From Spirogloea muscicola (Eukaryota), in assembly GCA_009602725.1 (NCBI GenBank), contig WELB01000009.1, forward strand, positions 1,052,729 through 1,116,728: DNA of 64,000 nt, given 5' to 3'. The translations under genes and the position numbers were made by a program. The notes under the pieces are model-generated. The model was given only the letters and a program-made list of their open reading frames with translations. It did no database searches and was not told where the DNA came from. The first letter of the stretch is position 1. Each line of letters begins with the position of its first letter. Shown one piece after another: positions 1 through 64,000 of the stretch.

Positions 1-2737
1 GGAGCTCGGCGGCCTCCTCGGAGCTGAGGGCGGCGCCGCCGCCGCGGCGTCGGGAGGCTGGCGGGGGGAGGGGGCGATCAACGCCGTGGAGCGGGCCTGG
101 CGGCAGCGGAGCTTCGGGCAGGGCACGGCGGCGGCCACGCTGCGCAGCAGCCTGCTCATGGAGGAAATGGACCCGTTCGAGGGCGACAGCGCCGAGGAGC
201 GAGAGGAGGAGGCTGCTGCCGAGCAGTCAGCGATCGAGGAGGACGAGGTCTGCCCTCCTCTGCCCCTCTCCTCCCTCTTCTGTCGCACTAAGTCTGTCCT
301 GCAACTGGCCGCTTTTGCACTCTCTCTCTCTCTCTTCTCCTGCTGCTACTGCTGTTTATGTTTAGCATGAGCAAGCTCAACAACCATGTCTTCAGAGTAA
401 AAGCCAATCAAGAAAGGGAATCCATTAATGATAAACTCCCCAGTAACATCGTAGCATAACTAAAGGGTTCCCGTCTCTGCCTCCCCTACTCTAGTCGAGT
501 GCAAGTCTCTCGGATATCCTTGCAAGGAAGCTCCCGAGAGACATCGCTGTCCTGCTGACATAAGCAATGGCGGCGGCGACACGGGGGCTGTGTGGGGCGG
601 CAGCTGGCAGACCGGCGGGAGCACCGGAAGACGACGTGGGAGGAGGTGACGCACGCGGTGAAGCGCGCGGAGCGCGAGGGCCTGCACGAGCGTGACGATG
701 GCGAGCTGGAGCGCAGCGGGCAGCCGCTGTGCATCTACGAGCCATACTGGGGCGCCGGCGCCTGGCCCTTCCTGCGCGCCGGTGTGCCGCTGTACCGCGG
801 CCTTGCCCTGGACAGCGGCGCGCGCCGCCCGGGCTCCGACGACCTCGATGGTGCCGCGCGCCTGCCGCTGCTGGCCTCCGCCTACTACCGTGCGGCGCTG
901 TGCGAAGCCGGCGGCGTGCTGGCAATCGGCCGCAGGCTGGAGCGTGTGCACGCCGCGCCTGCCGTCGGCTTCCAGTCATGGCGGGCCGATGCGGCGGGCG
1001 CGGGGCTGCGCCCGCCCGCCGAGGCTGCGCTCGAGGACGCACTCGAGGCTGGGCGCTACGGAGCCGCCGTTTTCTTCTGGGCACCTCTGCGGCAGCAGCC
1101 GGGGGCCAGGCTCGCCGGCACGCCGCCCGGCACAGCTGCTGCCAATGTCAGCGGTGGCAGCGCCAGCGGCGACTTGGGCGGGGACTTCTGGTCGACGTGC
1201 GATGCCGTCAACGCTGGGCAGTGCCGGTGCGCCCTCCCTGCCTCCTCTCCCTCTCTCCCCTGTGCCGCCCTCAAGCCTCCGCCAACGCTGCGGGGCCCTG
1301 GCCCTGCCCCTGTCCCCTCATCGTCCTCTGCTCTCTCCCTCCTCCCTCTTGCCGCTTGGCAGCACGGTGTTTCTGGCGGGCCTGCAAGCGATGTACAGCT
1401 TGCCGGCAAATTGGACGACTGTGCCGCCGATGCCTGGCGGCGGCGGCGGCTCGTGGCCCGCGACGCACAGCTGGGCGATGCCCACGCCCATGTTTGCGGA
1501 CTTCGTGCTCTTCGCCAGGCATGCCCCCCCCACTCCCGCCCGTTCCGCTCTGTCTGCATGCACCTCGGCTACGATGCTACTTGCCTACATTTGCCGCGGT
1601 TAGCCAGCCCTGCCTTTCGATTAGTCTGACCTCGGACAGCCTGCTTTGAGGGAAGCTCGACTGTGGCTCTGACCTGCCTCAGAGGCTCAGCCTCGCCCCT
1701 AAGTCAATCGTGGCGACATCCATCTCCTTGACTCCTGAGCATTGACGCGTAATCATTGGCTGATCATGCAACACTCTTCTCCGCATGCTTGCTTCAAAGC
1801 CTGTCACTACTGGCGTCCACCAGGCTGGCAGCTGCTCGTCTCAGCTCCCTGACACGTTAGTCAGAGATGGCATGGAGGTCTGATGGAACCTATTGAATTG
1901 CTCGCGGCGGTGCGAGTGCAGGATTTTCATAGACGCCCTGGACTCGCTGTACTATGAGGCGCACCGCACTGCGGGCAAGTGCCCGCTCAGCAGCACGCCA
2001 TCCGAGGTGTGGCTTGGCTCGCCTGTCACATCCCTTCCCCCCCAACCCCTCTCCTTGTCCATCAATCGAAGGCTGAGCACAGACTCTGACCGCCGGCCAT
2101 CCGCTGATGCAGGCGCAGCACTGCTACTGCCGTTTACTGGAGCGGATGGTGGCGGTGTGGGCGTACCACAGTGGCAAGCGGCTGGTGCTCGTGGACACCG
2201 CCACCGGAGCGATGACGGAGCAGCACCCGTTCGCCGACCGCAAGGGCCAGCGCCGTTGGCGCAGATTCTTCGCCCGCTCCCTCCTCAAGGTTTGCTGCCC
2301 TTGTCACCTCCCCCGGCACTGCAGTATTTCAAGCAGGCATGGGCATCTGAAGTGCTGCAGCTGACACAACTGCGTGGCATATTGAGCAGGAGATGGATGA
2401 GGCACGTGCAGAGGAGGCGGATGTGGCAAAGCCGGAGCGGCACTGGATCTGGCCACACACTGGCGACATTGTTTGGGCGGGGCTCGCGGAGAAGGAGCGG
2501 CTTGCGCGGCAACGCGAGAAGGCGGACAAGGCGCGGCGACAGAAGGAGCGCCTTGCGCGGATGCGCCGGCGGTACAAGCAGAAGGCATTGGGCCGCGTAA
2601 GCCGGAAGAAGCCGCCAACAGGGCCGTCGCAGCCGCCTGCAGTACTTTCATCGCCAGCGTGGCCCGCACAGGCCATGCCTGACGCAGAGCTCAGGGGGGA
2701 TGGCGAGGATCCCCCATTTGACCTCGCATCGGAGTGA
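1..2737 (+). CDS. Plant glycosyltransferase family 1 protein (At4g01210/At5g04480-like), 3' part; 5' end lies outside the window
   Basis: Spliced exons at about 1-247, 604-1227, 1363-1518, 1922-2007, 2113-2289 and 2390-2737. They encode TWEEVTHAVKRAE..LHERDDGELERSGQPLCIYEPYWGAGAWPFL, VGFQSWRA, DFWSTCDAVNAGQC, HSWAMPTPMFADFVLFAR|IFIDALD, HCYCRLLERMVAVWAYHSGKRLV and MDE..AEEAD..HWIWPHTG, which I recognise as the conserved C-terminal region of this plant family. Confidence 0.85.
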
Positions 2738-3079
2738 ATAAGCCTGTGCCATTGTCCACTGCAGAAGCGCAGCCTAGCCTTCATGTGGCGCCTGCGTTCT
2801 GCGTTCTTTCATTCTTTCCGCCGCCCCTCTGCAAGTCTGTGCACTGGCAGCAAGCCAGTCCTGGCACGCTCAATGACCTGGGCGGCCTTTCAGTCCGGCA
2901 ACCAGCCGCGTACTGCTTGACTTTGCACCAGTGGAGGCGGCCTCGAGGGCGGGGGTCTCAGGGGCCAGGGGAGAGACTTAGATGGTCAGAGAGGAGCTGC
3001 AGATGGCAGCCGAAGTTGTATCGGCTGTTGTCCCTTTTGGCAACCCGGCTGCTGCTAAAAGTTGCTGCACTTTGCCGAG

Positions 3080-4156
3080 TTAGAGGTTGGATGGAGGTAC
3101 TGCAGCCGGCTTGAAGTTGCGGTGTGCAATGACGGCGTAGAAGGGGTCAGCTGGTGATGAGCGCCAGAAAAGGTCCTGGAGGAGCCGCAGCAGCCCGCTA
3201 CTGGTGGCAGATGATGAGGGTGCCTCGGAAGGCAAGTGTCGGACGACCTCGGGGTCTGTGAAGCCACGCACGCACTGAAAGTACTGCTTGACAAGGAGAA
3301 CACGGCCAAAAGCTGTGCTGTTGCGCCACGCCGCAATCGCCTGTGGGGATATGGCGACCGTTGGGACATTCCTTGAGCTGTTGGTGTCACGGTTTGGCTA
3401 CGGTTGGATTAGAGCACGCTGTGTTGTGCAAGACATGGCTCCAAGCTAAGGCGTACTGCGTCGGGCACTTGCCTTGTCGTAGAACATGCGATTGCTGAAG
3501 CTGACAATGAAGATGCCGCCAGGGCGCAAGGTGCGGTACACCTCGGCGAACACTGCCTCAGGCTGCTGCAAGTACTGCACGCTTAGTGCACACAGCACCG
3601 CGTCGATGCTACAGTCTGCAACCTCGCGCAGCTGCGGGTCTGCACGTAAATCAAGGTTGAATAGCAGCACGTCAGTAGGAATCGAAGCTGATCAAGCCCG
3701 ATCGATTGTGTCTGGATTGTCAGAGTAAAGCACGACACTGATTATTGCAATGCTTGCTTAGTCACGCAACTCCAGTTGCTGGCAGCCGAAGGTGGCGGCA
3801 GCAGCGAGGGACCTTTGTTGAGGTCTTGGACAAAGGACCGCCCAAGGCGAGGGTTGCGCGCCAGCTCGGCGGCGCTGAGGCCGTGGCCAGTGACGCTGCG
3901 GTATGCAGCGCGCTCCGGGAGGTGGCTGACCCAGGAGCTCATGAGGTCGAGGACGTCGCTGCCGTCCGGCACGCGCTCGGCGTACAACGCCGTCAGCCTG
4001 CCCAGGAAGCTGTCGTCCACGTGGGTCACCTGCCGCCGCCGCCGCCGCCGCCGTCGTGAGCTGCTGGAGCCGGCGGCGCCGCGTCCGGCCCGCAGCGGCG
4101 TTGGCAGAGGCGTCGGCGGCGGTGGGCGCCCACAAAGCGCGGGGAAGCGTAGAAGN

Positions 4157-4189
<33 letters not shown>

Positions 4190-4331
4190 TGCTGCTGAGT
4201 GTGGCGGCTGGCCGCAGCGCCCTCATCGTCGGCACAGCTGCAGGCTTGCCCACAAGAGCAGCAGCGAGCCGTCGAGCTCTGGGGCGGCTTGCTGTGCAGG
4301 CTGGCGCCCCAGGCGCCGTCACGGCCGCCAT
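3080..4331 (-). CDS. Class I SAM-dependent methyltransferase (Methyltransf_11; plant/cyanobacterial At4g29590-like), probably plastid-targeted
   Basis: Exons encode FYASPRFV|THVDDSFLGRLTALY..DVLDLMSSWVSHLP..GHGLSAAELARNPRL..QDLNK|DPQL..DAVLCALSVQYLQQPEAVFAEVYRTLRPGG..SFSNRMFYDK|AIAAWRN..GFTDPEV..DPFYAVIAHRNFKP*. The N-terminus from ATG 4331 is Ala/Arg-rich. A single 'n' at 4156 probably hides missing sequence. Confidence 0.85.
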
Positions 4332-4382
4332 GCCTCTGCCAGCCGCAGTGAGGCCCTGATGGCTGCCGCCACCTGACCAAGC

Positions 4383-5400
4383 TGCTGGCTGGGTTTCGTC
4401 AAGGTGCCTTCTTTTCCAGCTGCAAGTTCACTCCGACTAACGGCTGCTGACTCGGGCTTACTACTGCTCCCATAAGCTGTCGTCTCTTGCCTAGCTGTTT
4501 CACAGGCCCTCCATCACTTAACGCACTCATCTGTGTTAGTTTTAGCGCCTTTCGGGCGTTTGGACGTTGGCCATTCGATCATTGTTCATTCCTTATGCTG
4601 AGCTGGCCAATCACGGCCATCGCCCTCTACTAATCTTTGGACGTTGCCCAGTCTTTCTGGGCTGGCTTTTCACAGCCCCGGTCCCCATGGAAGAGCTCAA
4701 TTGCTTTGCTGATAACAGGTGGTAGCTGAGGTGACAACTTGAACGGTGCCCAATAAACTATGGCGTACGTACATCAGCCTACCAGTGTCGAGTATGTTCG
4801 CGCTTGCCATTGACTTCCATGGGCGTGGGACTCGCTGGCACGACCTCCTCCAGCAGCTTGCACGACGCGCTCTAACCTGCTGTCAACGGCAGCAGAGCGA
4901 ACGCGAGCACCCCAGCTTCAGCGCCGTCGAGTCGCTCGCTCCGGTGTACAGAATACGCCTCACCTTTTTTCTGAAGCACTCGTTGGCACCGCGCCTTGGC
5001 TGCTGCTTCCAGGTCTCGATGGGGTGACACTTTTCCACCTTTTAAGTTCTCCGACCTGCATTTCTTGACCAGAAGATATTGAAGCATCTAGTCGTAGAAG
5101 TCATGCAGAAAGTTTCGTGTTTTGCCATTGCCATCCCTTTCGGAAGTTGTCCATTACTTGGGGTGACACTTTCCGAGCAGGAACTCAGTCCGGACTGCGG
5201 CAGCTGACTAGGGGTTATTGAGCTTCCAGATGTAGCCACATGCATAGCTGTGTGCTTTCAGCGCCCTTCGGCCTTTTTAAAGCACTGTCCATTTATTCGG
5301 GCTGGCTTCCTACAGCCCTCGCTCCCTTTGGAAGAGCCGATTAATTTCTTTTGGGCTGGCCTCTCAAAGCCATCGCCATCTTCTGTAGAGGCTATCCTTT
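4383..5400 (+). mobile_element. Cluster of decayed 3'-end fragments of the CRE-like non-LTR retrotransposon
   Basis: ORF 4746-5027 (LAIDFHG.GTRWHDLLQQLARRA..SLAPVYRIRL) plus GDTFPP..SDLHFLTRRY* ending near 5082 aligns by eye with the C-terminus at 53752-54105. Shorter matches lie at about 4388-4465 and 5160-5221. The (tt)GGGCTGGC 3'-UTR motif occurs near 4658, 5298 and 5352. Confidence 0.7.
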
Positions 5401-5547
5401 GGTTCTACTGCTGGATGCATTTTCCAAAGAGAGCGGCCTGCATTGCAAGCTCGGCCCATCTGCACGAATGAAAGAATCGCCATCGAAGTAGTAGAGCAGC
5501 CAAATCGCTGGCTGCTCCGCGGGTGGCAGACACTTGACTACATCAGC

Positions 5548-8160
5548 TCAGTCGTCAATAAGACCGTAGGCACGCTTGGCAGCCAGAAGCGTGTTGGCCA
5601 GGAGCATGGCGATGGTCATGGGCCCGACGCCGCCGGGAACTGGAGTGATGGCCGACGCGACGCGCCTTGCCTCTTCAAAGCACACGTCGCCCACCAGCCG
5701 GTAGCCCCGTTTGGTGTTGGCATCCTGGATGCAAAATGGGTTACTAGTGTCCCAAATATCAGCAAAGTTCGGGTGATGTCTACTTTCTGTAGCGCTTCTC
5801 ACCACTAAAGCATATTAAGCATGAGTACCTCGACCCTCACGAACATTCCAGCTTGAACATCTTCATCGAAGTACGAAGGCACAGATGTATAGCAAAATGT
5901 CTTCACTTAAATAGTCAGCGCAGCGAGTCACTGCACTCAGAATGACCGCAGGTCAGGAATCGAGTGATGGATTTGCCTCAGTAGGTTCGCGGCTTGGCAC
6001 CTCGACAGGGTTGATGCCGACATCGATCACGATCGCCCCGCGCTTGATCCAGTTGCCACGCACGAGATTGGCCACGCCTGCACCGGCAATGATGATGTCT
6101 GCCTCGCGTGAAATGGCCTCGGGCTGCTGCGTGTGCGAGTGCACAATTGTCACCGTCGCGTTGTATCTCTGCATAAGGGGCCAACCACAATAAGAAGTCG
6201 AGTAGTAGAAGCTTCTGGCACAGAATGCATCTTACAGAGTGGTAGAATAGCGAGAAGCAGAGAAGGAGCGAAAATCATCTGCTCATGTGCACAGGACCCC
6301 CACGAGCTCCTCACTGATATTCTCACATGCTCACAATTACACATTGTATACAAGAAGGTGTGCAACTTAGGTACTTCTGCTTGGAGGATTCGCAGCACAC
6401 GAAAATGCACGCGCCACATTCAGGGAGCTTGGGCAGGGGGAGGAGCCTGACCTGGAGCAACAGCGCAGCGGGCATGCCGACAACATTGCTGCGGCCGATC
6501 ACCACCGCGCGCTTGCCATCCAGCTCAGCGCCTGACCTGTGAGAGCCGGACCCCATGATTAACGAGGAGTCCCTCTGCAGCCTGCAGCTGCTGGAGCATG
6601 CAGCACCACCCCAGCTCCTTGTGTTGCTTCAGACGAAAGACGCTGAAGATGGCTGAGGATGGCACCTTAAGCCTTGCTGATTTCAGTAGGCACTGGAGAT
6701 TTGATAGCCCAGTAAACTAATTGAGCTAAAAGTCTAAATGCATAGCAAACATTCACTAAGTCTAGCGCCATAACAGAAGTGCAGCAGCAGAGACCTGACA
6801 AGGAGCTCGAGGCAGCCTTTGGGTGTGCAGGGCAGGAATCGTGGTTGGCGGCCTGTCATGGCCAGCCGCCCGATGTTCACAGGATGGAAACCATCCACGT
6901 CCTTCTCCAGGCTCACTGCACCCACAATGCGCTCCTCGCTCATATGCTGCACATTGACAGCGCGAGCGCCGGGGCGGCACCCGCGGAGGCTGCAGGGTCA
7001 GCACTGACCAAGCCTCTGTTGCAGTCTCAGTGCAGCCGTAGCCTTACCCTGACCATTACACCTCCCATAAGCAGACTGTTGATATCCTGCCTCGAGCTGA
7101 TGTTGCTTTTGACAAGGCTTTGGCGCGGAAGTCTCAGCCTGGCACTAAGAGGAGTACTAACAGAGTATCTTGTTCGCTTCAGCCTGGCATTAAGAGGAGT
7201 ACTAACAGAGTATCTTGTTCGCTAACTAAGTAACAGAAGAAGGTGATAAGGCTGGACTGCCATTGGTGCTAGGGGTTGCTGTGTAGAGGTAGACGTTCTA
7301 TGGGACCCCCGCGGCAGGCCAGAGCACCTTGGGCAGCGGCAGCTGGACGAGCACGCCGTGCACGGCCGGGTCCGCATTGAAGCCCTCGACGGCAGCCAGG
7401 ACCTCGTCCTCCGACGCGTCCTCGGGGAGGTCGACGCCGAACGACGCGATGCCCGCCATGGCGCAGGCCTTGCGCTTGCTGCGCACGTACGTCTCCGAGT
7501 CCTTGCGGGTGCCCACGAGCACGACCGCGAGGCCCGGGACCTTGCCCACGGCCGCGCGCATCGCCTCCACCTCCTCCGCAATCTCTGCGCGGATCTCCTC
7601 GGCAATCGCCTTGCCGTCGATAATGGCGGCCACCTCCGTCGACGTAGCGGCTGCATCACAGAGGCAGTGCGGCGCAATGTGGGAGTCAGTCGAGAAATTA
7701 AGTTTCAACCTGAGTGCTGGACTCACGATGCGAAGTGCTAGTATGACAAATGGCACCTCTCATGGTACTACTATAATTAATCTCTTACTCTTTCCGTGCA
7801 TTAACTCTAGATATACGTGTATTTGCAAACATGATGGCTGGTCATAAAGGAGAGCAGTAAGGATGCGAATGCAGCATAGACTGGCACAGGACGTTGGCGC
7901 AAGGCAGAGCCGCCAGCCAGTGCCGCCAGCGCCGCCGCTAAACCCTGACGGAGTCCATTACCGCCAGCGCCTCTTAAACCCTGGACGAACTCTAAACCCT
8001 CGCAGTAGGAGCGGCGGAGGACGAGCTCGGACGTGCGGGCAAGGCAGCGAGGTCCGGACCTTCGCCGCCGCGGAGGAGCGCGCCGCACGGCGGCAGGCCC
8101 GGCGTGGGGCGCCAGCTGTCGAAGCCGCCCCACCAGTGCGCCGCGGGCCGGCGCCCCGGC
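5548..8160 (-). CDS. folD: Bifunctional methylenetetrahydrofolate dehydrogenase/cyclohydrolase (FolD); start codon lies in the N-gap
   Basis: Exons encode [78 protein letters not shown]|..[22 protein letters not shown]|..[25 protein letters not shown]|..[26 protein letters not shown], with GT-AG introns. Confidence 0.95.
7134..7223. repeat. 45-bp tandem duplication in a FolD intron
   Basis: tcagcctggca(c/t)taagaggagtactaacagagtatcttgttcgct occurs twice in tandem with one mismatch. Confidence 0.9.
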
Positions 8161-8857
8161 NNNNNNNNNNNNNNNNNNNNNNNNNNNNNNNNNNNNNNNN
8201 NNNNNNNNNNNNNNNNNNNNNNNNNNNNNNNNNNNNNNNNNNNNNNNNNNNNNNNNNNNNNNNNNNNNNNNNNNNNNNNNNNNNNNNNNNNNNNNNNNNN
8301 NNNNNNNNNNNNNNNNNNNNNNNNNNNNNNNNNNNNNNNNNNNNNNNNNNNNNNNNNNNNNNNNNNNNNNNNNNNNNNNNNNNNNNNNNNNNNNNNNNNN
8401 NNNNNNNNNNNNNNNNNNNNNNNNNNNNNNNNNNNNNNNNNNNNNNNNNNNNNNNNNNNNNNNNNNNNNNNNNNNNNNNNNNNNNNNNNNNNNNNNNNNN
8501 NNNNNNNNNNNNNNNNNNNNNNNNNNNNNNNNNNNNNNNNNNNNNNNNNNNNNNNNNNNNNNNNNNNNNNNNNNNNNNNNNNNNNNNNNNNNNNNNNNNN
8601 NNNNNNNNNNNNNNNNNNNNNNNNNNNNNNNNNNNNNNNNNNNNNNNNNNNNNNNNNNNNNNNNNNNNNNNNNNNNNNNNNNNNNNNNNNNNNNNNNNNN
8701 NNNNNNNNNNNNNNNNNNNNNNNNNNNNNNNNNNNNNNNNNNNNNNNNNNNNNNNNNNNNNNNNNNNNNNNNNNNNNNNNNNNNNNNNNNNNNNNNNNNN
8801 NNNNNNNNNNNNNNNNNNNNNNNNNNNNNNNNNNNNNNNNNNNNNNNNNNNNNNNNN

Positions 8858-11800
8858 CGGCGCAGGGCTCGGCGGCGCTGCGCGGCTGCCGGCTCGACTG
8901 CGGCGCCGGCCTCCGCGAGCTCCTCGGCGGCCACGAGGCCGCCCTCCGCGAGGTGCCAGCGCCTGCGCCCTCCCCCAGACGCCTAGCGCCAAACCGCTCC
9001 ATTATCTCCACTTAACCTTCTATCAGTGTGCACTAATCAGAGAGCGGATGGACATGAGATGGACAGTAATTGGCCATATTCGATTTCGAGATTCTCGGTC
9101 GTCAAATGCCGCTTTGAGTTCCAAGCTGGCAGCTCCAACATGGCAATTGCGATCTCGTGAGCCAATGCGGCAGAAGCTCGCGGCTTCTGCCGCCGTGTCT
9201 TATGGGTTTGCGGCTAAGCGGTCGAAGGCCAGCCTGAACCCCAAACCCTGAAATCTTTTGGCCGTAAACCCTAATCCTAAACCATAACCCTTCAGCCGCC
9301 CTTGAGCTGTCACTGCTGCCCATACTTTCACGCGTCGCTGCTGCCGCTGACAGCCCGTGGCCAGCTGCGGCGGCCTCCATGGCTGACGAGTGGGAGCTTG
9401 TCTTTGCGGGTGTCGCAGCGCCTGGACCAGAGCCAGACGCTCACCGACTTCTTCCTCGAGCTCCGTGACATGCTGGTACGTGCCGAGCGAGCGTTGCTGA
9501 CGGTGTAACCACTCCCGCTGGGCTGCTGCAATCACACTACCCATGCATGATCTAATACAGGCTTCAACTGGGAACAATTAGAGTCAATCACAAATCATTA
9601 CTGTAAGTAACAACTCTACACTGTCACCGGCACTCGTATCGGCGGCAAGAATCTGCACAAAGAGATTGTCATCAGCAGGTGCCCTCACAGTGGCAACTGC
9701 TGGCCATGTCGATGCAATACGGTCACAGGAGAAGCTCGTGCGCGTGGACAGGGCTCCGCAGCTCGCGCCTGCTGCATTCTACTCACTCCTGCTCGACGAG
9801 GTGCGGGTTACCCGTGCAGGGCCCTCATGCAGCTGTCAGTTTTCCAGAGCTGGATTCAGCAAGGTGGGGTCCATAATCTCGCTTGCTAGGCAAACAGTTG
9901 GCGATTGTTGTCCCCGGCAGCTTGCGCAAGTAGGCTGGGAGCGCGTGGCCTGGCTAAGCCCAGACCTGCATGCCGCTAACTTCCACCTATGGTGAGCGCC
10001 ACCGAAGAAAGGAAAAGCGAGCATGCACAGGCAGCTGCATGCTGCAAGCAGGCAAGATCTTGTGCCGGTATCTCGTAGCTTGTGTCTCATTCTGCGCCCT
10101 CAAGCGGGAGCGCTGAGCCATTGCACAGTCTGGCGCTGGCAGCGACGGCGCCGGCCGGCAGCATGCCCTGCGGCTCACCTTCCCTGCCACCTACCCTGAG
10201 CACCCGCCGACTGCGTCAACGGTAAGTGTGCTATTGCGCTTATGCAAGCTGGGCCCACAAACAGGCAGAATTAAAGTGTGCCTACTCTATGCAACAGAGC
10301 CTGATGTGAAATCTGTGTGATGGCTGCGGCTGTCAGGATCTGCCGGAAGAGCTGACCCTGCAGTGGACCAAGGGGCCATCGCTGCAGAGCATCCTTGCGC
10401 AGTTTGAGGAGGTGAGGATTCAAATTGCATTACCGAATTAGTCAAATGGAAACTTTATTTGCCTCGTTCCAACCTGGTTACAGATTGGTAAGTGCCAAGT
10501 TTCATCATTCCCTGTTTGGTTGACTAAGCAAGCTCCAGTATTGGAGAGCTTCTGACTGACTGCCTGACTATAGTGCTTGCAACACTGTGTTGACGGTCCA
10601 GGCTCTGAATCTGTACCAAGAGCTTTGGAATTGCATCGATGACCTTGACGCCAACACGATCGTGCTTGAGCCCGAGAGGCCCACCCGCTCCGACACCTTT
10701 CGCCGGATTGCGCTCGGTATGATGCCTGCAGGCTGGCTTCCCATGCATTTGGAATGCCTTGATTATAAAAATCAGTGGTAAAATCAGGATGTAGGGGCCA
10801 GGACGTAGAATGACGCCCTAGGCTCCATCCAGGCTTGAGGAGTAAAGAGAATTGTGCATTGCTGGGACGTATTATTGATGCTTAGGCTTTAACATTCAGC
10901 TTCCGTATTAACGAAGGCTTTTAAAAGACAGTTGTCGAGGAGTCAGAGTCAGGGGTTTAGGATCTTCGTTCTCTGCAGTCTGGAGGCGTGCACAACGTGA
11001 GGATAGACATGCCAAGTGCTGAGTGGTGTCCTTGTTCCGGTCTTGCAGGACGTCATTGCACGATCCTGATATCCATCGATGCTCACTGTCCGCGAAGCCT
11101 TCCTGAGTAAACACATCAATGAGAAAACCCTGAGGATCTTTCATCACATCATTTGGATGAAGCTCAGTTACTTAGCAACATCTGAGTAAGCCGTGATTTT
11201 GCTTCATTTGCAGCTGTCAATTTACAGGATCTGATGCTGCGGTCGGGCAATTTCGTGACTCTCTTGAGGCAAATCTGGGGGGATGGTAAGCTCCACTTCT
11301 GATGCTGGGCTCTTGGTACATACACATCAGCCTGTCAGACTATATGAGCGCTACACACAGCTTCCATATAGAGCCGTCGACATGGACTATAACTAAAGCA
11401 AAAATGATTATATGAAGTCATCAATTGGAATGTGAGGAGTCTGGAGGGTACTATCATCGTTCTCCATATGATGGTCACCGCGCTGGTCAAGACTTTGCCC
11501 GCTTCTTACGCACCTGGGGCTGAAGCTCTGCTGCAGGAGTACAGATAGGATGTTGAGGGCGAACCTCGAAAGAGCCCTAGGAGTGTCGCTGCCAGGGCCA
11601 GGCTCGGTGGCAGCTGCGGGGGATGTCACATCCGACTGCGGCATCTGCTACATGTATCGCTTGGCGAGCGATGATCAACATGCAGCAGGTCAAGCCCCCA
11701 AGTATTGTCTGACACCAGCATTTATCATACTCCGACCTTTATTCAATTTCCGAATATCCCACCTTGCTCGATGGCCATGTTCACAATTGTTGTGTATTCT

Positions 11801-12288
11801 GCCAGTCGGTAAGACCGACGCAAAGGGGACCAGCCGGGCCGGCCCCGCTCCCATCCCGGACCAGATATGCAACAGTGAGGCCTGTGGAAGGCCTTTCCAC
11901 CAAGCCTGCCTCGCGCGGTGGCTCCAATCTCTCTTGACCACCCGGAGGCAAGCGTTCTTCAGAGACATGCTCGTGGCACCTGCTATCTGGCTGAATTTGC
12001 TCATCACAATTGCTAATATGAAGGCAGATAATCTGCTTGCGAATGGATAATGTCGAGGAGCATGTTCACAGTCAGTAAAGGTTGCCATGCTGAGAAGCCG
12101 GGTCTTGCAATGACACGGATGTTTTGTGCTCACATTTCTATGTACATATTGAGCAGGCATTGGAGGAGATCCACCAGCACATCCAAAACTTAGTACCCAT
12201 TCTGGAGGTTTTGCGCAGGTCCTTTGACACGCTGTTTGGAAGGTGCCCCTACTGCCTCGGCGACATCTCCGTGAGGATGCACCCTTAA
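8858..12288 (+). CDS. FANCL: E3 ubiquitin ligase FANCL (ELF, DRWD and RING domains); start lies in the N-gap
   Basis: Spliced product: LRGCRLDCGAGLRELLGGHEAALRE|RLDQSQTLTDFFLELRDML|..FYSLLLDE|..VGWERV..|DGAGRQH..TYPEHPP..DLP..|YQELWNCIDDLDANTIVLEPERPTRSDTFRRIALG|..NLERALGVSLP..DCGICYMYRL..PDQICNSEACGRPFHQACLARWLQSLLTTR|RSFDTLFGRCPYC. This includes the FANCL C4HC3 RING finger. Stop codon at 12286-12288. Confidence 0.92.
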
Positions 12289-12599
12289 TGGAGGCGGCAT
12301 GAAGCATGACAAGCGGCATTGGCAGGCTGCATAGGGCCACCACTTCAAGACAGGGGGCTTGTGGGTGGACCCGTCACAAGCATTGCACTGCGCTTTTGGG
12401 TTCACCAGACTGCGGCGTCAAGCGGGCCTCCAAACAAGAAGGTCGTATAGGTACACTGAGGCTTTGCGGCTGTGGAACTTCTATAGGACATAACCAGCAT
12501 CTTGGAGATTGTGTGGCCTGGGCTTCACCAGCTGGGGACTGACAGCCATCCTCTGCGAGTCTTCCAGGCAAGCTGGCCATGGAGGTCTGCCCAGGAGAT

Positions 12600-14357
12600 C
12601 TACGCCTTCTGCAAGCACAGTCACGGCAACACTCAACCTGGTGGAGTCACTACTCGAGCCCTTCTCCTTCCATCACGTCGCGTCATGATATTATGTGACA
12701 TACAGCCAAGCTGCATTGCCGAACTCCTTGCACTTTGGGGGTTGGCCAGAAGGGGCGCGGCGCAAGTACTTGGATGGGCAGGTAGAGCTTGAACTCGGGG
12801 GGTAGCTCGTCCTCCGCATACAGCCGGTCTGAGAAGTAGATACGGCGGATGCGGCAGTTGGCGTGCACCTGCACCCGCAGCGTCTCCACATAGTTGGTTC
12901 CATAGGCCCGCTTGGTGAAGTCTGCCAGGTTGAACTGGACAAGAGCCACATCAACAAGCAAAAGGCGTCAATGAAATACTTTAGTGCCATCAGCAGCCAA
13001 AAGCCTCACATCCTTGAAGGATTGGATGCCTCACATGGCAAGCACTGGCTCTGCTAATTGGAGATGAAGTACATCATGGGTCTGAGCTTAGTCAATTCAC
13101 ACCAATGTCTCGGGCTTCTAAAATTGGCATTCAGCACATCAGGACAACTGCGGGGCACGCTGCTGGTGCCTCAAGACAACTGTTGTCATTGAAAGCCTTG
13201 CTAGGAACATAAAGACATATTTCCACACAGAGCCTAGCTGATATTCTGTGGACGCTAGCAATGGTTGGCTGCGACCTGAATCTGGTTCCAGCCATCGTCG
13301 AGCAGCAGTGGCATGGTGCAGATGTACGGCTTCACTCTCGTAAGTGACTGCAGCCCTCGTGCATGGAACATGCATGGATGTGTCAGAGTTCCCGCAGACT
13401 GCAAACCCAACACTGTGAAGCAGTATGTCTTCATGCAGCTGCTCAGGTTGTGTCTGTAATAGATAAGGAATCAGGATAATTGAGTCTCAAGCTTCTGGAG
13501 GTTGTACATGAGAATCCTGAGGGCTCAATTTCAGGTGAGGCTCAGTATTGCGTTACCAGTATCATAGCGGCAAGCAGGGGCGAGGCGTGGGGGAACCTGG
13601 AAGTTGGATGCTCGGAAGCGGCGGCGGACGTTCTTGTCGTCCAGGACGTGGACCTCGAAGGAGAAGAGGCGACCCGCGAGGGGCTTGACGAGCAGCACGA
13701 GGAGCGGGAGCTTGATGCCGAGCGTGGCGGCGGGGTCGGCGGGGCACGTCACGAAGTTGGCGGCCACATTGGCGCCCTCCACCTCCAGCACCGACGACTG
13801 GATGTCGGGGTCGGCGACCCGCCGCACGCCGCCGCCGTCCTTCTCTGCACAGGCAGCGCCAAGGCAAGCTTAAACCAAGCAAAGCAAGCTAAGCCAAGCT
13901 ACCCCAAGCTAAACCCAAGCTAACCACGAAACCCCTAAAAGCCATTAAGCCCTTAACCCGAACCCTCGGCCTGAGGGCCAGAGGATCACACGCCGATAGA
14001 GGCTACTGCCCTTTGGCCGCAGAGCGCCTACAGGAGCCGGCTGGCAGCAACAGCAGCAGATAGCTTTGGGTTTAAGGTTCAAGATTTAAGGTTTAATGTT
14101 TAAGGATTAAGGTTTAAGGTTTAAGGTTTCAGGCTTAGGGTTTAAGGTTTGGGGCTTAAGGTTTAAGTTGTTAGGGTTGAGCTTAGGGCTTGGAGTTAAA
14201 GTTAAGGGTTTTTCTTGCGGGTGCACCTTGCTTGTCCCAGATCTGCAGCGGCTTGCTCCTGCCGCCAAGGCCAGCCGCGCAGCGAGCCGGGCGGCGATCA
14301 GCCCGAAAGCAAGCCGGCAAGCACACCCGCAGCGGCGGCGTGCTGGCTACGGCGGCA

Positions 14358-14394
<37 letters not shown>

Positions 14395-14455
14395 GGCCTT
14401 ACCCGAGGCTGTACAGGATCGACAGGAACCCTGACTGGAATGTGTTCTTGAACAT
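12600..14455 (-). CDS. CFAP20: Cilia- and flagella-associated protein 20 / BUG22 (DUF667)
   Basis: Six exons: [28 protein letters not shown]|..[41 protein letters not shown]|..[68 protein letters not shown]. Confidence 0.96.
14065..14212 (+). repeat. Degenerate telomere-like (TTTAAGG/TTAGGG)n tract in a CFAP20 intron
   Basis: Repeated tttaagg/ttaggg units of about 7 nt, e.g. ggattaaggtttaaggtttaaggtttcaggcttagggtttaagg. Confidence 0.75.
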
Positions 14456-14699
14456 GGCCGGCGGCAGCGGCGGCGGCGAGTCAAGGTGTTGCGACGGCAG
14501 CGGCGGCGGCGGCGGCGGCGGCGACGGAGCAGCGGCGACTGCGGCGGCAAATGCGACGGCGGTGGCGGCGGCGGCGGCGGCTTCACAGGAGGCTCTGCGG
14601 CGAGCCAGGCGGGGGCCCGGCGGGGGCGACCAGTATCTGGTTGAACTCCGGCCGCGACGTCTGCGCCGCCACCACCGCCGGCAGCGCCGCATCAGAGCC

Positions 14700-14733
<34 letters not shown>

Positions 14734-15071
14734 CCGTCGTCGTGGGAAGTGACGGCGACCTGAGGTAGCCCAGTGCGAGCAAAGCTGCGGCTACTGATGA
14801 TTTGAAGGAGCGGCTGACTAAACGGTGGCCTTGGACGGTGCCCCCGTTGACGGCGTGGGGCCACGTGGGTGGCGGTTGTTGAGCTGGGCTATTCGTTAGT
14901 GCCGTATTAGGACTAACTGAATGCCCAGGACCCAGAGTCTCACCATCACTCGGTTGGGGCTCAGGCCGTGAAGAAGCTTGAGGCTCAGGCGATGAGGACG
15001 CGGTGCTCTTGAATGGAGCGCCGCGCTCCTTCCTCGCCTTCTTGCCCACGGCAAAGACAGCCTTCTTGCCC

Positions 15072-16172
15072 ATGGCGGTGATGGCGGCAGGGTCCGGCAG
15101 GAAGCAGGCCGGCAGCAGCTCAAGGCAGGTGGCGTGGGCGCTGGCAAGCAAGGAGGAGCGGTGGGCAAAAGGAGGACGGTGGCTCCTGTTAGAGTGAGCA
15201 AGCTTGAGCTCACTCNCCCGGCCGCCGCCGCCGCCACCGCCGCCGCCGCCGCTGCCGTTGCCGCCGACACCGCCGCCACCGCCGCCGCCGCCGCAGAAGG
15301 CGTGGGAGGCGGCGCAGGCGCCGTTCAAGAACCTGTTTGCGATGGGGTTCATGATGTGGATGGCCGGCAACACGCTGCACATCTTCTCCATCGGCATCGT
15401 CGCCTCCGCGCTCTGGCAGCCCCTCTCCGCCCTCCGCGCCGTCGCCAAGGGTCCGCAGCCGCCGCCACCGCCGCCACCGCCGCCCTTGCCCAACCCCTGC
15501 GTCCTGACCCAAAACCGATTTCAGTCTTTGACGTTAACCCGGCCATTAAGACGTACCCGAAAGCCAGCGCCGTTCTGTCCAAGTCAGGTGTCGAACCCTG
15601 AGTCTTTACTCAGCCTGTGCCCTTTGTGCCGCAGTCTTTGAGCCCTTCAAGGACCCCCGCACCGACACGACGCTGCCCACGCTGCTGTACGTCGCGCTGC
15701 ACCTCGTCGGCCTCGGCCTCGGCCTCTACAAGGTCCGCTCCGCACTACGCTCCACGTTAGCGTGCATTAAGCCACTACCCATTTGCATCTTTGAGGCGCA
15801 AATGCTGTGGTCTGTCCCGCGGCCTGACTTGCGCCGCGAGCACGCCCACCTCCAGCTACATGCACTTGGGCTGCTCCCGACGCATGCCTCGGACTGGATC
15901 TCGACGCTGCCACCTCCCCACGTGAGTCTCGCTTTACTTGTTCCTGATGCATAATCCGTAAAATTCAGATACTCCCAGACCCCAAAATGGAGTCCACCAC
16001 GCCCAACTTTCTCATGGTATGCTCTCTAATGTCTGAGCCCTGTTGCTGCTGAGCCCAACTCGCCGCTGCTTGCCAGCAGCAGCGAGAGGCTGTGCAGTAT
16101 ACGGCTGCGCTCTTGTACGGCGGCCTTCAAGCCCGTAGAAGTTGTCAACACCCAATGGTCACCTCAGATTAA
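15072..16172 (+). CDS. EMC4: ER membrane protein complex subunit 4 (DUF1077/TMEM85)
   Basis: KAWEAAQAPFKNLFAMGFMMWMAGNTLHIFSIGIVASALWQPLSAL..|VFEPFKD..LPTLLYVALHLVGLGLGLYK|LHALGLLPTHASDWISTLPPP. The start (15072) and last exon are approximate, and there is an 'n' near 15216. Confidence 0.9.
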
Positions 16173-17309
16173 CAAGCTCCTCTGCAATGCATGCTGATGC
16201 GCCGCTTCTTGGACTGCCGCCAGGCGTGCGAGTTCTCCGCTGGCGGTTTGCCCCTGACCTGAATCACTTCGACTGGGTTGGGGTTGACGACTTAGAGGTG
16301 GCGACCACCTCCATTTGCAGCTTGGAGCGAAGTAGCAGCAAAGGGCAACCCCAAGTGTACAGATCCACATCAACGTGAACTTTGACATATCAGAATCAGC
16401 AAGTAACAGGTCTCGGGGTGATTCAGACCTGATTGGAGACTGGTGCTTTTAACAGAGGGCGTGATTGTTAATATTACTCGGGGGCCAGGCTTATGCAGAT
16501 TATTTGCTAAGGCAGATGAAGGCGCTGCTTGGCACATGGTCAATAGCAATCTGGCACAGAATATAGAGGATCATTAGGCACAACCGAAGTGCTCAGGTTT
16601 GAGCCGTGTGCTGAAGTCAAGTTCCTGAATGCTGGTCGCTCTACTCAAGGGTCAAGAACTTGTTCTGCACCCTGAACTCCTAGTCCTACAACTTCTTGTC
16701 AGCACACATAAAAGAAGAGCCCGAATTGTCATGCACGGGTGTGTGCATGGGTTCCCGTCAACTTCGCAAGCCATCTGGGGCCTTTGGCACGCCAGCAATC
16801 ATCACACTGCAACTGCACTGAGCCACCCTTGAGGAGGTTGCATGCCACTGGTGCTCTTCTTGCCACTTGACGTTTTGCTCCTTGCATCCACAGCAAAGTA
16901 GGGACTGTACAGTGCGAAGATCTCTGTTGGTGGGCATGTTATCAGCTGTTGGGCAAGCAAGTGGCCCAGGATGGATTTGTGCTGAAGTACGGAGCACTGG
17001 AGAAGCACCGGCTGCATTGGTCAGTGCTACTCAGCAACCTCCATTGGTAGACTGCGATTTGCTTAGGGGTTTGGATTTGAGTCCTTGTGATCCCTACTCC
17101 GGTGCCTTCTGGAGGCAGTTCATCCTGAAACCGGATGAACGCCTCAAACAGTGTCGCACACATAAAACAATGTGATTATGACTAAGTGGAGACATGGTTG
17201 GGCAGTACAAGTGCCAGTCACAGAGATGTCTCGCGGCACAAAATTCCGAATATGTTACAGTTTTCGAGAGCAGTCAAGCATGGCCGCACAGCACTGCGGC
17301 CACGGCCGA

Positions 17310-20300
17310 TCACCGGCCCAAGCCTTGGGGCGTCCATGGCCGCCCGCTCGGCACGGGGTGGCCGCTCCCAGAGTCGTGGGCGCTCCACGGCGCAGAGGAG
17401 CCATTGAAGGTGCTGTGGCCACCATCATGGGCCGACCAGGTGGACTGCTCAGGAGGCGGCATACCACCCCAGTAGCCCGGCGGGGGGCCACTGGCGGTCG
17501 GCAGCGGGCCGTGCCAGCCGCCGGGAGCTGCCGGCGGGCCACTCATGGGCACCATGGCGGCTGCGGCACGCCGTGCCGCCGGCGGTGCCTCCGGCGGCGG
17601 CTCCATGAAGTGCTTCTGGAAGTACTTGACCAGCCGGTCTGGGCTTGTGAAGTCGTGCTTGCGGAACCGGAAACCCTGCGCCAGTCCACAAGCACTAGGA
17701 CTATTTGTCAAACACTTTGGCCTTCTAACCTTAACGTGGAGAAGAGTGAATACCTTGGCCTTCTAACCTTAATTTGGAGTAGAGGAAATCCAGTACAAGG
17801 TCACTCAAAGTCGAACAGATTAGGCCACCCAGAACCAAAGGTTATGCAAGAGCGTAATCGAGTGCAGGGTCAGACAGAGTGTGGCTAGCAGATCCCAAAC
17901 ATTAGTGGAACCTGGGACATGCATTTGCTGCCTGTCAACTTTGGGTCTCTTCACTATGCTGCTATTTTGCAGTAGTGTCTCACCTTGGAGGACACAGAGA
18001 TGTACTCGTGGACGGGGCTGTGCATCCGGATGTAGGAGAGCACGAATGCGCCGGGGTGCTTGTGCGAGACCGAGACGTAGTATGGGATGCGGCCAGGGTT
18101 CTCGCGCTTCTCCTTGATCAGCAGGCGGTCCACCTCATCCTGCGGGCCCTCCCAGAACTTGCGATAGCCCAGCATCTCTTTCAGATGCCCCACAAGCGGC
18201 TCTATGTACCTGGCCTCGACCTGCACAGTAAGATATTGCATTGAAGTCAACCATCAGGTATGAACTTTGGAATGACACGAATATGGGGTGTATATGCACC
18301 GAGTATAGATATATAGAATTTTGCATGTTGAAACAGTTTGGCCCTCAAGTACAGATAACTTTCTCAAGTGTTGCTTGCATCGCTCTGCCTGATTCCTACC
18401 AGGGCTGCCCAGGTGCCATGGTACATAGCAACTACAGAGGAGGAAAGGACACGCTCAAGTCAATATCTTGACAGGATTTATGTCAGTGTATGCTGTGACG
18501 ACATCCCCCAAATGACCGTTGCCCTTGGTACGAAAGATTAAAGCTCACCTCGTCAATGTCCTCAAAGTTCTCCCCACCAATTGTCAAGGTCTTGCCAATG
18601 CGCAGGAACGACGTCGCATCCCTCTTGTCCTTGCCACCCTCCTCGATGTCAATGTGCGTGTACACGCCTTTCGCAAACTTCAAAGTCAAGGAGAGGTGGT
18701 CTGGCCCTTTGCTACTTGGGCGCAAAATGACAGTCCCCACCTCCTTATCTTCGAGTTGCTGCAAGCACATGCCAACACATGAAATTTGCGAGTGAGCTCC
18801 AGGCTTATGTGCAGCTTCTGTGACTTCGAGAAATACTTCGATACCCACAAAGGCGATGGTGATCAATCCACTTCAAAATATTTGTCATTACTGCTCTTCT
18901 CGCAGTGGATAATGACTTGCTACCCATCAAAGCGGTAGTGCTTGCATGCGTAAGGAAAGCCAAAGAGCCCTGGATGCTTCTCGTGCCATAGACTCTGGGA
19001 CTCTGTAGCTGCCACTACATGTTGCAGAGTACTGCTGCGCATCCTTTTCATTCCATTATACCAATATTTTCGAAATATACATTGTGCCAAATGTTATGGA
19101 GTCTCAAGAAGCGAAGAGGGTGACAGCACAGCTTGAGGTGCACTCTGGGACATGTCTCACCTGCATAGCTTCAGGCAGCGAGACATTCTGGAAGAGGGGG
19201 TGCACAATCATGCGCGGACGGAAGGCACGCCGCCGCTCCATCTCGGCCTTTCTCTTCAGACGCTCCTCCTCGATAAGCGCCACGCTCTCGTCCCGCCGGA
19301 AATACTTGTCCTTGGGCATGGCCTGATTCCAATTCTCACTGCGGAGCTCACTCCCCCGGCATGTCAAGGTGACCTGCCATGCAGCAAAGAGCAAAATTCA
19401 ATGAAACACTCAATACGGCTAGCAACGAGTCATAACCGTGACAGCATGGTATGCATCTGTGCTTGAATACTTTAAATATCAAGTACAAGAACAAAGCTTT
19501 GTTTCTGCATGTCAGGCTGACCTGGTACTGTGAAGGCAACACTTTCTGGATCCTCCCTGTAATGACAGCGCCTTCAGAAACTCTGTCCGAGATGTCAGCG
19601 TCTCTGTCATCAGTCAAGTCCTCCTTGTGAACTACAGCCAGAAGTCCCGACTCCAGGGTGCACAGGATCCGATTCTGCTGCACCTTCTTGACCTTTGCCT
19701 GCATCGCAGGTGCTGATCAACATTTGAGTTAAACAAGACAAAGTAATTTGAGCTATACATTGCAGTCCAGTATTACAATAATGCACAAATAATGAGCACT
19801 TCACAGACAAGCGTGTAAGTCTGTTAGCGCTGTCAAAAGATCATAAGTGAATCGATGGTTTAGGCACCTGTACTACTCTGCCTTGAGCCAGGCTGGTTGG
19901 CGTCTCTCCACTGAGGAGATAGAACTCCTCGTCCATTGTGGGGACCTTGTAAGGCAACCTCCACTCCCGGTAGCCCTTGACCAACTCGCCCTTGATGTCC
20001 AGCAAAGTATCGAGGTCGACCTCTTTCTGCAAAACCCAGTAATTTCTGACATTGTCACAAACAACAAGTTGGGGATTGAAGTGGGATAGTGCTGCAGAGC
20101 CAGACCAGCTTCTCTTCACATCCCTTGAAGCCTATACTTACTTTCGGAGATGAACGAGAAATCTAGATACGGTGCGCATGGACACAAGGTGCGCAAAGCT
20201 AAGCAGTCAATAAAGGAAAATCATCAACCAATCTAAGCTACACTGTCTGTTTTACTAGGTCCACATGCTCCAAGTCAAGCTTGGGAGCGTACCTCCAGGC

Positions 20301-23300
20301 GCTTCACGTAGTCCTCTACCTCAAGGCGAGCCATGGCATCCGGATGTTCCCTCACCCACTCCACGCACAGCTCCAGTGTGTCCTGGTCCACATCCTCCCT
20401 CTTCTCGCCAACGGCTGAGCAGTACACGGCCTCAGCCATGGCCTTGGCGTCCTCGTATGACACCTGTTGGGCATCTCAAGCAGGTGCTCATTTGGACATA
20501 TACTTGATGGTGCAATGCAGCCATAGAATTTGTGGCAGTGACCGCACCTTCCCTGTATACTAAGATCTGAACCTTTTTGGCCAAATCTCTCTCGAATCTT
20601 TCATTCTTTTCCTCCAACAAACCCTAAGAGCTTGAAACAACTTCGATCATAGCAATTAATTGCAGCATTGCAAAGTGGCGTACTTCTTTGATGTCAGGTG
20701 ATGAAGAACAAAGGCACGGGTGTACTCACAGGATGGATGCGGGTGTCATCCAGTGGCTCGAATGTGATGTCAGCCGAGGCCGCGGAGCCAGACGCCCGGA
20801 CGCGCATCGCCCCGGCAGCATTGATGAAGACAAAGCGCTGCATCAGGGCCAAGGAGTCCAGGAGCTCCATGCGAGTCGCTATTTTCCCAGCTCCTTTGAT
20901 TACCCTCTGTGAGCATGAAGACAAAAGTAAGCAGCTTGAGGACAGGCCAATGATCCTGCGGTAATTAGGCAGGCCCCTATTGCTAGTCCATAAGAAAGAC
21001 GACCAAAGAGAGCTCAAAGAAGGTACACACCGTAGTGAAATCAGTCTTAAGAAGCTCTTGCTTGTACACCTCACAAGTCTTTGTTGGTGCTTTCTATTAA
21101 AGGCTAAGTGCTGACCAAACGAGGGTTCTCCTTTCCCAGTAACTTGACAGCCATCTCTTAACGGCTTGCTCAGATAATCAAGCACTTGCCTGAATGTGCA
21201 TGGCCTTTCTGGGACCAAGACCAGCAACGAATTGGAGAGGCGAGAACAGCCAGTCATGCGTGGCAGCGGCGTTGAGGTCAATTCCCACTTGACTGGAGAT
21301 GGTGACCATGACTCTTTCCACCATCTCATAGACCTCGTCCCTGTTCAGCAGATCCTGTTGCATGCCATGCGACTTGGGCTAGTAAATTATGCAGGTGCAG
21401 AAGTACACCATAGAATCTCATGCAACTCAGAAAAAAGCTGCCAAAATGGCTGCACTGCATCCATGATGCTGACGAGCAACCAGCTAATGTGCTAAATCTT
21501 GGTGCTGTATAAGCTGTAAAAAGTGACTTCAAAGAGTCATACGACACCTAAATGAATGTGATCCATGTCTCAACCACTGGCCACCATTTGCATTTATCAC
21601 TGTCAATAATCTGTGGTGCTGTACACTCATAACCAAGAACCTACACATGTGAAGCTGCAAGTTCAGCTGCAGATGGTTTTAGCTTGCCTGAAGAGGATGA
21701 AGCTTGGCGGAGAGAATCTCTCGCTCAGGCCCGCAGAGCGAAGCCACCATGGCTAGCGGGTTCTGAATGTAGCGCCCCAAGGCCACGGCCCTCCGAACAA
21801 TACCTGAAAGCAATAAGTCATGCCAACGCTCAGTGCAAAACCTCAGAATTGATTGCCGCCTTCATGGTTGCCCGACAGCGCTTGCGTACATCAAGGTCAA
21901 ATTCCACATAATCATATACACATCAAGGGACCGTCAAGCTCCCAAGCAGCTCGACTACGGCGCTCTATCCGGTGCCATACCTGGCTGGCCAGGAAGCTGG
22001 TCCTGCGAGATGGGCGAGCGCTCATAGAGCTGGGCAAGCGTCTCCTCCACGAAGAAGCAGTCGAGTGCCGCGACCTCGTCGGACAGGAACTTGGGCTCGT
22101 CCTCGACAATCTTGAAGATGATGGCGTAGATGTCGTCCTTGAGCCGCTTGCACTGCAGGTTGGCGCCCCCCAGCGCGACGACGTGCGGCTGGTTCTCGGC
22201 GAGGAACGTCAGCAGCCGCTCCCGGTCGCCGTCCTTGCGCCGCTGGTGCTCCTCGCCACCGCCGCCCATGCTGAGGTACCCAGCGTGCAGCATGTCCACG
22301 AGGTCGCCGGCGGCATTGAGCATCACGAACGTCGTTGCCGGGTTGCCGGGTCCCCAGCAGCACGCCGCCACCCGCATGGCCAGATCCTCCTCCGGCGGCT
22401 CTGGGTCGCGCTCGCGCTCGCGCTCGCGGTTGAGCTCGCGGTCCCACCCGTGGTCGCGCTCCTCGTCCCGGTCCCTCAGGTCGCCGCCTCGGCTCAGCCC
22501 TGCCCTTGCATCGTACGGCGCCCTCGCCGCAACGTCCCACAGCACCTGCGCGTACTTCTCCAGCACGTGCTGCTTTGCTCGGCTGGCAAGCGCCTGTAAC
22601 GCCAACATGAGAAGGAGCAGCTCCATCATGTCAAATCCAGGATGGCTCACAACAATCAACAGTCCACGCCAGTGTGAAATGAGGTCCGGGACCTTCAGCT
22701 TGAGGATTGAAAGTAAGCCATGTGACGTGAGGTATGAGACCTTCTGCTTGCATAATTAGAGTAAGCAGCGAGGCAGACAGCTAACTCCAAGCTGTTACTC
22801 ATAGCACATGCATATTAGACACCTTAACTCAGGCTGTACAACGGCATCAGAAAGTAAAGAGTCTTGCCTGGCGGGCCTCTCGCTCCATGACAGGGATCAA
22901 GATCGAGACCACGGCCTCGCGCAACATCAGCTCGCGTTCCTGATTCCAGCGGCGTGCCGTGGAGCTCACGGCGTCGCTGAGGTACAGGTTCTCAAGCTCC
23001 TTCAGGAGGCTCTTCTGCTCAGACGGCAGCATCCCAACACTCATGTCGAGCAGGCCCTCGTCCTGCCCTTTCTGTAGGAGCAGCCACTGATCATCGTGGT
23101 CAAACTCGCGCAGCGGCTTGTTTTCCAGCCACTTGAACGGGCCGTATGAGTGGAAGGCGTCAATGGCGGACTGGCCGGCGGCTGTCGGCTTCGCGTTGAC
23201 CACCGCCGCGGCACCGAAGCGTGAACGCACAAACTCCCGCACGGCAACCTCTGATGCAATTTCCACTGCAGCCTGTATTTGAAGACCCCATTCCAGTGCA

Positions 23301-26300
23301 GCACCATGTTCAGATTTTCATATTGCAATCTGAACCTGCTACTGACAGAAGCAAAAAGGACATCTAGTAGATGGGAATAACAACCAGCAAACAACTGCTC
23401 AAGTTGCCCTTTCAGCAAAGTAGCATACACCGTTTCCGGAGGCGAGTCTCACGAAGGAAAACTATGAGTAGTGATCATTTGCAAAAGCCAGCTAGACTTA
23501 TGTCACATTACATGTTGAACATGACTCAGGTCTAACTGCATCGCCTGAATGAGAGGTCTGTTTGCAAGTGGCAGGCACTTATTACCATGTGCCGAGCTCC
23601 CTTTAGCAGGAGCTGGACGTCCTGCAGGCCAGCCTGTGCCAGGCCCTCCTGTTGCTCCGCCGTCTCTTCAGGCGAGCGTGTGGGATCCTCCACCTCGTGT
23701 TGCTGTTGTGAGACTCATGACACAGATGTCATGTTAAAGTGGCACAAGAAAGACGTATGAGAGGCTTCTCTTAAGAAGGGGGTACACTAGCTCTAGGCTA
23801 AACATGTCTATAAAGTGGGGATCTCACAAAGACGGACAGACATTGAGGCAGGCACTGTTGAAACTCTTGTGGGATGGCAAGCACCTTGTACATGTCTTCC
23901 AAGCTGGCGGCGAGTTGCTCGGCAGTCAGCCCAAATTGCTTGGCCAAGCTTCCAAGGCCTAACTTCCTGTACACCGAGTACAGTGTTCGCTTCTTGGGCC
24001 GCTTGAACACGCTCTGCATCTGCTCCGTCTCCTCGGGAGGAAACTGCTCAGACATTACAATTAAAGTGTGAGTGTCAATGCTTTTTGGTAAAGCAGTGTG
24101 CCCATCAAAGGACTCAGATGCTCGACAGGAGCTGAGAGGATGAGCACTGATTGACAAGGTAAACATGTGAATATCTCCCATTCTCTGGCCACTTATGATA
24201 GTGGCATAGCAGCTCCAGCAGAGCTTGAGGCTTGCAGACCATCATAAGCTCATGGAAGCAGCAACCGATCATAAGCTCATGGAAGCAGCACCTGGCAACA
24301 GTGTAGTAGCAAGGTAAGCCTGGTCTACTCAGCAGTCGCAACGGCAGGTGTGGCGCAGCAGACCTGCAGATTGAATTTGGCATCCAGGTCTTCCAGGGCT
24401 TGCTCCGACTGCGCATCCAGCACAGCTGCGCGAATGCGTTCCAGCACCTCGCTGGGCCGCACATCCTGCTCGGCCGTGTCCTGGGCCTTGGAGTAGAGCC
24501 GGTACACCACTTGCTTCCGCTGCTGCAGCTGCAGCCACTTCTTGTCCCAGTGGCAGATTGCCCACAGCGCCTGCTAGCAAGAAGCAGGGCATTGCTCGCT
24601 GAGGTGCAACGGCTTGTTGGGACAGCAACAAAACGACAAGGTGTGAACGCGTCAGGCTACTCTGCATCGTCTGCTAAAGTATGTAGGAACCAGTCAGGGC
24701 ATTGCTCATCAGCTTAGAAAGTTTGCAACAAAACTACGGATCAAGGGGGCATGCATTGCGTAAATTGGCCAATACACCTATATGTCGTGTTCTGAAAGCC
24801 TGATTCCAAGCAGCCTATTCTCTGGCTCCCACAAACTATCACTTGTAAGGGTGTTTCCAAGTCGAGACGGAGGTGTTGATTCAGGGATGACGATTAAAGA
24901 GTGTCCAAGCATTGGATACTCTGTGCTGCAAGCCCACCTTGAAGTTCTGAAGTCGGTGGCGGTCCTCCTTCCCGCGCCTTCCGAGGAGCGTCGGGCATGA
25001 GGCCTTGCGATACATCCCAATGAATGGCACCTGCAGAGAAAGAGCGCCAGACATGCCAAGCAGAGCAATGACAGCAAATTTTGATCAGTATCCGACTCAA
25101 GACCACCTCTTGCGGCCGCACTGCTCAACTTCATGGAGGAGTTTCACACACAAAGGGTTGTGACTACAGCTGTGGCTACACAGTCTCAGAGGGCAGCATA
25201 TTTGTGATAAGTATGTTAACAGTAAGCTGAGCTGGTCATCCGTCTGCTCCCAATGTAAGACCCCTATTACAGAGAGCGGCACCTCAGCTGGTCATCTATC
25301 CGTCCTTCATGCATTGATTTCAATACTTAATTACTACTTGCTCCTGGATCGTTGTCTGTAAACTCAACATCCACTTACCCCAACTTCATGCAACCACAAC
25401 ATGCCCACAGAATGTCAGCAATGGCACCAAGGAGCGAGTAAAAGCGTGGGCAAGATTTGCCACAGTTCGTCGCACCTCCAGCATCTCGCTGTGCATCATC
25501 TCAAGGACGTTGGCAACCTCCTCCTGCACTGTGGCCTGCCGCTGCGCCTTCTCAGAGGGCGGCTCCATGGTCGTCAGGTACGCGAGCTCTGGCAGCGGAG
25601 GACGTGCCAGCGCGCCAATGACGCGGTCAAAGATCCACACTGCCTCGTCAGCCACGTCCTGTGCTGGAATGGGCCCCACAGCTTCGGCAAGCAGCTGCAC
25701 ATTGACAAATCAGGAGCTTGCTCAGCAACACCTCCTTGCTACAGTTAGCTGTCTAACTATAATTACCAGGACTTTGAAAATGGACAGTAACTGACTGATT
25801 TCCAGGTGACTTCACCTAGACCTCAGGTCACATCACCTAGAGTTCATCTGACATCTATCTTCAGCCAGACATTCTTTTCCCCTTACAAACATCACGTCCA
25901 GTAGTGTTACCATCTAAATGAGCCACGATTCTAATACGCCGGACTAGATGGCAGGATCAGACAATGTGTGCAAGCAGTCCTGCCGACACAGAGCAGGCGC
26001 CATCACCTGCATGCGCTCAGGGACGTCAAGCTGCCGGATCTGCTCGTCGCGCTCTGTCATGTACTTGGCCTCCAGCACGCTTGGCTCGAAGCGCCGGGCG
26101 AGCGACTGCTTGGACAGAGACCCCGCAGCCCCCGCGGCTGTCCGCCGAGTCCGCCTTCGGCCCTCCGTGTCATCGTCCTCTGCGCCCTCCTCACCCTCCT
26201 CGTCCAGCCCCGCAGCGCCGTCCTCGTCACCGTCGCCGGCCTCCATCGCCTCGCGCCGCCGCCGGTCCATCTCCAGCAGCTCCGTGACGTCGCCGAAGAT

Positions 26301-27970
26301 GTCCTGCGCCTCCTGCAGCGCCGACGCGTTGACGCCCTCCGCCGCGCCGCGGCCCGCGCGCTTCTTCGGCCGCCGCCGCCGCACTGGCTGCCCGTGCTCG
26401 TCCTCCTCCTCGTCCACGATGAAGTCGGCCATCTCGTCCTCCTCCTCAGCCAGATCCTCATCCTCCTCGCCGTCCTCGCTGTCCCCAGGAGGTCTCTCGA
26501 GCAGCGCGGCGTCATCGTCCTCTGCAACGCCTGGCAGCGCGCGCTTGTTGGGAATTGGAGAAGTCAAGAGAGAAGGTTTGGAATAGTTTGACTTGGAGGG
26601 TTTAAAAGCTTTAGATTCAAGGGTTTAGGGTTTCAGATTAGGGGTAGAGGCTAGGGTTCAGGTTTAAGGATTTTGGGGTTTCGGGTTTAGGGAAGGATTG
26701 GAATCTACATCAGGCCTTACAAGCACGGCACATCACAATGTGCAGCAGATGAGGGGGGAGAGCCGGATCTCCTCACCATCTTTGTCGTCACCGAACAGCG
26801 AGCGCTCAAACACCTGCTCCGCTGTCCGCGCGGCGGCCGCGCCGCCACCCAGCCTGCGACCCTCAGTCTTGTGCAGGCCGCCGCTGCTCTCCTCCCCGTC
26901 CTCGCCCAGGCGGCCCTGCTCAGCGCCGCCGCCCCCGCCTTCCTCCTCGACGTCCAGCTCCACGTTCCGCTTCTTCAGCCGCTTGAACTTCTTCTTATCG
27001 CCCTGCCAGGCGCCGCCGCGACGAGCTCGTCAACAAGGGACCATCATGGTGGCACTGGCGGTATGGCCGAGCCAGTGTTGGGTCTAAGGAGCGTTAGGAG
27101 TTGGTTAAAGCTTTCATCTAAGCACTTAGACCCTAGATTGTCCTTGTTGGGTTATGCAGCCAGCAGAAACGGCAGTGCTCACAGCCTTAGGCGGCGGACG
27201 GTGGTAGCCGGCGACGTTCTCCTGCAGAAGCTCGTAATCCTCGTCATCCAGCTCCAGCTCTCTGTNNNNNNNNNNNNNNNNNNNNNNNNNNNNNNNNNNN
27301 NNNNNNNNNNNNNNNNNNNNNNNNNNNNNNNNNNNNNNNNNNNNNNNNNNNNNNNNNNNNNNNNNNNNNNNNNNNNNNNNNNNNNNNNNNNNNNNNNNNN
27401 NNNNNNNNNNNNNNNNNNNNNNNNNNNNNNNNNNNNNNNNNNNNNNNNNNNNNNNNNNNNNNNNNNNNNNNNNNNNNNNNNNNNNNNNNNNNNNNNNNNN
27501 NNNNNNNNNNNNNNNNNNNNNNNNNNNNNNNNNNNNNNNNNNNNNNNNNNNNNNNNNNNNNNNNNNNNNNNNNNNNNNNNNNNNNNNNNNNNNNNNNNNN
27601 NNNNNNNNNNNNNNNNNNNNNNNNNNNNNNNNNNNNNNNNNNNNNNNNNNNNNNNNNNNNNNNNNNNNNNNNNNNNNNNNNNNNNNNNNNNNNNNNNNNN
27701 NNNNNNNNNNNNNNNNNNNNNNNNNNNNNNNNNNNNNNNNNNNNNNNNNNNNNNNNNNNNNNNNNNNNNNNNNNNNNNNNNNNNNNNNNNNNNNNNNNNN
27801 NNNNNNNNNNNNNNNNNNNNNNNNNNNNNNNNNNNNNCCATCTGCGCCCCCGCCGCCCTCGCCGGGTCAGGCCTCGGCGGCCATCGCCGCCGCGCGACGT
27901 GCCCCGCCGAGACACAGCTCTTCCCCCCCGCCGCCGCCGCCGCCGCCTCACCTTCCTCGTCGGCGCTCAT
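17310..27970 (-). CDS. SPT6: Transcription elongation factor / histone chaperone SPT6 (GTB1/SPT6L-like)
   Basis: More than 20 exons from MSADEE. Acidic N-terminus (DEMADFIVDEE, EAQDIFGD, RFEPSVLEAKYMTERDEQIRQLDVPERMQ); YqgF region (RVAACCWGPG..ENQPHVVALG); VALGRYIQNPLAM; HhH motif (LQFVAGLGPRKA); LDDTRIHP; S1 domain; tandem SH2 (RMIVHPLFQN, ILRPSSKGPDHLSLT, ENPGRIPYY); short Trp/Gly-rich tail. N-gap at 27266-27837. Confidence 0.95.
26595..26695 (+). repeat. Degenerate TTTAGGG telomere-like tract in a SPT6 intron
   Basis: agggtttagggtttcagattagggg..gctagggttcaggtttaagg..gggtttcgggtttaggg. Confidence 0.75.
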
Positions 27971-29119
27971 TGCGGCGGCGGCGGCGGCCCCTCCGCGGCA
28001 GGCGGCAGGGTCACCCACTGTGCCTGTTTCTCCCAACCCTAAAATCTGAGGCCAGCCTGCAGCCCTAAGCCCTAAACCTCATCTAACCCCCCGATCTAAT
28101 TTCCATAACGTTGTTTGGGGGTCATCGTCTCACAGCCAATCCCATCAAGCCGAGGAGCTGCGCTCTTACCATAGGCGAGAGTTGATGCGCATAAGTTTAT
28201 GACAGAACAAGCGCATGTGAACAAGAGAATGCTCTGAGTAAGTGTGGATGCCACAGTAATTACAGCTGTGTTGCACATCCGGAATTGCCAATCTGGCCAA
28301 AACCTTGTGGTGCTATGTTGCTTGAGCCGCTCATCAGCTCCAGCCGTGTTCTTAGAGGGCTTCAGGTTGACAACCTCGAGGCTGTTATTAGTAAAGACTG
28401 ATTACTTATACCTGCCATTATTCTGTAGGCTAGCCTCTTACAGCCACTCGTAAGGACATCTGGCTGCCACCGATGCTTGCAAACTGAACCGACGTTCTCT
28501 ATCGCCAGCGTTCAAGGTAGTATTGCAATAGCAGCTTGCTGTGTGCATAATTATTCTTTCTTCCTTTCTTTCCACTGCAATTTCTGGTGACTGACATATC
28601 CATCGGGCATGACCTCGACAACAGTCAGCTCTGCTTTATTATGCTCAACCTTGTGGTTCTCTGCCAACCTATGCAAGGTAACAATCAGTAAAACCGTGTG
28701 CTTTCCTGCCAACTCGGCACAGTAAACCCGTGTGCTTCCCTGCCAATTCGGCAAAGGTAAAACGGGTGGAGGTGCATTGAAGGAAGGAAGTCAACAAGTA
28801 ACAAGTAGTGTACGGGACCTACTAGGACAGAGCGAGAGTACAGTCAGCAGAATAGCTGCTTGCATGCTGCTAACTAGCCGTCCAGGCCAAAGCACTTGGA
28901 GCTTGAACTCCATCGTCCCTTGGCAATAAGCAGCGCAGTCTTGCGGCAGGCTGGCGCGCAATCTTGCACGCCCCGAGCAGGTATACATGCTTGGGAGCAC
29001 AGTCTGCCGGTTGGCAAGGGGCGAAAGTTGCCCAAATGAATGAATGGAATTGAGAGAGCTTTGTACAGAAATGAAGGCCTACACACCTCGGCTCGAAGCA
29101 TAGGCAGGCTAAGCGACTC

Positions 29120-32100
29120 CTACTTCTTTTTCTTGGGTACCGCATAGCGGGTCATCATCCGCGGCGCAATGGCCATGGACATGAGCTCCTGGAACAGTAG
29201 CTTGCACGCGTAGGGGATGTGAACCTGCAGAAGAGTGAACCAGAGTAAGACCAGCAACACACCACAGAGCTTGCGAGCTAGCACAATGACGAGTGATGCA
29301 AATGACCTGGTAATGATGGGACATCACAGGAGGAGGCGAGCAGGATGAAAGCCTCAGAAGTTGGAGACTTGGTCATGTGGAAGTATAGATTGGATAATGT
29401 GACAGTAGAAGGCATACCTGCACAATGTCTGTCTTGTTCTTGCAGCCTCGGCACTCAAACAGGTTCTTCTTCAGGTTAGCGTTGGCAATCAACCCGCAGT
29501 ACTCGCACACATGCACCCGGTATGCATCGCTCTGGTCAAAGAGCCGCTCTTTCAGGAAGGCGGCAGCGCCGTGCGCAATCATGCAGTCCCGCTCCATCTC
29601 GCCAAATCTCAATCCACCATCCCTGGCCCTGCCCTCTGCCGGCTGCCTTGTCAAAATCTGTGGGGGCAAAACCACAATACTCATCAAAGCTGTTACTTAT
29701 AAGGTTCCTACGACTGCAGCCCTGGTAGCAGTAGATTGAAGTCATGCTGACGGACCTGTACCGTCTCGCACGTGTGTAGCTTATTATCAGCGAGGGTTGT
29801 GAGGCTTGACAACTCATCTATAGCTTTGAAGCTCAAATCCAACAACAAATAAGGCTGAAGATGACATGCAGGTGAAGTAGGTGTTCGGTGTCAGCAGAGA
29901 CACTTGTTAAGCTGTTTTCATACAGTCTGCATTAGATTCCTATGGGCTAGGATTGTGCTCTGGGGCACCTGCACTGGGCCGCGGCCGCGTGAGTGGATCT
30001 TGTCATCCACCATGTGCTTGAGGCGCTGGTAGTAGGTCGGGTTGAGGAAGACCTGCGCCTGCAGGCGCCGACCCGTATGTCCATTGTACATCACCTCAAA
30101 GCCCTGCGCCTGGTACCCGCACTTGTGCAATGCCTTGCTGATGTTGTCCACAGTCACGTCAGTGAAAGGCGTGGCGTCGCCCTCCTTCCCCATGTGTGCC
30201 GCCACCTTGCTCATCAGCGCCTCGATCAAATGCCCAATGGTCATGCGTGATGGAATGGCGTGTGGATTCACAATGATGTCTGGCGTGATACCCTCCTGGA
30301 AACAAGTTGCATGCACAATCAAGCAATTTGTAGTTAGTATTCATGATAAGTTGTTTATTATGATATCCTGTCGCCTTAGCTCATCCTTGACTGACGAAGA
30401 CCAACAGCTAATAAGCTACAATAGTAAGTAATTACAACTGTATGATTTAAGCCTTACCTGCGACCAAGGCATGTCCTCTTGGGTGTACGTCATTCCAACC
30501 GTGCCCTTCTGCCCATGTCGGCTGGCGAATTTGTCCCCAATCTGCGGTATCCTGATTGACCTCACGCGGACCTTGACAAATCGAAGGCCGTCGGCGTTGG
30601 TCGTCAAAAGCACCTGTCGATCAAATCGAAATGCAGCTGCTGAGGGCAAGATGCGACTTCAGAAGACCAAGAGGAATTTCAGGTCATTAAGCTCTGTAGG
30701 CCAATGTTACAAAGTACTTTACCTGGTCAACCATGCCACTCTCGCTATGACGAAGGGTTGTGCTCTGGTCGCGCTTTGAATACCGCTGGGCCTGACTGCC
30801 AGTGTCATCTTGGGGCAGCGGAGTGGTCTTTCCTATTATTACATCCTCTCCAGCAACACGAGTGCCCTGACAAATTTGCAGCAGTCAATGGCTTCAGAGC
30901 TCAAGAAAAACGGATCCACAGCATTGAAGACTTATCATGAGGACAGCAACCCTCTTATCCTGCAATCCTCTTCTCAGTTAAGCACAATGTAGCGAGCATG
31001 ATGTAGTCTATATGGCAGCTAATTCTGTCGCCACAAACTCGCCCACAAGTTACCGGAGGAGCCAGCCCGTCATCGTCGAGCTTATCATATGAGCCATGTC
31101 GCATGCCCTGCCATATCGATCCATGTTAACTCTATCAGCTGCCTGAACAAGCATTCCAATAGTATGTATCTGCATGCTGCACTTGCCAAGCAAAGCTTCA
31201 GAATCTGATTCAAGTAGTTTCCCAGGAAGACCAAGTCAACTGGTTCCACACGACCAACTCCGGCAGATAACTCACCGTTGTGGTCTCACGATCTGGCCGC
31301 TCAAATTCTTCCTTGACAAGTGAGCCCTGCTTTTTCTCCTCATCTCTGTCATAGCCAAGACCACAGAAGCACAATATTACGACCAGTGTTTGTGACATGT
31401 GACAAAGTTGTCATGATGTAATTGATGAAGATCGCCTAGCAGACAGCACTCTGCTTGTGACATTCTCTGATTGCTTCTACCTGTACGAGCGGAAGAAAAT
31501 CGAGCGGAAGAAGCCGCGGTCTATGGAGGACTGGTTCATGATGACAGAGTCCTCCTGATTGTAGCCCGAGTAACAGAGAATAGCCACAATGGCATTCTGC
31601 AAGATACCCAACAACAGTTTCAGCTTATTTGAACATGCACAACCAAAGAGAATGAGCTAGAAAATCTACATGCAAAACTGCCTACTGCGGAATAAGCAAC
31701 AAGTGCAGAGTGCTCACAATGCCAGCAGGCAGCTGCCGGAAGTGGATGTGCTCCATTGCCCGTGTTGTAACCAGGGGTTTTTGGGGGTAGTAAAGCACAT
31801 ACGCAAGTGTATCCTACAAACAAGACAGACAAGACCAAGCATGAGCACATCCACAAAAGTAGAGGAATGATGTAACTTTTGTTGCCCAACATCCCCATCA
31901 CACACGAAATTTTTCCATCATATGAATCCTAGTATACTATGGAAAAGTCTGTTAGTGCTAAGAAGCAGTTGCATACCATGCGTAGCTGGTAATTTGTGAC
32001 GTATATCCCCATGGCCTGCTTGCCCATGGCTGATTGATAGGTATTACGGGGAGACTGCACCAGAACAACATAGATCAGTCTTGACACCATGACAGCATCA

Positions 32101-35100
32101 TATTGGCCCCTCCCTGTAATTGTGCAAGAATTTGACATGCCAAAATCAGCAAGGTAACCATACTGGGCTTTAGCTCCACAAAGCTCAACCATAAAACAAG
32201 GCTTGCCTGATTGTGGTCTGGAAAGGGGATGATGGAGGCACACACGCCAAGTATCATTGAAGGATGGATTTCACAGTGAGTGTACGTTTGGGAGTACGCG
32301 CCTTCAGGATTTAATCGAGCCTGAGTGACATCCTGTGCCGGATGCCATACACATATTCCAGAGTCTGTTTAATGAAAGAATGTAATGAAACTGCTAGATT
32401 CAAGAGCTGGACCAAAGGGCTGGCTGATCATGTGTTTCGAGATTGTGAGCTTACCCTGATTGTCATTGCTATCATTGTGGTCTCTTCCTCTGTGGTATCC
32501 ACATACTCAATCAAGCCTCTTTGAACCAACGCATTCCATCCAACCTCAGGTGGCGCATCTTCCTGCATTCAACACATGTTGTTACTAAAGTGGTTGCTGT
32601 GTAGGACATCAGACCGCATACATGCAAATGTAAGTGGGTGCCAAAGCCTGTCTTCCTGGGGGCTCGTCAAGTCAGCGAGCTTCACCCTTGCTTGGAGATC
32701 TGCAATGTCAGACTTCTTGATGAGCAACCGTTGCTTCTCAACAATGAAGAGTGGTCTGCTGCACCGCCCATAGTCAGTGTAGAGCCGCAGCTCCTTCAGA
32801 CGAATATCTCTGACCACACCAACCTCCTGGCTGACATCAACCTGGAGATGCCACAACGCCGTGTTTAAGCTTCTGCATCCTCACAAGGTTTGCACAAGGA
32901 GGTACTCTTGACAGACTGAGCTTTGTCTTACCTTCCGCCTCAGCTGTCTCAAGGTACGGACTAGATGGTCTGGATCTCGATGGATGCCCACCCATGCACC
33001 ATTCACAAAGATCTTGGTCGCATGTGGAATGACTGAGGGTGATATCTCCTGCTCGACCACAATATGAGGAAGTAACCCAGTAAGTCAAAGACAAGTAGAC
33101 ACCTCGACTGTGAAGGCTTCTCTCAGAATAAGGTGAGGAGGAAAAAGATCTCCTAAACGGGTCTGTACTTGAAGTGCATGCATGGATGTTGACATGTCCT
33201 ACCTCCAGGTTGTCAGTAGTCCACTCCTCCAAAAACTCCAGAATTGGAGCAGCAGCAGAACCAACTGTGACGTATGTCATCAATGCCAAATTCTTCACAA
33301 GTCCTACAGCCTGCAAGAACAGCAACCCAGTCGCAAAAAGTTGACAACTGAAGACCTAGCACATTCCTGCGCAGCAAAAAGCTTGTAACATAAGTAGGAT
33401 GATTGCATGAGGCCTTGCACCAACCTGGCCCTCTGGTGTCTCTGCAGGGCACATGATGCCCCACAATGAGTTGTGCAGCTGCCTTGGCTTGGCCAGTTTC
33501 CCTGTTGAGAAAGACACACCAATGCTTAGGTATGTCCAACTTGGCTGAAAACAAGCTGAAAGCAAGCATGCCGCAATCATGAGGAATGAATGTCTTGTAC
33601 ACTCTCAAGAGTCTGACCTTCTCGCCCAATGGGAGAGTTGAGGCGCCGGAGATGTGACAAGGTGGATGCATAAGTGAGTCTGTTTAGCACTTGGGAGACC
33701 CCTGCTCTAGTGCCTGCCGCATTAGCCTGGCCCCAGTTGCCTGTTGCTAGGGAGTACTTCAGTCCGCTTGTGATTGTCTTTGCCTTCACAGCATATGCCA
33801 GATTGACCTCCTTCCCATTGTCCACACACTGCCTCAAGAGTGGAGACATCAGAAGAAGGCTATCAGACATTGTTATTAGAGTCTTCCAAGACAATCTTGT
33901 GACTTGGTTCAATGACAATGAAGGTCTGCTGATGTGCTCAAGCTAGGTGATCCCCACAACAAGGAGCTCACCTTCTGGAGGTACATCCTGACATCCTTTG
34001 TGAGCTTCCTAAAGAGCTGCGAAAATTGAACAAAGAACAGGTGGAAGCATCAGTTATGCTTGATCACGATATAATACTTTAGCTGCAAAGCCTCAGTTGT
34101 TGCTCACAACAATGCAAGAGTCCTATGGTCAGTCCTGCATCCTGCTGATTTAGTGAAACGAATAAAATCAAGGCCGTTTCATTGTGCTCATCACCATGCG
34201 GAAGAGGCCACTGAGGAGGGGCCCAGCTAGATCCAGTCTCTTGTTGCCATAGTGGTCACGATCATCCTCAGCCCGCCGACCCAAAGCGCAAAGGAGGAGA
34301 CGGTGGATCATATACCTGCTCGCTTAAAGAATACTACATCAGGTACCTCAAGTACTATGTGGTGAAAGATGTTAAGAACCAGTATTGTCACAATTGTCAA
34401 TAAAAATGCTCTCTACATGTGCTCAAGCAGACAAGCAAAGTGTCATCCTACCCGATGAAGTAAGCCTTCTTTGTCTCGCAAAACTCGCCAACTCCAACAT
34501 GAGGGAGCAGCTCCTTCTGCAGTATCTCCTTTGCATATCTGTTGTATAGACACGCCAGAGAACCATAAGACTTTAGTATGTGCAAACTTCAGTATGTGCA
34601 TGACTTGTCTTCAGAGGACATGACCTCTCTCTGACCAAGTGCTGATGGTTAGCAATGCACCCACTTGATACGCTTTTCCTTTGTGACACCAACAGTGCTA
34701 CCACGCTTGCCAATGTAGTCCAAGGCAACCTGGGGCAGAAGCAATAGTTGCATCTCATCAGTAAGACTTGCTGAAAGGTAGCCGCAAGCAGCTACAATGC
34801 CATAAGAGAGAAGGGCCAGCTTGATCTAACGGCTCACAAATGGTGAAGGCTGTGCAACAAGGGGGTTCTCTGCATGTTTCACTAACTTGCTGATTTTGAA
34901 TCACAAAGGCCTCCTCCAAGGAGGGACGCAGGAGCTCCATCATGGCTGTGTCATTGAAGTCATAGCAGATGTGCTCAAGAATGTCTTTGTCGGCGACAAA
35001 GCCAAGAGCTCTGAAGAGGACAATGATGGGAATCTCGGTTCTGATGTAGGGTATGGTAGCACGAATGTACTGGCCAGACGCTCCCTGCATCATTGGTTCA

Positions 35101-36683
35101 GGCTTATCCAAATCTCTATTAGGGGGTCCAATGATTTGAGAAAGTGGTGTCATCTCCAACACACCTTAGCAATGATGAGCCAGGTTTGCCGAGTACTCAG
35201 CTGGTGATAGTCCTCTACAAGCAGTAGCAGGATTTCAGTGTACCTACCCCTTTGGCACCAGCACGAGAGAGCATGCGGATGAACATGGTGCTGGCGGGCC
35301 GGTTCTGCGACTCCGCCATGGAACGAACTTCGCAGACAAAGGCGTACTTGTTGGGCTGCCTCTTCTTGAACACGTAGACATGGTTGGTGCTCATACGCTC
35401 CTGCGCAATGAGGACCTTCTCGCTCCCGTTGATGATGAAGTAACCGCCTTGGTCATATGGGCACTCTCCCAGCTCCGTGAGGTCTTTGTCACTGATATCA
35501 TTCAGGGTGCAGTAATTTGAGCGCAGCATGATGGGAACCTGGACACAACCAGGCATACAAAACAATCAGTACTGTTCAATGGCTAATTAGCACAAAGGTA
35601 GATAACAGTTTGTTCATGCAGCCTTTATGAAAGGGGTTACAGTAGGCAAGCTCCATCAGGTGCTTGACAAGATGTGTACCTGCACCCCAAGATTGAGAAG
35701 CAGCAGCTCAGGAGCGAGGACTGGCTAAGCTCACCTTTCCAATGAAGACCTTGGTGAGCTCCTCAGTGTCCACCTCCTCCTCACCATCCTCCCCGCGCTT
35801 GATTGTCGTCTTGGTGATGTCCACGTAGAGAGGCGCGGAGTACGTCAGGTTGCGCAGGCGCGCCGCCTTGGGGAAGAGGGTGGCCGTCTCGCCGTCAGAC
35901 TCGGTCATCATGGGCTTGCTCAGGTAAATCTGCCCGAAGTTGATCTTGTACGTCATCTGTTGGCCAGCCAGGGGTCAAACATGAACGGAGCTGAAGAAAG
36001 CCATGGCGCTGCAATAGAAGCTGCGCTGATTTGAGCTGCGCCGCGCCGGCCAGTGACACTCACTTACGAGTAAATACTGCTAACACTGAGCAGATTGAAA
36101 TCTTGTTAATGATCGATGCAACGAGTTTGTGGTGCTTTGAAGCCTGAGCCGGCACAGTACCGTGAGGTGGCTGCTCTTGCTAATTTGGCTCAGACCTTGA
36201 TGCATCTACACAATACTTATCATATCGTGGTGCACAATTGACCGAAGTGTCAAAACAACCACAAGTTACTTCACTTACCACTGAAAGATGACCTCTTGTC
36301 TAGGTTGAGCGATGCTTTACAAAAGACTAGCAGCGGACTGGCGTTCCAGTATATAAGGACTACCACAGCGGCGAGGAGATGGGAGCGGGGCAGCCAAGTC
36401 GAGAGAGAGCGGGGCTCGAGGCCCGGAGGAGGCGGCTGGCCCTCACCTCGCCGAGCTCCACCGGGCGGCCGGGGTTGTGCTGCGACTCGGGCCGGACCTC
36501 GATGTCCGCGGACTCGTCCACGATCTCCTGCATCGTGTTCTGGATGAACTCGTTGAACGAGTCCAGCTGCTGCCGCACCAGGCCCTTCTCCTCGAAGTAG
36601 GCGCTGATGACCGTCCACGCGTCCTCCTGCGTGATCTCCTCCTCCTCGCCCTCGCCCGCCTCGTCATGGTCCCCGCCGTACAT
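29120..36683 (-). CDS. RPB2: DNA-directed RNA polymerase II second-largest subunit
   Basis: About 25 exons, from [37 protein letters not shown] through [104 protein letters not shown] and [12 protein letters not shown] to [20 protein letters not shown]. Confidence 0.98.
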
Positions 36684-36955
36684 GGCGGCCGCCCCCCTCC
36701 CCGGCGGCCGCCGCCGGCGCCTCCGCCGCCGCCGCCGCTGCCGCCGCCGCCGCCGCCACCCAGCTGAGGCCAAGGCCAGAAAGCGGAGACAAGCCATGAG
36801 AGAGGGGCACTCGACCGCCCAGCAGCCTGCCCAATGTGCACATGGCCAATGGCGGACTGCCGCAGCCCGCCGCGAGCCATGGCGTCGGCGACTCAGCGCA
36901 TGGCATTGATGGTCACAGCGGCCGCTGAGACTGGGCTGCCCAGCTGACTGCGGCG

Positions 36956-48600: not shown

Positions 48601-50368
48601 CGCCGCCGGCCGCCGGCCCCCACCGATGCCTGACGACGGCAACGGTAGCGAGAGCGACCCCGAGGCACAGCTCCTCAGCCCCAGTTGCACAGCCGCAGCA
48701 CCAATACTTGCCACTAATAAGTCAATTATCCTTGACCGTGCCCTGGCCTTTTGTCATTATGCATCTTGGCAGTGGGGCCACTGGACCGCTGAGCTGGAGG
48801 CACGTAACCCGTCGCTTGGCGTCGTGTTTCCAACAATAGACCGGGTAAACGATGCAATGGGGGGTCCATCAGAGTTCTCAGGGCTCTCTTTCTTTACAGA
48901 GGTACGTACTTGTAATTCTTGTCAATTCTGTGGTTAGGGGTTAGGCCCACAATGGCTCACATACATGCACACGGCACTACGAAAGATGGACATCAACGAT
49001 GATGGCACTTCAGCTCTGTTTATCAAGAACCGCTGATGTAAACCTTGACAACAGGGCATAAACCACAACCCTCGTCAACAAAAATGTCTATGCTACTGCA
49101 CTTGACATCACACTAAGCAGGATAGAGGAAACCAATCAGGGCCCGAGGTCGAAAGATGTAAGCAACAGCAATAATTCTGCAGGCCCTTGGTGAGTGGCTG
49201 CTGACAGCCAACCTCCTCCATGATGCCATCCCGGAGCCACCCGAGCGCAGCGCTGTCAACATGCACGTCAAAGTACAATTTTGCTGCACTTCACCCTGCC
49301 GTTAGCTACATGCAAGGAAGGCAATAATGAGTATAGTATTTTAGCCTTCATCTGAGCAATGCTGTGCAAAATTACAAAGACTCGGTGTGAATGACAATCA
49401 GTTAGTCTCATAAGCAGTCTTCTGACACGTCCTGCCAGGTGGCACTGCGGCGGTTCCGGGGCTCGGCCGCCGGGCAGCCGGCCTCTGGCTGGGTGTACTG
49501 TGGGTCCCACAACCTCAGCCCCGCAGCCTGGGGCCGGCCGATCCCAAAGGCGCCGCAGTCGTAGTCTTTCAGCAGTAAGTTGCTCGCTCTGCCAATGCTG
49601 ATCCCACTTTTGCCAGCTAATGCTTCCACTCAGAGAGAAACATTTTCTTGCACACAATGGTAGTTGGTGGCAGAGATGCTATTTATATGCACTTCAATTG
49701 GCCATCAGCTCGTTGTGTATACTTTTAGTAGCAAGATTTGAAGGCCCAAGCCAGATCTTCGAAGCTGAAGCTGTCTTCACGCCCCATCTGACCCTCTAAG
49801 CTGACGAGCCACCATTGCTGCAGCCGGCCCGGAGCGCGTGGCGCTGGGGTCATGCCTCCACATCTACAACTACGAGGCCGGCATAGTGCTGATTGAGCCG
49901 CCGACACCTCCGCCAAAGGACATGGGCGGTCAGCGCCACGCACAGATTGGTCATGGGCACCTGTGCAGCAGCAGCTCACATGGCCTCGACCGGATCGCGC
50001 TACCGTTCCAGGTCCCCGCACCCCAGTACAAGCCAGGCGCCCGGCCGGCTTCCTGGCCGGCTGTGCGGCGTGCCATTGCCAGTCAAATCGCAACGATGAA
50101 GGCCAAACACGCAGAAGTGTGCTCGCAAAAGGCTGTCCACCACGATGCAGCCTCACCTGAGGAGCCTGAGGAGCCTGAGGAGCTTGAGGGCAGCAGCGAA
50201 GTGGACGATGGGGATGAGAGCATGCAGGCCACTGCTGTCGCCGCCGCCACTGCCGAGGTGGCTCTCGACGAGGATGGCTACGCTGAGCGGCTGTGGACTG
50301 ATGTGAAAGAAGATGGAGGCAGGCAAACCAGCGAGAGCAACATAACAGATGGCTCCTGCACCCCATGA
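45604..50368 (+). CDS. TDP1: Plant tyrosyl-DNA phosphodiesterase 1 beta (PLD fold with HIRAN insertion, At5g07400-like)
   Basis: First HxK motif GCHHPKLLLL..LRVVVTSANL, then WWQDFP; HIRAN-like DSNAIAL..RIGYLPRAIAAWAAPLWDAG; GLWRLHQ|VLRCHKWP..DFLYG|SSSVGSSV; GVVFPTIDRV; second motif MHVKV..GWVYCGSHNLSPAAWGRP; LHIYNYEAGIV; LPFQVPAPQY. The start is uncertain. Confidence 0.85.
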
Positions 50369-50716
50369 ATTGGTGGCTGGCAAACCAGCCAAAAAATATG
50401 TGCCAACTATCTCTCACTACCACAAGCCCATGGCCAACCGAGAACGAGCCTTCGCTTTAAGTGGCGGCGCACTGCTCAAGTGAGCTTGTGACAATGACAT
50501 AGCTCAATTTTATCTTTAGAAGCTCCAGGCTCTGGTCAAGGTCACTCATGACTACCTCACCCTCAACTGCTCTGCTGCATAATGATTGCAGCTAACACAC
50601 AATATTAATTGGAGAATTGCAGGGGTGGATGGCGACCCTCACGGCAATAATTCTTAGCCATGGAGCTAGAACCAGGTCCTGATGTGGTGCAATGAAAGTA
50701 TATTAGACAATGCGAT

Positions 50717-52496
<1,780 letters not shown>

Positions 52497-52554
52497 ANNN
52501 NNNNNNNNNNNNNNNNNNNNNNNNNNNNNNNNNNNNNNNNNNNNNNNNNNNNNN

Positions 52555-53750
<1,196 letters not shown>

Positions 53751-53751
53751 N

Positions 53752-54300
53752 GGTGCCAAGGAACTCAAGTACGCGGATCACCCCGAAGGCGACGAGTTTG
53801 TCCCACTCGCCGTCGACGTGCACGGAGCCTTTGGGACCAAGTGGCTAGACCTTCTTCACCGCCTTGCTCGTCGTGCGGTGGCCCGTCGCCAGGGGCAGAA
53901 CGGCGAGCAGCCTGGCTTCCACGTCGCCGGGTCCCTCGCCCAGGTGTTCAGGATGCGCCTCGCCATTTCCCTCCAGCGGTCTCTTGCGTTTGCCGTCCAC
54001 CTACGTGCCGGCCGCGCCCTGGCGGCTGCCTCCGGGTTTCGTCAGGGCGACGTCTTCCCGCCCTCTAGCTACTCGGACCTGCACTTGCTGACTCGAGGTT
54101 ACTGAGAGCCTCCTTGTCGTCTTAGCACTTAGTCTTCTGCTTTTTGTGCCATTCGGCTCCTTTTGACATTGTCCATTCCTTTTGGGCTGGCTCCTCCCAG
54201 CCACCAGTCAATTCGGCCGCGCTTTTCTCATGAGGCCGGGGGCAGGGCCCCGAGAACCTCGATGGTTACTTAAGGAGGAGGGGCGAGCGGTCGGTTGCGG
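53752..54300 (+). mobile_element. 3' end of a CRE-like non-LTR retrotransposon (end of restriction-like endonuclease domain plus 3' UTR)
   Basis: KELKYADHPEGDEFVPLAVDVHGAFG..RMRLAISLQRSLAFAVHLRAGRALAAASGFRQGDVFP..LLTRGY* (stop at 54105) is clearly paralogous to 62840-63180. It shares the ttttgggctggct UTR motif. Confidence 0.85.
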
Positions 54301-54499
54301 GCTTGGTCTCCCCCCCAAGTCGCCTACACTTGGCATTGTTTACAATTCAACAGCTGGTTTGCTTTGACCAATTGCATACGTTTGGCTCCGACTCCTTTGC
54401 TTCGCGACACCAACGCCTCGTCCTTGGGCTTGACGTTCCTCATTCTTTACACACACAACACAAGAAGAAAGTACAGGACTGTCCAAATCAGAACCTGTA

Positions 54500-57400
54500 G
54501 CTTTCCCCCTGTCGTGCTATATCCCACTTGATTTATCTGACGCCACAAATGTTGGTATCATACGCCGAGGTTGTCTTGCCCGATTGATTGGGTGTTTCGT
54601 CACAAAAGGTGGTACCAGTGGAACCCTTCTTCCTGCATCAAGAATAAGCTCAACTGTGGCCGCTGGATGTGGCTCCTGATAGTTGATGCAGGACTGCAGA
54701 AGCTGCACGGGCGCTAGACTGGGCCAAAAGTCCTCTTTCTATCGGCGAGCGAGCTAACTCTGGCAGCATCTAAAATGACATTGGGACCCGTGATTTGCTA
54801 CAACCTACGGAAATGAATAGCGTCAGGTGCATCATCGGATGGCTCTACATTTTCCACGATGTAAGCCATAGTCTTCTTCTGCTTACTGCGAATTTGCTCA
54901 AGTATGTTAAGCATTGGGAAGAAAAGAGCTGAGTGGGCATGACCAAATCCTTCCCCTCGACCTGCCGGGCTGGACCCCTCGCAAGCAAAGCCTGCTATGA
55001 CGTTGTCCACCTGGGGACGGCGTTTGATGTACTCGACTTTCTCGGCTTCTCTAATATCGCCTGGGAGTAGTGAATCCCAAGTCTCGAACGTAGTTGGAGT
55101 CACCAGATGGCTATACCGCTCCCTAAGTATAGACACATGGTGGGCTGCAGCTTGACGTGACGCCGGATTGTTGTCAACGTAAATATACTGCGCAATCTTG
55201 TACCTGCTGCGCAGCAAACCTGCCAGTCCTGCGGCACTGCCCCCGAACAGCTCCAGAACTACTAGTCCCTGCTCTCCAGACTCAAAAGGAATTACCCCAG
55301 CGTAGAATTTCCTGTCTTCAGCTGGCCCTTAATTCCTCGGTTGACCATCGGAACAGTAAATGTCCTGGTTAACCACGCATCATTCACCCACAATGCTGCA
55401 GTAGTAGACCAATCAGGTAAGATGGCAAGATACCGCCTGAATTTCTCCTTGACAGTCAATTCCGCCAAATCTGTGTCACTCAGTCCCTCTGTGGTGAGTG
55501 GATTCAGCATCCTGGATGGCTGAAGCACTGCTCGTAAGAACTCGGGTGAAATCTCTCGCTTCAGTCCACCTGGTACATTCGCGACGGTGGTGCTGCAGTA
55601 GGGGGTGCAGCAGCAGCAGCAGTAGTAGCAACAGCAGCAGCAGCAGCAGCAGGTGGTGGAACATTGACTGGTGGAGCATCAGCCGGTGGAGCATTGGCTG
55701 GTGGGAGCATCAGTTGGTGGAGTAGCAACTGGCAGTGATGCAGCAACTGGAGGTGCAGCAACTGGTGGTGCAGCAACTGGAGGTGCAGCAACTGGAGGTG
55801 CAGCAGCGGCTCGAGGTGTCACATCTTCCATCAGCTCTTCCCTCAGCTTCGCCAACTCCTCTTCCGTCGGCTCTTCTGTGCCCTCTAGACCCTCCTCCAA
55901 ATGCTTCATTCGCTTCCAATTTCCACATCATCATCTGTGATTGGCACACCAGTATTTGCCTCAATCTGCATTCGTACAAGATTTCATCAAAGGTAACAGA
56001 ACGATATTAGTACCAGAAATTAGCCAATGACCTACACCAAGCTGATTCAGAGTAGAACCCATACTTCAAATTATGGGCACCAACAAATGAGTTCCTAACA
56101 AAATGTCATAAGTTCTGGCTTTGGTAATCATGCAGACCACTGACAAAGTAGTACGTCTGTCAGGAACATTGGAATACAACGTAATTTGCACTGGTTATTT
56201 GGTTAGTCCGACGTTACTGTCAGTACCACCAGTAGCAGTCTTGATCTTGATGTCACTGAGAAACTACATCACAAGACTGTAGACCCAATTGAGTGATCAT
56301 ACTCCGACCCAAAAGGACCGGTTGAGCTCCTGTTTCTAACAAAGCAATAGTGGGCCTGATTGCATTGACCTTCAATATGCCTGAACTATCGTCTAGCATC
56401 GTCACTGAAGAGAACTGTTTCTTCCTTTCTTCCAACGACCTGAGAGGCACAATGTCAAAAACACTTGACTGAGCCTTGTTCTCCGCATAGGTTGCTTACA
56501 GGTGCAGTCTGCAGATTCTGCATAACCTCAACAGTAGTACTGGTCAGCATACTGCTCAGTTATTTTTCAGTCCATCCTAAAGTCGTTGAAGCTTAGAACA
56601 TGTGCTGTGTACAACCTGTCCAACAGCTTCCAGCTGACAATGTGCAGTCAACACTAAGTGAAGCAGGATCAGCAGCCTTTGGCCCTGTGGACTTCGCAAC
56701 AACCCGAGGCTGAGATAGAGGAATGTCAAGCTGAGTTGCCTTCAATTTGAAACTTGCTGGATACCCAGCATTACCAGTCCTAGCAAGCTGCTGCAAAGCA
56801 TTTTCACCTCGCTTCATTGGGTTTCTGCTTGCAGTATTAGACAACTCCGGAAATGCAGCAACAATAGAGGCCAGGTAAGATTACCCATACTTATGAGAAG
56901 TCCCTGCTGCATACTGAGCCCATACAGTCCTGCAAGGTCATCCTCATCCTCTTCCACATCTGAGTGCACTACAGCCGCTGCGGCTGACTTGGCCCTGGAC
57001 TTAGCCTCACTAGCAGCCAGCTGTTGGGTTAACTGTTCAAATTGTTTCTGCAACTTCTGCATTTTGTCGTCCTCAACACGACCACTGTTAGATGAAGACT
57101 TCCCCCATCTCCAATGCATTCTTATTACCGGACTTGCACAGGCAGCTTATCAGGAAATTTCTTCCAACATTGCGTGTCTACGTGTCCTGTTCTGGTGCAG
57201 TGAGCACAAGTGGCTCCTGCAGTCTGATGTCGAGCAGCACACTTTTTAGAAATATGTCCAACCTTACCACAATTGTGGCAAGTCACAGCTGGACGAGGCT
57301 TGTAATGGTCCTGTACCTGTGTTACGTCAGAAATTGCTACATGTGCCTTTGGATTTCCTGTGTTAGATCGACTAGCTGTGGACCTGCCAGCTTTTCAACA

Positions 57401-57850
57401 TCACTGGCGGACTCAGGGACTGGTTCCCACATTGACAAAACCTCATCTCATAATCCGCGCATACATAAAACCCGCATCCCCGGTGAACTACTTCGCTAGT
57501 AGAGTAATCTCCGACTCCCTGCTGACCTGACAACCATGCATGTCCAGTTGACACAACCCTGCTAGGAAATGGGTTTTCACTTCAGATAAAGTAGCGCGGC
57601 TATGAGTACCTTGGAATATCGGTAAGTCTCCAGATGCCATGTTGAAGTTTTTTCTGAAGCGTGTTGATGTTGAGATCTCGCTTGAGCTACCTGCTTCCAC
57701 ACGTGATTCAACAACAGCAGTACCAGTTGGCTCAGCGGCAAGATCTATGTCTGTCGAAGCAATTTCACCTTCAGGCTCCAGATTGACGATGTTGCCTGAC
57801 CTAAGTCTCATGCAATAGTAGCTGAGAAATTGATCACAACTCAATCAACA
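54500..57850 (-). mobile_element. Decayed LTR-type (gag-protease) retroelement carrying a C5 DNA methyltransferase; RT and integrase not seen
   Basis: Minus-strand order: MRLRSG N-terminus (about 57810); two CCHC zinc knuckles CHNCGKVGHISKKC and CAHCTRTGHVDTQC (about 57160-57285); retropepsin-like ALLETGAQPVLLG..IKTATG..YDILLG (about 56090-56350); Pro/Ala spacer; DNMT domain. Many stops and frameshifts. Confidence 0.75.
54517..55328 (-). pseudogene. Retroelement-borne cytosine-5 DNA methyltransferase, disrupted
   Basis: Motif I VVLELFGGSAAG; motif II YIYVD; motif III LPGDI; motif IV VDNVIAGFACEGSSPAG..SALFF; motif VI YIVENV; motif VIII-like LDAARVSSLADRKRTF. In-frame TAG at 54798-54800 and a frameshift near 54720. 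Confidence 0.8.
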
Positions 57851-58123
57851 GCTGATTTATATTACCGGCAACAGTCCAACTCAGAGATAGCAGTCGCGCC
57901 TGTGTGCATGTTTGAGATTATGTATCAGAGAAGTAGGACATGGGCAGGCCAGCATTACCCAAACTCTGACAACTCCGACTGAGTATCTCAGCTGACATTT
58001 TTGCAATTATCTACTACTTGCCTTCTGAGTTGTGCACAAGAAGTTGTTCAAAGTCAAGGCCACAACATGGACATGCAAAATGTCCTCAAGCAAATTGTGT
58101 CAAAATGGTACCCGCCATGCAGG

Positions 58124-58504
58124 CAAATAAGTTTTCTGTGCGAGTCCCATCTCGAACAAAGCCTCTGCCTGCACCGACTTTCTAGTAAGAATAGACATCG
58201 TACCTGCATGAAGGCCTGGAATAAAGCATATTATAGATGGGGTATGCGGGGTACGCCAATATAAAGCTCTAGTAGGGATGGTATGATGATACAGGGCTGC
58301 AAGAGCGCAGATTTAGTTGAAGTCGTACCCCACTTATGCATAGGTAGGGCTCATATAGTGGGTGAACCTGCTATGTTTTGGGCCAAATAAGTTTTCTGTG
58401 TGAGTCCCATCTCGAACAAAGCCTCTGCCTGCACCCAATTTCCAGTAAGAATAGACATCGTACCTGCATGAAGGCCTGGAATAAAACATATTATAGATGG
58501 GGTA
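58124..58504. repeat. Direct repeat pair of about 120 bp
   Basis: caaataagttttctgtg(c/t)gagtcccatctcgaacaaagcctctgcctgcacc...catattatagatggggta at about 58124-58244 and 58384-58504, with few mismatches. Confidence 0.9.
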
Positions 58505-59173
58505 CGTTGAGTACGCTTTTCCTCCTTATTCTATGTACTTCTCAAATATTACCAAATGGAGCACGGAGTACGGCCATGAAGGCCCATAGAGGGATGGATA
58601 CCCTACCACCATCATTCAGTTATTGACATTCTTATGAGCGTAATCTGTACTCCGTACTCCATAGATAGGATATCTAGCGATATTGAGCATGCCAGTGCGG
58701 AATCCTACGTGCGGATGGAGTCAGGATGCAAAAAAAGAGCGGGGCGTGGTCCTTTTTTATCCTTTTAGTTCGGTCCACCATCCCTACTAGAGCTTTATAT
58801 TTGCTTACCCTATCCTATAAGCTATATATGGAGAAAAGAGGATATACAACTCATTTAGATTTATCATTGCCATATTAGGTTGTACCTCACCGTAACCAAG
58901 GAATAATACTTTTCTTAAAGGATTGATTGCTACTTGCAGCCATGCTAGCATGCTGCAACCATGCTCGATCTCGTCCTCTTTAAAGCGTAGTCTGAGTGGC
59001 TACAAGAAGAGGGCTATTCTCATACCTACTATAGTTTTCAATCAGTGCGCTTATTGTGCACATTATTGTGCTGATCTTAAGAGAGAGCATATGAGTCAAA
59101 GGGCGAGGGATCGCAAGACAGAGGTGGGCTTCTCAGTTATCGTAGACGACAGCATCAAGAAATAGTACTGCTC

Positions 59174-59725
59174 TTAAGTGTTATTCTTTATATAGTTGAA
59201 TACACGTGTAAGCTCATAATACCCGCCTGTAGTAAGTATATCTAAATTCCATCTCTCTCTTGGTGATATATCTATTGTTTCTGCGCATTGTGGTTGTGCA
59301 TGAGGATCAATCACGTACTGCTTGTCTATATAATGTGTGCGAAGAAGTTTGCCAAACGCACTAACACCGTATAGTCTATCTAGAGTGCATTCGTCCCGCA
59401 AGTCCCTCAGCCTCCTCCTGATCTGTCTATCGGCTTCTTGCCTTGCAGATAGGGATTGTAGTTTGCTTGGCTCCTCTATCTCCAGTATGAAGACGGGTAT
59501 GTTGTCCAAAAGTACCATATACTCCAACACAAAGTTTTCAGAGTCTCTCGACTGAGGCACTGGAAGAGACCGAGGTACAACTGCAAAGTCGCTGTCCCAA
59601 GGGAACACATAAGACAGCAGCATATTGTACGGCCCAGAGAAGTTATTCTCTCCCGGGTATGAGGGGACGGCATAGAACCGATCGACGACCTCTTGAGGCC
59701 ACATCACGCTGATTGCTGCGCACAT
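59174..59725 (-). CDS. Intronless hypothetical protein resembling a fungal PD-(D/E)XK/REase-like family
   Basis: Uninterrupted 183-codon ORF (probable ATG at about 59704, MWPQEV): ENNFSGPYNMLLSYVFP..FAVVP..ENFV..PVFILEIE..SARQEADRQIRRRL..LYGVSAFG..PRERWNLDILT..G. The family assignment is from memory, not a search. Confidence 0.6.
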   Translation of the reverse strand: MCAAISVMWPQEVVDRFYAVPSYPGENNFSGPYNMLLSYVFPWDSDFAVVPRSLPVPQSRDSENFVLEYMVLLDNIPVFILEIEEPSKLQSLSARQEADRQIRRRLRDLRDECTLDRLYGVSAFGKLLRTHYIDKQYVIDPHAQPQCAETIDISPRERWNLDILTTGGYYELTRVFNYIKNNT

Positions 59726-60221
59726 AATGCAGGGTAATTCAAGAACAACAACACCTCAGTCAGTTGAATTGACCAGAAATAAGAAGGAAATCGAAGAGAT
59801 TGATGTCTGAAAGGAAGCAACAGAAGTGAATGCCAGTGATAGAGGATTAGAAGCCGATGAGCAAGCAAGCAAGCAAAGAACGAACCAGAGACGCCAAGCA
59901 GGTTGAAGAAGCCAAGCAGCGCGCGCGGCAGGAAGAAGACTAGCAGCGCACCCAGCAGGAATGGAAGCAGACAGTAGAGATGGAAAGAGCAAGCAAAGCG
60001 TCCAATAATGGAGCTCTGTACCCCGAGGCCATGCCCGTGGAGGGGGCGACAGCTCATGGTAGGATAAAAGCGGCGCACCGGTGTGGCGTCTATAGCGTCT
60101 ATGGCGTCTACGAAACAGGCTGGTATTGGATGCCACCCCCCCGCTGTCTCCTTCGACTTTGCCGAGCACAAGGAATTTCCTTAAGGTGGACAAAGCCCCT
60201 CCTAAACCCCAGGCCGCCGCN

Positions 60222-63200
60222 CCGCCGTCAGCGTCGCTGCCGGCGGCGCCCGCCATGTGGTCTTCGGCGCGCCGGCCCCCTCCCGGCCTGCCCCTCGCGC
60301 CCGCCGCCGCCGCAGCTCCCGCCATCGCCATGCCGCCCGCCGCCGCCGCCCCGCTCCCCGTCGCCCCAATGGCGGAGTCTCGGAGCCCGGAGTATCTCCA
60401 GGCGAAGCACCTTCGTGAGGCGGCCCTCCTTGCCGCGCCTCTGCCTGCCTCTGCGTCGCCGCTCCTTGCCGTCCTCGCCGCCTCCTGCCTCCACTTCGTC
60501 CTCAAGCAACCTCCGCCGCCACCGCCGCCGAGGAGGAGCTCCTGGCGCAACACGACGCCGCAGTGGCGGCAGCCGCCGCCAGTCGCCACGCCCGGCGTGG
60601 GGAGTCGTCGCCCGACAGAGCAGCGGCCATCCGGCGTGCTCTTCGCTTTGGACACGCCGGCGAGCTCTCGCGGGCTGTGCAAGCACTTGAGGACTCTTCG
60701 CTGGCTCCACCGACCTCGACAACCAGACGTGGGTGCGCCTTCCCCCCCCTGGCTGCCTTCCTTCGAGCCGCCAGAGGCGGTGACCCTCGACGCCGCAGCC
60801 CTCCGCCGGGCAGCCGCAGAGCAGCCGCAGAGCAGCAGCAGGCGGCCCCTCTGGCATGCTCACGGAGCACCTCCGTCCGTGAGCTGTTCCTCCGAGGGCG
60901 AGGCCTCCGACTTCCAGGCGCTGCTCCAAGTCTGTCAGCCCGTGGCCCAGGACAAGGTCCCTGCTGCTACCCGCTCGGTGCTCTGCTCCAGCAACCTCCT
61001 CGCCATCGCCAAGGCCAATGGCGGAGTCCGCCCAATCGCCATCGGCGAGGTTCTGTACCGGCTGGTGGCCTGGCACAGCACGCTGTGCCAGCAACATCTT
61101 GGGCAGGCGCAGACCCACCTTGCCCCACATCAATACGGCGCTGGTCTGCGAAGCGGCGGGGAGGCTGTCGTCCACGGCGTCCGCGCGGCCCAGGATCTCC
61201 ACCCTGACTGGATGGTCCTGGCTCTCGATGTCCCAAAGACGCCTTCAATAGCGTAGAGCGCAGCGCCATCGCCGACGAGCTGCGAGCGGCCTTCCCTTCC
61301 CTCCTGCCCTTCTTCCGCCTTGTCTACGGCCAGCTCAGCGACCTTCTCTGGTGGACGGGGAGTGGCGAGGTAGGGACGCTGCAGTCCAGGGACGGGCACA
61401 CGCCAGGGGGATCCTCTGGCAGGGGGGTTCTTCTTTGTGCTGGCTCACAATCGCGAGCGGCGCACCCCAGCGTCCTCCTCCCGTCCTGCGCCGACGACAC
61501 CACGCTGGTCGGCAGCCCAGGGGATGTGTCAGCAGCCACCGCCACCTTCCAGCAGCAGCTGGCCGCCCTCGGCATGTCCATCCGGCCCGAGAAGTGCACT
61601 GCGTGGTTTCCGCGTGGCCTCCCTGCCCCCTTGCCCCTGCCGCCTGGGTGCCAGACTCTTCCAAGCGGCCTCACCATCCTGGGGGTCCCATTCGGCACGC
61701 CGTCTTTCGTCGACGGGCAACTGCGCGACCGGCTCCAGGAGCACCTCCAGCCGGTGGCCCGCCTCCCTGAGCTGCAGGATATGCAGCTGGCGCTTGCTAT
61801 GCTCACCAGGTGCATTGTGCAGCGTCCCCACTACCTGGCGCGAACGACCCCTCCCTGCCCCACGGTGCTGGAGGCCTACACCACATTCGATGCAGGCGTC
61901 ATGGAGAGCGTGGCGGCCCTCATCCGTCACACTGGCTTCCTCGACTCGCCAGCTGCACCGCTCCAGGCCACTCTGCCCCCTGGCCAGGGCGGCCTCGGCT
62001 GCCGCTCGCTCGCGGCGCGTCTGCAGGCCAGCGTTCCTTGGCAGTTGGGCACAGGTCGCCACGTCGGTGGCGCAGCGCTTCCTCCATGATGGGTGGCCCC
62101 TGTTGCAGCAGGTTGTGGTGGAGGTGGCGACCGTTACCTTTTTAGGTGGCGCTCCGCTCCGCTCAGCTCAGCTCAAGACGGGCTACTTGCGGAGCACCCT
62201 GCCCTTGCAGAGAGCGTGGTCCCGTTTGCCCACCTTGCCCACACCACCGACTCGCAGGCGCAGGCACGTTACATGGCGGCAGTCGACAAGGCGTCCTTCA
62301 CGGCCACGCTGCAGCTCCTCCCTGCAACCGACGTGCGCGGCCATGCTCGGCTGCTGTCGGCCGCCTCCCCCGGCGCGGCAGCCTGGCTCTCCGCGCGCCC
62401 CCTGTACGATGCCCTTAGGATGCCTGATGAGCTGTTCCGAACGGCCACCCATCGCCTGCTGGGCCTCCCCCCGCCCTGCCTGCTGGGCGTGCTACAGTGT
62501 GAATGTGGGGAGCGGTCGATGGACCCGGCGGTGCTGGCGGCGCATATCCTCCGCTGCGCCACTGGAGGTGAAAGTACAGCTGCTCACGATCTCCTGCGTG
62601 ATGCAATGTTCGGCATCTTTCAGGAGGCCGGCTACACGGTGGCGATGGAGAACTCTTCCGTCATGCCAACCCTCCGGAGGGCCGACGGACTGCACACACG
62701 CCGTGTCGACTTGGTGGCGTCCACGCCGGGCGGCGGCGCGCGCATCATCGCTGACGTGGTCACCACTGATGTGGTCGACCGTTCCAACCCGGGGCTCTCT
62801 GCCTCGCAGGCTGGCCACGCTGCGGCGAAGGCCGCTCGCAGCAAGGCGCCCAAATACGCCGACCACCCGGCTGCAGATGAGTTCGTCCCCCTGGCTGTGG
62901 ACGTGCTGGGGCTCTCGGGTCCCAGTGGCTCGACCTGCTGGCCAGGCTTGCGAGGCGTGCTGTGGCCCGCCGGCGTGGGGAGCCGGCTGACTTCAACGCC
63001 GCCGGCTCGTGGGCTCAAGTCTATCGTATGAGATTGTCAGTATCCCTGCAGCGGTCCATAGCCCACGCCCTGCATCTGCGTGCTGGCCGTGCTCTCGCTG
63101 CGGCCTCTGGCTTTCAACAGGGGGACAGTTTTCCGGCAGCTAGTCTGTCGGATCTGCGGCTCCTCACTCGTAACTACTGAGTGATCCATCATCCCCCTGT

Positions 63201-63400
63201 GCTGACATGACATCTTCAGGCCCCTCTGTAGCTGCTAAACGCTTGTCGGCCCCTCCGAACCCTTGTCAATTCTTTTTGGGCTGGCTTATTGCAGCCCTTG
63301 CCCTCATTTGGAGTGCCACTTCTTCTTCTTCTTCTTTTTTGGGCTGGCTGTTCCAGCCCCTATCCTCACTGGGCGAGCCCTTGCTTCTTTTCTTTCTCCG
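60222..63400 (+). mobile_element. CRE-clade-like non-LTR retrotransposon (RT plus restriction-like endonuclease), frameshifted
   Basis: RT motifs LLAIAKANGGVRPIAIGEVLYRL, QYGAG..GGEAVVH, LALDV..AFNSV, GTRQGDPL, CADDT, GLTILGVPFGT and GGLG. Then CECG..H..C..GGE..HD..RD, RRVDL..IIADV, K..KY..FVPLAVD, ending LLTRNY* at 63180. Several frameshifts. Confidence 0.88.
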
Positions 63401-64000
63401 CCATACACTTCACTGTTCCGTCGACCAGGCCACCCAGGCCGTTCAAGAAGAAAGGGCTCGCCAATTGAGGAGAGGGGCCGGACAAGCCAGCCCAAAAGAA
63501 TGAACAAAGTACGAGCTGGTCGTCCTTTGTGCATGATGAACGGAACCAGGTCATTGACTTGACCGCATGCAAATAAAGCACGCCCTCAAGTCTTCGAATG
63601 TCAGTCGATGACAGTGCACTGACAGAGGCAATACAACAGAAGAGTACACAGTGTGCAATATGCACATTCGATTCGCCAGGCTCAGAGCCAAATCAGGAAA
63701 CGACAATGGAAAAAATGGAATAGCTGCCTTGGACCAATCTCAGTACCAGAAAGCGAGTTGTTCCAGAGGGAAGTGACAGTGGCAATATTTACGAGTTGGT
63801 CACTTTGCGCACCCTCTTGAAAGCAGGTCAAATGTGTGGTCTATGTAGTGGGGGAGGCACAAATGCAATGACAGATCGCCCTTGAGTTGCCAAATGAGAG
63901 CCATTTGATGAGGCCCACTGACTCAACTTCTTTGTTTGTACTCCCAGCATCACATCTGTGCCATCAGAGCAAGGTCATTGTCATTGTCACGAGAGTGGAA

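What the first reader, a model, noticed from the sequence alone, without database searches (positions are those of the whole stretch)
54500..57850. Retroelement with a cytosine-5 DNA methyltransferase downstream of gag and protease
Seen: on the minus strand, two CCHC knuckles and a retropepsin-like segment are followed, collinearly and with no introns, by ordered C5-MTase motifs (LELFGG; GDI; IAGFACEG.S.AG; SALF; ENV; DAARVS...RKR). The catalytic PC reads AC and the protease DTG reads ETG, and there are stops and frameshifts, so this copy is dead. Established: DNMT capture by retrotransposons has been reported in dinoflagellates and charophyte algae. Inference: this is a relic of such a family, possibly one that methylates its own cDNA. 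Its RT/RNaseH/integrase (or recombinase) part seems to have been lost where the CRE-like 3' end abuts it at about 54.3-54.5 kb.
Basis: partly seen in the sequence, partly recalled or inferred. Interest (0 to 1): 0.85.

Follow-up and report, generated by a model that had tools for sequence, protein, structure and literature searches.

The report
Dead algal Gypsy retrotransposon carrying DNMT3
This is a broken, cut-short copy of an algal jumping gene that carries its own DNMT3-type DNA methylase right after its protease, a kind of element already known from algae, but some intact relatives have a likely leaky stop signal that would make far more methylase than reverse transcriptase.

Summary
Observation confirmed. 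On the minus strand, two CCHC knuckles, an aspartic protease and a C5 methyltransferase (Pfam PF00145, above cut-off) lie in order, broken by stops and frameshifts. The methylase stops before motifs IX-X where a CRE-like LINE 3' end meets it tail to tail. The host is a zygnematophyte alga close to Spirogloea, and three other Spirogloea copies group with it. Intact relatives settle the type: a Ty3/Gypsy polyprotein, gag-protease-DNMT-RT-RNaseH-integrase, with a DNMT3-type enzyme. This is the published streptophyte Gypsy-DNMT3 kind, not a chance neighbour. Corrections: PC is not fixed in this family (EC in 116 of 179), so AC does not prove death; and the RT half may lie in an adjacent assembly gap rather than be lost. 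New from relatives: Gypsy elements hold this enzyme at two positions, and all 6 metagenome loci spanning the DNMT-RT junction have a stop at the matching site, 4 with the TMV-type UAG-CAR-YYA readthrough signal. That would make the methylase at Gag level. Whether the window's family did this cannot be seen, as its junction is gone.

The parts
57491..57811 (-). Likely gag N-terminal remnant (from the MRLRSG Met)
   Evidence: Open frame, same frame as the knuckles; no profile match for this part, so inferred from position
57167..57280 (-). Two CCHC zinc knuckles (nucleocapsid)
   Evidence: Pfam zf-CCHC 29.7 bits, cut-off 20.8; the second knuckle and its tail match the gag profile of relatives at E 5e-8
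56680..56832 (-). Conserved gag-protease spacer motif (YPASF)
   Evidence: 45% identity to Spirogloea protein P0002, E 7e-7; similar LPxSF motifs in other relatives
56069..56450 (-). Aspartic protease in two frames, catalytic D replaced by E, stop at 56197
   Evidence: Profile of PR-DNMT-type proteases: E 6.8e-14 and 6.6e-17; profile of RH-DNMT-type proteases only 0.094 and 8.8e-8; stops listed
55330..56068 (-). Long acidic and Ala/Pro-rich linker between protease and DNMT
   Evidence: Translation; short repeats; no family found; relatives have linkers of mostly 47-301 aa
54726..55328 (-). DNMT3-like C5 methyltransferase, motifs I-VIII, in-frame stop at 54800
   Evidence: PF00145 above cut-off; family profile positions 6-190 of 327; 47% identity to Spirogloea copy P0184
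54514..54750 (-). DNMT C-terminal part after a frameshift, ending before motifs IX-X
   Evidence: Family profile positions 184-263, E 2.6e-10
53752..54470 (+). 3' end of a CRE-like non-LTR retrotransposon (endonuclease end, stop at about 54105, 3' UTR), tail to tail with the DNMT
   Evidence: 66% identity over 350 nt to the second CRE-like element; CRE assignment rests on recalled motifs, Pfam RVT_1 only E 0.18 on the longer copy; the right edge is estimated
52498..53751 (.). Assembly gap: 57 N then a 1195-nt A run; could hide the rest of both elements
58110..58516 (-). Candidate LTR end: 133-nt direct repeat (93%) ending just before CA-TGGCG, a possible primer-binding site about 300 nt upstream of gag
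   Evidence: not shown to be an LTR, no second LTR in the window, no match to upstream regions of relatives

Best explanation
This is a dead, 3'-truncated copy of a Ty3/Gypsy LTR retrotransposon whose coding region carries a DNMT3-type cytosine methyltransferase between the protease and, as in intact relatives, the reverse transcriptase; in active copies the enzyme would likely be cut free by the protease inside the particle and methylate the newly made cDNA, likely at CG, before it integrates. Shown: the domains and their order, the breaks, the DNMT3 affinity, and the full Gypsy layout in relatives. Inferred: that this copy once had RT, RNase H and integrase; that the CRE-like insertion cut it. 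Untested: proteolytic release, packaging, substrate and purpose (likely making the new copy look like host-methylated DNA).
For: phmmer over 1.84 billion representatives gave 504 hits; of the 150 listed, 21 show PR-DNMT or DNMT-RT order, 63 show RH-DNMT or DNMT-INT order and 66 are too short to tell. Single-ORF CCHC-PR-DNMT-RT-RH-INT proteins: P0099, P0152, P0153, P0157, P0158, P0160, P0161, P0164; the RT of P0099 is closest to Ty3. Named hosts of PR-DNMT or DNMT-RT proteins are Spirogloea, Closterium and Mesostigma. The window groups with three Spirogloea copies (FastTree 0.994; SH-aLRT 99.6). A family profile hits DNMT3A/3B best (E 1e-22, against HhaI 4e-12 and DRM2 5e-9), and the AlphaFold model of an intact relative (pLDDT 95) matches DNMT3A/3B structures first (TM about 0.7). 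PMC5890265 reports Gypsy-Dnmt3 in Klebsormidium under purifying selection and shows CG methylation by the related DIRS-Dnmt3 in yeast. The gag-protease part is CpG-poor (o/e 0.38-0.44 against 0.59-0.94 in the other stretches measured).
Against: No RT, RNase H, integrase or second LTR is in the window, so the Gypsy label for this copy rests on relatives at 30-50% identity. The Klebsormidium Gypsy DNMT gave no methylation in yeast, which the authors call inconclusive. Most relatives have EC, not the usual PC, at the catalytic motif, so activity or specificity may differ. The DNMT stretch itself is not strongly CpG-poor (0.69), and host silencing explains CpG loss equally well. Deep branches of the DNMT tree are unstable: a group of RT-PHD-PCIF1-DNMT-RNaseH proteins falls next to the window's clade in FastTree.
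Confidence: 0.8

Rival explanations
1. Same element type, but of the readthrough variant: gag-protease-DNMT is one ORF ending in a leaky UAG, with RT-RNaseH-integrase made only by readthrough. The methylase would be made and packaged at Gag level, many copies per particle, and might also act on host DNA.
For: Of 80 metagenome loci I examined the 10 best; 6 span the DNMT-RT junction and all 6 have a stop at the matching site: TAG CAG TTA (L007, L008), TAG CAA TCA (L010, L016), TAG TAG CCA (L012), TAA CAA CCC (L013). In L007 it is the only internal stop of a 2400-codon frame, and only 1 of 101 TAG triplets there (1 of 75 in L010) is followed by CARYYA. Loci differ by up to about 34% in DNA. UAG-CAR-YYA is the TMV readthrough signal, 6-32% in plants (PMC2754532 passages). 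The window's clade falls in one larger group with these loci (FastTree 0.92, SH-aLRT 88), apart from most single-ORF forms.
Against: The window ends before the junction, so nothing is seen directly. The larger group is only moderately supported and also holds unrelated PCIF1-DNMT proteins, and in FastTree the single-ORF P0180. The metagenome query was built from these proteins, so the 6 of 6 is not a sample of the whole family. L013 is decayed, with a frameshift between its DNMT and the stop. Closterium, also a zygnematophyte, has single-ORF copies (P0190, P0076).
Confidence: 0.45
2. A non-autonomous element that never had RT: a gag-protease-DNMT unit moved by a helper Gypsy, carrying the methylase as cargo.
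For: None of the four Spirogloea gene models found includes RT; P0025, P0026 and P0004 end 170-480 aa after the DNMT with no RT and their DNA was not seen.
Against: P0162 and P0163 also end after the DNMT, but at the site where L007 and L010 carry the leaky stop and go on into RT. The Spirogloea models are short or decayed, and the window's DNMT is cut inside the domain.
Confidence: 0.08
3. Chance juxtaposition of a host DNMT3 pseudogene with gag and protease fragments.
For: The copy is fragmentary and lies among other repeats; the PR-DNMT linker has no known match.
Against: 31 proteins show PR directly followed by this DNMT; P0002 matches the window in spacer, protease and DNMT in order; no introns in a genome whose host genes are intron-rich.
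Confidence: 0.02

Closest known systems
KnitGypsy-Dnmt3 of Klebsormidium nitens (de Mendoza et al. 2018, PMC5890265; parts 1-5 of 7 of the text and passages of the peer-review file read; Fig. 4c not visible, main supplement too large to read)
   Same: Streptophyte alga; intronless DNMT3-related domain inside a Gypsy coding region.
   Different: Different algal class (Zygnematophyceae). The paper puts the DNMT in the same ORF as RT and RNase H, whereas one group of relatives here has a stop between them. It describes DIRS-like repeats, which I could not test. Its domain order could not be read, and no Klebsormidium sequence was identified among the 30 clusters I looked up, so same-family status is unproven.
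SymbioDIRS-Dnmt3 (same paper)
   Same: DNMT3-type domain in a retrotransposon polyprotein; shown to methylate CG de novo in yeast.
   Different: DIRS with tyrosine recombinase in dinoflagellates; relatives here have a DDE integrase and a retropepsin.
EpiLTRs and DAM-LTRs (bioRxiv 10.64898/2026.05.21.726589, passages read)
   Same: LTR retrotransposons carrying DNA methyltransferases.
   Different: Their DNMT is DNMT4-related, at the 3' end of pol in Cymbomonas, paired with an adenine methylase; the authors call it distinct from streptophyte Gypsy-DNMT3.
TMV type I readthrough (PMC2754532, passages) and stop-separated gag-pol such as Candida Tca2 (PMC2194720, search listing only)
   Same: In-frame stop with a CAR-YYA context (TMV); a stop separating structural and enzymatic ORFs (Tca2).
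   Different: In relatives here the stop lies after protease and DNMT, not after gag. Seen only in relatives, not in the window.

Membership tests
C5 cytosine methyltransferase (PF00145) | Profile match and ordered motifs I, IV (catalytic Cys), VI (ENV), VIII (RxR) | tested here: met
C5 cytosine methyltransferase (PF00145) | Motifs IX and X, intact frame | tested here: not met
   Window covers profile 6-263 of 327, with one stop and one frameshift inside; relatives are complete
DNMT3 clade | Closer to DNMT3A/B than to DNMT1, DNMT2, DRM2 or bacterial enzymes | tested here: met
   Family profile and fold of an intact relative. The window sequence alone hits only HhaI weakly. No tree with reference DNMT families was built
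Ty3/Gypsy LTR retrotransposon | gag with CCHC knuckle followed by retropepsin | tested here: met
Ty3/Gypsy LTR retrotransposon | RT-RNaseH-integrase order with Ty3-type RT | tested here: inconclusive
   Absent from the window, present in relatives; an assembly gap lies next to the break
Ty3/Gypsy LTR retrotransposon | Paired LTRs, primer-binding site, target-site duplication | tested here: inconclusive
   Only a candidate repeat end and PBS-like TGG upstream
KnitGypsy-Dnmt3 | DNMT3-related domain in a Gypsy coding region of a streptophyte alga | tested here: met
KnitGypsy-Dnmt3 | DNMT in the same ORF as RT and RNase H | tested here: inconclusive
   True for some relatives, not for L007, L008, L010, L012; junction missing in the window
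KnitGypsy-Dnmt3 | Sequence clusters with the K. nitens copies; DIRS-like repeat layout | not testable with these tools
   No K. nitens sequence in hand; figure and main supplement unreadable
KnitGypsy-Dnmt3 | Purifying selection on the DNMT across genomic copies | not testable with these tools
   No genome held
DIRS-Dnmt3 | Tyrosine recombinase instead of DDE integrase | tested here: not met
   Full-length relatives carry rve and H2C2 integrase, no recombinase family reported

The most novel reading that the evidence does not exclude
The window is a fossil of a streptophyte-wide Gypsy lineage that puts a DNMT3 in the Gag-protease ORF and places RT-RNaseH-integrase behind a TMV-type leaky UAG, so that each particle is loaded with methylase at near-Gag level. 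Together with a second Gypsy lineage carrying the same enzyme between RNase H and integrase, this would show the methylase being moved within pol and its dose set by translational recoding.
Probability: 0.4. Interest if true: 0.7.

Novelty: new member of a known kind. Interest (0 to 1): 0.5.

Why it matters
The role of retrotransposon-borne DNMTs is still open: the only charophyte enzyme tested gave no activity in yeast. This locus extends Gypsy-DNMT3 to Zygnematophyceae, the sister group of land plants (recalled), and the relatives found supply intact enzymes to test. If the leaky stop is real, DNMT dose is under selection separately from RT, which gives a direct test: remove or tighten the stop and measure cDNA methylation and transposition. 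The copy in the window is itself a dead fragment.

Tried and rejected
No genome was held, so genomic copies could not be searched, and sequencing runs could not be examined, so expression and the gap content stay open. A search of longer proteins with the DNMT alone gave only 2 hits. Viral contigs gave 6 weak loci (25-40% identity over short stretches), not examined further. 70 of 80 metagenome loci were weak hits (E 2e-10 or worse) and were not examined. IQ-TREE with ultrafast bootstrap timed out; only FastTree and fast SH-aLRT supports are reported. No LTR or PBS similarity to relatives' upstream DNA. The PR-DNMT linker had no Pfam or Atlas match. The stop at 54800 has CAA after it but not CARYYA and lies inside the catalytic domain, so it was rejected as a readthrough site; a TAG-CAATCA at 58932 lies outside the element's coding region. 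P0062 looked like DNMT plus Copia RT, but its cluster mate P0188 has Copia pieces nested between DNMT and Gypsy RT, so it is likely a fused gene model. Paper searches: KnitGypsy found only the 2018 paper; Spirogloea+DNMT3+retrotransposon 0; Gypsy+methyltransferase+PHD finger+green algae+LTR retrotransposon 0; readthrough+CARYYA+retrotransposon 0; DNMT3+retrotransposon+Gypsy+streptophyte algae 1, not relevant on the passages read; two searches listed no paper on readthrough after a DNMT by title or abstract start. The library lacks most subscription journals.

Full report
Observation. Pfam confirms the C5 methyltransferase (27.8 bits, cut-off 22) and the zinc knuckle. Pfam protease families match only below cut-off, but a profile from relatives' proteases matches two frames at E 6.8e-14 and 6.6e-17, with at most 0.2 bits in 20 codon shuffles. 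The six homology-supported blocks (knuckles, spacer motif, two protease halves, two DNMT halves) change frame five times, and stops lie at 56197, 56068, 54800 and 54519. The DNMT covers positions 6-263 of a 327-position family profile and lacks motifs IX-X.

Surroundings. The window holds intron-rich eukaryotic genes (RPB2, SPT6, FANCL, EMC4, RPL10). An SPT6 exon is 93% identical to a single hit whose identifier has the same form as the Spirogloea muscicola proteins named, so the host is a zygnematophyte at or near Spirogloea; the species name for that hit is inferred from the identifier. On the plus strand, 53752-54105 is 66% identical over 350 nt to the end of a near-complete non-LTR element at about 60.1-63.3 kb, whose motifs I recall as CRE-type; Pfam support is weak. 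Its 3' UTR meets the DNMT tail to tail near 54450-54515. Beyond it lie a 1195-nt A run and 57 N, then RPL10. Gypsy RT, RNase H and integrase profiles find nothing in the window. They need over 3 kb in relatives, more than the gap's stated size, so they were either deleted or lie in an under-sized gap.

Relatives. phmmer found 504 representatives; of the 150 listed, 63 have the DNMT between RNase H and integrase, 21 have it after the protease or before RT, and 66 are too short to class. The window has the second order, and its protease fits that group's profile far better than the first group's. Eight proteins show CCHC-PR-DNMT-RT-RH-INT in one ORF, with a Ty3-type RT (P0099). Of 30 clusters looked up, those with an organism name are Spirogloea (3), Closterium (6) and Mesostigma (1); the rest are unnamed environmental records. 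The window groups with three Spirogloea copies (0.994; SH-aLRT 99.6). In an RT-RNase H tree, all 14 RTs of the DNMT-before-RT type form one clade (SH-aLRT 97.4) apart from 56 of the other type (midpoint root, no DNMT-free Gypsy included, so one capture with relocation and two captures cannot be told apart).

Enzyme. A profile of 20 family members hits DNMT3A/3B first (E 1e-22), then HhaI (4e-12) and DRM-type enzymes (2e-10 to 6e-9). An AlphaFold model of the intact L007 domain (pLDDT 95.1) matches DNMT3A/3B structures first. The residue before the catalytic Cys is E in 116 and P in 51 of 179 relatives, so the window's AC is not by itself disabling.

Readthrough in relatives. A metagenome scan gave 80 loci, of which I examined the 10 best. 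L007 and L010 hold gag-PR-DNMT, then RT-RH-INT-PHD in the same frame behind one stop. All 6 loci that span this junction have a stop at the matching site; 4 read TAG followed by CAR-YYA, and the other two differ by one or two bases and one of them is decayed. Only 1 of 101 TAG triplets in L007 and 1 of 75 in L010 has this context. The loci fall into about four lineages, 66-76% identical. CAR YYA after UAG is the TMV readthrough signal, measured at 6-10% in stable and 32% in transient plant assays (PMC2754532, passages). P0162 and P0163 end at the same site. The window's clade sits in a larger group with these loci (FastTree 0.922, SH-aLRT 88.2), but that group also takes in unrelated proteins, and most single-ORF forms, including Closterium's, lie outside it. 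The scan was seeded with these proteins, so it does not sample the family evenly.

Mechanism. Shown: domain order, breaks, DNMT3 affinity, Gypsy layout in relatives. From established Gypsy biology (recalled): the protease cuts the polyprotein inside the particle where cDNA is made. Inferred: the DNMT is released there and methylates the cDNA before integration, most likely at CG as shown for DIRS-Dnmt3 in yeast; the Klebsormidium Gypsy enzyme was inactive in that assay, which the authors call inconclusive (PMC5890265). I put the identity at about 0.9 and the cDNA-methylation role at about 0.55. CpG depletion in the gag-protease part (0.38-0.44 against 0.59-0.94 elsewhere; DNMT part 0.69) fits methylation but does not say by whom.

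Comparison with print. PMC5890265 (parts 1-5 of 7 read, peer-review passages; figure and main supplement not readable, which may hold the domain order and sequences) describes Gypsy-Dnmt3 in Klebsormidium with the DNMT in the RT ORF. PMC12344493 (passages) repeats this for streptophytes, and a 2026 preprint (passages) treats streptophyte Gypsy-DNMT3 as known and adds DNMT4-related EpiLTRs. My searches found nothing on Spirogloea copies, on two DNMT positions in Gypsy, or on readthrough after the DNMT. Unchecked notes of this scan report gag-protease-DNMT3 elements in peat moss; I did not test whether L007-type loci come from moss.

Verdict. A real but dead new member of a known kind. The added value lies in the relatives: intact enzymes, two insertion positions and a likely programmed stop. 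Interest 0.5.

Noticed in passing
window 59177-59755 (-): Intronless 193-aa ORF with no Pfam match whose 30 nearest Atlas clusters are unnamed eukaryotic proteins, the top three mostly fungal (score 0.97-0.98), with a weak lean to restriction-enzyme-like folds. A fungal-type gene between two retroelements in an algal genome: possible gene transfer or transposon cargo.
   Followed up: partly
window about 60100-63300 (+): Near-complete CRE-like non-LTR retrotransposon with frameshifts and a 3' hairpin (arms 63337-63389 and 63445-63497), only 66% identical to the fragment at 53.8 kb.
   Followed up: partly
window 58249-58810: 34-nt inverted repeats (94%) around 494 nt, MITE-like, overlapping a 133-nt direct repeat.
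   Followed up: no
L007:5083, L008:2081, L010:4661, L012:1789, L013:3444, L016:1782: Stop between DNMT and RT in all six loci spanning the junction, four with a perfect UAG-CAR-YYA readthrough context.
   Followed up: yes
proteins P0197, P0199 (also P0103, P0109, P0111): Unnamed environmental polyproteins with RT, PHD, PCIF1-type adenine methyltransferase domain, C5 DNMT and RNase H in one chain; P0199 (4799 aa) also has a weak OTU protease match. Possibly a non-LTR element with two methylases.
   Followed up: partly
protein P0121: RT, C5 DNMT and a weak Dam match in one 1457-aa protein.
   Followed up: no
proteins such as P0009, P0011, P0131: A large Gypsy group with the same DNMT between RNase H and integrase and a C-terminal PHD finger; hosts unnamed.
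   Followed up: partly
window 52556-53750: 1195-nt A run next to N: likely an assembly artefact, not a poly(A) tail.
   Followed up: no
window 41100-43658 (-): 853-aa Gly/Ser/Tyr-rich repetitive open frame with no Pfam match, resembling stress or LEA-type proteins by composition only.
   Followed up: no
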